Shown here: in pieces, positions 1 through 51,296 of the stretch
How the letters are laid out: each line of letters begins with the position of its first letter
Numbering within the stretch: the stretch's first letter is position 1
Source: Rhodanobacteraceae bacterium
GTDB taxonomy: Bacteria > Pseudomonadota > Gammaproteobacteria > Xanthomonadales > Rhodanobacteraceae
Assembly (NCBI GenBank): GCA_035534135.1
Contig: DATLSL010000037.1
Location: forward strand, 1 to 51,296
Direction of reading: 5' to 3'
Length of the DNA stretch: 51,296 bases
Made by a program: the position numbers and the translations under genes
Notes under the pieces: generated by a model
The model's input: only the letters and a program-made list of their open reading frames with translations
What the model was told of the DNA's origin: nothing
Databases searched by the model: none

Positions 1-69
1 GTCAACGGCGTGCTCGACAAGCTGGCCGCGCGCTGGCGCGAGACCGAGTACCGCGCCGGCGGCCGCTGA
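1..69 (+). CDS. nusB: Transcription antitermination factor NusB, 3' end (partial)
   Basis: Frame 1 reads VNGVLDKLAARWRETEYRAGGR*. VNGVLD is the NusB C-terminal motif, and the fragment lies directly upstream of thiL. Confidence 0.9.
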   Translation, partial: VNGVLDKLAARWRETEYRAGGR

Positions 70-97
70 GCGCGGCGCGGCTCGCAGGGGAGGTGCG

Positions 98-1084
98 ATG
101 GGCGAGTTCGATCTGATCGAGGCGATCCGCACACGCACCGCGCTGCGCCGCGACGACGTGCGCCTCGGCATCGGCGACGACGCCGCGCTGCTGGCGCCGC
201 CGCCCGGCCATCTGCTGGCGTCGAGCATCGACACCCTGGTCGAGGGTGTGCACTTTCCCGCCGGCACCGCGGCCGAGGATCTCGGCTGGAAGGCGCTGGC
301 GGTCAATCTGTCCGATCTCGCCGCGATGGGCGCCACCCCGGCCTGGGCGCTGCTGGCGCTGACGCTGCCGGCCGCCGATGCGCGCTTCGTCGAGCGCTTT
401 GCCGACGGTTTCGCCGAGCTGGCGCGCATGCACTCGCTGGCGCTGGTCGGCGGCGATACCACCCAGGGACCGCTCAGCATCAGCGTGGCCGTGCACGGTT
501 TCGTGCCGGCCGCCGCCGCGCTGACCCGCGCCGGTGCGCATGCCGGCGATCTGCTGCTGGTCACCGGCACACTCGGTGACGCCGCCGCCGGACTGGTCTG
601 CCTGGACCGCCAGCACGCGCGCGCCAATGCCTTGCTGGCCGCGCCCAACGGCACCCGCGAGGCACTGCTGGCCAGGCTCAATCGGCCGACACCGCGCGTT
701 GCCGCAGGACAGGCATTGCGCGGCGTCGCCAGCGCCTGCATCGACGTCTCCGACGGCCTGCTGGCGGACCTCGACCACCTGTGCACGGCCAGCGGCGTCG
801 GCGCCGAGATCGACGCCGCGACGCTGCCGCTGTCGTCGGCGCTGATGACCCTGTTCGATGACGAGGCGCGGCTGGGTTTTGCGCTGACCGGCGGCGACGA
901 CTACGAGCTGTGTTTCAGCGTGGCGCCCGAGCGCGTCGGTGCCGCGACTGCCGATCTTGCGCGACTGGGCTGCGGCGTTACCCGCATCGGCCGCATCGTC
1001 GCTGCGCCGGGCGTGCACGTGCAGGGCGCCGACGGCCGCGAGCTGGTGCCGCCGCGCCGCGGCTACGAGCACTTCGCGCGATGA
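98..1084 (+). CDS. thiL: Thiamine-phosphate kinase
   Basis: MGEFDLI start, GIGDDAA, NLSDLAAMGA, GGDT, DVSDGL and GGDDYEL motifs; GGAGG RBS. Confidence 0.97.
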   Translation: MGEFDLIEAIRTRTALRRDDVRLGIGDDAALLAPPPGHLLASSIDTLVEGVHFPAGTAAEDLGWKALAVNLSDLAAMGATPAWALLALTLPAADARFVERFADGFAELARMHSLALVGGDTTQGPLSISVAVHGFVPAAAALTRAGAHAGDLLLVTGTLGDAAAGLVCLDRQHARANALLAAPNGTREALLARLNRPTPRVAAGQALRGVASACIDVSDGLLADLDHLCTASGVGAEIDAATLPLSSALMTLFDDEARLGFALTGGDDYELCFSVAPERVGAATADLARLGCGVTRIGRIVAAPGVHVQGADGRELVPPRRGYEHFAR

Positions 1085-1587
1085 GCGCAGGCCTCGACGC
1101 CGCGCAGCGCCGCAGTCTGCTGGCGCATGTCGATGGCTGGATCGCGCTCGGCTTCGGCAGCGGCCTGGTGCCGCGTGCGCCGGGCACCGCCGGCTCGCTG
1201 GCGGCGCTGCTGCCGTGGCTGGCGTTGCGCCTGCTGCCGTGGCCGCTGTACCTCGCCGCGCTGGTGCCGGCGTTCGCACTGGGTGTCTGGGCCTGCGATC
1301 GCGCCGGCCGGCGCATCGGCGTGCACGATCCCGGTGCGTTCGTGTTCGACGAATTCGTCGGTCAGTGGGTCGCCCTGATCCCGGCGCTGCTGGCGCCCTG
1401 GTGGGCGGTGGCAGCGGGGTTCGCGCTGTTTCGCCTGTTTGACATCGCCAAGCCGTGGCCGGTGCGCTGGGCCGATCGCCGCGTCGGCGGCGGCCTCGGC
1501 GTGATGCTCGACGACGTGCTCGCCGGCGCGCTGGCCGCACTCGCGCTTGCGCTGCTGCTCGAAGTGCATGGCCGTCTCTACGGCTGA
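1081..1587 (+). CDS. pgpA: Phosphatidylglycerophosphatase A
   Basis: GFGSG..APGTAGS, HDPG..VFDEFVG, FRLFDIAKPWP and GVMLDD motifs; ATGA overlap with thiL. Confidence 0.95.
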   Translation: MSAGLDAAQRRSLLAHVDGWIALGFGSGLVPRAPGTAGSLAALLPWLALRLLPWPLYLAALVPAFALGVWACDRAGRRIGVHDPGAFVFDEFVGQWVALIPALLAPWWAVAAGFALFRLFDIAKPWPVRWADRRVGGGLGVMLDDVLAGALAALALALLLEVHGRLYG

Positions 1588-1649
1588 ACAGACGCCTGTG
1601 CAGAACCCAATTTCAAGTCAGCCATGATGTCTTGTCCTTCCCGGCAACA

Positions 1650-1678
1650 TGCCATCCTGAGCGCAAGCGAAGGGTCTG
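1650..1678 (+). repeat. Degenerate REP/MITE-like unit (TGCCATCCTGAGCGCAAGCGAAGGGTCT)
   Basis: Resembles the widespread GTCATCCTGAGCGCAGCGAAGGATCT-type extragenic palindrome half. Related sequence occurs at 24147-24198. Confidence 0.5.
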
Positions 1679-1681
1679 GCT

Positions 1682-2053
1682 TCAGGTCGACAGCGCAGTC
1701 AGCGCCGGCACTCCCGTCATCGGCCTGGCAGAGTGGCGCTGCGCGGACCGCACTCGCCGCGATTCGGCGGGGCATGCCAGGTGCGGATAGCAGCCGGTGA
1801 TCGCGTGCTCCATGCGTGCTTCCCACCGCGTGCGCAGACGATCGCTCCAGCTGGCCCGCAGACGCGCGTTTGGCAGCACCGGCGACGCCAGCATCGTGGT
1901 GTGCAGATAGTCATGCTCGAGCTGCTTGAGGCTGAGGCCTGATGCGCCGGTCGTTTCGCCGTGGCGGCGCGCGCGCGTCGCCAGTTCATCCAGCGGCAGC
2001 ATCGGCACATGCAGCGGAATGGTGTCGATCCAGACTTGCGTGATGCGTTCCAT
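1682..2053 (-). CDS. Hypothetical protein
   Basis: ORF MERITQVWIDTIP... preceded by a GGGGGA RBS-like run; no recognisable motif. Confidence 0.45.
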   Translation of the reverse strand: MERITQVWIDTIPLHVPMLPLDELATRARRHGETTGASGLSLKQLEHDYLHTTMLASPVLPNARLRASWSDRLRTRWEARMEHAITGCYPHLACPAESRRVRSAQRHSARPMTGVPALTALST

Positions 2054-2229
2054 GACGGATTCCCCCCAGGCGTGTGACAACCGGTCCCGCGCGCAGCACT
2101 CCCGGTTGCAGGGTCATCCCGGCGCAGCGGCCGGACTGTGCCGGTGCGCACAGTTGCGGCGCGATGTCACACACGTTCACGCCGCACGCCGCATGCCGGG
2201 CAGGGAGGCGTGGACGCGGGCCGCCGCGG

Positions 2230-3192
2230 TCACGCGCCGGGCCGCACGGCCGGCTCCGGCGCGGGCGGTTCGGGCTGCGGAAAGGTCCGCTGGAGAAAAC
2301 CCTGCGTTTCCTCCAGCAGGAACTGCCGGAAGGCCCGCGACGCCGGCGTGAGCTGCTTGGCCTTCATGTGCACGACGTGCCAGGTGCGCATCAGCGGGGT
2401 GCCGACGACATCGAGCAGGCAGACCTCGCCGCAGCGCAGTTCGAGCGCCAGCGTGTGCAGCGACAGCAGGCTGATGCCCATGCCCGCCATCACCGCCTGC
2501 TTCACCGTTTCGTTGCTGCCCATCAGCAGCAGCCGGGCCGGCTGGAACAGGTGCTGCCTGAACATGGCCTCCATCACCAGGCGCGTTCCGGAGCCCGGCT
2601 CGCGCATCAGGATGGTTTCGCCGCGCAGTTCCTGCAGGTCGAAGCGCCGCGCCGCGGCCAGCGGATGCGCGGCCGGCGCCACCAGCACGTGCGGATTTCC
2701 GGCCAGCGGCTCGGCGACGGCATCCAGGCGCTCGGACGGCCGGCCCATGATCGCGAGATCGATCTCGTTGTCCTGCAGCAGGCGCAGCAGGGTCTCGCGA
2801 TTGCCCACCGCGAAGCGCACTTCGATCTTCGGGTGCACCTCGGTGAAGCGCGCGAGCAGCTTGGGCGAGAAGTACTTGGCGGTGCTGACCAGCCCCACGT
2901 TGACCAGCCCGCCGCGCAAGCCCTTGAGCGCCTGCAGCGCCTGCTCGGCGTCCTCGAGTTCGCCGAGCACGCGGGCGGCGTGATGGCGAAACAGCGTGCC
3001 GGCCTCGGTCAGCACCAGTTTCTTGCCGACGCGCTCGAACAGGGCCAGGCCGGCAGCCTGCTCGAGCTGCCGGATCTGCATCGAAATCGCCGGCTGCGAC
3101 AGGTGCAGCGATTCGGCGGCGCGCGCAAAGCTCATGTGGCGCGTCGCTTCGATGAAGATCTGCAGCTGACGGAGGCTGAGGTGCCGGATCAC
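2230..3192 (-). CDS. cbbR: LysR-type regulator of the cbb operon
   Basis: LSLRQLQIF..SFARAAESLHLSQPAISMQIRQLE HTH, REPGSGTR and SNETVKQAVMAGMGIS motifs; divergent from cbbL. Start uncertain (GTG at 3192). Confidence 0.93.
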   Translation of the reverse strand: MIRHLSLRQLQIFIEATRHMSFARAAESLHLSQPAISMQIRQLEQAAGLALFERVGKKLVLTEAGTLFRHHAARVLGELEDAEQALQALKGLRGGLVNVGLVSTAKYFSPKLLARFTEVHPKIEVRFAVGNRETLLRLLQDNEIDLAIMGRPSERLDAVAEPLAGNPHVLVAPAAHPLAAARRFDLQELRGETILMREPGSGTRLVMEAMFRQHLFQPARLLLMGSNETVKQAVMAGMGISLLSLHTLALELRCGEVCLLDVVGTPLMRTWHVVHMKAKQLTPASRAFRQFLLEETQGFLQRTFPQPEPPAPEPAVRPGA

Positions 3193-3200
3193 CGGCCGAT

Positions 3201-4788
<1,588 letters not shown>

Positions 4789-4814
4789 CGCGCTCACACT
4801 CCGGAGATCACCCC

Positions 4815-5231
4815 ATGCGCATCACCCAGGGCACCTTCTCGTTCCTGCCTGACCTGAGCGACGCCGAGATCCAGGCCCAGGTCGCCCATGCCCAGCGTCA
4901 GGGCTGGGCCTTGTCGGTCGAGTACACGGACGATCCGCACCCGCGCAATTGCTTCTGGGAGATGTGGGGATTGCCGATGTTCGACCTCGAGGATCCGGCC
5001 GGAGTCGTCCTCGAGGTGAATGAATGCCGCAAGGCATTCCCGCGCCACTACATCAAGGTCAACGCCTTCGACGCGACGCGCGGCTTCGAGACGGTGCGAC
5101 TGTCGTTCATCGTCAACCGGCCCGCGGACGAGCCCGGCTTCGGTCTGCTGCGCCAGGAGGTGCAGGGGCGCAGCATCCGTTACACCCTGCAGCCCTATGC
5201 GACCGCGAAGCCCGAAGGCCGGCGCTACTGA
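4815..5231 (+). CDS. cbbS: RubisCO small subunit, red-type
   Basis: [36 protein letters not shown] and the C-terminal hairpin extension typical of red-type; GGAG RBS. Confidence 0.97.
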
Positions 5232-5242
5232 CCGCGCGTCAT

Positions 5243-6238
5243 ATGAACACGACTCCGGCCATGAGCATCGACATGCATCACATCGGCGACACCGTCAGCG
5301 CTGACGCGGCGCCGGTGGTGGCCGAATCGCTGCTCGCGCTGTATCGCGAGTCCGGCATGGCCGAGGTGCTGGACCAGCTCGACGCCGAGCTGGTGGGCCT
5401 GGCGCCGGTGAAATCCCGCATCCGCGACATCGCCGCCCTGCTGGTGGTGGACAAGGCGCGGCGCGCGCACGGCCTGGCATCGGGCCCGCCCAGTCTGCAC
5501 ATGTGCTTCACCGGCAATCCCGGCACCGGCAAGACCACCGTGGCCCAGCGCATGGCCGACATCCTGCACCGGCTCGGTTACGTGCGCAGCAACCGGCTGG
5601 TGGCGGTGACCCGCGATGATCTGGTCGGCCAGTACATCGGGCATACCGCGCCCAAGACCAGGGACGTGCTCAAGCGGGCGATGGGCGGCGTGCTGTTCAT
5701 CGACGAGGCCTACTACCTGTACCGGCCGGAGAACGAACGCGACTACGGCCAGGAAGCGATCGAGATCCTGCTGCAGGTGATGGAGAACCAGCGCGACGAC
5801 CTGGTCGTGATCCTGGCCGGTTACAAGGACCGCATGGACACGTTTTTCCGCAGCAATCCGGGTTTGTCCTCGCGCATCGCGCACCACATCGATTTTCCAG
5901 ACTACGGCGCCGGCGAGCTGCTGGCGATCACCCTGCTGATGGCGACGCGGATGAACTACCGCTTCGACGACGACGGCCTGCAGGCGATGCGCGACTACAT
6001 CGCCCATCGCGTCGCCCAGCCGCACTTCGCCAACGCCCGCTCGATGCGCAATGCGCTCGACCGTGCGCGCCTGCGCCAGGCCAACCGGTTGTTCCGGCAG
6101 GCCGTGGCAGGCACGGGCGTCGTGGCCGAGAGCGCCGATGCGCTGATGACCCTGGTGGCCGCGGACATCCGCACCAGCCGCGTGTTTCAAGGCGGTCTCG
6201 GCGCGGCAGCGGACACGAACGAAGACCCGCCGCACTGA
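5243..6238 (+). CDS. cbbX: RubisCO activase CbbX (AAA+)
   Basis: Walker [24 protein letters not shown] pore loop, [25 protein letters not shown]. Confidence 0.96.
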
Positions 6239-6265
6239 AGCCTTGCGAAGGATGGAGGGTGAGCC

Positions 6266-7345
6266 ATGCCGTACCAGCGTTCGACCCTGTCGAAATTCCT
6301 GATCGAGCAACTGCGCGGCAGCGTGCGCGAGCAGCAGCTCGCCGCACTGCTGGTGGACGTTGCCGCGGCGGTCAAGACGATTTCCGCGATCGTCGCCAAG
6401 GGCGCGCTGGACGAACGCCACGAATCGCTGCCGTCGCACAACGTGCACGGCGAGGTGCAGAAACCCCTGGACGTGCTGACCCACGAGATCTTCCTGCGTC
6501 ACTGCGAGTGGGGCGGACTGCTGGCCGGCATGACCTCGGAGGAAATGGAACAGCCCTGCGCAATTCCCACCGAGTACGCGCGCGGCCCCTACCTGCTGGC
6601 ATTCGACCCGCTCGACGGCTCGTCCAACATCGACGTCAACGTGGCCGTCGGTTCGATCTTCTCGGTGCTGGTGCATCCCGGCAGCGAGACGGCGGCAGCG
6701 GCTGCCGAATTCCTGCAGGCCGGCGTGCGCCAGGTCGCCGCCGGCTATGCCATCTACGGGCCGAGCACGATGCTGGTACTGACCATCGGGCAGGGCACGC
6801 ACGGCTTCACCCTCGACCGCGAGATCGGCAACTTCATCCTCACCCACCGCGATCTGGCGATTCCGGCCGATACCGCCGAATTCGCGATCAATACGTCCAA
6901 CGAGCGCTTCTGGGAAGCGCCGGTGCAGCGCTACGTGAGCGAATGCAAGTCCGGCGCGAGCGGCGTGCGCGAGCGCGACTTCAACATGCGCTGGATCGCC
7001 TCGCTGGTCGCCGAGGTGCATCGCATCCTGATCCGCGGCGGCGTGTTCATGTATCCGCGCGACACCCGCGTGCCCGGCAAGTCCGGCCGGCTGCGGCAGC
7101 TCTACGAGGCCAATCCGATGGCACTCCTTGTCGAGCAGGCCGGCGGCAGTGCCAGCACCGGCCGCGAGCGCATCCTCGACGTCGTGCCCGGCGAACTGCA
7201 CCAGCGCATAGCGGTCATCCTCGGCTCGCGCAACGAAGTCGCGCGCATCGAGCGCTACCACCGCGAGCACGAGGACGGCAGCGATCGCCCCTTCGTCTCG
7301 CCGCTGTTCAACGAGCGCTCGCTGCTGCGCCCCGATCCGGTTTAG
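6266..7345 (+). CDS. cbbF: Class 1 fructose-1,6-/sedoheptulose-1,7-bisphosphatase
   Basis: [23 protein letters not shown] and LYEANP motifs. Confidence 0.95.
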
Positions 7346-7415
7346 CGAGTCTGCGCGGGGCGTTGCGGATTCGATCGGCATTGCGGGATCCCGTCACTAC
7401 TCAAGGGCGTGCGGC

Positions 7416-8291
7416 ATGTCCACCAAGCATCCCATCGTTGCGGTCACCGGATCATCGGGCGCCGGCACCACCACCGTGATGCAGAGTTTCCAGCACATCT
7501 TCCGGCGCGAGGTCCTGCGCGCACAGGTGGTCGAGGGCGATTCATTCCATCGCTACGACCGCGCCGGCATGCGCCAGGTGATGCAGGAGGCGGAACAGGC
7601 CGGCAATCGTCACTTCAGCCATTTCGGCCCCGAAGCCAATCTGTTCGACGAACTAGAGACGCTGTTTCGCAGCTACGGCGAGAGCGGCGGCGGCAAGGTC
7701 CGCCGCTACCTGCACGACGCCGGCGAGGCCGCGCCCTTCGGGCAGAAGCCCGGCACCTTTACGCCGTGGGCCGAGGTGTCCGCCGACAGCGACCTGCTGT
7801 TCTACGAGGGCCTGCACGGCGGGGTGAAGCTGGATGGCGTCAACATCGCCGGCCACGCCGACCTGCTGATCGGCGTGGTGCCGATCCTCAATCTCGAGTG
7901 GATCCAGAAGATCAAGCGCGACCAGACCCATCGCGGCTACACCCAGGAGGCGGTCGTCGATACCATCCTGCGGCGCATGCCCGACTATGTGCGCTACATC
8001 TGTCCGCAGTTCAGCAACACGCACGTCAATTTCCAGCGCGTGCCGACGGTGGACACTTCCAATCCGTTCATCGCCCGCGAAATACCGACCTCCGACGAGA
8101 GCTTCGTCGTGATCCGTTTCGCGCGCCCGAGGGGCATCGACTTTCCGTATCTGCTCAACATGCTGCACGACTCCTTCATGAGCCGGCCCAACAGCATCGT
8201 GGTGCCGGGCGGCAAGATGGGCCTGGCAATGGAGATGATCTTCACGCCGATGATCCTGCAGTTGATGGATCGCAAGAAGCGCGCGGGCTGA
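7416..8291 (+). CDS. cbbP: Phosphoribulokinase (proteobacterial type)
   Basis: VTGSSGAGTT P-loop, EGDSFHRYDR, FYEGLHG, NFQRVPTVDTSNPF. Confidence 0.96.
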   Translation: MSTKHPIVAVTGSSGAGTTTVMQSFQHIFRREVLRAQVVEGDSFHRYDRAGMRQVMQEAEQAGNRHFSHFGPEANLFDELETLFRSYGESGGGKVRRYLHDAGEAAPFGQKPGTFTPWAEVSADSDLLFYEGLHGGVKLDGVNIAGHADLLIGVVPILNLEWIQKIKRDQTHRGYTQEAVVDTILRRMPDYVRYICPQFSNTHVNFQRVPTVDTSNPFIAREIPTSDESFVVIRFARPRGIDFPYLLNMLHDSFMSRPNSIVVPGGKMGLAMEMIFTPMILQLMDRKKRAG

Positions 8292-8293
8292 GG

Positions 8294-8419
8294 ATGACCA
8301 TGAACGAATCGAGCCCGCTCGCCCGCGACTGTTCATCGATGCACCCGCGACCGCCGTGCGTCGTCGGCAGCGTCGTCGCCGGAGACGTGGCGCGGGGCCC
8401 GGTCGCGGAGCGATCCTGA
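8294..8419 (+). other. 41-codon mini-ORF between cbbP and cbbZ (possible scar of a deleted gene)
   Basis: ATG 2 nt after the cbbP stop; its TGA overlaps the cbbZ ATG (TGATG). No recognisable domain. Confidence 0.35.
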
Positions 8420-9144
8420 TGGACCAGCCCCTGGCCGCCGCGGTGGACGGCATCCTGTTCGATCTCGACGGCACCCTCGTCGATACGGTGCCGGATCTGC
8501 TGCAGGCGACCAACGGCGTGCTCGCCGGTCTCGGGCTGGCGTCGCTGGACGCGCCGCGCATCCGCAGCATGATCGGCACCGGCGAGCGCGACCTGATGCG
8601 CCAGGCGCTGGTCGCGGTGCTGCGCGAGCCGCCTGCGGAGACGCTGCTCGAGCAGGCGCATCGCGCCTTCGACAGCGCCTATGCGCAGGCCAATGGACGG
8701 CATTCGCGGCTGTATGACGGTGTCGAATCCGGGCTGCGCCAGCTGCATGATCGCGGTCTGCCGCTGGCGGTCGTCACCAACAAGCCGCACGCGTTCAGCG
8801 TGGCGCTGTTGCAATCGCTCGGGGTGGCGGACCGGTTTGCGGCGATCGTCGGCGGCGACAGCACGCCGCTGCGCAAGCCGCGGGCCCTGCCGCTGCTGCA
8901 TGCCTGCGCGCAGCTCGGAATCACGCCCGCGGCGGCACTGATGGTCGGCGACTCGCCGATCGACGTGGCCGCGGCGCGCGCGGCGAACTGCCGCGTCGTC
9001 TGCGTGACCTATGGCTATACGCGTGGCCAGGACCCGCGCGAGTTCGGCGTGCCTCTGCTGTCGCGCATCGATGCATTGCCGGCGCTGTTGCAACGGGCCT
9101 GCATGCCCGGGGCGGTGCGCACGCCCACTTTACCAACGGTCTGA
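8419..9144 (+). CDS. cbbZ: Phosphoglycolate phosphatase (HAD)
   Basis: FDLDGTLVD, VVTNKP, KP and MVGDSPID HAD motifs; GGAG RBS; cbb context. Confidence 0.9.
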   Translation: MDQPLAAAVDGILFDLDGTLVDTVPDLLQATNGVLAGLGLASLDAPRIRSMIGTGERDLMRQALVAVLREPPAETLLEQAHRAFDSAYAQANGRHSRLYDGVESGLRQLHDRGLPLAVVTNKPHAFSVALLQSLGVADRFAAIVGGDSTPLRKPRALPLLHACAQLGITPAAALMVGDSPIDVAAARAANCRVVCVTYGYTRGQDPREFGVPLLSRIDALPALLQRACMPGAVRTPTLPTV

Positions 9145-9162
9145 CCCGCGGAGCTACGCACC

Positions 9163-10221
9163 ATGGCCCTGATTTCATTGCGTCAACTGCTGGACCACGC
9201 CGCCGAGCACGGTTACGGCGTGCCCGCCTTCAACATCAACAACCTCGAGCAGATCAACGCCATCATGATCGCGGCCGACGCCTGCGACGCGCCGGTGATC
9301 CTGCAGGCCTCGGCCGGAGCGCGCAAATACGCCGGCGAACCGATGCTGCGCAAGATGGTCGAGGGCGCGATCGAGATGTACCCGCACCTGCCGGTGGTGA
9401 TGCACCAGGACCACGGCGCCAGCCCCGCGGTCTGCCAGGCCTCCATCCGCAGCGGCTTTTCCAGCGTGATGATGGACGGCTCGCTGCTGGCCGACATGAA
9501 AACGCCGTCGTCGTATGCCTACAACGTCGAGGTGACCCGGCGTGTGGTCGAGATGGCGCACGCGGTCGGCGTCTCGGTCGAGGGCGAACTGGGATGCCTC
9601 GGCTCGCTCGAGACCGGGCAGGCGGGCGAGGAGGATGGCGTCGGTGCTGCCGGCACGCTGGATCATTCGCAGTTGCTGACCGATCCCGAGCAGGCCGTCG
9701 ATTTCGTCAGTCAGACCGGCGTCGACGCGCTGGCCATCGCCATCGGCACCTCGCATGGCGCCTACAAGTTCACGCGACCGCCCAGCGGCGAGATCCTCGC
9801 CATGGACCGGCTCAAGGCGATCCATGCACGGCTGCCGGACACGCATCTGGTGATGCACGGATCGAGCTCGGTGCCGCAGGAATGGCTGGCGGTCATCCGC
9901 GAATTCGGCGGTGCGATCAAGGAGACCTACGGTGTGCCGGTGGCGGAGATCGTCGAGGGCATCCGCCACGGCGTGCGCAAGGTCAACATCGACACCGACA
10001 TCCGTCTGGCGATGACCGGTGCGATGCGCAGGCTGCTGATCCAGAAGCCCGAGGAATTCGATCCGCGTGCGTGTCTCAAGGCGGCACAGGCCGCGGCCAG
10101 CGGCATCTGCAGGGAGCGCTTCGAGGCATTCGGCTGCGCCGGACAGGCCGGCAGGATCAAGCCGATGGCGCTGGAGCGCTTCGCGCGCGCCTACGCCGAG
10201 CGCGGCGCCCGGGCCGCCTGA
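9163..10221 (+). CDS. cbbA: Class II fructose-bisphosphate aldolase
   Basis: [41 protein letters not shown]. Confidence 0.96.
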
Positions 10222-10238
10222 GCGCCGTGAGCTGACCC

Positions 10239-10796
10239 GTGGCCACGACCGCTCCTCCCGGCGAAATCGGTTCCTGCGCATCGGACTTCAGATTGCCCGA
10301 CGTCAGTGGTCGAATGTTCACGCTGGCCGACCTGCGCGGGCCCGGCGGCCTGGTCGTCGCCTTCATCTGCAACCACTGCCCCTATGTGCGCTCGGTGCTG
10401 CCGCATCTCGTGCGCGATGCGCGGGCGCTGCGCGAGCTTGGCATCGGCGTGGTGGCCATCAACAGCAACGACGCCGATGCCTATCCCGAGGACTCGCACG
10501 CGCACATGCGCGAGTTCGCGCGCGCGGCCGGTTTCGGTTTCCCGTATCTGCACGACCAGTCGCAGCACGTCGCACGCGCCTACGGAGCGGTCTGCACGCC
10601 GGACTTCTTCGGCTTCGACGCGCAGCTGCAGTTGCGCTACCGCGGCCGACTGGATGCCTCGCGCAAGGATCTCGTGGCCGATGCGCCGCGCGAGCTGTAC
10701 GAGGCGATGCGTGCGATCGCCGCCGGTCGCAGTCCGCCGGCGCCGCAGTTTCCGGGCATGGGCTGTTCGATCAAGTGGAAGCCGCCGGTGCCATGA
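10239..10796 (+). CDS. Thioredoxin-fold protein (AhpC/TSA-like)
   Basis: FICNHCPYV, YPEDS, YGAVCTPDFF and C-terminal GCSIKWK motifs. Confidence 0.88.
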   Translation: MATTAPPGEIGSCASDFRLPDVSGRMFTLADLRGPGGLVVAFICNHCPYVRSVLPHLVRDARALRELGIGVVAINSNDADAYPEDSHAHMREFARAAGFGFPYLHDQSQHVARAYGAVCTPDFFGFDAQLQLRYRGRLDASRKDLVADAPRELYEAMRAIAAGRSPPAPQFPGMGCSIKWKPPVP

Positions 10797-10884
10797 GCGC
10801 GGCACAGCCGGGCAGATGTTCAGGGCGGTTCGAAAAACCGCGTCGGCACAAAGACGTGCCCCCGCGACGAGCACGCGAGCTGGT

Positions 10885-10913
10885 CGCGGCAAAGGTGGCG
10901 CGGCTTTGCCGCG
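10885..10913. terminator. Hairpin between convergent genes (possible terminator)
   Basis: Perfect 10-bp stem CGCGGCAAAG/CTTTGCCGCG with 9-nt loop; only a weak U-tract. Confidence 0.4.
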
Positions 10914-10963
10914 CCCGTTTGCTTGCAAATCGCGGCAGGACGCCCGGTTTTGCAAACTGATGC

Positions 10964-12097
10964 TCAGGTGAAACGTTCGGAGAGCCGGTAGATGAGGTAT
11001 CCGCTCTCGCGGCGGGCACGTTCGGCAGAGCCGGCAAAGAACGCGCTGATGCTGCGAAACTCCGCGACCAGGCCATCGCGATCGTTGTCCGCGATCATCC
11101 GTGCCAGCTTGCGGTGGTGCTCGAGAAAGTCGAGCAGCAGGGCGCGCCGCTCCTCGTTGGCGAGCACGATATCGGCATAAAGATGCGGATCCTGCGCAAA
11201 CAGGCGCGCGGTCATCATCAGTTCCATGCGATAGACGGGACTGGAATAATCGAGGATGGCGTCCGGGTGCAGGTTGCTCTGACGCAGAAACGAGCCGTGC
11301 AGAAAGGTCGTGAAATGGCGCAGACCCTGGATCAGGTGCATCACCCGGTCATGCTGACCGGCCGCGATCGTGCGGGTGCGCATGCCCCACAGCCGGCACT
11401 GTTCGATCAGCCATTCACAACGCTCCGGGTCACGCCCGGGGCATACGAGCATCAGCTGCTTGCTCAGGTTGGGCGCGTCGGGTCCGTGCATCGGGTGCAG
11501 GCTGACGACCGGCCCGGCGTGAACCTGCAGCATGAGCTCGAGCAGTCCGCTCTTGTTGGAGGTGAAGTCGGCGAGCACCGCATCGGCGGGCAGGTGCGGC
11601 GCAAGGCGCCGGATCACCGCGGGCGTGGCGTCGATCGGTACCGCCACGATGGCGAGATCGATGCCGCTCGCCAGTTCATCGACGCGCGCCCAGTCGTCAT
11701 GGTCAAGGATGCGTACGTGGTGTCCGCTGCGTTCGAGGCAACGCCGGTAGAGCGACCCCATGCTGCCAGCGCCGCCGACCAGCAGCACGTTGCGCGACCG
11801 TGTGCCCGCGCGCGGAAACTCGCCGTGCGACTGCCGATCCCGCGAGCTGCTCATGATCATGCGCAGGAAATCCTCCGCCCATTCCGCATCCAGCCCGTGA
11901 TCTTCGGCTTGCTGACGAAAGCGCACGATCTTCTCGGCTTCGCGTTCGGCGTCGAAAATCGGCAGACTCCGGCGGATCTTGGCCGCGATCACCTCGCCGA
12001 CCACGCGGTTGCGCTGCTGCAGCAGATCGAGAATCTGCCGGTCGATGGCGTCGATCGTTTCGCGCGGGGCGGATAGCGGCTGGCTGTCGGACGGCAT
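10964..12097 (-). CDS. tyrA: Bifunctional chorismate mutase/prephenate dehydrogenase (T-protein)
   Basis: N-terminal AroQ domain (RETIDAIDRQILDLLQQR), then VGGAGSMG, DFTSNK, LHPMHGP, HDRVMHLIQGLRHF, RLFAQDPHLYADI. Alternative start 12154. Confidence 0.9.
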   Translation of the reverse strand: MPSDSQPLSAPRETIDAIDRQILDLLQQRNRVVGEVIAAKIRRSLPIFDAEREAEKIVRFRQQAEDHGLDAEWAEDFLRMIMSSSRDRQSHGEFPRAGTRSRNVLLVGGAGSMGSLYRRCLERSGHHVRILDHDDWARVDELASGIDLAIVAVPIDATPAVIRRLAPHLPADAVLADFTSNKSGLLELMLQVHAGPVVSLHPMHGPDAPNLSKQLMLVCPGRDPERCEWLIEQCRLWGMRTRTIAAGQHDRVMHLIQGLRHFTTFLHGSFLRQSNLHPDAILDYSSPVYRMELMMTARLFAQDPHLYADIVLANEERRALLLDFLEHHRKLARMIADNDRDGLVAEFRSISAFFAGSAERARRESGYLIYRLSERFT

Positions 12098-12259
12098 GGC
12101 GGGTGTCTGCGGAATCGTCGTGGTGATCGGGCGCGCGATGGCGACCGGCTGCAATCGATAGTAGAACAGCTAAAACCGTCTGCGCGGCATTTGCGCGCAG
12201 GCGGGCTGGTCCGTTCCGGCGCACGCGCGGCAGGGGCGCACACGAGGGGGGAGCGAGCA

Positions 12260-13630
12260 ATGCCGACGAACGATCGTGATGCAGATAGCCAACGTGCGCC
12301 GGGCGGCGGGCTGCTGCGCGTGCTCGGCATGGCGTTTGCGCTGGCTGTCGGCATCGGCAACACCATCGGCGGCGGCATCCTGCGCACACCCGGCGAGATC
12401 GCCGCGTTGCTGCCGAGCGTCACCCTGTTCATGACGGTATGGGTGTTCGGCGGCTTCAATGCGCTGCTCGGTGCCACCGTCTACTCGGAACTTGGCGCGA
12501 TGATCCCGCGCGCGGGCGGCATGTACGTGTTCGCCCACCGGGCGCTGGGCGGCTACGCCGGTTTTTTTGTCGGCTATACCCAGTGGATCCAGTATTGCAG
12601 TGCGGCGGCGGCTCTTGCGGTGCTGATCGGCGAGTACACGTACGTGCTGGTGCCGGCTGCCACCGGGCACGCTGTCGCGATCGCGTTTGCCATTCTCGGT
12701 ATCCTCGGCGTACTGCAGCTGGCCGGCGTGCGCTGGGGCGCGGGCATGCAGATCGTCACGACGCTCGCGAAAACCCTTGCGCTCGGCGGGCTGGTGGTCG
12801 CCGCCTTCGTGATGCCGCATGCGCTGGTCGAGACGCATTCCGCGGCGGCCGCCATGGGCGCCGCGCCGCACGGCGCTGCGCTGCTGGTTGCCCTGGTGCT
12901 GGCCATGCAGGGTGTGATCTTCACCTACAACGGCTATTTCGCGGTGATCGCCTTCGGCGAGGAGCTGCGCGACCCCGGCCGCGATATCCCGCGCTCGATG
13001 TTTCGCGGGCTGTTCCTGATCATCACGGTCTACCTGCTGCTCAATGCGGCCTTCCTCTGGGTACTGCCGATCACGAAGATGGCGCACATGCCGTTCGTCG
13101 GCGGCGCGGTGGCGCAGGCGTTGTTCGGCCCGCGTGGCGATCTGATCATTCGCAGCATCGTGATGGTGTCGGTGCTGGGCACGATCAACTCGATCCTGCT
13201 GTCGCAGCCACGTTCACTGCTGGCGATGGCTCGTGACCGCCTGTTCCTGCGCCAGGCCCTGATCGTCAATGCCGGCGGCACACCGGTCGTCGGCCTGTTG
13301 CTGAGTGCCGTGATCGCGGGCCTGTTTCTGCTTTCCGGCACCTTCCACGCACTGCTCGCGATCACCGCCACGCTGATGGTGGTGAATTATCTGCTGATGT
13401 ACGTCTCGCTGATCGTGCTGCGCCGGCGCGAACCGGATGCGCTGCGCCCCTACCGGGCATGGGGTTACCCGTGGACCACGCTGATCGGGCTGCTGATCAC
13501 CGTCGCATTCCTGCTCGGCGTCGCGCGCAGCGACCCGAGCCATACGCTGATCGCACTGCTGGTGCTGCTCGCCAGTTACCCGGTTTATCGCGGCGTGCGA
13601 ATGTTCGGGCGGCACGAGACCCTCGATTGA
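12260..13630 (+). CDS. APC-family amino acid permease
   Basis: GNTIGGGI, YSELGAMIPRAGG, EELRDPGRDIPR and RPYRAWGYP motifs; multiple hydrophobic segments. Confidence 0.92.
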   Translation: MPTNDRDADSQRAPGGGLLRVLGMAFALAVGIGNTIGGGILRTPGEIAALLPSVTLFMTVWVFGGFNALLGATVYSELGAMIPRAGGMYVFAHRALGGYAGFFVGYTQWIQYCSAAAALAVLIGEYTYVLVPAATGHAVAIAFAILGILGVLQLAGVRWGAGMQIVTTLAKTLALGGLVVAAFVMPHALVETHSAAAAMGAAPHGAALLVALVLAMQGVIFTYNGYFAVIAFGEELRDPGRDIPRSMFRGLFLIITVYLLLNAAFLWVLPITKMAHMPFVGGAVAQALFGPRGDLIIRSIVMVSVLGTINSILLSQPRSLLAMARDRLFLRQALIVNAGGTPVVGLLLSAVIAGLFLLSGTFHALLAITATLMVVNYLLMYVSLIVLRRREPDALRPYRAWGYPWTTLIGLLITVAFLLGVARSDPSHTLIALLVLLASYPVYRGVRMFGRHETLD

Positions 13631-13732
13631 GGCCCCGCGAGTAAGGGATTTTCCAGACTGCCAACGCGGGCGAGTAGCCATGCCCGATGCGCTCACATGC
13701 GCGCATGCGCGAGGTGCGCCAAGCCGCATCCA

Positions 13733-14167
13733 CTACGGCTCCTGGCGTCCCCAGGAATAAGGCCAGCGGCCATTGCCGAAGTTGTGCACCTGCGTCGTGC
13801 TGACACCGATCGTCAGCGCGAAGGGATGCTCGGCGCTGCCGAACAGCTTGGTCATGTTGACGTTGGCGCCTTCCCAGGTCGTGGTGCCGAACGCTTTGCT
13901 GTAACCCACGCCCGTGGTGACGCTGCCCCACACCAGGGGTTTCGAATCATTCAGGTCGCTATCCCGCCGGGCAGCATCGGCAGCGGAAGCAGGCATGCTC
14001 CAGCCTGCGTCCGGCGTTGAAGAGGAATGCGCTGGCGGTATGAAGGACGCATAAGGCTGCGTGGGGAGGTTGAGATCCAGCGTCGGGGTGGCTGGCGCCT
14101 TCATGCCATCCGCCCAGGCCGGTGCAACCAGGGTCAACGCCATCAAGGTCAGGCAGTAGCGGTTCAT
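13733..14167 (-). CDS. Secreted hypothetical protein
   Basis: GGAG RBS; signal peptide MNRYCLTLMALTLVAPAWA; C-terminal amphipathic beta-strand-like segments. Confidence 0.7.
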   Translation of the reverse strand: MNRYCLTLMALTLVAPAWADGMKAPATPTLDLNLPTQPYASFIPPAHSSSTPDAGWSMPASAADAARRDSDLNDSKPLVWGSVTTGVGYSKAFGTTTWEGANVNMTKLFGSAEHPFALTIGVSTTQVHNFGNGRWPYSWGRQEP

Positions 14168-14296
14168 GTGACACTTCTCCGGCAACGCGTCTACGCTACA
14201 CCCGTTGCCACGTCGCTCGCTGAATGCGCAGACACGCGCGCAGGGCGGGTCCCATTCGGGGCTCGCAGCGGCCCCAATCGACCGAAGCAAAACACC

Positions 14297-14860
14297 ATGC
14301 CAGTCTCCACGCTCGACCCGAAAACCGCCCTCATCGTCATCGATCTGCAGAAGGGCATCGCTGCTCTTCCGACGGTGCACCCGGTCGCCGGGGTCGTGAA
14401 GCAAGCCAGCGTGCTGGCTGACGCATTCCGCCGCCATGACTTGCCCGTCGTGCTCGTCAATGTCGCCGGTGGCGCACCGGGCCGAACGGAACAGGCTCGC
14501 AACCTCGCAATGCTTCCCGCCGACTGGGCCGATCTCATGCCCGAGCTGAACCGGCAGCCGGGTGATCACACGGTGACGAAGCGGACGTGGGGAGCGTTCA
14601 CGGACACAGACCTCGATGAGCACCTGAAGAAGCTGGGCGTCACGCAGGTCGTCATCGCCGGCGTCGCTACCAGCATCGGCGTCGAGTCGACCGCACGTCA
14701 TGCGTACGAACTCGGGTTCAACGTCGCCCTCGCCGTGGACGCCATGACCGACAGGAATCCAGATGCTCATGGCAACAGCATCACGCGCATCTTCCCGAGA
14801 CTGGGCGAAACCGGCACGACGCAGGAGATCATTGCCCTGCTCAGGAAAACCCGCGCGTGA
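14297..14860 (+). CDS. Isochorismatase-family (cysteine hydrolase-like) protein
   Basis: TALIVIDLQKG, KRTWGAFTDT, GVATSIGVESTAR. Confidence 0.9.
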   Translation: MPVSTLDPKTALIVIDLQKGIAALPTVHPVAGVVKQASVLADAFRRHDLPVVLVNVAGGAPGRTEQARNLAMLPADWADLMPELNRQPGDHTVTKRTWGAFTDTDLDEHLKKLGVTQVVIAGVATSIGVESTARHAYELGFNVALAVDAMTDRNPDAHGNSITRIFPRLGETGTTQEIIALLRKTRA

Positions 14861-15095
14861 AGGTGTCCATCGCGCAGGACGCTGCCCTTTGTGAACCGTT
14901 CATGGGGCGGTTCGGCAGCGCACTGTGGATCGAGTCCGATGTTTGAGGCGGAGAGCCGAAAGAAGGCCCGGGTCCACTGTTCAACGAGAAACTGAGGGCT
15001 CGCCTGCGTGACGCGGCGAGCCGGATTGACGGCACGTTTACGCCACACGGCTTCAAACCGCGGCTGGCGCAGGTTGCGTAAGTCGTTGATCGGAA

Positions 15096-15171
15096 TGGTG
15101 GCCAGGGACGGAATCGAACCGCCGACACGGGGATTTTCAGTCCCCTGCTCTACCAACTGAGCTACCTGGCC
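15096..15171 (-). tRNA. tRNA-Phe (GAA)
   Basis: Reverse complement GGCCAGGTAGCTCAGTTGGTAGAGCAGGGGACTGAAAATCCCCGTGTCGGCGGTTCGATTCCGTCCCTGGCCACCA; 76 nt cloverleaf with encoded CCA. Confidence 0.98.
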
Positions 15172-15210
15172 GGATGTGCATCGCGACCCGCGCCAGGCGC
15201 GGGGTCGTGT

Positions 15211-15239
15211 ATTACAGCGGTGCGGTTGCGGGCCGTCAA
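15211..15239 (-). promoter_or_regulatory. Sigma70-type promoter of tRNA-Phe
   Basis: TTGACG-N17-TGTAAT on the minus strand, about 40 nt upstream of the tRNA. Confidence 0.65.
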
Positions 15240-15398
15240 GCCGCGCGCGGTGAACGACGTGGAAACGCGGTCATCGGGACTGACGTCGCGTCGACAGGGC
15301 GGGACTATGATTGCCGCGAAGCCGCTGACCGAATCTCGCCATCGCAGGGAGCGGCCGCAAGTCCGGTGTCCCGCAGCGGCATCGTCAAGGAGCCGATC

Positions 15399-15860
15399 AT
15401 GCGTAGTCTCGCTTTTGTTCGCACCGCGCTGGCGGTGACTCTCGCGCTCGCCGGAACGTCCGTCGCGCTGGCCGATACGGCCAAGGTGCAGGCGGAGAAC
15501 CTGGCCAAATTCGAGCGCTTCGCCGGCAAGCCGGTGGCTTCGATCGTGTACTTCCAGCAGCAGGGCTGGCAGCCGCTGGGCGACACCCACTTTGCGTTGT
15601 GGACCGGCATCAATCAGGCCTACCTGTTTCAGGTGGCCAAGCCCTGCGTCAACCTCAGCTGGACCAACGGCATCGGGCTGCATCCGCACATGAATACCAT
15701 CCGCGCCCGCTTCGACTATGTGCAGGTGCAGGGAATGCCGTGCCAGATCGTGTCGATCCGGCCGGTGAACTACCTGGCCATGCGCAAGGCCGGTCTGAAC
15801 GCCGATGCGCCCAAGTCGGCTCCCGCTCAGCCGGCGGCGTCGGGCGCGGGCGGCACGTAA
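15399..15860 (+). CDS. Secreted conserved protein (DUF6491-like)
   Basis: AAGGAG RBS, signal peptide, WQPLG..ALWT..AYL..C and C.I..I.PV pattern; typical neighbour of yggX. Confidence 0.75.
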
Positions 15861-16111
15861 CCGGCGGGTTTGCTGGCCTCGCCGCCGAACAGGAACTTTT
15901 CCATCTCGGCGGCGAGGAAGCTGCGCGTCTTCGGCTCCAGCGGACTCAGCCGGTTCTCGTTGATCAGCAGGGTCTGGTGCGCCAGCCATTGCTGCCACGC
16001 CTCGCGGGAAATGTGCGCGTAAACGCGCTGGCCGAGTTCGCCGGGCCAGGGCGCGTAGGCCAGGCCCTCGGCTTCACGACCAAGGCGGACGCAGTGCACG
16101 GTGCGGGTCAT
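15827..16111 (-). CDS. yggX: Oxidative damage protection / Fe(II)-trafficking protein
   Basis: MTRTVHC..GREAEGL..PWPGELG and [12 protein letters not shown]; follows mutY. Confidence 0.95.
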
Positions 16112-17160
16112 GCGGGGTTCTCCGAAAGCTGGATCAGCAGCCGGCGCACCGGCGCCGGCAGTCCGAACGCGAGTGCGTGCTGCGGCAGCGCCCAGCGCAG
16201 CGTCGGCGCCTCAGCCACCCCGCGGTGCGGCTCGGCGCCGTCGAGCAGCAGCGGCGACGCCTGCAGATGATAGTGGCTGAAGCTGTGCCGGAACGGCGCC
16301 AGCGCCTGTTCGCGGGCGGCGTCGATCACGGCGTGGCGAGCAGCCAGCGCGCGCGCGGCGTCTGCATCGTCGGCGTGCGGCAGACTCCACAGTCCGGACC
16401 AGACGCCGGCGCCGTCGCGGCGCTCGAGCAGGATGCGGCCGCTGCGGTCGCGCAGCAGCAGCAGCACCGCGTGTCGCTGCGGCAGGACCTTCGCCGCTCG
16501 CGCTTGCGGCAGCTGCGCGGTCAGGTTCTCGCGCTGCGCCACGCACTGCGCTGCCAGCGGGCAATCGTCGCAGCGCGGCGCCCGCGGCAGGCAGACGGTG
16601 GCGCCGAGATCCATGATCGCCTGCGCGTAGTCGCCGGCGTGTCGGCGCGGCGTGTGCCTCTCGGCCAGCGCCCACAACTCGCGGCCGACGGCGACATCGC
16701 CCGGCCAGCCGCGCACGCCGTGCAGCCGCGTCAGCACGCGCTTGACGTTGCCGTCGAGGATCGCGAACGGCAGATCCCAGGCCTGGGCGAGGATCGCGCC
16801 CGCGGTCGAACGACCGATGCCGGGCAGGGCCGTCAGTGCATCGAAATCGCGCGGCAGTTCGCCGTGGTGGCGTTCGCCGCAGAGCCGCGCCGCGGCGTGC
16901 AGGAAGCGCGCGCGACGGTAGTAGCCCAGCCCCGACCACAGTGCGAACACCTGATCGGAATCCGCGGCCGCGAGCGCGGGCAGATCCGGCAGGGCGGCGA
17001 CGAAGCGCTCGAAATAAGGAATCACCGTCGCGACCTGGGTCTGCTGCAGCATCACTTCGCTGAGCCAGACGCGATAGGGCGTGCGCGGCTGCTGCCAGGG
17101 CAGATCGTGGCGACCGTGGCGGGCGTGCCAGCGCAGCAGCGGGCGCGCGACCGCATTCAC
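16108..17160 (-). CDS. mutY: A/G-specific adenine glycosylase
   Basis: [21 protein letters not shown], Hh[20 protein letters not shown], FeS motif C.6C.2C.5C; GTGA overlap with asmA. Confidence 0.96.
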
Positions 17161-18200
17161 CGCGCGTGGGCGCTGGCGGCGCGCGCCGGCCCTGCCGACG
17201 CGGCGGCTGGGTCGCTGTGTACGCTGAGACCTTCGATGCTGACGCCGCCGGCCTGATAGCGCTGGATTTCGGCGTCGGCGGTGAGCGGCGGCAGGGTCAG
17301 CGGCGCGTTCGCGGTACTGTTGCGCAGAGCTGACCACCACGCCAGCAGCGCCGACGGCTGCAACGAGGCTTGCAGCTTTTCGCCACTGCCGCTGATCCCG
17401 ATGCGCGCCTGCATCGGCGTCAAGCCGTTGTCGCCGAGCTGCAGGTCCAGCGTGCGCACGGTCGCGCTGGCGTCGGTGAAACGGCCCGCAAGCCGCAGGC
17501 TGAAACGGCTGCCGCCACGCCAGTCGGCGCCGCCGCCGAGATCGAACTGCACCGGTGTGCGACCGCTGCCGCGCAGCGTGAGCGGTTGCAGGCTGACCAG
17601 TGCCGGAGTGCTGTGCGGCAGTGCGTCCAGCGCCAGCGTCAGCGTTGCGCCGCTGCTGCCGCGCGCGGCGAAACGCAGGGTGAAGGGTTTCCCGGGGGCC
17701 AGCGGCCCGGTGTCGAGGTTGACGGCGGTCAGCAGCGGCTGGCCGTTGCTGACCACGCTGCCGTCGCGCAGACTGATGCCGGTGTCGATGCGCGGCAGGA
17801 ACGGTGCGCGCCCGGTCGGCAGCGCAGCGATGTAGCGGCCGAGTTCGCCCAGGTCCAGATGGGGCGCGTCCAGCTCGAGCCGGGTGATGGTCGGTGTGCC
17901 GCCCAGCAGCGCCCGCCACGGCACGCGCAGGCGGCCGCGCGCCGCGCTGAGCAGCGGTGTGCTGTGGCCATTCACGCTGAGGCTGAAACCGGCCAGCGCC
18001 AGCGCCGGCCGCGGGAACAGCTCAAACGCAGCCGGCTGCTGCAGGCGCAGGGTCAGTCCGGCGGCACTCGCGGCCGATTCGAGCATGGCCGTGAAGCGCG
18101 CCGGTTTCAGCAGAATGTGCACCGCGATCAGCACGCCCGCGATCAGCGCCAGCACCAGCAGGCCGGCAGCGATCAGCAGGGTGCGCGGGCGCGGGCGCAT
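17157..18200 (-). CDS. AsmA-family protein
   Basis: N-terminal TM anchor, LFPRPAL and LELDAPHLDL; usual position between ftsY and mutY. Confidence 0.7.
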   Translation of the reverse strand: MRPRPRTLLIAAGLLVLALIAGVLIAVHILLKPARFTAMLESAASAAGLTLRLQQPAAFELFPRPALALAGFSLSVNGHSTPLLSAARGRLRVPWRALLGGTPTITRLELDAPHLDLGELGRYIAALPTGRAPFLPRIDTGISLRDGSVVSNGQPLLTAVNLDTGPLAPGKPFTLRFAARGSSGATLTLALDALPHSTPALVSLQPLTLRGSGRTPVQFDLGGGADWRGGSRFSLRLAGRFTDASATVRTLDLQLGDNGLTPMQARIGISGSGEKLQASLQPSALLAWWSALRNSTANAPLTLPPLTADAEIQRYQAGGVSIEGLSVHSDPAAASAGPARAASAHAR

Positions 18201-18205
18201 GCGCT

Positions 18206-19210
18206 TCAGCCTGCGCCCCGGCGCTCGGGAAGCAGCCCGTCGACGAAGGCTTGCGGATCGAACGTGCGCAGATCGGTGGCGGTCTCGCCGAGGCCGACAT
18301 AGCGGATCGGCAGGCCGAACTCGCGCGCCAGCGCGAACACCACGCCGCCCTTGGCGCTGCCGTCGAGCTTGGTGACGACCAGTCCGCTGACGCCGGCGGC
18401 CGCGCGGAACAAGCGCACCTGACTGATCGCGTTCTGGCCGGTAGTGCCGTCGATCACCAGCAGCACCTCGTGCGGCGCCGCGGGGTCGAGCTTGCCCAGC
18501 ACGCGGCGGATCTTGCTCAGCTCGTCCATCAGCCCGCCCTGCGTGTGCAGGCGACCGGCGGTATCGGCGATCAGCACGTCGACGCCGCGCGCGCGCGCGG
18601 CCTGCAGCGCGTCGTAGATCACACTGGCGGCATCGGCGCCCTGACCCTGGCTGATCACCGCGACCTGGTTGCGCTCGCCCCAGGCTTGCAGTTGCGCGAC
18701 GGCGGCGGCGCGAAAGGTGTCGCCGGCGGCCAGCAGTACCTCGCGGCCCTCGTCGCGCCAGCGGCGCGCCAGTTTGCCGATGGTGGTGGTCTTGCCGACG
18801 CCGTTGACGCCCACCACCAGCACCACGAACGGGCTGGGGCCGGTCGGCTGCAGTGGTTGTGCCACCGGCACCAGCAGTGCCAGCAGGGCGGCGCGCAGCG
18901 CATCCAGCAGCGCGCTGGCGTCGGCGAATTCGCGCCGGTGCATGCGTTGGCGCAGGTCCTCGACCAGCGCGCTGGCGGTGGCGACGCCGACGTCGGCGCC
19001 GATCAGGGTGGTTTCCAGCTCGTCGAGCAGGGTGTCGTCAAGGTGTGCGTTGCGGTTGAACAGTGCGGCCACGCCGCGTGCGAAACCGCTGCCGGCAAGG
19101 CGCTCGCGCCAGTTGCGCGCGGTGGCGGACGCCGCAGCCTCCGCTGTTGCCGCTGGCGCAGCCGGTTGGGCAGCGTTTTCCTGCGGCTTTTTCTTCCAGA
19201 GTTTGAGCAT
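18206..19210 (-). CDS. ftsY: Signal recognition particle receptor FtsY
   Basis: GVNGVGKTTTIGKLA, DTFRAAA, DTAGR, TKLDGSAKGG. Confidence 0.97.
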   Translation of the reverse strand: MLKLWKKKPQENAAQPAAPAATAEAAASATARNWRERLAGSGFARGVAALFNRNAHLDDTLLDELETTLIGADVGVATASALVEDLRQRMHRREFADASALLDALRAALLALLVPVAQPLQPTGPSPFVVLVVGVNGVGKTTTIGKLARRWRDEGREVLLAAGDTFRAAAVAQLQAWGERNQVAVISQGQGADAASVIYDALQAARARGVDVLIADTAGRLHTQGGLMDELSKIRRVLGKLDPAAPHEVLLVIDGTTGQNAISQVRLFRAAAGVSGLVVTKLDGSAKGGVVFALAREFGLPIRYVGLGETATDLRTFDPQAFVDGLLPERRGAG

Positions 19211-19286
19211 CGTGGGCGTGATTGTCGGAGAATCCGGGGATGATGCTAACAAACGCCAACTGTACGCTTGCTGCCGCGGGTATCGC

Positions 19287-19859
19287 GTGAGTGTGCGCGG
19301 TGCGCCGGGCGCCATCCGCGTGATCGCCGGCTACCTGCGCGGCTCGCGGCTGGCGGTGCCAGATCGCCCCGGCCTGCGGCCGACACCCAATCGCGTGCGC
19401 GAGACGCTGTTCAACTGGCTGGCGCCGGTCATCGAGGGTGCGCGCGTGCTCGACCTGTTTGCCGGCACCGGCGCGCTGGGCATCGAGGCGCTGTCGCGCG
19501 GCGCGGCAGCGGCGACCCTGGTCGAGCGCGATCCCGGTCTGGCGGCCGCGCTGGTTGCCAATCTGGACCGTCTGAAGGTCGCAGGAGGCACCGTCGAGCC
19601 GGCCGATGCGATGGCGTGGCTGGCCGGCACGCCGCGGTCGCACGACATCGTCTTCGTCGATCCGCCGTTTGCCAGCGGGCTGTGGACGCCTGCAGCACAG
19701 GCATTGGACCGCGGCTGGCTGGCGCCGTCCGCATGGGTTTACGTGGAAGCGCCGGCCGCCGCGCCGCTGCAGCTGCCGCCGCACTGGCGACTGCAGCGCG
19801 AAGGCCACGCCGGTGCATTGCAGTTCGCGCTCTATCGCGTGGCTGCGGGCATCCGCTAA
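19287..19859 (+). CDS. rsmD: 16S rRNA m2G966 methyltransferase
   Basis: LRPTPNRVRETLFNWL, LDLFAGTGALGIEALSRGA, DPPF. Start approximate. Confidence 0.94.
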   Translation: MSVRGAPGAIRVIAGYLRGSRLAVPDRPGLRPTPNRVRETLFNWLAPVIEGARVLDLFAGTGALGIEALSRGAAAATLVERDPGLAAALVANLDRLKVAGGTVEPADAMAWLAGTPRSHDIVFVDPPFASGLWTPAAQALDRGWLAPSAWVYVEAPAAAPLQLPPHWRLQREGHAGALQFALYRVAAGIR

Positions 19860-20426
<567 letters not shown>

Positions 20427-20439
20427 AGAGGTGCTCATC

Positions 20440-20934
20440 ATGCGCAAGCTCGCCCTTTACGCCGCCGTTGCCCTCATTGGCGCGCTCTCGTTGAGCGCCT
20501 GTCAGAAGCAGGCCGGCCAGACCGCACCCCAGGCCCAGCAGGTCGCTCGGCCGACCAGCCCGACCGACACTGCCGGCTGGAAGGCCTATCTGGTGCAGGT
20601 GGTGACCAAGAACATGCAGGGCATGACGGCCAACCAGCCGTATATGTACTACGTGCCGGCCGGCACCGACGACGCCGACGCGCAGGCGCGCCAGCGCCAG
20701 CTCGACAACGTCAGCAGCACCGTCGCCCGCGGTGTGTTGCCGGGCAATCTGATGGCCTTCGGTGGCCCGGATTCCAGCCAGACCGCGCAGATGATCATCG
20801 CCGCGTTCAAGGACGCCCAGCCGGGATCGTTCAAGGGCGTGATCGTGCTGTTCGTGGGCGACAAGTCCGATGAGCAGGGCGTCGCGCAGGCCCTGCAGCC
20901 CAGCGCCGCCATCTTCCACTTCGTGCAGATGTGA
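20440..20934 (+). CDS. Hypothetical lipoprotein
   Basis: GAGG RBS; signal peptide with lipobox LSAC. Confidence 0.8.
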   Translation: MRKLALYAAVALIGALSLSACQKQAGQTAPQAQQVARPTSPTDTAGWKAYLVQVVTKNMQGMTANQPYMYYVPAGTDDADAQARQRQLDNVSSTVARGVLPGNLMAFGGPDSSQTAQMIIAAFKDAQPGSFKGVIVLFVGDKSDEQGVAQALQPSAAIFHFVQM

Positions 20935-21064
20935 TGGCTGTCGACGCGGGGGCTGACCTGGTCGCCGCGCACGCATGACGATGCGGCGGAACAGCAGTGA
21001 CCCGGCCGCTGCACGGCGGCGGACCCCGGCTTGCCATCACGCGTCGCTGCATGTACGTCGCGAT

Positions 21065-21115
21065 GGAGTGAGCGCATGGCGCTGAAGATCACCGACGTCT
21101 GCGTCAACTGCGACG
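21065..21115 (+). repeat. Direct repeat A copy 1 (RBS plus first 13 codons of the ferredoxin gene)
   Basis: GGAGTGAGCGCATGGCGCTGAAGATCACCGACGTCTGCGTCAACTGCGACG, identical to 21231-21281 (51 bp). Confidence 0.97.
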
Positions 21116-21237
21116 GCGAACCGGGATTTGCCGCGGGATGCGGTGAAGCGCATCCCGCGCCGGTGAGCGGCCAGCCATGGATGGCTGGACCGAGGGCGCA
21201 CCATGGATGGCTCTGTGCGCGTGTTGAATGGGAGTGA
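21076..21237 (+). CDS. Putative 53-aa leader ORF beginning with the ferredoxin N-terminus
   Basis: MALKITDVCVNCD + GEPGFAAGCGEAHPAPVSGQPWMAGPRAHHGWLCARVEWE*. It has the same RBS as the true gene, and its stop falls within the GGAGTGA RBS region of copy 2. Confidence 0.5.
   Translation: MALKITDVCVNCDGEPGFAAGCGEAHPAPVSGQPWMAGPRAHHGWLCARVEWE
21116..21230 (+). other. Structured element E1 between the duplicated gene starts
   Basis: Stem CGCGGGATGCG/CGCATCCCGCG with GTGAAG loop (21132-21159), flanking CCGG..CCGG, and two CCATGGATGG hairpins; same architecture as 21632-21738. Confidence 0.8.
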
Positions 21238-21281
21238 GCGCATGGCGCTGAAGATCACCGACGTCTGCGTCAACTGCGACG
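21231..21281 (+). repeat. Direct repeat A copy 2
   Basis: Identical to 21065-21115. Confidence 0.97.
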
Positions 21282-21505
21282 TCTGCGAGCCCGTCTGCCC
21301 CAATCAGGCGATCGCGCCCGGTCCCGACTACTACGAAATCAACCCGGCCCTGTGCACCGAGTGTGTAGGTCACCACGACCTGCCGCAGTGCGTCGAGGTC
21401 TGCCCGGTCGAATGCATCTTCGTCGATGACGCCCATGCCGAGTCGCGCGAGCAGCTCGAACTCAAGTACCGCGAGCTGATGCATGCCAGGGCAAGCGCCG
21501 CATGA
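21242..21505 (+). CDS. yfhL: YfhL-family 2[4Fe-4S] ferredoxin
   Basis: CVNCDVCEPVCPN and CTECVGHHDLPQCVEVCPVEC motifs. Confidence 0.93.
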   Translation: MALKITDVCVNCDVCEPVCPNQAIAPGPDYYEINPALCTECVGHHDLPQCVEVCPVECIFVDDAHAESREQLELKYRELMHARASAA

Positions 21506-21549
21506 GCCGACGCCTGTTCGTGTTTCGGCCGGGTGCCTTGTCGAGCCTG

Positions 21550-21631
21550 GTCACCGACGCCGCCATGATAGGGCGAAGAGGCAGACGATGAAGCTGTGGT
21601 CGATCCTGGGCAACTCGCAACGGCTGGATGG
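21550..21631 (+). repeat. Direct repeat B copy 1 (upstream region, RBS and first ~15 codons of the MBL hydrolase gene)
   Basis: 82 bp with 5 mismatches versus 21739-21820. Confidence 0.96.
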
Positions 21632-21635
21632 GTGA
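21588..21635 (+). CDS. Putative 15-aa leader peptide [15 protein letters not shown]
   Basis: Same amino acids as the hydrolase N-terminus; the stop TGA is supplied by the first bases of element E2. Confidence 0.5.
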   Translation: MKLWSILGNSQRLDG

Positions 21636-21738
21636 GCCGGGGTATTCGCGAGTGGCCGTGAAGGGCCACTCGCGCCGGCGAACGCCGGAGGCAGGAGCCG
21701 CAGGCGGGGTGACTTGGCGAGGCAGGAAGCCGAGCGTA
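21632..21738 (+). other. Structured element E2 between the duplicated gene starts
   Basis: Stem CGCGAGTGGCC/GGCCACTCGCG with GTGAAG loop (21647-21674), flanking CCGG..CCGG, hairpins GGC-AGGA-GCC and GGC-AGGAA-GCC. Confidence 0.8.
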
Positions 21739-21820
21739 GTCACCGACGCCGCCGAGATTGGGCGAAGAGGCAGACGATGAAGCTGTGGTCGATCCTGGGC
21801 AACTCGCAACGCCTCGATGG
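21739..21820 (+). repeat. Direct repeat B copy 2
   Basis: Matches 21550-21631 at offset 189. Confidence 0.96.
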
Positions 21821-22649
21821 CGGCGCCATGTTCGGCAACGCGCCCAGGGCGATGTGGTCGCAGTGGATCGCGCCGGATGCCGAGAATCGCATTCCGTTGG
21901 CCTGCCGCTGCCTGCTGGTGGACGACCTCGACGGCAAGACCGTGCTGTTCGAGACCGGCATCGGCGCGTTCTTCGAACCGAAGCTGCGTGAGCGCTACGG
22001 CGTGATCGAGGATCGTCACGTGCTGCTGGACAGCCTCGCGCAGGCCGGCTTCGCGCACGAGGACATCGACGCGGTGGTGCTCTCGCACCTGCACTTCGAC
22101 CATGCCGGAGGTCTGCTGGCGGCGTGGCGCGAGGGCCAGCCGGCGCAGCTGCTGTTTCCCAACGCGACCTATATCGTCGGTCGTGGCCACTGGCAGCGCG
22201 CACTGTCGCCGCATCCGCGCGATCGCGCCTCGTTCATTCCCGAGCTGCTGCCGCTGCTCGAAGCCAGCGCACGGCTGCAGCTGGTGGATGGCGAGTACGC
22301 GGCCGCACTGGGTCCGCGCGTGCGCTTTCACTATTCGGACGGGCATACGCCGGGGCTGATGTTGGCCGAGATCCAGCCCGTGCCCGGTGCCGGCGGTGGC
22401 GTGTTGTTCTGCGCCGACCTGATTCCCGGCCGCGCATGGGTGCATCTACCGATCACCATGGGCTACGACCGCTACCCGGAGCGCCTGATCGACGAGAAGC
22501 GCGACCTGCTCGATGCGGCACGCAAGCGCGGCGTGCGGCTGTTCTTCACTCACGATCACGAGATCGCTCTGGCCGACGTCGTGGTGGACGTGCGCGGGCG
22601 TTACGCCGCGGCGCAGGCGCAACCGCGGCTGGACGCACTGCCGTTATGA
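21777..22649 (+). CDS. MBL-fold metallo-hydrolase
   Basis: [26 protein letters not shown] and FTHD motifs. Confidence 0.93.
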
Positions 22650-23737
22650 AACGGCGTCGGCGCCCTGACCCGCGCGTCAGCCTGCAGGCCTTCCTGCGCG
22701 GCGCGTGGCCGCCGCGCCTGGCGGCCCTGCTGCTGCTGGCGGTTGCGCTGATCCTGCTCGCCACCATCGAGCACGGCGTACGTGCACACGTTGCCGCGCT
22801 TGACCGGCACGGCGGTGCGGTCCGCGATCTGGGCTCGGCAGCTGCGCCGTCTTCACGTCTTTACGGCTACATGGTGCGCGTCACCGGCACGCCGCAGGTG
22901 GTGGAGCTACCGCTGGATGCCGATTTCGGCGTGCAGGCCGATACTCCGGTACTGATCCGCCACGTGGCGATGTTCCAGTGGCATGAGATCCATGTCGGTT
23001 ACCCGCTATACGAGCAGGACTGGGTCAATCACGCCGTGAACAGCGCTACCTTCAACGATCCGCGCGGCCATGCCAACCCCGGGCCGCTGCCGATTCCGCC
23101 GCGCCGCTTCATTGCGCCGCGGGTGCGCCTGGACGGATTCGTGCTGGATGCAGCCATCGTCGATGCAATCCCGGGCAGCGTGCCGCTGACACCCGACTTC
23201 GGACGCCTGCCGCCGAACCTGGCCGCCACCTTCCATGTCCTTGGTGGCGCGCTGGTCAGCAGTGCCGATCCGCAGGCGCCGCGGCTGGGCGATCTGCGCA
23301 TCCGCTGGCGCGCGGTGCCGCTGCAGCAAATCAGCGTGTTCGCGCGCGCCGAAGGCGATCGTCTGCTGCCGGCGCAGTCTGCCGCGGCCGGCAGCGGCTT
23401 TGTCGTGCAGCTGGGCGATCGCAGCCTCGCCGATCTGCTGCCGGGCGTGCCCGACGCACCGGCGTGGCCGTGGACGCGGCGTCTGCTGGCGTTGCTGCTG
23501 GCGGTCGTGGCGGTGCGGCTGCTGATCGCAGCGTGGCCGCGTCTGCACCGCGATCCGCTGTTCGTGGTGGCCGCGGCGCTGGCGCCGCTGACGGCGCTGG
23601 CCGGCATCGAGTGGCTGCGGCTGCGCACCGGACTCGGTGTCGGCCTGCTGCTGCTGGCCGTGGCGGCGGCAGTCCTCGCCGGATGGCGCGTGCGTCATCA
23701 TGCAACCACACCTGACGTTCACGATTCCGGAGACTGA
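22646..23737 (+). CDS. TMEM43 (DUF1625)-family membrane protein
   Basis: N-terminal TM, D.DFGV...L.R.V.MFQW.E..Y...W, P.LGDLRI, C-terminal TMs; ATGA overlap. Confidence 0.72.
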
Positions 23738-23738
23738 C

Positions 23739-24125
23739 GTGCCCATCTCCTCCCTGTTTGTCGCGCTTGCTGTGCTGCTGGTCCTGCTGCTGGCGATCCG
23801 CGTGGCACTGCGGCGCAACGTTGCGGCGATCGGCCTCGGCGACGGCGGCGACGCCGAGTTGGCGCGGCGCATCCGCGCGCACGGCAATGCCGTCGAATAC
23901 CTGCCGCTGGCGCTGCTCGAACTTGCTCTGCTCGAGCACGCCGGTACGTCGGCGGCGTTGTTGTATGCGCTGGGCGGCACCCTGATCGTCGCACGCGTGC
24001 TGCACGCGATCGGACTGAGTCGCAGCGGCGGACGTTCTGCCGGGCGCGTGCTGGGCATGCTCGGCACCTGGCTGGCAATGCTGGCGATGGCCTTGCTGCT
24101 GCTGTGGCAGGCGACGCACGTTTGA
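23739..24125 (+). CDS. MAPEG-family protein
   Basis: GDGGD..L.RRIRAHGNAVEYLP and ARVLHA motifs. Confidence 0.9.
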   Translation: MPISSLFVALAVLLVLLLAIRVALRRNVAAIGLGDGGDAELARRIRAHGNAVEYLPLALLELALLEHAGTSAALLYALGGTLIVARVLHAIGLSRSGGRSAGRVLGMLGTWLAMLAMALLLLWQATHV

Positions 24126-24146
24126 CGATGTCTTCTGCGTGTGCGG

Positions 24147-24198
24147 GAGATCCTTCGGCTTGCAGTCTCAGCGACGTTTTGAACGCAGCGAAAGGTCC
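24147..24198. repeat. Two degenerate REP/MITE-like halves between convergent genes
   Basis: AGATCCTTCGGCTTGCAGTCTCAG resembles the reverse complement of 1650-1678; TGAACGCAGCGAAAGGTCC resembles its forward form. Confidence 0.45.
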
Positions 24199-24202
24199 GG
24201 TT

Positions 24203-24781
24203 TCAGGCTGACGGCTCCGTTGCGGCCTCGTGTTCGAGAAACCACAGCCCCGCAAACAGCTTGGGATCGACCGAGTAGCCCGCGCGCGCCTTGGCGAACA
24301 GCCACGGCGCCGCATCGCTGCGCGCGACCTCGTGCACGATGATGGCCTCGCTGGCATCGCCGCCGCCGGCACCCACCCGCTGCAGATCGAAGGCGCGCAC
24401 GAAAGCGATCACCTCGGTGCTCATCCCCGACGACGACGGCCCGGCATGCAGGAATTCCAGCCGCGCGGCGCGCCAGCCGGTTTCCTCCTCCAGTTCGCGT
24501 GCGGCGGCGGTTAGAGCGGTTTCGTCGCTGTCGCCATCACGATCGCCGACCAGCCCGGCCGGCATTTCGATCGTGCGCGCCTGGATCGGCACACGGTACT
24601 GCTCGACGAACAGGATGCGGTCCTGCGGCGTGACCGCGACGATGATCACCGCGCCGCCGGCATTGTTGCGTTCGACGAACTCCCAGCGGCCACGCCGACG
24701 CAGGGTCAGCCAGGCGCCGCGATGGAGATCCTCGGCCGGGGCGTCGGCGTCCAGCGGCAGGCTTGCAGGGTCGTGCTTCAT
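24203..24781 (-). CDS. NUDIX hydrolase (ADP-ribose pyrophosphatase-like)
   Basis: VEQYRVP..IEMPAGL..AARELEEETG. Confidence 0.92.
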   Translation of the reverse strand: MKHDPASLPLDADAPAEDLHRGAWLTLRRRGRWEFVERNNAGGAVIIVAVTPQDRILFVEQYRVPIQARTIEMPAGLVGDRDGDSDETALTAAARELEEETGWRAARLEFLHAGPSSSGMSTEVIAFVRAFDLQRVGAGGGDASEAIIVHEVARSDAAPWLFAKARAGYSVDPKLFAGLWFLEHEAATEPSA

Positions 24782-25689
24782 GCGATCTCCGCCCTGGGCT
24801 GCTGCGCGTGCGCACGCAGGCGCGCGCGGGTGTGCGCGCCGAGGCGCAGACGCTGGCCCAGACCTTCCAGGGCGTCACCGTCGCCACCGCACCAGGCCAG
24901 CGCATCGGGTTCGGGCACCGGCGCATCCAGCGCAATGCGCGTCAGTCGCCGCGACAGGCGCGCGCTGTCGGCCTGCTCGCGCAGGCGCGTGGCGATGCCG
25001 GCGGCACCGCGCAGGGTCATTGCCGGAATCTCGTCGATGCGCGCCAGCAGGGCGTCGAGATCACCGAAGTGCGCCAGCAGCGCGGCGGCGGTGCGCGGAC
25101 CGATGCCGCGCACGCCCGGCACGTTGTCGACGGCATCGCCGGCCAGTGCCAGATAGTCGGCGACCTGGTCTGGGCGCACGCCCATGCGGGCCATGACGCC
25201 GTCCGCGCCCCAGCGCTCGCCGCGCGCAAAGTCCCACTGCTCGTCGTGGCTGCCCAGCAGCTGACCGAAGTCCTTGTCCGCCGACACCACCACCGAGCGG
25301 TAGCCGTGCCGGCGCAGCGTCCACAGCGCGCTGCCGATCAGATCGTCGGCCTCGAAACTGGAGTGCGCGGCCACCGCCAGGCCCAGCGCGGCGGTCAGTT
25401 CCTGGCACAGCCCGAACTGGAACTCCAGCTCCGGCGGCGGCAGCTCGCGATTGGCCTTGTAGGCCGGATAGATCGCATTGCGAAAGCACGAGGTCAGCGC
25501 GGCATCGAAGGCGACCAGCACGTGCGTGGGGCGAGCGCGCTCCAGCAGGTCGAGTAGAAAGCGCGCGAAGCCGTGGACGGCGTTGACCGGGTGGCCATCG
25601 CGATCGCGCAGCTCGTCCGGCAGCGAATGCCAGGCGCGAAACACGTACAGGCTGCCATCGACCAGATGCGCGGCCGGGCGCGCGTTCAT
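24778..25689 (-). CDS. Stand-alone 5'-3' exonuclease/flap endonuclease (H3TH)
   Basis: LVDGS.YVFRA, YPAYKANR, FEADDLIG, SADKD, LAGDAVDNVPGVRGIGPRTA. Confidence 0.92.
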   Translation of the reverse strand: MNARPAAHLVDGSLYVFRAWHSLPDELRDRDGHPVNAVHGFARFLLDLLERARPTHVLVAFDAALTSCFRNAIYPAYKANRELPPPELEFQFGLCQELTAALGLAVAAHSSFEADDLIGSALWTLRRHGYRSVVVSADKDFGQLLGSHDEQWDFARGERWGADGVMARMGVRPDQVADYLALAGDAVDNVPGVRGIGPRTAAALLAHFGDLDALLARIDEIPAMTLRGAAGIATRLREQADSARLSRRLTRIALDAPVPEPDALAWCGGDGDALEGLGQRLRLGAHTRARLRAHAQQPRAEIA

Positions 25690-26264
25690 GCCGTCCATGC
25701 GCTGACGTGGGCTGCGGGATCCGCACGCGGAACCGGCGTCGGCTCGTCGCCGACGCTGCCGATATGCACCAGGCCGATCAGGTTCTCGCCGGTGCCCAGT
25801 CCGAGCAGCGCGGCGATGGCGGGGTCGTAGGCGGCCCAGCCGGTCAGCCACTGCGCGCCGTAGCCCAGCACTTCGGCGCCGAGCAGCAGGCTGTAGGCGA
25901 CGCAGCCGGCCGACAGCAGCTGCTCCTGGGCGGGGATCCTGGCGTGTCCGGCATCGATCCGCGCCACCACCGCGATCACCAGCGCGCCGTGCGCGTAGCG
26001 TGCGCGCTCCTTGTCGAGGCGTGCTGGGGCGGCGCCGGGTTCACGCTCGGCCAGACATTGGGCCAGACGTGTGGCAAAGGTTGCCAGCGCCGCGCCCTCG
26101 ATGGTGATCAGCCGCCACGGCTGCAGGCGGCCATGATCGGGAACGCGCAGCGCGAAGGCCAGCAGCGCGTCGCGCTCGGCGCCGGTCGGCGCCGGAGTGG
26201 TCAGCAGGCGCGCCGGCACCGAGCGGCGGCGGGCGAGGGCGGCGAACAGCGGCGAGACGGGCAT
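25686..26264 (-). CDS. Nitroreductase (YdjA-like)
   Basis: RRSV, RVPDHGRLQPWR, EQLLSAG, GYGAQWLTG. Confidence 0.92.
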   Translation of the reverse strand: MPVSPLFAALARRRSVPARLLTTPAPTGAERDALLAFALRVPDHGRLQPWRLITIEGAALATFATRLAQCLAEREPGAAPARLDKERARYAHGALVIAVVARIDAGHARIPAQEQLLSAGCVAYSLLLGAEVLGYGAQWLTGWAAYDPAIAALLGLGTGENLIGLVHIGSVGDEPTPVPRADPAAHVSAWTA

Positions 26265-26409
26265 GCGCCGAGTTTAGTGGGGCGCTCCGGAAATACCCAC
26301 CCGTCATGCCGGCGTCTTTCGACGCGGCACGGCATTGCCGCTGCCAGCGGCGATGCGCGACAGTTCACGGCATCCGTTACGATGCGGCGGATTCGAGGGG
26401 AGGTGCGTC

Positions 26410-27510
26410 ATGGCCGTGACCATTGCAGCGCTGAAGGAAACCGCGGCGGGCGAACGCCGCGTGGCGATCACGCCGGAAACGGCGAAGAAATACCTCGCCC
26501 GCGGACTGCAGGTGCTGCTCGAGCGCGATGCCGGAGCCGCTGCCGGGTTCCCCGACGCCGGTTACATCGGCGTCGAATTCGCCGATGCCGCCACGGTGCT
26601 GGCACGAGCCGATGTGCTGCTGGCGGTGCAGCCTCCCGAGGCTGCCGCTGCGGCCGGCTTGCGTCGCGGCACCGTGCTGCTCGGCCAGCTGCGCCCTTAC
26701 GGCGCCGGCGAGCGCATCGCGGCGTGGGCTGCGCAGGGACTGACCGCATTCGCGCTCGAGCGGCTGCCGCGCAGCACCCGCGCACAGGCGATGGACACAC
26801 TGTCGTCGCAGGCGGCCGTGGCCGGCTACCGTGCCGTGCTGCTGGCAGCCGAGGCTTCGCCGCGCTTTTTCCCGATGCTGACCACAGCTGCCGGTACCGT
26901 GCGTCCCAGCCGCGTGCTGGTGATCGGTGCCGGTGTGGCCGGCCTGCAGGCGATCGCCACCGCACGCCGGCTGGGCGCGCAGGTGGAGGGTTTCGACGTG
27001 CGCCCGGAGACGCGCGAGCAGGTGCAGTCGCTGGGCGCCAAATTTCTCGATCTTGGCGTCAGCGCGGCCGGCAGCGGCGGTTACGCGCGTGAGCTGACCG
27101 CCGAGGAGCGTGCGCGTCAGCAACAGGCGCTGGGCGAACATCTGCGCGCGATGGACGTGGTGATCACCACCGCGGCGGTGCCCGGGCGGCAGGCGCCGCG
27201 CATCCTGACCGCAGCAATGATCGAGGGCATGAAGCCCGGCGCGGTGGTGGTGGACATCGCCGCCGAGAGCGGCGGCAACTGCGAGCTGACCCGTGCCGGC
27301 GTGCGCGTCGAGCACGGCGCCGTCAGCATCCTCGGGCCGGTCAACCTGGCGGCCGGCACGCCGCTGCACGCCAGCGAGATGATCGCGCGCAACTTCGCCA
27401 ACTTCGCCGAACTGCTGCTGCGCGAGGGCGCGCTCAGTCCCGACTTCGGCGACGAACTGATCCACAACGCCTGCGTTGCTCACGGCGGCGAGGTCAAGTT
27501 CGCCGGCTGA
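26410..27510 (+). CDS. pntAA: NAD(P) transhydrogenase alpha subunit part 1 (domain I)
   Basis: GERRVAITPE, RAQAMD.LSSQ, GAGVAGLQAIATA, GGNCELT. Confidence 0.95.
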   Translation: MAVTIAALKETAAGERRVAITPETAKKYLARGLQVLLERDAGAAAGFPDAGYIGVEFADAATVLARADVLLAVQPPEAAAAAGLRRGTVLLGQLRPYGAGERIAAWAAQGLTAFALERLPRSTRAQAMDTLSSQAAVAGYRAVLLAAEASPRFFPMLTTAAGTVRPSRVLVIGAGVAGLQAIATARRLGAQVEGFDVRPETREQVQSLGAKFLDLGVSAAGSGGYARELTAEERARQQQALGEHLRAMDVVITTAAVPGRQAPRILTAAMIEGMKPGAVVVDIAAESGGNCELTRAGVRVEHGAVSILGPVNLAAGTPLHASEMIARNFANFAELLLREGALSPDFGDELIHNACVAHGGEVKFAG

Positions 27511-27546
27511 TCCGCAGTCGCTGCGACTCAGCCTTTGCACATGGGT

Positions 27547-28071
27547 TCAGCCGCCGCCGCGCCGGCCGTCTGCATGTGCCGGCATGCGCTGCGGGTGCGG
27601 GCCCGGTCTGCGCTGCTGCAGCCAATGCTGGCGCTGTACCGGGCTCATCGACCGCCACTGCTGCTGCAGCGCCTCGCGCCGGGCCGGCGGCAGCTCGCGA
27701 AAGTGCGCATAGGCTGCACGCAGGCGCTGGCGCTGCTGCGGGCTCATCTGCCGGAACTGCTGCATGTTGCGACGCACCTGGGCGCGCTGTGCGGGCGTCA
27801 TCTGTTGCCAGCGCTCGATGCGCTGGTCGATCGCGCGCTGGCGCTGCGGCGGTAGCTGCGCCCAGTGCTGTTCGTTGTGCAGCAACTGCTGCTGGCGTTG
27901 CGGCGGCATGCGGTCCCAATGATCGCGAAAGGGTCCCAGCAGCTGCTGCTGTTCGGGGCTGAGCTGTTGCCAGGGCGTCGTCGGCGCCTGTTGCGCGCGC
28001 GCGGTCAGCGGAACGCCGAGGCCAAGCGCGAGCAGCAGGGTCGCAATCGACAGGAAAGACGCGCGCGTCAT
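27547..28071 (-). CDS. DUF3106-like periplasmic helical repeat protein
   Basis: Signal peptide; repeated W/F-x-x-L/M-S/P/T-P-x-Q-R/Q units. Confidence 0.8.
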   Translation of the reverse strand: MTRASFLSIATLLLALGLGVPLTARAQQAPTTPWQQLSPEQQQLLGPFRDHWDRMPPQRQQQLLHNEQHWAQLPPQRQRAIDQRIERWQQMTPAQRAQVRRNMQQFRQMSPQQRQRLRAAYAHFRELPPARREALQQQWRSMSPVQRQHWLQQRRPGPHPQRMPAHADGRRGGG

Positions 28072-28073
28072 GG

Positions 28074-28460
28074 TCAGTCTCCGGCCGGCACCGATGCGGC
28101 ACCGGGCTGTTGCGGCTGCGTCGCCAGCCAGTCGTAGAAGTCGAGGTTCTGGTACAGGTCGAGGTCAGCGGCATCGGCCGCGGCCAGCGCATCGCTGCCG
28201 CTGCCAGCGACCGCGACGACCGCGGGCGTCGATGCTGTCGGCGCGCCGGCATGCGGATGCCACACCAGGCCCAGCGCCAGCGCCGCCGCGGCAAACGCCC
28301 CGGCTGGTACCAGGAAGCGTGCGAGCGGTGCGCGCCGCGGCTGCAGCGCAGTACGGCGTGCGCTGCGCAGGCGCGCGGCCGTGGCCGCATCGACGCCGCT
28401 CACGGCGCTGTCGAACAGACTGCGGGCGCGGTTTGCGAGCGGATCGCGGATATCGTTCAT
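28074..28460 (-). CDS. Putative anti-sigma factor (single TM)
   Basis: ARLRSARRTAL, one TM segment and DLDLYQNLDFYDWL; coupled to the ECF sigma gene. Confidence 0.7.
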   Translation of the reverse strand: MNDIRDPLANRARSLFDSAVSGVDAATAARLRSARRTALQPRRAPLARFLVPAGAFAAAALALGLVWHPHAGAPTASTPAVVAVAGSGSDALAAADAADLDLYQNLDFYDWLATQPQQPGAASVPAGD

Positions 28461-29047
28461 CGCCAGTCCTCCAGATGGTTGCGCAGCGCCTCCATGGCGC
28501 GCGACAGATGGGTCTTGACGCTGCCTGCGGAGCAGCCCATGGCCTGTGCCGTGGCGGCCACGTCGAGCCCTTCCAGCATGCGCAGCATGAAAGCCTCCTG
28601 CTGGCGTCGCGGCAGCTTGCGCACCGCCACGCCCATCGCCTCATAGGCGCTGCTGTCGAGCAGCCGCTGCTGCGGGTCGGGGGCGAGATCGGCCGGCTCC
28701 CACAGCGGGCCGTCGTCGCCGTCCTCGTCGCCGCCGCGCGGCGCCAGCCAGCCGACCACGATCGAGCGCACCTTGCGCCGCCGCTGCAGGTCCGTGATGC
28801 GCCGGCGCAGGATGCCCCAGAATAGCGGCGACCATTCTTCGGGCGGGCGTTCGCGGTAGCTCCTGACCAGCCTCAGCATCGCGTCCTGCACGGCGTCCAG
28901 CGCTTCCTCGCGGTCATTCAGGCCCATCTCGGCGACGCGCCAGGCACGCCGTTCGACCTGGGCCAGGAATGCATCCAGCGTCGCCGGCAACGGCAGCGTG
29001 GAGGCCTCGGACAATGGTTGCAGCAGGGCAGTCGCGGTCACGCTCAT
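28457..29047 (-). CDS. ECF RNA polymerase sigma factor
   Basis: EEALDAVQDAML (region 2); LPRRQQEAFMLR..EGLDV..TAQAMGCSAGSVKTHLSRA (region 4). Start uncertain. Confidence 0.93.
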   Translation of the reverse strand: MSVTATALLQPLSEASTLPLPATLDAFLAQVERRAWRVAEMGLNDREEALDAVQDAMLRLVRSYRERPPEEWSPLFWGILRRRITDLQRRRKVRSIVVGWLAPRGGDEDGDDGPLWEPADLAPDPQQRLLDSSAYEAMGVAVRKLPRRQQEAFMLRMLEGLDVAATAQAMGCSAGSVKTHLSRAMEALRNHLEDWR

Positions 29048-29190
29048 GTCGCGCTGCCGCGGCGGGTGCGGTTCCTCATCAGCCGTTTCCTGCGAGATCA
29101 CCTCAACCATAACGGTTCACGCTCGCCGCGGTTGACAGTCGCCGCGTATGATCGGCCCCACGCGCGGCGCCGACCACCCGGGGGACAGCG

Positions 29191-29487
29191 ATGATCGACG
29201 GATTTCTGGCACTGTATATCTTCATGCTGGCGGCGTTCACCGGCTACGAGATCATCGCGCGGGTGCCGGTAATCCTGCACACGCCGCTGATGTCCGGTTC
29301 CAACTTCGTGCACGGCATCGTGGTGGTTGGCGCGATGGTCGCGCTGGGCCATGCGCAGACGCCGCTGGAACAGGCGATCGGCTTCGTCGGCGTGCTGCTC
29401 GGCGCCGGCAACGCCGCCGGCGGCTATGTCGTCACCGAACGCATGCTGGACATGTTCAAGGCCAGCAGGAAGAAGGAGGGCGGCTGA
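29191..29487 (+). CDS. pntAB: NAD(P) transhydrogenase alpha subunit part 2
   Basis: VPVILHTPLMSGSN and GGYVVTERMLDMF. Confidence 0.95.
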   Translation: MIDGFLALYIFMLAAFTGYEIIARVPVILHTPLMSGSNFVHGIVVVGAMVALGHAQTPLEQAIGFVGVLLGAGNAAGGYVVTERMLDMFKASRKKEGG

Positions 29488-30941
29488 TGGAGACGCTGCT
29501 GCCCGGCCTGATCAAGGCCAGCTATTTCCTCGCCGCGCTGCTGTTCATTATTGGCCTCAAGCGCATGAGTTCGCCGCGCACCGCGCGCACCGGCATCCTC
29601 TGGGCCGGGGTCGGCATGCTGGTGGCGGTGGCGGCGACGTTCGCGCTGCCCGGCCTGCACAACCGCGAACTGATGCTGACGGCGGTCGTGCTGGGGACGG
29701 CTGCGGCGTGGTGGTCGGGGCGGCGCGTGGCGATGACCGCGATACCGCAGATGGTGGCGCTGTACAACGGCATGGGCGGCGGCGCGGCAGCGGCGATCGG
29801 TCTGGCCGAGCTGATCGCGGCAGCGGCCTGGATCAATGTCCATCCCGGCCAGTGCGCCTTCGCGGCGGCACCATCGGCGGCCTGCCTGGCACCGTCGGCG
29901 ACAGTGCTCGCCTACGTCGGCCTGTTCATCGGCGCGGTCTCTTTCGCCGGTTCACTGATCGCGTTCGCCAAGCTGCAGGGCTGGATGGACAAGCGCTTCG
30001 TGTTCTCCGGTCAGCGCGCGCTCAACGGCGTGATCCTGCTGGCGGCGCTGGTGCTGGGCGCCTGGACGCTGACGGCCGACTTCGGAGTCGGCCTGCAGGT
30101 ATCGCTGCTGGCGATCGTCGTATTTGCCGCGCTGGCGCTGGCGCTGGGCCTGTTGATGACGCTGCCGATCGGCGGCGCCGACATGCCGGTGGTGATCTCG
30201 CTGTACAACGCGCTCACCGGCCTGGCCGTGGCCTTCGAGGGTTACGTGCTGCAGAACGAGGCGATGATTATCGCCGGCATGGTGGTCGGGGCGGCCGGCA
30301 CCCTGCTGACGCAGCTGATGGCGCGGGCGATGAACCGCTCGCTCGGCAACGTTCTGTTCGGCAGCTTCGGCGCCGCGGGCGGCGCGGCGCAGACGATCGC
30401 CGGCGCGCAGAAACCCATCGAGGCCGCGGATGCCGCGGTGATGATGGCCTATGCCGAGCGTGTGGCGATCGTGCCCGGCTACGGCATGGCCGTGGCGCAG
30501 GCGCAGCACAAGGTGTGGGAGTTCGCGCAGGCGCTGATCGCGCGCGGCGTCAAGGTGCGTTTTGCGATCCATCCGGTGGCCGGACGCATGCCCGGGCACA
30601 TGAACGTGCTGCTGGCCGAGGCCGGCGTGCCCTACGATCTGATCGCCGACATGGACGACATCAACCCCGAGTTTCCGACCACCGACGTGGTGCTGGTGAT
30701 CGGTGCCAACGACGTGGTCAATCCGGTGGCCAAGACCGATCCGTCGTCGCCGATCTACGGCATGCCGATTCTCGACGTCGCCAGCGCGAAGAACGTGATC
30801 GTGGTCAAGCGCGGCAAGGGCACCGGTTTCGCCGGCATCGAGAACGCGCTGTTCTACGCCGATAACGCGCGCATGCTCTACGGCGATGGCCAGGCGGCCG
30901 CGGCCAGCCTGATTGCCGAGCTCAAGGCAGTGGACGGCTGA
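29487..30941 (+). CDS. pntB: NAD(P) transhydrogenase beta subunit
   Basis: PQMVALYNG, IGGADMPVVISL, VPGYGMAVAQAQH, HPVAGRMPGHMN, GANDVVNP; TGATG overlap. Confidence 0.97.
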   Translation: METLLPGLIKASYFLAALLFIIGLKRMSSPRTARTGILWAGVGMLVAVAATFALPGLHNRELMLTAVVLGTAAAWWSGRRVAMTAIPQMVALYNGMGGGAAAAIGLAELIAAAAWINVHPGQCAFAAAPSAACLAPSATVLAYVGLFIGAVSFAGSLIAFAKLQGWMDKRFVFSGQRALNGVILLAALVLGAWTLTADFGVGLQVSLLAIVVFAALALALGLLMTLPIGGADMPVVISLYNALTGLAVAFEGYVLQNEAMIIAGMVVGAAGTLLTQLMARAMNRSLGNVLFGSFGAAGGAAQTIAGAQKPIEAADAAVMMAYAERVAIVPGYGMAVAQAQHKVWEFAQALIARGVKVRFAIHPVAGRMPGHMNVLLAEAGVPYDLIADMDDINPEFPTTDVVLVIGANDVVNPVAKTDPSSPIYGMPILDVASAKNVIVVKRGKGTGFAGIENALFYADNARMLYGDGQAAAASLIAELKAVDG

Positions 30942-30978
30942 GTTCTGGTGAGTCCATCGACGGCGCGACGGTCGCGCT

Positions 30979-31461
30979 TCAGGTCCTGACCGCGGCCGTA
31001 CGCGGATGTCGCGGCCACGCCAGCAGCGCGGCCAGGGCAGCGGCAGCCAGCGCCCAGTGCAGGCGCTCGCCGTGCAGGCCGAGGCGGGCCAGCAGCCACA
31101 GCATGCCGAAGCCGCTGGCACGCAGCGATTCCAGCAAGCCGATGCCGAACATTGCCGCGATCCGCGCGGCCGCCAGCAGCACCTGTTCGTAGACGGCGGC
31201 CAGCAGGGTCGCCAGCGCCGCCAGCATGGGCGCTGCGCCGCGTACTGCCGGCAGGCTGATGCGGGCGCTCAGCGCGGTCAGCGCGCCCACCGCCAGCGCC
31301 AGCCAGGCGGGTACCGCGGTGCCGAAGCGCAGCACCAGCAGCGCCCACACCGCGCCCAGTGCCAGCCCGGCCATCAGCACCGCCAGTGCGCCCACGGCCA
31401 AGGCAAACCACGGCATGCGGCCGCGCTCAACAGACATGATCGGCGCGTGGGCGATGGGCAT
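30979..31461 (-). CDS. Hypothetical membrane protein
   Basis: About 4 hydrophobic segments; start uncertain (31461 or 31416). Confidence 0.65.
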   Translation of the reverse strand: MPIAHAPIMSVERGRMPWFALAVGALAVLMAGLALGAVWALLVLRFGTAVPAWLALAVGALTALSARISLPAVRGAAPMLAALATLLAAVYEQVLLAAARIAAMFGIGLLESLRASGFGMLWLLARLGLHGERLHWALAAAALAALLAWPRHPRTAAVRT

Positions 31462-31509
31462 GACGGATGGCCATTCTGGAGGCCGCGATGATAACGCTGC
31501 GGCGCCGCA

Positions 31510-34497
31510 TCAGCGCGCGCGCTCGACCCAGGCCAGCGCCCCAGTGGCCACCAGCGCGTCGATGTGGGCCGCGAGCACCGGCTGCAGCAGCTTCGCGTCG
31601 GCTGCAGGACCGGCGATCAGGCCGGCGCAACCATTGCGGCCGCTGCGCTTGACCCGGTACATGGCGATGTCGGCCAGCTCCAGCGCGCGCTCGAAATCCG
31701 CAGCGTCCGAGTCGCCCAGCAACGGGTACAGGGAATAGCCGATCGAACAGGTCAGACGGATCGCCTGATCGCCGGCCGCGAACATGTGCCCGCCGATGAT
31801 CTGGTGCAGCCGTTCGGCCACCTCGCAGGCCTGCACGTCATTGACTCCGCGCAGTAGCAGCAGAAACTCCTCGCCGCCCCAGCGCAGGGCCAGGTCGCCG
31901 GGGCGCTTGATGCGACCGAGCAGTTCGCCCAGTTCACTCAGCACCCGATCGCCGACGGCATGGCCGTGGCGGTCGTTGACTTCCTTGAAGTGATCGAGAT
32001 CGAGCAGCAACACAGCCACGCCGTCGGCGCCGCCGAGCAGGCTCGGCAGGCGCGTCAGCAGCTCGCGGCGATTACCCAGTCCGGTCAGGGCGTCGGTGGT
32101 GCTGTCGGCGCGCAGGGCCAGGTTGGTTTCACGCAGACGTTCGTTGGCGCGGCGCAGCTCCTCGGTACGCTCGGCGATCACCTGCTCCAGGCGCAGGCGG
32201 ATCGAGTGCTGCCGGCGCAGGCGCAGGCGCAGCAGCAGCCACAGTGCGATGGCCAGGATCACGGCGATCAGCGCGCGTACCGCGCCGCGCTCGTACCAGT
32301 GTGGCGTCACCGTCAGCGGCAGTGTGGTCAGTGGCCCCCAGGTACCGTCGCCGTAACGGGCCTGCACTTCGAAATCATAGTGGCCCGGTGGCAGGTGGGT
32401 GTAGTACGCCGCGCGGCGCGTGGTGACATCGCTCCAGGCGCTGTCATAGCCGTCCAGACGGTAGCGGAAGCTCAACCCGACGGGATCGCGCAGGTAGGGC
32501 ACGGTGTAGCGGATCGCGAGGTCGCGCTGGGTGTCGTCGAGCACGAAGGTGCCGTCGGGCAGGCTGTCCTTACCGCGGTGGACGATGGCGTCAATCAGCG
32601 GTGCCGTGACCGGCTGCGGTTTGCGGATCGCGGCGGTGTCCAGACGCACCGCGCCGGCGGTGGTCGGGTACCAGATCGAGGACCCGACCACCAGGCTGCG
32701 GCCGCCGCCAGCGCCGTTGCAGCAGCGCATGCTGTTGACGTCGAGACCCTCACTCTCTTCGCCGATCACGTGCAGGACGTTGAAGCGCACGTCGGCGGGA
32801 TCCACTCCTGCGGGCGGGAACTCGCTCAGCGGCAGCCGCCAGACGCCGTCGATGCTGGGCACATAGACCTGAGTGCCGATGACATCGAAGCCCCAGGCGT
32901 TGTTGCTGGGCAGGCCGTTGGCGACGGTGTAGTGCTGCAGCCGGCCGCCGCGCAGCAGGGCGAGGCCGGCGTCGGCGCTGGTGATCAGCCATTCGCCGCG
33001 GCGCAGCGGTTTGATCGCGGTGACGAAAGTGCCGCGCAGCGAGGCGCTCCACGACGGGCGCGACCAGTGGCCGTCCGCGAGTTCGAATACACCATTGCCG
33101 GTGCCGACCCACAGCCGGCCATCGGCCAGCGGCACGATCGCGCGGATGCTCGCGGCGGCGTTGCCCGGTGCCGCGCCGAACAGTTTCAGCGCGCCGTCGC
33201 GATAGCGATACAGGCCACCCTGGGTGCCGATCCAGTAGGTGCCGGTGGGCGCCTCGCGGATCACGTTGACCTGCCAGGCATCCAGTGGAGCCAGCGCCGG
33301 TGGCGTCGCGACCTTGCCCGCGGCATAGATCGCCACGCCGCCGCGGGTGCCGATCCACAGCCGCCCGGCCTGGTCATAAAAGAGCGTGTAGGCACTGGGG
33401 TTGGGCAGCGCGCTGGCCGGCACCAGGGTGGTCACGTTGGCGCCGTGCACGGTCAGCACGCCGGTGTCCGCGCCCAGCACGACCCGGCCGTCCGGTGCGC
33501 GCGCCAGCGCCCAAATCAGCGGAAAGCGGCCGTCGGCACGCCGGCCGAAGCGCTCCGCGGCGGTGTTGTCGATGCGGAACAGGCCATGCGTGCGGGTGCC
33601 CAGCCAGAAGTCGCCCTCGCGATCCTCGAAAAGACTGTCGATCCACGGCGGGCTGCCGAGCAGGCCGCTGCCGATGCGGTCGAGGCCGCCGTCCGGGCGC
33701 AGCCGGTACAGCGCCTGCAGGGTGCCGATCCAGAGGTTGCCGGCGCGATCGTCGGTCATTGTCTCGACCGCACTGGCATCGAGTTCGGGATCCAGTTCCG
33801 CAAGCTGCAGGCGGCCGTCCGCGATCTTGAACAGGCCGCGGGTGGTGCCGACCCAGAGACTGCCCTGATGCTCGGCCAGCGCAGTGACGCGGTTGCCTGC
33901 GGTGCCGGGCAGCGACGTGCATGTCACCGCGGCACCGCGCGCGCGACAGAGGCGATCCAGGCCACCGGCCCAGAAGCCGTTCGCGCGCGGCAGCAGGCTG
34001 AAGAACGGTCCGGTCAGGCCGGGCAAAGCACGAAAGCCGCGTGCGCCCCAGCTGCCGACGCCGGTCGCGGTCGCCAGCAGCGGACCGCCGTCGGTGCCGG
34101 TGCTGATGGCGTTGACCGAGGGGCCGCCCAGCGCGAGCAGGTGGCCGTCGTGCTCGCGCACCAGCCCGGTGACGGTACCGAACCAGACGTCGCCGTCTGG
34201 CGCGCCCCACGCCGCCTGCGCCATCGAGATGTCGCGGCCGTCGCTCATCTGCAGCAACGTCGTCATGCGCTCGCCGTCGAAGCGAGCGACGCCGCTTTGC
34301 GTGCCGATCCAGAGAAAGCCGGCGCGATCCTGGGTCAGGCTGATCACGCTGATCTGCGGCAACCCGCGCTGCATGCCCCAGGCGTTGATCTGGTAGTCGC
34401 CGAACGGTGTGGCCGGATCGAGCGCATGCGCGCGGCTGGCGCCGAGCGCCAGCGCGAGCAGGCTCATCAACATCAGACCTCGCCGTTGCATCGCCAC
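31510..34497 (-). CDS. Membrane diguanylate cyclase with periplasmic two-component-regulator beta-propeller and Y_Y_Y domains
   Basis: Signal peptide, repeated D..G.LWIGT blades, FRYRLDGYD..YTHLPPGHY.FEV, TM, then DALTGLGNRR, DLDHFKEVND, RWGGEEF. Confidence 0.93.
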   Translation of the reverse strand: MAMQRRGLMLMSLLALALGASRAHALDPATPFGDYQINAWGMQRGLPQISVISLTQDRAGFLWIGTQSGVARFDGERMTTLLQMSDGRDISMAQAAWGAPDGDVWFGTVTGLVREHDGHLLALGGPSVNAISTGTDGGPLLATATGVGSWGARGFRALPGLTGPFFSLLPRANGFWAGGLDRLCRARGAAVTCTSLPGTAGNRVTALAEHQGSLWVGTTRGLFKIADGRLQLAELDPELDASAVETMTDDRAGNLWIGTLQALYRLRPDGGLDRIGSGLLGSPPWIDSLFEDREGDFWLGTRTHGLFRIDNTAAERFGRRADGRFPLIWALARAPDGRVVLGADTGVLTVHGANVTTLVPASALPNPSAYTLFYDQAGRLWIGTRGGVAIYAAGKVATPPALAPLDAWQVNVIREAPTGTYWIGTQGGLYRYRDGALKLFGAAPGNAAASIRAIVPLADGRLWVGTGNGVFELADGHWSRPSWSASLRGTFVTAIKPLRRGEWLITSADAGLALLRGGRLQHYTVANGLPSNNAWGFDVIGTQVYVPSIDGVWRLPLSEFPPAGVDPADVRFNVLHVIGEESEGLDVNSMRCCNGAGGGRSLVVGSSIWYPTTAGAVRLDTAAIRKPQPVTAPLIDAIVHRGKDSLPDGTFVLDDTQRDLAIRYTVPYLRDPVGLSFRYRLDGYDSAWSDVTTRRAAYYTHLPPGHYDFEVQARYGDGTWGPLTTLPLTVTPHWYERGAVRALIAVILAIALWLLLRLRLRRQHSIRLRLEQVIAERTEELRRANERLRETNLALRADSTTDALTGLGNRRELLTRLPSLLGGADGVAVLLLDLDHFKEVNDRHGHAVGDRVLSELGELLGRIKRPGDLALRWGGEEFLLLLRGVNDVQACEVAERLHQIIGGHMFAAGDQAIRLTCSIGYSLYPLLGDSDAADFERALELADIAMYRVKRSGRNGCAGLIAGPAADAKLLQPVLAAHIDALVATGALAWVERAR

Positions 34498-34576
34498 CTT
34501 GTCTCCCGTGTGCCGGGCCCCATATCGAGAGCGTCAGCATGTGCTGCAGGCATAATAGACGTCTCTAGCAAGCCGC

Positions 34577-35140
34577 ATGCCCATGGCCGGATTCAGTCCC
34601 AGCAGCGAACCGTTCATCCTCGACCGCGATTGCGACGCCGTGTTGGTGCCGCAGGGTGAGCGGGTGATTCTGCCTGCCGGCCAGTCCGGATATATCACCC
34701 AGGCGCTGGGCGGCAGCTTCACCGTGTACGTTGATGGCAACCTGTTCCGGGTCGCCGGCAGCGATGCCGGCGCGCTGGGCAAGCTGCCGCCGGCGTCGAT
34801 CGCGTTGCCTGATCACGCCTCCGACGGCGACGTCGAAAAGCGCGTCTGGGATCAGCTGCGCACCTGCTATGACCCTGAAATCCCGATCAATGTGGTCGAG
34901 CTGGGTCTGGTCTATGACGTCAATCTGGAACGCCGCGACGACGGCGCGCGCAAGGTCTGCGTGAAGATGACGCTGACCGCGCCCGGTTGTGGCATGGGCG
35001 ACATCCTGGTTGACGACGTGCGCAGCAAGCTGGAGTTGATTCCCACCGTCGCCGAGGCCGACGTCGACCTGGTGTTCGAGCCGCCGTGGAACCAGTCGAT
35101 GATGTCGGACGCGGCCAAGCTGGAAACCGGCATGCTGTGA
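34577..35140 (+). CDS. sufT: Fe-S cluster assembly protein SufT (DUF59)
   Basis: ITQALGGSFTV, CYDPEIPINVVELGLVY, MTLTAPGCGMG, PPW. Confidence 0.93.
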   Translation: MPMAGFSPSSEPFILDRDCDAVLVPQGERVILPAGQSGYITQALGGSFTVYVDGNLFRVAGSDAGALGKLPPASIALPDHASDGDVEKRVWDQLRTCYDPEIPINVVELGLVYDVNLERRDDGARKVCVKMTLTAPGCGMGDILVDDVRSKLELIPTVAEADVDLVFEPPWNQSMMSDAAKLETGML

Positions 35141-35211
35141 TCTTGCCCCGGCGCAAAGCGAACGGAGTCACATTCCCGCGGGGTCGCAGTTGACGAAAGT
35201 TTGCAATGAGC

Positions 35212-35296
35212 GCAGCGTCAAGGCTGCTGACCGGGGGGTCGGCGTGACACGCTGCAACGTCGGGGCCCGGCCGTCGCCAGACGGCCGGGTTTTTTT
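35212..35296 (+). ncRNA. Candidate small RNA or 3'-UTR-derived RNA
   Basis: Hairpin GCTGACC-GGGG-GGTCGGC with extended GCAGCGT/ACGCTGC base, followed by a strong intrinsic terminator; TTGACG at 35190. Confidence 0.5.
35266..35296 (+). terminator. Rho-independent terminator
   Basis: CCCGGCCGTC-GCCA-GACGGCCGGG followed by T7. Confidence 0.92.
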
Positions 35297-35321
35297 CGAT
35301 CTGCGTCGCGCCGCGGCGGTT

Positions 35322-35810
35322 TCAAACGCTGGCTTCAAAGCGGTTGGCGGCGCGGTTCTTGCGCACCTTCGCCGGGTCCCAGACGCGGCCGTTCATCGCG
35401 ATCCAGACGCCGGCCGGCAGCGCCTGCACCGCGCCGACCGCGCAGCCGATGTTGAACACCGCGTCCGAGCCGGTGAAACGCGCCGGATTCAGCGCGCCGG
35501 TCAGCACGATCACCTTGTCGCCCAATCCGGTCAGCGCCTGCGCGGTCTCGACCATGGTGTCGGTGCCGTGCGTCACCAGCACGTGCCGCTGCGGCTGCCG
35601 CGCGATCGCGTCGCGCACCAGGCGGCGGTCATCGTCGGTCAGATGCAGGCTGTCCTTGCGCAGGACCGGGACCACCTCGAAACGGAAGGCGACGCCGATC
35701 TGCGCCAGGATCTCGCCGATCTGCGGTGCGCCGATCTGGTAGTCGGACTTGTCGTCGAAGTAGACCTTGTCGATGGTGCCGCCGGTGGTGACGATGCAGA
35801 GCTGATCCAT
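35322..35810 (-). CDS. Asparaginase N-terminal-domain protein
   Basis: TTGGTIDK, KDS, VTHGTDTM and VLTGA motifs; single domain of 162 aa. Confidence 0.9.
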   Translation of the reverse strand: MDQLCIVTTGGTIDKVYFDDKSDYQIGAPQIGEILAQIGVAFRFEVVPVLRKDSLHLTDDDRRLVRDAIARQPQRHVLVTHGTDTMVETAQALTGLGDKVIVLTGALNPARFTGSDAVFNIGCAVGAVQALPAGVWIAMNGRVWDPAKVRKNRAANRFEASV

Positions 35811-35851
35811 GGGGTGTCCGTCAGGGCGAGTCGAAAGGGTGGACACAGGCA

Positions 35852-37516
35852 TCAGCCGGCGTCGCTGGAAAACAGGCTGGCGAGCACGGCGTCGGTATCG
35901 GCGTGCGGGTCCGGCAGGCGGTCGAGGCCGCGAGCGAGGAAGCGCGTCAGCGCGGCGGCCGGCGCCGCATCGCCGCGTCCGCTCGACCAGGTTGCGTGTT
36001 CGGCCAGCAGTGCCGCGGCGCAGGTGCGCGCGAGCGTGAAGCCGAGGCCGCGCGCGCCGGCCTCGAGGCGATCGCGATCGCCGGCGTTCGTGGCCAACCA
36101 GCGCTCGGCCGCGTCGAAAGCGCCGCGCACCTCCTGCGCTGCCACCGGATCGGCTGCTGCCAGCGCCGGCGCCAGCGCAGTACGCAGCGGCACCAGGCCG
36201 TGCTGGCCCAGTGCCCGCAGCATGTCCAGCGCCAGCACGTTGGTGGTGCCCTCCCAGATCGGAAACACCTGCACGTCGCGCAGCAGCTGCGGCAGGCCGG
36301 TGTCCTCGATGTAGCCGGCCCCGCCGAAAGCCTCGAGGCATTCCGACACCAGCGTCACAGACAGCTTGCTGACCCAGAGCTTGGCCAGCGGGACCAGCAG
36401 GCGCAACGCGGCCGCCTCGTCGACCGTGGCGACGCCGGCCTCGACGCGACCCAGCAGCAGCGCGGCGTGGAAGGCGAGATGGAACGCCGCCTCGAAGGCG
36501 CAAACGGCGTCGGCCAGGGTTTCGCGATGTAGCGGCTGCGCCGCCAGCACGCGGTCGAAAGCCTGCCGGCGCGTCGCGTAGTCGCCGGCCAGTGCCAGTG
36601 CGCGGCGCGCGGTCGCCAGCGCGCCCAGCGTACTCCACAGGCGGGTGACGTTGAGCATCGGCGCGATCTTGCGCACGCCGTGCGCGGGCTCGCCCAGTGG
36701 CCACGCCGGCGCGCCGTCGAGTTCGATCTCGGCGGTAGGCAGCTCGCGTGTGCCCAGCTTGTCTTTGAGGCGCTGCACGCGCAGGCCGTTCCAGTTCCCT
36801 GCGGCGTCGCGCGTCTCGACATGGAACAGGCCCAGCGCGCTGCCGCCGTCGCGCGCGCCTTCGGGCCGCGCCAGCGCCAGCGCGGCCTCGCCGACCACCG
36901 CCGAGCTGAACCACTTGCGCCCGTACAACCGCCACTGGCCGCCGGCGTCGCAGCGGGCGATCGTCTCGCTGTGAGCCACGTCGGAGCCGCCGTGGGTCTC
37001 GGTCATCCACTGGCCGCACAGCCACAGCGTTGCCGGATCGCGGCTGAGGTAACGCGGCCGCACGCGCTCGATCAGCGCTCGCTCGCCGCTGGCTTCGAGC
37101 GCAGCGATGGCGCCGTCAGTCATCGCCAGCGGGCAGGTGTAGAACTCGCTGGCGCAGTGATACAGGTATACGCGCGCGTACTGATCGGCGCGCGCCGCGC
37201 CGTCGGCGCTGTCCTCGTGTCCGGCCCACAGCAGGCCGTGGCGCGTGGTGATACCCGCGCCGCGCTCCCAGGCCGGGGTCAACGCGATGCGATCGACGCG
37301 CGCGCCCCAGGCGTCCCACTGCGTCAGCACCGGTTCGCGCCGCGGCGTGCGCTGGCGTTCGGCCCAGGCGTCGAGCGCGTGGGCAGCCAGCGCGAGCAGA
37401 TGCGGTTCCAGCACGGCGCGGCGCGCGGACGACAATCGCCAATCCAGCCAGCCGCGCAGCACGCGGTCGCGACCCCAGGGATCGGGTAACTGCGGCGGAT
37501 CCTGCTGAAAGCTCAT
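35852..37516 (-). CDS. Acyl-CoA dehydrogenase family protein (AidB-like)
   Basis: CPLAMTDG, GQWMTETHGGSDV, RLKDKLG, R.AF, GGAGYIED, IWEGTTNV. Confidence 0.9.
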   Translation of the reverse strand: MSFQQDPPQLPDPWGRDRVLRGWLDWRLSSARRAVLEPHLLALAAHALDAWAERQRTPRREPVLTQWDAWGARVDRIALTPAWERGAGITTRHGLLWAGHEDSADGAARADQYARVYLYHCASEFYTCPLAMTDGAIAALEASGERALIERVRPRYLSRDPATLWLCGQWMTETHGGSDVAHSETIARCDAGGQWRLYGRKWFSSAVVGEAALALARPEGARDGGSALGLFHVETRDAAGNWNGLRVQRLKDKLGTRELPTAEIELDGAPAWPLGEPAHGVRKIAPMLNVTRLWSTLGALATARRALALAGDYATRRQAFDRVLAAQPLHRETLADAVCAFEAAFHLAFHAALLLGRVEAGVATVDEAAALRLLVPLAKLWVSKLSVTLVSECLEAFGGAGYIEDTGLPQLLRDVQVFPIWEGTTNVLALDMLRALGQHGLVPLRTALAPALAAADPVAAQEVRGAFDAAERWLATNAGDRDRLEAGARGLGFTLARTCAAALLAEHATWSSGRGDAAPAAALTRFLARGLDRLPDPHADTDAVLASLFSSDAG

Positions 37517-37544
37517 GGTCACCGGCGCGTGATCGGGGCCGCGA

Positions 37545-40305
<2,761 letters not shown>

Positions 40306-40572
40306 GTGGCGGCGGCGCGCTTCCTGATCCGCGGCCAGGTGCAGGGCGTGGGTTTTCGCGCCCACACCCGTCACGAGGCGCAGCGGTTGGGCCTCACCGG
40401 TTACGCGAAGAACCTGTCCGATGGCCGCGTCGAGGTGCTGGCCGTCGGCGAGTCAGCAGCGCTGGACGCGCTCGAACGCTGGCTGGCGCATGGGCCGCCC
40501 GCGGCGGGCGTCGAGGATGTGCGCCGCACTGAGGTTGAGATGGGCGAGCATGAGGGTTTCGAGATTCGCTGA
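40306..40572 (+). CDS. acyP: Acylphosphatase
   Basis: GQVQGVGFR and GYAKNLSDGRVE. Confidence 0.93.
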   Translation: MAAARFLIRGQVQGVGFRAHTRHEAQRLGLTGYAKNLSDGRVEVLAVGESAALDALERWLAHGPPAAGVEDVRRTEVEMGEHEGFEIR

Positions 40573-40610
40573 GGCGCCGGTTTACGCCCATGAAGACGGA
40601 CCGGCAAGAC

Positions 40611-41378
40611 TCAGTACCGCTCCTCGATCCAGTACGACCCATCCGCCAGTCGTTCGTGCTTGGGCTTGCCAGCGAGCGGCGGCAGCCTGATACACGGCTG
40701 CAGCGGGCGCGTGTGTGGCAGCTGGTCGATCAGGTGCGCGATCAGGTTCAGGCGTCCGCGCTTCTGGTCGTCGTAGTCGACCGCGAACCATGGCGCGTGT
40801 CTGGAGTGGGTCTTCTGCAGCATCGTGTTGCGCAGGCGGCCGAACTCGGCGTACTGGTGCCGCGAGGCGATGTCCACCGGCGACAGCTTCCAGCGCTTGA
40901 GCGGATCGTCGGCGCGTTCGCGGAAACGCCGCTCCTGCTCTTTCTGATCGACGGCCAGCCAGTACTTGAACAGCAGGATGCCGTCGTCGGTCAACAGCTT
41001 TTCGAAGCGTGGACAGGCGTGCAGAAATTGCCGGTGCTGGGCCTTGCTGCAGAAGCCCAGCGCCGGCTCGACCACGGCACGGTTGTACCAGCTGCGGTCG
41101 AACAGGACGATCTCGCCGGCAGCCGGCAGATGCGCGACGTAGCGCTGGAAATACCACTGCCCGGCCTCGTGCTCGCTGGGCTTGGGCAGGGCGACGATGC
41201 GGTAGCCGCGGGTGTTGAGGTGCTCGGTGATGGCCTTGATGGTGCCGCCCTTGCCGGCGGCGTCGCGACCCTCGAACAGCACCAGCAGACGCTGGCCCGT
41301 CTCCATCACCCAGCGCTGCACGCGCAGCAGCTCGGCCTGCAGTTTTTCCAGATGTTCGGCGTAGTGCAGCTCGCTCAT
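40611..41378 (-). CDS. ppk2: Polyphosphate kinase 2
   Basis: FEGRDAAGKGG, WYFQRY, FDRSWYNR, WKLSPVD. Confidence 0.95.
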   Translation of the reverse strand: MSELHYAEHLEKLQAELLRVQRWVMETGQRLLVLFEGRDAAGKGGTIKAITEHLNTRGYRIVALPKPSEHEAGQWYFQRYVAHLPAAGEIVLFDRSWYNRAVVEPALGFCSKAQHRQFLHACPRFEKLLTDDGILLFKYWLAVDQKEQERRFRERADDPLKRWKLSPVDIASRHQYAEFGRLRNTMLQKTHSRHAPWFAVDYDDQKRGRLNLIAHLIDQLPHTRPLQPCIRLPPLAGKPKHERLADGSYWIEERY

Positions 41379-41654
41379 GGATGTGCGCGTCCGATGAAGC
41401 ATGTCGGGGTGCTAGCCGCAGGTGCGTTGACGGCGCTCGACGCGCGCGAATCTGGGCCGCGAATCGGCTCGCTTGCGATGCGGGTGGAGGATGTGAGTTG
41501 CAGCGGAATCGAGATGGGGGAAGGCGAGAACTCGGGGATGCGCCGAGGCCAAGGCTTGCGGAGGCTCATGCGCCAGAATACCTGTGCACTGCGACTGCTG
41601 AAAGCAGCCGCGCCGCATGGCGGCGCCGGCTGTTGTGCTGTTTCATGCCGATGG

Positions 41655-42044
41655 CTACCGTGCCGCGGCCCTGGTTTCACGAGGCGCAAGCCATGCCAGT
41701 ATGGCGGCAACCGCAAACAAAGCCGGAACGTCGCCCCAGAGATGGCCCATGTGGTCGCCGCCGAATGACTGCACGGCCATGATCCCGCCATGCACGACGC
41801 TGGACCAGACCGTGAACCCGATGAGGCTCCGGTTTGCGAGCGGGTCGCGCGCGGCGAGGATGAGGAAGACCCCGAGCGTTGCGTAAATGCCGAGGATCAT
41901 TTCGAGATAGTCCGAACGCCCCTCGGCATGCCACGACCATCCGGCAGGCCAAATCATCGTCAGTGGCCATATGCCGAATGTGAAGGTCAGCCCCACAACC
42001 ACCAGGGCGATGCGCAGATACTTGATGCGATCAGATTCACTCAT
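41655..42044 (-). CDS. Small membrane protein (DUF6632-like)
   Basis: WPAGWSW, MILGIYATLGVFL..AARDP...SLI.FTVWSS.VH; GAAGGGG RBS. Confidence 0.75.
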   Translation of the reverse strand: MSESDRIKYLRIALVVVGLTFTFGIWPLTMIWPAGWSWHAEGRSDYLEMILGIYATLGVFLILAARDPLANRSLIGFTVWSSVVHGGIMAVQSFGGDHMGHLWGDVPALFAVAAILAWLAPRETRAAAR

Positions 42045-42162
42045 TGGTTTTCCCCTTCGATCATCAGAGGTCGCGCACTTCAGGGACTTCCTCTCGTGTG
42101 CGCTGGAAGACGAGAGTTTTGAGGCGGCGGAGTAACGAGTGCGGGCTTGGTCAGAGGCCCGC

Positions 42163-42783
42163 TTATCGCATCTCGATCTTCTGGTAACTGAGCGATACCG
42201 CCTGCTGCCCATCCGCCATCGCGCACGACGAGACCATCACGTCGCTCAATACCCAGGTCTTGCCCTTGCCGCTGAGCGTGGCGCGCGGAAAGTGCTTGCC
42301 CTGCGCGCAGACGTTGTCCTGGCGTGCCGCGACCTGCGCTGGCGATCCTTCCAGGCGCAGAGTGACGGTGCCGGGACCGGGCGAGTGCGGCGTCATGGCA
42401 TCGGTCGTGCCGTAGCCATCAATGGCGCCGACGGCTACCGGTGAGGCCTCGGGCGGCATCGCGCCCGGCGCCGCTTCGCGCTTCATCAGGGTGACGTGGC
42501 CAGTCTTGTTATGGTGGGCAGAGGCCATGCGGCCGGCGCCGAGCGAGCCGTTGCCCACGACGCCGGGTTGGCTGGCGCCGAACGAGAACGACATGACCTT
42601 TTCGCCAAACGATGTCGCAGGCGTCTGGCGCGCTGCACCGGCTTCGATGGTGGCCGGATTCCTGGTCGCGGCGCCGTCCTTGAGGTCCTCGATCTGCAGC
42701 AGGTAATCGGATGATGCCCAGGCGGTGCCGGCTGCAAGCAGGCTGGCGATAACGGCAAAACGCAGTGTGCGGTGGATGCGCAT
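42163..42783 (-). CDS. Hcp (T6SS tube)-like protein with N-terminal signal peptide
   Basis: Signal peptide ending AWA; DYLLQIEDL, VMSFSFGASQPG..GAGR, CAQGKHFPRATL, LSDVMVSS and VSLSYQKIE parallel Hcp1 motifs. Confidence 0.72.
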   Translation of the reverse strand: MRIHRTLRFAVIASLLAAGTAWASSDYLLQIEDLKDGAATRNPATIEAGAARQTPATSFGEKVMSFSFGASQPGVVGNGSLGAGRMASAHHNKTGHVTLMKREAAPGAMPPEASPVAVGAIDGYGTTDAMTPHSPGPGTVTLRLEGSPAQVAARQDNVCAQGKHFPRATLSGKGKTWVLSDVMVSSCAMADGQQAVSLSYQKIEMR

Positions 42784-42804
42784 GACGAGTCCCCTTGGTT
42801 GGCT

Positions 42805-42829
42805 GCAACATTACGAATCGTAATATTGC
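42805..42829. promoter_or_regulatory. Palindromic operator upstream of the Hcp-like gene
   Basis: GCAACATTACGA-A-TCGTAATATTGC; 12-bp arms with one mismatch, AT-rich, about 22 nt from the ATG. Confidence 0.75.
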
Positions 42830-42930
42830 GCCGAAGTGGGGGCCGGAACAATGGGCCTCGCGACAGCGCGGCCGGCGTGGCCGGAGCGGGGCGTCCGCGC
42901 CAGCCCGCAATCGAGCCTGCGACGTGCCGG

Positions 42931-45015
42931 CTAGCCGATATCGCCCGCAGCGAGTCCGGCGCGCTGGCGCTGCGCCATCTGCTGCAGCAGGGCGGCGAAG
43001 TCGCCGGCATAGCCGCGCATGTCGAACAGCGGCGAGGTGGCGCGGAGAGCGGTGAGTTCGGCGCGCAGCGCGGCGCAGGCACTGGCGTCGTGGCCGAGGC
43101 GGATCGCGGTGGCGATATACGCCGCGTCGTCATCGGCGTTGAGCGCGTCGAGACCGAGATGATGGTTGAGGCTGCCGGCAACGCGCGCAGCGAAGGTCGC
43201 ACCCGGCGCGGTCAGCAGCGGGCAGCCGGCCCACAACGCGTCGCTGGCGGTGGTGTGGGCGTTGTAGGGATGGCTGTCGAGAAACAGGTCGGCGTGCGCG
43301 TACAGGCCAAGGTATTCGGCGTGTGCGCGGCGCGCGGCGAAGACCACGCGCGCGGGATCGATGCCTTCGGCGGCGAGCACGGCGCGCAGGCGTGCGTTGA
43401 CGGTCGCCCCGGCATCCAGCAGCCACAGCACGCTGCCCGGCACCGCGCGCAACACCGCGGCAAATCGGGCGAGGCTGCCGCGGTTGAGCTTGAAGCTGTT
43501 GTTGAAGCAGGCATAGACCACGCCGTGTTCCGGCAAGCCGAGTGCCGCGCGCGATGGCGGCGCGATCGGCACGCGCGTCGGATCGCTGGGCTGGTAGCAG
43601 CGCGGCAGGTACGCCACCGCCTCGTTGACGTGGGCGCGCAGCGCGGGCGGCAGCACGAAATGATCGGCAATCAGGTAATCCATCCACGGCGCGCCGCTGC
43701 TGCCGGGATAGGCCAGCCAGTTCACCTGCAGCGGTGCCGGGCGCAGTGCGAAGGTCTGCGGACGGCTGCCGCCGCACCAGCCGTCGAGATCGATCAGGAT
43801 CTCGATGGTGTCGTCATGGATGGTCTGTGCCAGCGCCGCGGCGGTCTGCGCACTGGCATCGCGAAACGTGTGCGCGGCGGCGGCAAGCCTCGCGCGCCAG
43901 ACGCTGCCGTCGTCGCGGCTGGTGGCGTACAGCGCGACGTGCGGCACGGATTCCCGCAGCGCCTCGAAGAACGTCGCGGTCAGCATCGCCGTCGCGTGCT
44001 GGTGAAAGCCATTGGCGACGAAGCCCACGCGCAGCGGTGCGCCGGCGGCACGCGGCGCGTGGCGCCAGTCCAGCCAGGCGCGGCGCGGCACCGTCGCGGC
44101 CTCGACGCGTGCCGCTTCGAGGCGCGCGCAGGCCAGCTGCGCGGCGGCATCGCTGTCCTCGGCGAGAAAGGCGAACGGCGACACGCCGCCGCGGCCGGCG
44201 GCGACGTGCGCACGCAGTCGCGCCGTCAGCGCGTCCAACCCGGCCAGGTCGGCGCACTGGCGGCGCGCGAAGACCAGCTGGCCGAGCGCGCGGCCGTCGT
44301 CCGGATCCAGCGCCAGCGCCGTCGCGTAAGCGGCCGCGGCAGCCTCGTAGTGGCCCTGCTCGTCGCACATCAGGCCGGTCTGGTAGGCGAGCCGTGCGTC
44401 CTGTGGCGCGCGCCGTGCGCCTTCGGCGTACGCCGCCTCGGCATCGGAATGGCGGCCCTGCACCGCCAGCGCATGGCCGAGCAACAGCCAGCCGTCGACG
44501 GGTGCATCCGGCGCCGTCAGCGCGCTGCGTGTGCGCGTTTCGGCATCCGTCACGGCGCCGAGTTCGAGTTCGACTGCGGCCAGATTGATGGCGATGCCCG
44601 CGGCCTGTGGCGTTGCCGCCAGTGCCGCGAGGTAGGCCGCGCGCGCGCCGTCGAGATCGCCCGCCGCGCGGCGCGCGCTGCCGAGCAGGTTGAGCGCCGG
44701 TGGATACGCGGGCGACAGCGTCAACGCCTGCTCGACGGCCGCGATCGCGCCCGCGGCGTCGCCCAGCGCCAGCCGTGCGCTGGCCAGATTGCAGCGCATC
44801 TCGACACTGCGCGGCGCCAGCCGGGCACCGCGTTCGAGTACCGCGACGGCGTCGGCGGCGCGGCCGGTCAGCAGCAACGCGACGCCGTGCAGACGCGCCA
44901 GCTCGGCGTCGTCGGGATGGCGCGTGCGCAGCGCGCGCGCGGCGGTTTCGGCTTCGGCGGCACGGCCGCTGGCGAGCAGCTGGGCGATCGGTGCGGCGCG
45001 GTCGGCGGCCTGCAT
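42931..45015 (-). CDS. TPR-containing O-GlcNAc transferase-like (GT41) protein
   Basis: N-terminal TPRs; LRVGFV...F..H, ILIDLDG, RPAPLQVNWLAYPGSSG...DYLIAD, FNNSFK, DLFLDSHPYNAHTTASDALWAG. Confidence 0.9.
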   Translation of the reverse strand: MQAADRAAPIAQLLASGRAAEAETAARALRTRHPDDAELARLHGVALLLTGRAADAVAVLERGARLAPRSVEMRCNLASARLALGDAAGAIAAVEQALTLSPAYPPALNLLGSARRAAGDLDGARAAYLAALAATPQAAGIAINLAAVELELGAVTDAETRTRSALTAPDAPVDGWLLLGHALAVQGRHSDAEAAYAEGARRAPQDARLAYQTGLMCDEQGHYEAAAAAYATALALDPDDGRALGQLVFARRQCADLAGLDALTARLRAHVAAGRGGVSPFAFLAEDSDAAAQLACARLEAARVEAATVPRRAWLDWRHAPRAAGAPLRVGFVANGFHQHATAMLTATFFEALRESVPHVALYATSRDDGSVWRARLAAAAHTFRDASAQTAAALAQTIHDDTIEILIDLDGWCGGSRPQTFALRPAPLQVNWLAYPGSSGAPWMDYLIADHFVLPPALRAHVNEAVAYLPRCYQPSDPTRVPIAPPSRAALGLPEHGVVYACFNNSFKLNRGSLARFAAVLRAVPGSVLWLLDAGATVNARLRAVLAAEGIDPARVVFAARRAHAEYLGLYAHADLFLDSHPYNAHTTASDALWAGCPLLTAPGATFAARVAGSLNHHLGLDALNADDDAAYIATAIRLGHDASACAALRAELTALRATSPLFDMRGYAGDFAALLQQMAQRQRAGLAAGDIG

Positions 45016-45022
45016 GCGCGGG

Positions 45023-45465
45023 TCAGATCGTCAGCGTGTACACATGGCTGCTGTCGTCGCGCTGCCAGCCGAGGGCCGCATACAGGCGCTGCGCCGCGGC
45101 GTTGCTGCGCTGGGTTTCCAGCTGCAGACCGAGTGCGCCGCTGGCAATGGCGTGATCGCGCGCGGCGGCGAGCAGCGCGCGGCCGACGCCGTGACGGCGT
45201 GCCGCTGGCGCCACGTAGAGGTCGTTGAGCTGCCACACGCGCCCGGTGCGCACCGAGCTGAACAGCGGATACAGCTGAGTGAAGCCGGCCACGGCGTCGT
45301 CGCTCTGCGCCAGCAGGATCACCGCATCACCGTGGCGCAGGCGTGCGCCGATGAAGGCCCGCGCCCGCGCGGGATCGGCGGCCTGACCGTAGAACTGGCG
45401 ATAGGCGTCGAACAGCGGCGCGACGGCATCGAGGTCGGCGGCGATGGCGGTCCGGATCGTCGCGC

Positions 45466-45469
<4 letters not shown>
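45023..45469 (-). CDS. GNAT acetyltransferase
   Basis: [38 protein letters not shown]. Confidence 0.9.
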
Positions 45470-46544
<1,075 letters not shown>

Positions 46545-46548
<4 letters not shown>

Positions 46549-47813
46549 GGCGTGTCGTCGTGCGCGTCGAGACCGTACAGGCGGCCGGCGGCATGCAGCA
46601 GGTCGACCTCGCCCTTCAGCGCGGCTTCGCGCAGGCGTGCGCTGGGCGCGTGCAGCAGCTTGTTGGTCAGGGTATTGGCGAGATAGGCCAGGGCCTCGTC
46701 GGGGCTCTTGCCGGCAGCGATCAGGGCGCGTGCCCTGGTCAGCACCTCGTCGCGCTGGGCCTCGGAACGGGTGCGCAGCGCCGCGACCGGATTGTCGACG
46801 GTCAGTGCGCGCCGCCAGGCCATGTAATGCTCGACCTGCAGGCCGATGATCGCCTCGGCCTCGCGCGCAGCGGCTTCGCGCGAGCGCAGGCCGGCGTCGA
46901 TCACCTGGCGCAGATCGTCGATGCTGTACAGGAAAACGTCCTGCAGACTGGCCACCCCGGCCTCGATGTCGCGTGGCACCGCGATGTCGAGCAGGAACAT
47001 CGGCCGGTGCCGGCGTCGCGCGATTGCCGCCGCGACCATCGCGCGCGTGATCACCGGCGTGCGGCTGGCGGTGGAACTGATCACGATGTCGGCTTCGGCC
47101 AGGTGCTGCGGCAAATCGGCCAGCGTCACCGCGTAGCCGCCGATGCGACCGGCCAGCGCCTGCGCGTTCTCGAGGCTGCGATTGGCGACCAGCAGGCGCG
47201 GCACGCGCTTGTCGACCAGGTGGCGCGCGGCCAGCTCGATCGTCTCGCCGGCGCCGACCAGCAGCACGGTCGCGCCGCGCAGATCGGTGAACAGGCGCTC
47301 GACCAGGCGCACCGCGGTGAACGCGATCGACACCGGATGCGCGCCGATGCGGGTGTCGGTACGCACGCGCTTGGCCACCGCGAAGGTGTTCTGCAGCAGG
47401 CGCTCCATCGGCGCGCGCAGGGTCTGCGCCCGGTGCGCCAGCTGGTAGGCGTCCTTGACCTGGCCGAGGATCTGCGGCTCACCCAGCACCATCGAGTCGA
47501 GGCCGGTGGCGACGCGGAACATGTGCCGCACCGCTTCGCCTTCCTCGTGGCGGTAGAGGAACTCGTCGAGACGGCCGCCGGGCAGGTTGTAGTGCTGATG
47601 CAGCCAGCGCAGCGGTGCCTCCTCGGCACCGGCGGCGACGCTGCAATACAGCTCAGTGCGGTTGCAGGTCGACAGGATCAGCGCTTCGTCCACGCCGTCC
47701 AGCTGCGTCAGCTCGGCCAGCGCCTGCGGGGCGCTGTCGGCGTCGAATGCGACCTGTTCGCGCAGGGCGAGCGGGGCGGTCAGATGGTTGAGCCCGAGGG
47801 CAATCAGAGGCAT
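46545..47813 (-). CDS. hemA: Glutamyl-tRNA reductase
   Basis: [41 protein letters not shown]. Confidence 0.97.
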
Positions 47814-47935
47814 GAGGGCGCGCGGGCAACGATCGGCTAAGCTCACAGGGACCGGCGTCGGCCGGTTTTCGGCATCACGCGCGGGGCAGGGTCACGGTGG
47901 AAATTGTGCGGATAGCACCTTGCAAGATCAAGCAC

Positions 47936-49651
47936 ATGCGGCGATTTGCAGCTGGCGCGACGCTGATAGCCGCGCTGCTGGCCGGTTGTGCGCAGGCGCC
48001 CCTGCGTACCCCGCAGCATACCCCCGCACCCGTGACGCAGCCGTTGGCACGCATCGAGTTGGCGCCGGGACCGGGACAGGCGGTGGCGGCCGACCTGCTG
48101 CAGGCCGAGTTCGCGCTGGCGCATAACGATCTCAAGACCGCCGCTGCGGCGACCGCACGCGCGGCAATGCTGTCATCTGATCCTGCGGTTGCGGAACGCG
48201 CCGTGGCGCTGGCGGTGGCCGTGCACGATGCGCCGCTGGCGGCGCAGGCGCTGGCACGTTGGCAGGCGCTGGGCTCCGCGCCGGGTGCGCTGGCCGCAGC
48301 GCGCGCGCAGCTGGCGCTGGACCAGGGTGACCGCGCCGGCGCCGAGCAGCAGCTCGATGCGGTGATCGTCGCCGGTGGCGCCAATGCATGGCGTGATGCT
48401 CTGCGCGTGCTGGCCTCGGCGCGTGATCCGGCACTGGCTGGTGTGGTGCTCGAAAACCTTGCGACACCGGCGCGTCTGCCGGCCGACGACAGCGTGATCT
48501 GGCTGGCGGCCAGCCAGCTGGGAGCGCATCTGGGCCGGCACGCTTTTGCCCAGAGCCTCGCCGCGGCCGCGCTGTCCCGCTTCGGCAGCGCCGCCAGCTA
48601 CGGCTGGTTGGCGCAGCTGGCGCAGCAGGCGGGTGATCTCAAGACGGCGCAAGCCACACTGCGCGCCGGCCTGACGCGACACCCGCGCAGCATCTCGCTG
48701 CGCATGGCCCTGGCCGGCCTGCTGGCCGCGCGCGGCGACAACACTGCAGCGCAACGGCTGCTGGCGCAGGGAACCCAGGATGCCGGCACCTACGCTGCGC
48801 GCGCGGCCTATGCCGCCCGTGGCAACGATCGCAAGGCGCTGGCGACGATCTATGCCGAGCTGGCGCGAGCGTCAGCCGCGGTGCGCAAGCCCAACCTGTT
48901 CCTGCTCGGCCAGCTGGCTGAACTGCTCGATCGTCACCAGGCGGCGCTCGACTGGTATGCGCAGGTGGCCGAGGGCGATCCACACGCCTTCGATGCCGAT
49001 GTGCGCCGCGTGGTGCTGCTGTCCGAACTGGGACGCGGCCAGCAGGCGCAGGAGTTGCTGCGCGGACTGCAAAACGATTACGCCGACGAGCCCAAGGCGT
49101 CTCTCAAGCTGCTGATGCTCGAGGCGGAGATGGACATGCGCGCGCACCGCTATGCCGAGGCGGTGACAGTCTACGGACGCGCCCTGCAGCGGTCGCCCAA
49201 CGATCCGGGATTGCTTTACGCGCGCGGCGTTGCCGCCGCCGAAGCCGGCGCGGTCGATCAGGCGGTGACCGACCTGCGCCAGGTGCTTGCGCTGAAACCC
49301 GGCGATGTCAATGCCATGAATGCTCTGGGCTACACGCTGGCGGATGCCAGGCGTGAGCTGCCCGAAGCCGAGAAACTCGTTGCCGCGGCCCACCGCGCGC
49401 GCCCCGATGATCCGGCGATCACCGATTCCTGGGGCTGGGTGCAGTTTCGTCTCGGTCACCTCGACGAGGCCGAGCGCAGCCTGCGCAAGGCCTGGGACAA
49501 GAGCAAGGACGCCGAGATCGGCGCGCATCTGGCCGCGGTGCTGTGGGCGCAAGGCCGCCACGCCGAGGCGCGCGCAGTGCTGATGCAGGCGCACAAGCTC
49601 GATCCGCACAGCCGCAGCGTGCACGCGCTGCAGGCGCGCTGGGGCGCATGA
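47936..49651 (+). CDS. TPR-repeat lipoprotein
   Basis: Lipobox LAGC; TPRs with NALGYTLAD and DSWGWVQFRLG; conserved position between hemA and lolB. Confidence 0.88.
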   Translation: MRRFAAGATLIAALLAGCAQAPLRTPQHTPAPVTQPLARIELAPGPGQAVAADLLQAEFALAHNDLKTAAAATARAAMLSSDPAVAERAVALAVAVHDAPLAAQALARWQALGSAPGALAAARAQLALDQGDRAGAEQQLDAVIVAGGANAWRDALRVLASARDPALAGVVLENLATPARLPADDSVIWLAASQLGAHLGRHAFAQSLAAAALSRFGSAASYGWLAQLAQQAGDLKTAQATLRAGLTRHPRSISLRMALAGLLAARGDNTAAQRLLAQGTQDAGTYAARAAYAARGNDRKALATIYAELARASAAVRKPNLFLLGQLAELLDRHQAALDWYAQVAEGDPHAFDADVRRVVLLSELGRGQQAQELLRGLQNDYADEPKASLKLLMLEAEMDMRAHRYAEAVTVYGRALQRSPNDPGLLYARGVAAAEAGAVDQAVTDLRQVLALKPGDVNAMNALGYTLADARRELPEAEKLVAAAHRARPDDPAITDSWGWVQFRLGHLDEAERSLRKAWDKSKDAEIGAHLAAVLWAQGRHAEARAVLMQAHKLDPHSRSVHALQARWGA

Positions 49652-50262
49652 GCGTGCGTCGTTCGCGCATCGTTTCTGCCATGGCGTTGCTGCTCGCGCT
49701 GGCCGCGTGCGCACCGCTGCCGCTGCGCACCACGCCCGGCACGGTCGCCGAGCTGGCCGCACAGACCGCGCGCGAGCAGGCGCTGGCCGGCGTCACGCGC
49801 TTCACGCTGGACGGCCGCATCGGTGTCAGCGACGGCCGCGACGGCGGCAGCGGCGGCTTCACCTGGAAACAGGACGGCGCCGCGCTGGACTTCACCGTGC
49901 GCGCGCCGATCACCGGCCGCAGCTTTCGCCTGCGCAGCGGCCCGGATGGCGCCTGTCTGGAAGGACTGAAACCGCAGCCGCTGTGCGCTGCCGATGCCGA
50001 AAGCCTGCTGATCGCCCAGCTCGGCTGGCATCTGCCGCTGGCCGGCCTGCGTGCGTGGACGATGGGCCTGCGTGCGCCTGGCAGTGAGGCGCAGCTGACG
50101 TTCGGCCCCGGCGGATTGCCGGCCACCCTCGACCAGGACGGCTGGCACGTCGAGTACCGCGACTGGGATCGCGCCCATGTTCCGGCGTTGCCGCGCGCCA
50201 TCTTTGCGCGCAAGCCGCCCTACAGCGTGCGTCTGTACGTGGAGCACTGGGAGCTGCCGTGA
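49648..50262 (+). CDS. lolB: Outer-membrane lipoprotein insertase LolB
   Basis: Lipobox LAAC, GRIGV....GGSG.F.W.Q, LGWHLP, QDGWHVEY; upstream of ispE. Confidence 0.9.
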   Translation: MSVRRSRIVSAMALLLALAACAPLPLRTTPGTVAELAAQTAREQALAGVTRFTLDGRIGVSDGRDGGSGGFTWKQDGAALDFTVRAPITGRSFRLRSGPDGACLEGLKPQPLCAADAESLLIAQLGWHLPLAGLRAWTMGLRAPGSEAQLTFGPGGLPATLDQDGWHVEYRDWDRAHVPALPRAIFARKPPYSVRLYVEHWELP

Positions 50263-51137
50263 CCGCGCAGGCGTGGACGCTCTGGCCGGCACCGGCCAAG
50301 CTCAACCTGTTTCTGCATATTGTCGGCCGCCGCGCCGACGGCTACCACCGGCTGCAGACGGTATTTCGCCTGCTCGACTGGGGCGACAGCGTGCGTCTGC
50401 GTGTGCGCGATGACGCTGTGATCGTGCGCAGCGCCGGTGCGGAGGGGATTGCTGCTGACGATGATCTCGCAGTGCGCGCGGCACGGGCGCTCAAGGCTGC
50501 GACCGGCTGCGCGCTCGGCGCCGAGATCGCAGTGGACAAGCGGATCCCGGTCGGCGCCGGATTGGGCGGCGGCAGTTCCGATGCCGCTACCGTGCTGGTC
50601 GCACTCAACCGCTTGTGGGGCTGCGGTCTGGATGATGACGCACTGGCCGCGCTGGGCTTGCAACTGGGAGCCGACGTGCCGGTGTTCGTGCGCGGACGCA
50701 ACGCCTGGGCCGAAGGCATCGGCGAGGTGTTGACCCCGATCACGCTGCCGCCGCGCTGGTACGTGCTGCTCGACCCCGCCATTCACGTCGCCACCGCGCC
50801 GCTTTTCCAAGCGCCTGAATTGACACGCAATGCCGCGGAAGAGACAATTCGCCGCTTTCTTGACGGGATGGTGACGGGCAACGCCTTCGAGCCGATCGTG
50901 CGCGTGCGCCATCCTGCGGTGGCGACGGCGCTGGACTGGCTCGGTGGTTTTGGTCTGGCGCGATTGTCCGGCAGCGGCGGCAGCGTGTTTCTGGAAACCC
51001 GCAGCCACGCCGAAGCCGCCGACATCGCCGGGCGCTGTCCCGCGCAGTACACGGCCCGGGTGGCGCGCGGAGCGGAGATCTCCTCGCTGACGCTTGCGGC
51101 CGCACGGTTTTCTGCTGGGGCGTCGCCAAGCTGGTAA
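50259..51137 (+). CDS. ispE: 4-diphosphocytidyl-2-C-methyl-D-erythritol kinase
   Basis: PAPAKLNLFLHI..RRADGYH.LQT, KRIPVGAGLGGGSSDAA, LGADVP, LSGSG. Confidence 0.96.
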   Translation: MTAQAWTLWPAPAKLNLFLHIVGRRADGYHRLQTVFRLLDWGDSVRLRVRDDAVIVRSAGAEGIAADDDLAVRAARALKAATGCALGAEIAVDKRIPVGAGLGGGSSDAATVLVALNRLWGCGLDDDALAALGLQLGADVPVFVRGRNAWAEGIGEVLTPITLPPRWYVLLDPAIHVATAPLFQAPELTRNAAEETIRRFLDGMVTGNAFEPIVRVRHPAVATALDWLGGFGLARLSGSGGSVFLETRSHAEAADIAGRCPAQYTARVARGAEISSLTLAAARFSAGASPSW

Positions 51138-51191
51138 GGCACGGGATTTTGATTCCCGCATTCGCAGGTTCGAGTCCTGCCGCCCCAGCCA
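51116..51191 (+). tRNA. tRNA-Gln (TTG)
   Basis: TGGGGCGTCGCCAAGCTGGTAAGGCACGGGATTTTGATTCCCGCATTCGCAGGTTCGAGTCCTGCCGCCCCAGCCA; usual position between ispE and prs. Confidence 0.97.
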
Positions 51192-51234
51192 TTCGCGCCG
51201 GCTTGCTCCGGCCACGCACGATGAAGGTCCACCC

Positions 51235-51296
51235 GTGAATGCCTCCAACGGCCTGATGCTGTTTTCCGGCAACGCCCACCGCAAGCTGGCGGAGGA
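51235..51296 (+). CDS. prs: Ribose-phosphate pyrophosphokinase, 5' end (partial)
   Basis: GTG start; NASNGLMLFSGNAHRKLAE matches the Prs N-terminus; synteny with ispE-tRNA-Gln. Confidence 0.88.
   Translation, partial: MNASNGLMLFSGNAHRKLAE

Follow-up and report, generated by a model that had tools for sequence, protein, structure and literature searches.

Two neighboring genes in a Rhodanobacteraceae genome, encoding a ferredoxin and an MBL-fold hydrolase, each begin twice: a second copy of the gene start lies upstream of the intact gene, and an insert of about 110 nt separates the two. This locus raises the questions of whether the repeats are real, what the insert is, and how an insert of this kind can come to be followed by a whole gene.

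The repeated gene starts and their alleles

The window, i.e., the whole stretch of 51,296 nucleotides that was analyzed, is contig C37 of a source assembly (genome label G000) of 1.84 Mb that has 69% GC, is 75% complete and comprises 184 contigs. As claimed in the preliminary description, which was made from the letters alone, the ferredoxin start carries a perfect 51-bp repeat (21065-21115 and 21231-21281) around a 115-nt insert, E1, and the hydrolase start an 82-bp repeat (21550-21631 and 21739-21820) with 5 mismatches (21565, 21566, 21570, 21623, and 21626) around a 107-nt insert, E2. Two of these mismatches are coding, and both are synonymous. The features of the stretch, all on the + strand, are as follows.

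21065..21115, +, ferredoxin start copy 1, with SD GGAG, ATG at 21076, and 13 codons
21116..21230, +, element E1, with 5' GYGAR after G, hairpin 1 at ~21132-21159, and a second YGARCG motif
GGA at 21179 and 21205, +, 3' part of E1, with GGA-loop hairpins and then a short tail
21076..21237, +, upstream ORF of 53 codons, made up of copy 1 and E1
21231..21281, +, ferredoxin start copy 2, belonging to the intact gene
21242..21505, +, intact YfhL-family di-4Fe-4S ferredoxin gene (NF033683, 120.7 bits, cut-off 86)
21502..21505, +, ATGA overlap at the ferredoxin stop, an abandoned hydrolase start
~21527..21557, +, decayed 3' half of an older element copy of the E2 subtype (by-eye comparison with the copy at the mnmG site)
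21550..21631, +, copy 1 of the element end, tail, and hydrolase start
21588-21635, +, upstream ORF of 15 codons, its stop a TGA within the first bases of E2
21632..21745, +, element E2, of the second subtype, with GTGAG after GG and hairpin 1 at 21647-21674
GGA at 21694 and 21725, +, GGA-loop hairpins of E2, the last stem extending into the repeat
21739..21820, +, copy 2 of the element end, tail, and hydrolase start
21777..22649, +, intact MBL-fold hydrolase gene (best match YtnP-like lactonase, below the curated cut-off)

Copy 1 of the ferredoxin start adjoins native upstream DNA as in the empty alleles described below. The stop of the 53-codon ORF falls within copy 2, 4 nt ahead of the true ferredoxin ATG, so placed that translational coupling to ferredoxin is possible. 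Two details of the preliminary description require revision. The motif GGYGAR(CCGG), taken there for the end of the duplicated segment, is the element's own 5' end, and the repeat ends at an overlapping G or GG; and the repeats are indeed gene-specific except for the 82-bp repeat, whose first bases are the 3' end of the element. An Rfam scan of the window at gathering threshold returns two tRNAs and no other family, and no sigma-70-like promoter or terminator was found in 20900-21850. RNA run X20 covers 21383-21550 only, with E1 and E2 outside, and is uninformative on the elements. Elsewhere in the window, positions 33069-34337 contain several imperfect 37-52-nt repeats resembling a beta-propeller coding repeat.

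Exact 20-mer repeats spaced 90-450 bp apart number 24 in the genome and 0 in each of 5 triplet shuffles. The junctions of E1 recur in the independent assemblies G008 and G013, and those of E2 in G005, G013, and G011. Read support, on which the original proposal had been made to depend, comes from DNA runs X1, X2, and X5 (three studies), the contigs of which carry E1 with both flanks, as do those of X1 and X5 for E2; no listed piece covers the whole stretch, and one of the three runs may be the window's source. Although fragmentation of the source assembly into 184 contigs and the frequent position of arrays at contig ends or beside N gaps might point to an assembly artifact, such an origin of the duplications is dismissed with near certainty because identical junctions recur in other assemblies and in contigs of DNA runs, the copies differ by substitutions, and the same layout is found in the single-contig genomes G152, G064, and G090.

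Empty sites, which the preliminary description had proposed to seek in relatives, were found as clean single-copy alleles of both genes. Among 30 ferredoxin loci E1 and its repeat are present in G000, G008, and G013 only, and these carriers are interleaved with non-carriers on a tree of ferredoxin and its upstream gene; G005, G009, and G011 have one clean start and no E1. At the hydrolase a unit occupies the same GG in G000, G005, G013, G011, G006, and G007, in tandem in G013, G006, and G007, and E2-type units stand at this GG in two separate clades. A remnant only is present in G008 and G009. The site is empty in G003, G004, G010, G014, and G015, where the hydrolase start overlaps the ferredoxin stop, and in the element-free relatives G010, G014, and G015 the ATGA at the ferredoxin stop is the hydrolase start. 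It follows from this comparison that the start at 21502 has been abandoned, that an older element has decayed at ~21527-21557, and that E2 with its repeat represents a later round. Copy 1 is absent from the hydrolase locus in G008 and G009 and is decayed at ferredoxin in G013 and at purA in G014; since genomes exist in which it has decayed and others that have lost it, the start in use is that of copy 2. Sister species lack the element, or carry it degraded, at the same genes. At another locus of the window, the tRNA-Phe gene at 15099-15171 (- strand), the site is empty here, and G011 (L129) has an element at the D-loop GG of this tRNA together with a 5' repeat.

A family of elements with a fixed 5' junction

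The shared design noticed for the two inserts is borne out, E1 and E2 being members of one ~110-nt family that comprises two subtypes. On the + strand the fold of each insert (z -2.3 for the 115-nt and -5.8 for the 107-nt insert) is a long hairpin with two GGA-loop hairpins after it, and the anatomy of the family is a fixed 5' end, a covarying hairpin 1, and two GGA-loop hairpins. Hairpin 1 has two-sided changes at all 10 pairs and 98% of cells paired, values that clearly exceed those of shuffled and slid controls, in an alignment (A3) that was fitted to the model and for a palindrome, a kind of sequence that can self-correct without selection. A basal helix pairs the 5' GGYG with CGCC, and since one of its pairs is C-G in 78 cases and U-G in 21, the + strand is favored as the folded strand. 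At least one unpaired GGA is present in 182 of 190 copies and two in 122 of 190; the loops vary around NNGGAN, with ATGGAT the commonest.

A covariance model (R1), as the preliminary description had recommended, was built from 14 copies of this genome. It recovers 18 copies in the genome at E<=0.001, 14 of them the training sequences, and gives at least 219 matches in at least 20 of 41 relatives (89 candidates scored per genome) and matches in at least 10 of 150 further genomes of the class (24 candidates scored each); since limited numbers of candidates were scored, the counts in relatives and class are lower bounds. One narrow pattern in GTDB yields 89 loci, including Luteimonas, Pseudoxanthomonas, Stenotrophomonas, Dokdonella, Mizugakiibacter, Solimonas, and Nevskia, although some six of them (L147, L149, L174, L184, L195, and L209), kept in the count of 94 below, look like chance or degenerate matches. 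IMG/VR gave no match to one pattern, plasmids none to E2, and phages none to E1.

Direct repeats anchored at the element's first base, the layout predicted for further copies, are found in 71 of the 131 hits with the 5' motif (of 153 distinct hits, tandem-internal and redundant rows counted) in the relative loci examined, which are part of the 150 matches listed, and in 40 of 94 GTDB matches as against 7 of 455 flank swaps. An unbiased scan of the genome for direct repeats returns 18 pairs, 7 of which enclose an element together with a gene start (that of ferredoxin, hydrolase, argC, purA, mnmG, a hydroxyacid-dehydrogenase-like gene, and a CAT-anticodon tRNA); one further pair (C34) brackets a divergent copy antisense to the 3' end of a gene. 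Among other copies of this genome, some terminate genes, some lie within GGGAC(T/C)C heptamer arrays, and some are embedded as the core of longer repeats arranged back-to-back. Target genes named by NCBIfam are ubiG, trmB, mnmG, purA, pgk, argC, rpe, pduO, pdhB, and hisF, the names pgk and pdhB being below cut-off and from partial queries. From their translations, others are presumably accB, murG, guaA, xth, aroC, ubiH, mtnC, sdaA, pstB, thiS, nuoK, rplO, ivd, ftsQ, kdpA, and hrpA.

The 5' end of the element is the same base across the two subtypes, many genes, and many families, and the 3' ends vary. It is joined directly after G or GG: 35 of 36 target sites have G at -1 and 34 of 36 have G at -2, and there is no consensus 3' of the junction; for the GTDB loci, the pattern searched for itself included the GG ahead of copy 1, which bears on these counts. 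Junction microhomology is 1-6 nt. Insertion is not specific to positions just after start codons, as had been proposed, but extends to the 5' and 3' ends of tRNA genes, to protein-gene 3' ends in both orientations, to in-frame positions inside genes, and to short repeat arrays. Many repeat-less copies at 3' ends supply the stop, either by GGGTGA (Gly-stop) or within the first codons (frames read by eye). Of the 26 tRNA rows, 8 have the site at the D-loop GG, 7 have an antisense element that lies 15-16 nt from the CCA end, and 6 have the site at nt 68-70 of the CAT tRNA.

Several individual loci illustrate these positions. In L143, L146, and L222 and in L154, L177, and L197 the whole element lies in frame, adds ~40 residues, and is retained in several species; we take these genes to be kdpA and hrpA. 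In L225 the element is antisense within 5S-rRNA-like sequence, presumably 5S rRNA, with the rRNA part repeated. L002, L003, and L006 (G000 C172, C62, and C125) are copies within GGGAC(T/C)C heptamer arrays, a type of array that can adjoin four-helix-bundle genes. A seven-unit tandem array of element and tRNA 5' part precedes an intact CAT tRNA in L293 (G064:C1:1015893-1016872), and G064 is a single-contig genome with no RVT_1 match.

The element is non-autonomous, repeated, and structured, it leaves the gene intact, and it is present or absent at orthologous sites, in agreement with what the preliminary description put forward. The absence of terminal inverted repeats is likewise confirmed, no arms being found at the ends of E1 or E2. 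Its flanking repeats of ~15 to 95 bp, not short and fixed, together with this absence, set it apart from a MITE of the DDE kind. In the complete genome G152, each of the five loci L316, L320, L322, L323, and L324 holds an inverted pair of elements, tail-to-tail, between palindromic repeats of the ACAGGATT type, a MITE-like composite.

Relation to TwoAYGGAY and other known repeats

E1 aligns with the TwoAYGGAY RNA motif (Rfam RF01731; Weinberg 2010, PMC2864571) over model positions 49-108 with 20.1 bits and E=3.9, short of the gathering cut-off of 43 bits, and no RF01731 match at E<=1 was obtained in 40 further loci. The preliminary statement that the family is unrecognized thus holds in that it lies below the Rfam cut-off and fails in that it is related to TwoAYGGAY and its extended form. 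Two consecutive GGA-loop hairpins are common to both, and E1 contains ATGGAT twice. The basal stem of TwoAYGGAY encloses both of these hairpins; in the consensus obtained here, in which the GGA hairpins are poorly aligned across subtypes, a basal helix encloses hairpin 1. The element differs in having an extra hairpin bracketed by two GYGAR motifs, in forming a short stand-alone core, and in inserting after GG inside genes with the gene end repeated.

Extended TwoAYGGAY of Pseudomonadota is described as having 5' GMTBT repeats and back-to-back doublets, and a mobile-element-like spread is suspected by the same authors, who leave the question unresolved (Li et al., 10.64898/2026.09.22.753630). 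The long forms L009 (C62:16400-17329) and L014 (C116:12800-13800), in which the same core lies back-to-back with GCTCT, GATCT, or GCTTT upstream, fit that description; GMTBT-type repeats and doublets are absent at E1 and E2. Longer repeats arranged in the manner of extended TwoAYGGAY RNA, a form that is also characterized by a 3' pseudoknot, thus have the element as their core. The terms 'duplicat', 'target site', and 'Xanthomonad' do not occur in the main text of Li et al. (10.64898/2026.09.22.753630), and the literature searched, with most subscription journals and the TwoAYGGAY supplements outside it, contained no description of insertion that repeats a gene end.

The TLRs of E. coli, including RrA, RrB, and RrF, are non-coding units beside tRNA and rRNA genes, 1-5 per locus, that carry an 18-19-bp copy of the gene's mature 3' end, and the RrB repeat binds CsrA via GGA motifs (PMC8144298). 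A copy of the tRNA mature 3' end is present in 8 of the 26 tRNA rows (antisense type), and not at E1 or E2. TLRs have been described only downstream of stable-RNA genes, whereas the element also rebuilds 5' ends and protein-gene starts and shares one fold. Repeats of the REP/REPIN type with RAYT are non-autonomous and hairpin-forming and occur in tandem arrays and inverted doublets (PMC3337134), properties shared by the element, which is tail-to-tail in G152. REP/REPINs are extragenic, however, whereas the junctions of most repeat-bearing copies of the element lie inside genes and long gene-end repeats accompany them. Integrative elements restore a tRNA or gene end from attP and so leave the layout of gene fragment, insert, and restored gene. 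The element has this layout, and D-loop and T-arm sites of tRNAs recur; it differs in being ~110 nt, in encoding no integrase, and in that the restored piece is different for every target gene. In the way it works the element resembles TLRs and attP-restoring islands, a likeness that need not mean membership in either. Two other resemblances were rejected: an sX4 match at L301 is explained by the tRNA-Ser part, and a likeness to group II intron domain V, HDV ribozymes, and MOB-P nic sites was dropped because loop variants lack those motifs. The element is real and widespread, and is a new variant of a known, unexplained kind of RNA repeat.

Origin of the flanking repeat and mode of spread

The flanking repeats are long and variable, as stated in the preliminary description. 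In 16 of 26 tRNA rows the two copies are mostly identical within the tRNA and lose their similarity exactly at its mature end, past which it is at background level (at most 8 of the next 15 nt match). Of the other rows 9 of 26 are tandem or remnant types and 1 is intermediate. Among 58 coding copy pairs 22 are identical, and the others differ by 81 synonymous and 28 non-synonymous codon differences, where the synonymous share expected is 28.5% for random change and ~44% if copy 1 decayed and copy 2 changed silently; the size of this excess is uncertain because the pairs, which are related and not independent, had been selected for a peptide pattern in copy 2 and for at least 55% identity. The antisense C34 pair also differs synonymously. 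In hisF of G006, copy 1 matches the empty allele of G010 and copy 2 the empty allele of G009. A plain, one-off target-site duplication is rejected because of the stops at tRNA ends, the synonymous differences, and the two natural hisF alleles. Gene flow among lineages is, on its own, also able to produce the synonymous excess and the abrupt repeat ends.

Different units of element and tail are stacked at one junction (purA in G000, L203), and several protein-gene repeats begin at or near ATG. At hisA-hisF (L253 and L110, G006 and G005) the hisA end, copy 1, and element are near-identical in two distant species, which therefore indicates recent horizontal transfer of the locus. As a general rule, gene-specific cassettes moving between families can be set aside, the nearest element being at the same gene in 11 of 42 comparisons across groups. 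The pgk sites of different families carry unlike elements, which points to insertion having recurred at one GG or to elements having been replaced. A proposed AT enrichment of copy 2 that would free the start also failed (37 vs 28, p=0.32; GC3 0.82 vs 0.83), and folding gave no consistent gain in start accessibility.

With great confidence we regard the family as a non-autonomous mobile element with a fixed GG-joined end. The best explanation of the whole, to which an even chance is assigned, is a protein-free ~110-nt element with a GG-joined 5' end that spreads by way of a single-stranded, probably RNA-derived copy made by an enzyme provided in trans. At the target GG, the 3' end of a DNA strand would pair with the complement of the element's 5' end, and the other side would be resolved at a gene start, a mature tRNA end, or short homology, giving a unit of element, tail, and gene end. 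Only events leaving a whole gene would survive, hence the repeated starts, the stop-giving 3' ends, the antisense 3' ends with repeat, and the in-frame inserts. Ordinary recombination between repeats and between lineages would then expand, delete, and re-introduce the unit, and by this gene flow copy 1 could keep the look of a recently working allele. Where transcribed, the GGA loops would bind CsrA.

That RNA serves as the template falls a little short of an even chance. The + strand wobble, the CsrA-type loops, and repeats ending at mature tRNA ends would favor it modestly; against it, RVT_1 (PF00078) has no match in G000 (75% complete) or in the carriers G064, G126, and G055 (99-100% complete), and repeats start at ATG, which is not an mRNA end. 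RVT_1 is present in only 13 of 41 relatives, and a reverse transcriptase outside this family, or since lost, is possible. As in the preliminary description, no cognate enzyme was found, here among Y1 transposase, RVT_1, PF05635, PF13366, and GIY-YIG, with IS91, IS110, and tyrosine recombinases outside the search, and the co-distributed RT or HUH/RAYT gene anticipated there did not emerge, no enzyme family tested tracking the element. The four-helix-bundle family PF05635 is present in 2 of 5 distant carriers, as is PF13366, and PF05635 was not found in G000. GIY-YIG is present in 5 of 5 distant carriers, both in UvrC-sized and in short stand-alone frames. In G000 a short GIY-YIG frame lies beside a tandem repeat array (C67:381-930), with similar short frames in G013, G152, and G064, loci that we take to resemble Ssn nuclease loci.

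A broader form of the RNA-templated reading, possible but doubtful at present, is that class-wide SINE-like bacterial RNAs retrotranspose without a linked enzyme and write a CsrA-binding module together with a fresh gene end into essential genes, which stay intact. Copying would be primed at, or jump to, tRNA ends and mRNA start regions, and would be completed when the 5' end of the element pairs with a GG of that gene.

It is rather unlikely that no dedicated enzyme is involved, such that the hairpins promote template switching and slippage during host replication, the 5' junction is set by GG microhomology, and recombination together with gene flow accounts for everything else. In its favor are the frequent tandem arrays of element parts, some of which lack gene starts, the 1-6 nt junction microhomology, the mosaic hisF alleles, and the lack of a tested enzyme family that tracks the element. 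A 5' end that is fixed across subtypes, genes, and families while 3' ends vary is explained less well, however; new sites on different contigs require long-range copying, and a neutral insert would be expected to disappear by deletion between its direct repeats, yet distant families have the same sites occupied.

Movement of a single-stranded DNA element by an HUH enzyme (RAYT, IS200/IS605 TnpA, or an IS91-like one-ended enzyme) that recognizes hairpin 1 and cuts after GG is also unlikely. A hairpin close to the fixed end, the absence of terminal inverted repeats, and the combination of an exact end with a variable one suit HUH chemistry. That IS200/IS605 insertion produces no duplication counts against it. 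Y1 matches occur in 27 of 41 relatives and in 5 of 5 distant carriers; they are, however, also common in genomes without the element, no element lies within ~1.4 kb of the Y1 gene in any of 20 loci fetched (of 64 listed), and G000, G005, G008, and G034, which are incomplete genomes with 18-31 element copies, have no Y1 match. REP arrays do adjoin extended TwoAYGGAY copies in SBW25 (10.64898/2026.09.22.753630).

A domesticated regulatory leader, kept for CsrA/Rsm control or as a CsrA sponge with mobility secondary, is improbable as the main explanation. CsrA binding has been proposed for TwoAYGGAY (PMC4333381), a csrA gene is present in the genome, the GGA loops come in pairs and could be CsrA sites, the second loop of E1 lies 26 nt from the SD GGA, and E1 differs between G000 and G008 at 2 of 115 nt despite a strongly diverged upstream spacer. 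Copies that are antisense, behind 3' ends, in frame in proteins, or at tRNAs fit such a role poorly, as do the sister species with no element or a degraded one at the same genes. Finally, removal of element and copy 2 as an intron, or their skipping by the ribosome, with copy 1 as the working start, would agree with the synonymous excess and with both copies ending at the same codon position, but is most improbable given the loss or decay of copy 1 at hydrolase (G008, G009), ferredoxin (G013), and purA (G014), the mid-gene inserts L143 and L154 that read through in frame (by eye), and the synonymous differences of the antisense C34 pair.

TwoAYGGAY has been an orphan motif since 2010, and its mobility has so far only been suspected in print; the present element, with its precisely placed junctions, its occupied and empty alleles, and its simple target rule of a fixed 5' end after GG and a restored gene end, opens the mode of spread to direct testing. 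The SINE-like reading, if true, would explain the copy-number variation of TwoAYGGAY and possibly the E. coli tRNA-linked repeats of 1978. The element rewrites the translation starts of housekeeping genes (purA, pgk, mnmG, ubiG, argC, and hisF) and the ends of tRNA genes, it can supply stop codons and in-frame protein insertions, and it could bring genes under control by CsrA. Safe insertion into essential genes would gain a new route in an insert able to regenerate the end of any gene.

Follow-up and report, generated by a model that had tools for sequence, protein, structure and literature searches.

A dispersed gammaproteobacterial repeat with a tandem G·A helix and CsrA-type hairpins, found between duplicated gene starts

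Two inserts, E1 and E2, which interrupt the starts of a ferredoxin gene and a hydrolase gene in a Rhodanobacteraceae genome, are copies of a repeat of about 115 bases that is dispersed across the gammaproteobacteria, and the two similar hairpins first noticed in them form its 5' module. The repeat has a covarying core fold closed by a helix with tandem G·A mismatches, two downstream hairpins with GGA loops, a base-exact left junction, and filled and empty alleles among close strains. On balance, we lean towards a non-autonomous mobile element, the 5' end of which is joined to a host GG by a REP/RAYT-like single-strand transfer enzyme acting in trans.

The two inserts

The window is the whole stretch of DNA analysed, namely positions 1 to 51,296 (51,296 nucleotides) of contig DATLSL010000037.1 from assembly GCA_035534135.1; its genome is called G000 below. 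At both E1 and E2 a left copy of the gene start runs into the insert, and a right copy continues into the intact gene. The features, with scores for the covariance model R1 described below, are as follows:

21065-21115, + strand: left copy of the ferredoxin gene start, a 51-bp direct repeat 100% identical to 21231-21281, containing an SD-like GGAG, an ATG at 21076 and 13 codons
21076-21237, + strand: predicted leader reading frame of E1, 53 codons, made from the left copy and E1
21116-21230, + strand: element copy E1, the 115 nt that separate the two repeats, R1 score 63.6 bits
21116-21121, + strand: 5' word of E1, GCGAAC, the 5' strand of the tandem G·A helix, with the precise left junction before 21116
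21132-21159, + strand: core hairpin of E1, 11-bp stem and GTGAAG loop
21163-21168, + strand: 3' word of E1, GTGAGC, the 3' strand of the tandem G·A helix
21169-21191, + strand: GGA hairpin 1 of E1, loop ATGGAT at 21177-21182, matching the CsrA/Rsm consensus ANGGAN
21194-21220, + strand: GGA hairpin 2 of E1, loop ATGGAT at 21203-21208
21231-21281, + strand: right copy of the ferredoxin gene start (51-bp repeat), continuing into the intact gene
21242-21505, + strand: intact gene for a YfhL-family 4Fe-4S dicluster ferredoxin (NCBIfam NF033683, 116.7 bits, cut-off 86)
21542-21631, + strand: left copy of the MBL-fold hydrolase start, a 90-bp repeat with 7 mismatches, containing the remnant of an older element end, a leader, an ATG at 21588 and 14 codons
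21588-21635, + strand: predicted leader reading frame of E2, 15 codons, its TGA stop supplied by the element (GG|G TGA)
21632-21744, + strand: element copy E2, R1 score 71.6 bits
21632-21637 and 21678-21683, + strand: 5' word GTGAGC and 3' word GCGAAC of E2
21647-21674, + strand: core hairpin of E2, 11-bp stem and GTGAAG loop
21684-21705, + strand: GGA hairpin 1 of E2, loop AGGA (CAGGAG), read from the sequence, inner stem found
21708-21744, + strand: GGA hairpin 2 of E2 (GGTGAC...GTCACC), loop AGGAA
21731-21820, + strand: right copy of the MBL-fold hydrolase start (90-bp repeat), running on into the intact gene
21777-22649, + strand: intact MBL-fold hydrolase gene (best model YtnP-like, 136.5 bits, below the cut-off of 425)

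The stop of the E1 leader frame begins 7 nt upstream of the ferredoxin ATG, and the GGA loops of both inserts lie some 25-60 nt upstream of ribosome-binding sites. At the gathering score, Rfam models matched tRNAs alone in the window, and nothing at the inserts. Since contigs from three other DNA runs span E1 and contigs from two span E2, an assembly artefact is ruled out. Upstream, at 20440-20934, a lipoprotein-like frame without an NCBIfam match lies between coaD and the ferredoxin gene, a place that is conserved in relatives.

The core hairpins and the G·A helix

The preliminary description reported a covarying core hairpin with an invariant GTGAAG loop in both inserts. Re-reading of the sequence confirmed perfect 11-bp stems at 21132-21142/21149-21159 in E1 (loop 21143-21148) and at 21647-21657/21664-21674 in E2 (loop 21658-21663), with four of the eleven pairs differing between the inserts, on both strands each time. 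The outer CCGG/CCGG helix is present in each, with a one-sided bulge of 7 nt in E1 and 6 nt in E2, and GGYGARC flanks the core on both sides. This pair of hairpins is not due to chance: the pattern matched twice where 0.01 matches were expected, none of 100 shuffles gave two or more, and just two of the 579 GTGAAG words in G000 close a perfect stem of at least eight pairs. The invariance of the loop holds for E1 and E2 but not for the family, in which GTGAAG occurs in 5 of 248 parsed copies among 79 different loops. Inverted forms of the loop also occur, with CCAGTGG in 28 and CCACTGG in 8 of 323 rows, and CCTTGAATGG in 22 and CCATTCAAGG in one; the loop sequence is free.

Covariation, which the preliminary description had proposed to seek in a wider set of homologues, was evident in a MAFFT alignment of 16 copies from G000 that had not been fitted to any model. 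In this alignment 96.3% of cells are paired, both partners vary in 9 of 15 pairs, and the covariation score was reached by none of 500 shuffles; in slid controls, pairing dropped to 18-51%. Model-fitted alignments of 126 and 99 distinct rows agree, though they lean towards the model. Folding energy itself picks neither strand nor molecule, since E1 and E2 have z-scores of -3.3 and -3.6 as RNA and -4.4 and -3.5 as DNA, and their reverse strands fold equally well (-4.6 and -4.3 as RNA).

The GYGAR words had been suggested as separate protein-recognition or tertiary-contact sites; this does not hold, as the two flanking words pair together. GYGARC is self-complementary around its central GA, and the words on either side of the core form one helix with a tandem G·A mismatch, in which the closing pair 4-59 covaries (CG in 9 and UA in 7 of the 16 copies). 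YGAR contexts favour sheared G·A pairs in RNA and in DNA, and A·A can substitute for G·A. A parser that permitted GA or AA alone at the mismatch places, and that read 248 of 322 distinct copies (74 were dropped), found GA/GA in 236 and one AA in 12, with the two closing pairs canonical in 248 and 247 of the 248. The 5' words of these copies were GTGAG (157), GCGAG (62), GTGAA (16) and others.

Selection on a single-stranded fold is supported, and the part of the preliminary description that proposed selection on RNA or ssDNA structure stands in so far as the fold covaries, more widely than had been noted. The double changes on which it had relied are weak evidence by themselves, because template switching during replication can create such changes in perfect stems without selection (PMC8794818, in the sections available). 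Stronger evidence comes from the features that are kept imperfect, namely the G·A/G·A mismatch, a G·U pair and the one-sided bulge. As the repeat is dispersed, and present or absent among close strains, selection for the element's own spread is more likely than selection for a locus-specific RNA function. Ribozyme and intron models gave no match at the gathering score for the inserts (twister-sister came closest, at 16.4 bits on the reverse strand, where the cut-off is 34), and E-value scans of 20 and 19 further loci found no TwoAYGGAY or ribozyme match.

Extent of the family

About 20 related copies in G000, a 1.84-Mb, 75%-complete assembly, came to light in BLAST and profile searches, and model R1, built from 16 of these, gave at least 21 matches there. 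R1 was positive in at least 14 of 16 genomes of the genus, 30 of 121 of the order, 24 of 149 of the class and 7 of 141 of the phylum sample; two matches in the last sample fall outside the class and appear to be coding DNA hit by chance. A pattern scan of genome contigs returned at least 120 loci, with an estimate of about 1100 stretches, and its 80 named records are mostly from Gammaproteobacteria. R1 gave 102 matches on 81 loci. Copy number ranges from 0 to 95 per genome, the highest being that of G046, where 95 copies of the pattern contrast with none for a reversed-pattern control. In viral contigs there were two pattern matches, one of them confirmed by R1, and plasmid sequences searched with E1 gave no match.

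No Rfam family was found to contain the element, neither E1 nor E2 being matched at the gathering score. No description of it was found in the literature, mainly that outside subscription journals, which included the available parts of PMC4333381, PMC2718517, PMC3184786, PMC9788540, PMC2864571 and the Minerva preprint (10.64898/2026.09.22.753630).

Nested copies occupy the loops of other copies or lie within other repeats, and some stand in frame in coding genes; there are also arrays of copies truncated at the 5' end. In G192 a different element, one with inverted repeats, carries the repeat as cargo, so copy number alone is not proof of its own mobility; the G192 copies were also dropped as a guide to the element's ends, being inside another element. 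That carrier was seen as at least 20 near-identical elements of about 290 bp (L383-L400), with terminal inverted repeats AACCTAAAATC...GATTTTAGGTT. G250 holds convergent doublets bounded by ACAGGATT-type words, which behave as a composite repeat (L402, L406-L410), and a whole element that appears to lie in frame in a long GIY-YIG-domain gene, UvrC-like by our reading, with no long duplication (contig C1, 1459809-1459888, L405). In G000, copies were also seen within runs of GGGAC(T/C)C heptamers, with a shared tail ending in GG (C172:5800, C62:5630 and C125:6370).

Junctions, targets and duplicated starts

The left junction is exact: host G stands at -1 in all 196 assessable copies and at -2 in 183 of them, counts that are inflated by the GG with which R1 begins (E1 itself follows CG). 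This GG recurs in the working gene copy in 54 of 61 cases, and from +1 the two sequences diverge. The right end is ragged, and terminal inverted repeats are absent. A flanking repeat anchored at the junction follows 85 of the 196 copies, a count that takes in tandem units; of 3000 random GG anchors, 1 had such a repeat. A first control placed inside the loci gave 24 of 193, raised by arrays. These counts, like those for start copies below, include loci shared by relatives and so repeat some events. The flanking repeat is about 20 to over 100 bp long, or absent.

Duplicated starts were found in at least 15 further protein genes, with hosts that include adenylosuccinate synthetase, phosphoglycerate kinase, ribulose-phosphate epimerase, GidA, biotin carrier and a histidine biosynthesis gene. 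The starts of tRNA genes are duplicated as well, as is that of a gene that we take to be the tmRNA gene. Copies occur in both orientations relative to host genes, and antisense copies duplicate the 3' ends of genes or tRNAs, not their starts. Within one gene the junction shifts, lying 73 or 77 nt into the biotin-carrier gene and 58 or 100 nt into the epimerase gene, and array L126 holds two junctions. Some insertion sites recur across families, at tyrosine-recombinase, ThiS, phosphate ABC and tRNA genes. The duplication also begins at GG at L249 and at three tRNA loci of G250, not at many others, as judged without a formal count. At three tRNA genes of G250 a shared tail abuts the CCA end, and at L080, an antisense tRNA case, the repeat extends about 10 nt beyond it.

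Many copies without a flanking repeat sit at the last Gly codon of a gene, where GG|GTGA remakes the stop; such a junction was found in 23 of 88 pattern-scan copies, the pattern itself having forced GTGAG. We considered translational bypassing at GG|G TGA but discarded it: with a second, complete copy of the gene, there is no need for it.

Left and right start copies were compared in 33 pairs, two of which have doubtful start codons, and differ by 32 silent and 19 replacement changes (pS 0.073, pN 0.015). In 11 of the pairs the leader frame runs to the second start, and in 5 it stops at the junction. The repeat provides a worked case of a small sequence entering essential genes without killing them, and a warning to annotators to read duplicated starts and additional leader frames of this kind as scars of insertion.

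Presence and absence among relatives

At 5 of 14 loci in the genus both inserts are missing, with a 4-nt overlap between the ferredoxin stop and the hydrolase start. The ferredoxin start is doubled at 3 of the 14 and was undetected at 4, and two or three hydrolase starts were found at 3. The E1 site is common to G000, G008 and G013. Among close strains, a contig from run X6 lacks precisely the 166 nt of E1 and one repeat and retains E2, and a contig from run X8 skips the 189 nt of the E2 unit and retains E1. As the skipped parts are incompletely covered in these runs, the contigs are not collapsed assemblies.

The left copy of the ferredoxin start is likely to occupy the original position, with a single copy in G009 and others. 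At the biotin-carrier gene, the empty site of G000 matches the left-copy context of the filled site in G005, which marks the left copy as the original. In the lower-GC relatives G002, G012 and G001 (L017, L020, L026), the ferredoxin gene looks decayed and the hydrolase gene is intact.

Proposed transfer by a REP/RAYT-like enzyme

Whereas the junctions, alleles and fold are observed, we infer the joining step, the enzyme and the molecule on which it acts. The transfer enzyme would read the G·A helix and the bulged stem and ignore the loop. Joining at a GG slightly downstream would copy the intervening host sequence, giving the order start-element-start and tandem units; with joining upstream, a deletion would reach as far as the last GG that is tolerated, that of a final Gly codon, with the stop restored by GG|GTGA. 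Recombination between the repeats could then renew the left copy from the working gene or excise the insert precisely, which fits the excess of silent changes, the exactness of the losses and the position of repeat borders close to start codons. Only an insertion after which the gene is still intact would survive, and a leader frame stopping at the second start codon would often accompany it. For the origin of the duplication at first insertion, both a long target duplication and a two-step route fit.

REP, BIME and REPIN sequences, mobilised by the Y1 HUH enzyme TnpA-REP (RAYT), offer the closest parallel. As far as the available parts of PMC3333891 and PMC8266576 describe it, TnpA-REP cuts at a dinucleotide and needs a bulged stem, and in the BIME model the strand is cut, a primer is extended, and a further cut downstream with subsequent joining yields a unit with captured flank. 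The present repeat is likewise short, non-autonomous and palindromic, with a bulged stem, a dinucleotide junction, tandem arrays and inverted doublets (G046, G250), and capture of flanks has been proposed for REP/BIME as well (PMC3333891, PMC8266576). The precise dinucleotide end, the ragged end, the bulge, the arrays, the doublets and the carried flanks match the prediction for an HUH enzyme of this kind. Unlike REP, the element has no GTAG guide at the palindrome foot, joins after GG and not at C|T or C|A, is 110-140 nt long with three hairpins and CsrA-type loops, and often lies inside gene starts, flanked by a duplication of 20-100 bp of host DNA; unlike REP/RAYT, it flanks none of 29 Y1 genes. 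It works like REP/BIME but departs from it in the GTAG guide, the CT junction and the partner gene. The family is distinguished by its G·A helix, its junction at GG and its CsrA-type loops.

The search for a partner enzyme covered several families. No partner was found among Y1 transposases (PF01797) in 10 genomes, Y2 transposases (PF04986) in 5, reverse transcriptases (PF00078) in 9 distinct genomes, or GIY-YIG (PF01541) and DUF559 (PF04480) proteins in 5. G000 (75% complete) and G046 (95 copies, 89% complete) had no Y1, Y2 or reverse-transcriptase match. An element copy stood beside 0 of 29 Y1 loci, taken from 10 genomes that form a small and partly incomplete sample, 0 of 1 Y2 and 0 of 12 reverse-transcriptase loci. 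There was no transposase among the 145 of 186 neighbouring frames covered with Pfam, which are housekeeping genes instead, and all-against-all clustering of the frames at 281 loci returned host genes and spurious frames alone. At two of seven GIY-YIG/DUF559 loci, L435 and L445, copies lie 0.4-1 kb away; the copy at L435 sits in a different palindromic repeat, so these were read as nesting and not as partnership. An enzyme that joins one end at GG would, if new, be interesting in its own right. Separately, Y1 transposase genes with short terminal repeats of their own, unrelated to the element, were seen at L216, L221 and L213 (G013, G088, G014), some of which have a 5' or 3' end that is partly duplicated.

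Other mobile sequences share some traits with the repeat. IS91 and ISCR elements move by one-ended rolling-circle transposition, with one precise end and ragged carry-over of flank, and IS1549 and IS1634 produce long, variable target duplications. The repeat resembles the former in its one precise end and ragged flank and the latter in its long, variable direct repeats, but it differs from all of them in having neither a transposase gene nor terminal repeats, and the sole Y2 locus has no copy. Like bacterial MITEs, as described in the available parts of PMC3184786, it is small, non-coding, folded, flanked by direct repeats and probably co-transcribed with its neighbours; unlike them, it has no terminal inverted repeats or fixed short target duplication, and just one of its ends is precise.

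GGA hairpins, CsrA and alternative routes

Among 171 copies not chosen for the motif, 147 have CA(N)GGA(N)G in the hairpin after the core, against a background of 2.8%, and a second GGA motif is present in 206 of the 248 copies. CA(N)GGA(N)G in the loop of a short stem is the CsrA/Rsm consensus (PMC3791407, in the part available). The repeat follows it in hexaloop and pentaloop forms, with the ANGGAN or AGGA in a hairpin loop that characterises CsrA/Rsm-binding RNA, and we predict CsrA binding to its GGA loops wherever these are transcribed together with the host gene. Many gammaproteobacteria, Xanthomonad-like ones included, encode CsrA/RsmA, and csrA is present in G000. In the class sample, csrA occurs in all of the at least 24 element-positive genomes and the element in none of 23 genomes that lack csrA (one-sided Fisher p 0.012, overstated by kinship); the accompanying tally of 126 counts two unpublished genomes, G271 and G184. 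The sponge RNAs CsrB and RsmZ have similar loops on short stems (PMC3791407); unlike these, the repeat has two loops per unit, lies dispersed, probably inside other transcripts, and has no promoter or terminator that could be detected.

The closest Rfam family is TwoAYGGAY (RF01731), which has an extended Pseudomonadota form, is also multicopy and carries two consecutive AYGGAY-like hairpins, and for which CsrA binding and mobile-like spread have been proposed (Minerva preprint, in the part available). E1 aligns to RF01731 positions 49-108 through its two ATGGAT loops and is the sole match in G000, scoring 20.1 bits against a gathering cut-off of 43; the loops of E2 are AGGA and AGGAA. In all six true RF01731 hits compared, a long basal stem that is absent from E1 and E2 encloses both hairpins, and there is no GYGAR helix. 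The 42 RF01731 matches in G376 overlap none of the three listed R1 matches there, and G046 and G250 have no RF01731. The words 'duplicat' and 'target site' are absent from the main text of the Minerva preprint; the structural variants in its supplement could include the present form. Its discussion calls multicopy AYGGAY RNAs mobile-like and leaves a link between mobility and regulation open. The exact junction, the filled and empty alleles in close strains and the mutable structural signature make that link testable.

The CsrA-type loops fit RNA better than single-stranded DNA, which counts against the transfer of a DNA strand. Spread through RNA, in the manner of a bacterial SINE or retrozyme, is an alternative that we regard as unlikely: a transcript running from GYGAR into the 3' flank would be bound by CsrA and reverse-transcribed in trans, and the end of the cDNA would anneal at a host GG. 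The match of both GGA hairpins to an RNA consensus and the co-occurrence with csrA speak for it, as do hosts that are often highly transcribed (tRNAs, tmRNA, ribosomal-protein operons, groEL) and the tails that abut the CCA end in G250. No reverse transcriptase, however, was found in G000, G013, G046, G088, G228 or G255, none of the 12 reverse-transcriptase loci carries the element, copies lie in both orientations relative to host genes, and the repeat at L080 goes past the CCA end; the single RNA run (X20) covers 21383-21550 alone, outside both inserts, and so does not bear on their expression. The fuller form of this reading, in which a SINE-like RNA element co-opts CsrA for its spread and, through duplication of the gene starts in which it lands, places CsrA sites and translationally coupled leaders before housekeeping and tRNA genes across the Gammaproteobacteria, is doubtful; if true, the element would use a host regulator as a cofactor of its spread.

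It is decidedly improbable that the host keeps the repeat as a CsrA-responsive regulatory cassette or sponge, with the covariation arising from selection on an mRNA leader. Although the E1 site is shared by three genomes, other sites recur across families, the GGA loops of E1 and E2 are placed shortly before the ribosome-binding sites of their hosts, and TwoAYGGAY RNAs have been proposed as CsrA sponges (available parts of PMC4333381 and the Minerva discussion), both inserts are precisely lost in close strains and absent from five relatives in the genus. The host genes are, moreover, functionally unrelated, and the nesting of copies in loops, in other repeats and in frame in genes, with copy numbers from 0 to 95, also argues against such a role.

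Least probable of all is an origin without a dedicated enzyme, in which the fold would stall replication, and template switching or recombination at GG microhomology would make the duplications and arrays: the lack of a partner enzyme in any search made, the loop inversions and the 5'-truncated arrays, which reveal template switching, are in keeping with it, but the left junction is base-exact in distant families beside a ragged right end, slippage explains local arrays and not arrival at unrelated loci, and palindrome correction would erase the kept G·A mismatch.

Other repeats in the same genome

G000 contains further repeats that were seen in passing. At C116:12950-13600 and C62:16650-17300 (L037, L042), larger repeats resemble an extended TwoAYGGAY, with a GCTCTTGATCTT run and a CTTTGGTTACTTT hairpin, and each holds a small element nested at GG in a would-be GGA loop. 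Hairpin inserts of the form GGCAGGATGCC appear to lie in frame in genes at C137:7440-7490 and C105:7440-7530, one of them as two tandem copies. Near a GIY-YIG gene there are tandem CGACCGAAGGAAGTCCC units, and CCGCGAAGAGCGCAAAGGACGCGAAAA repeats also occur (C67:854-929 and C68:820-990).
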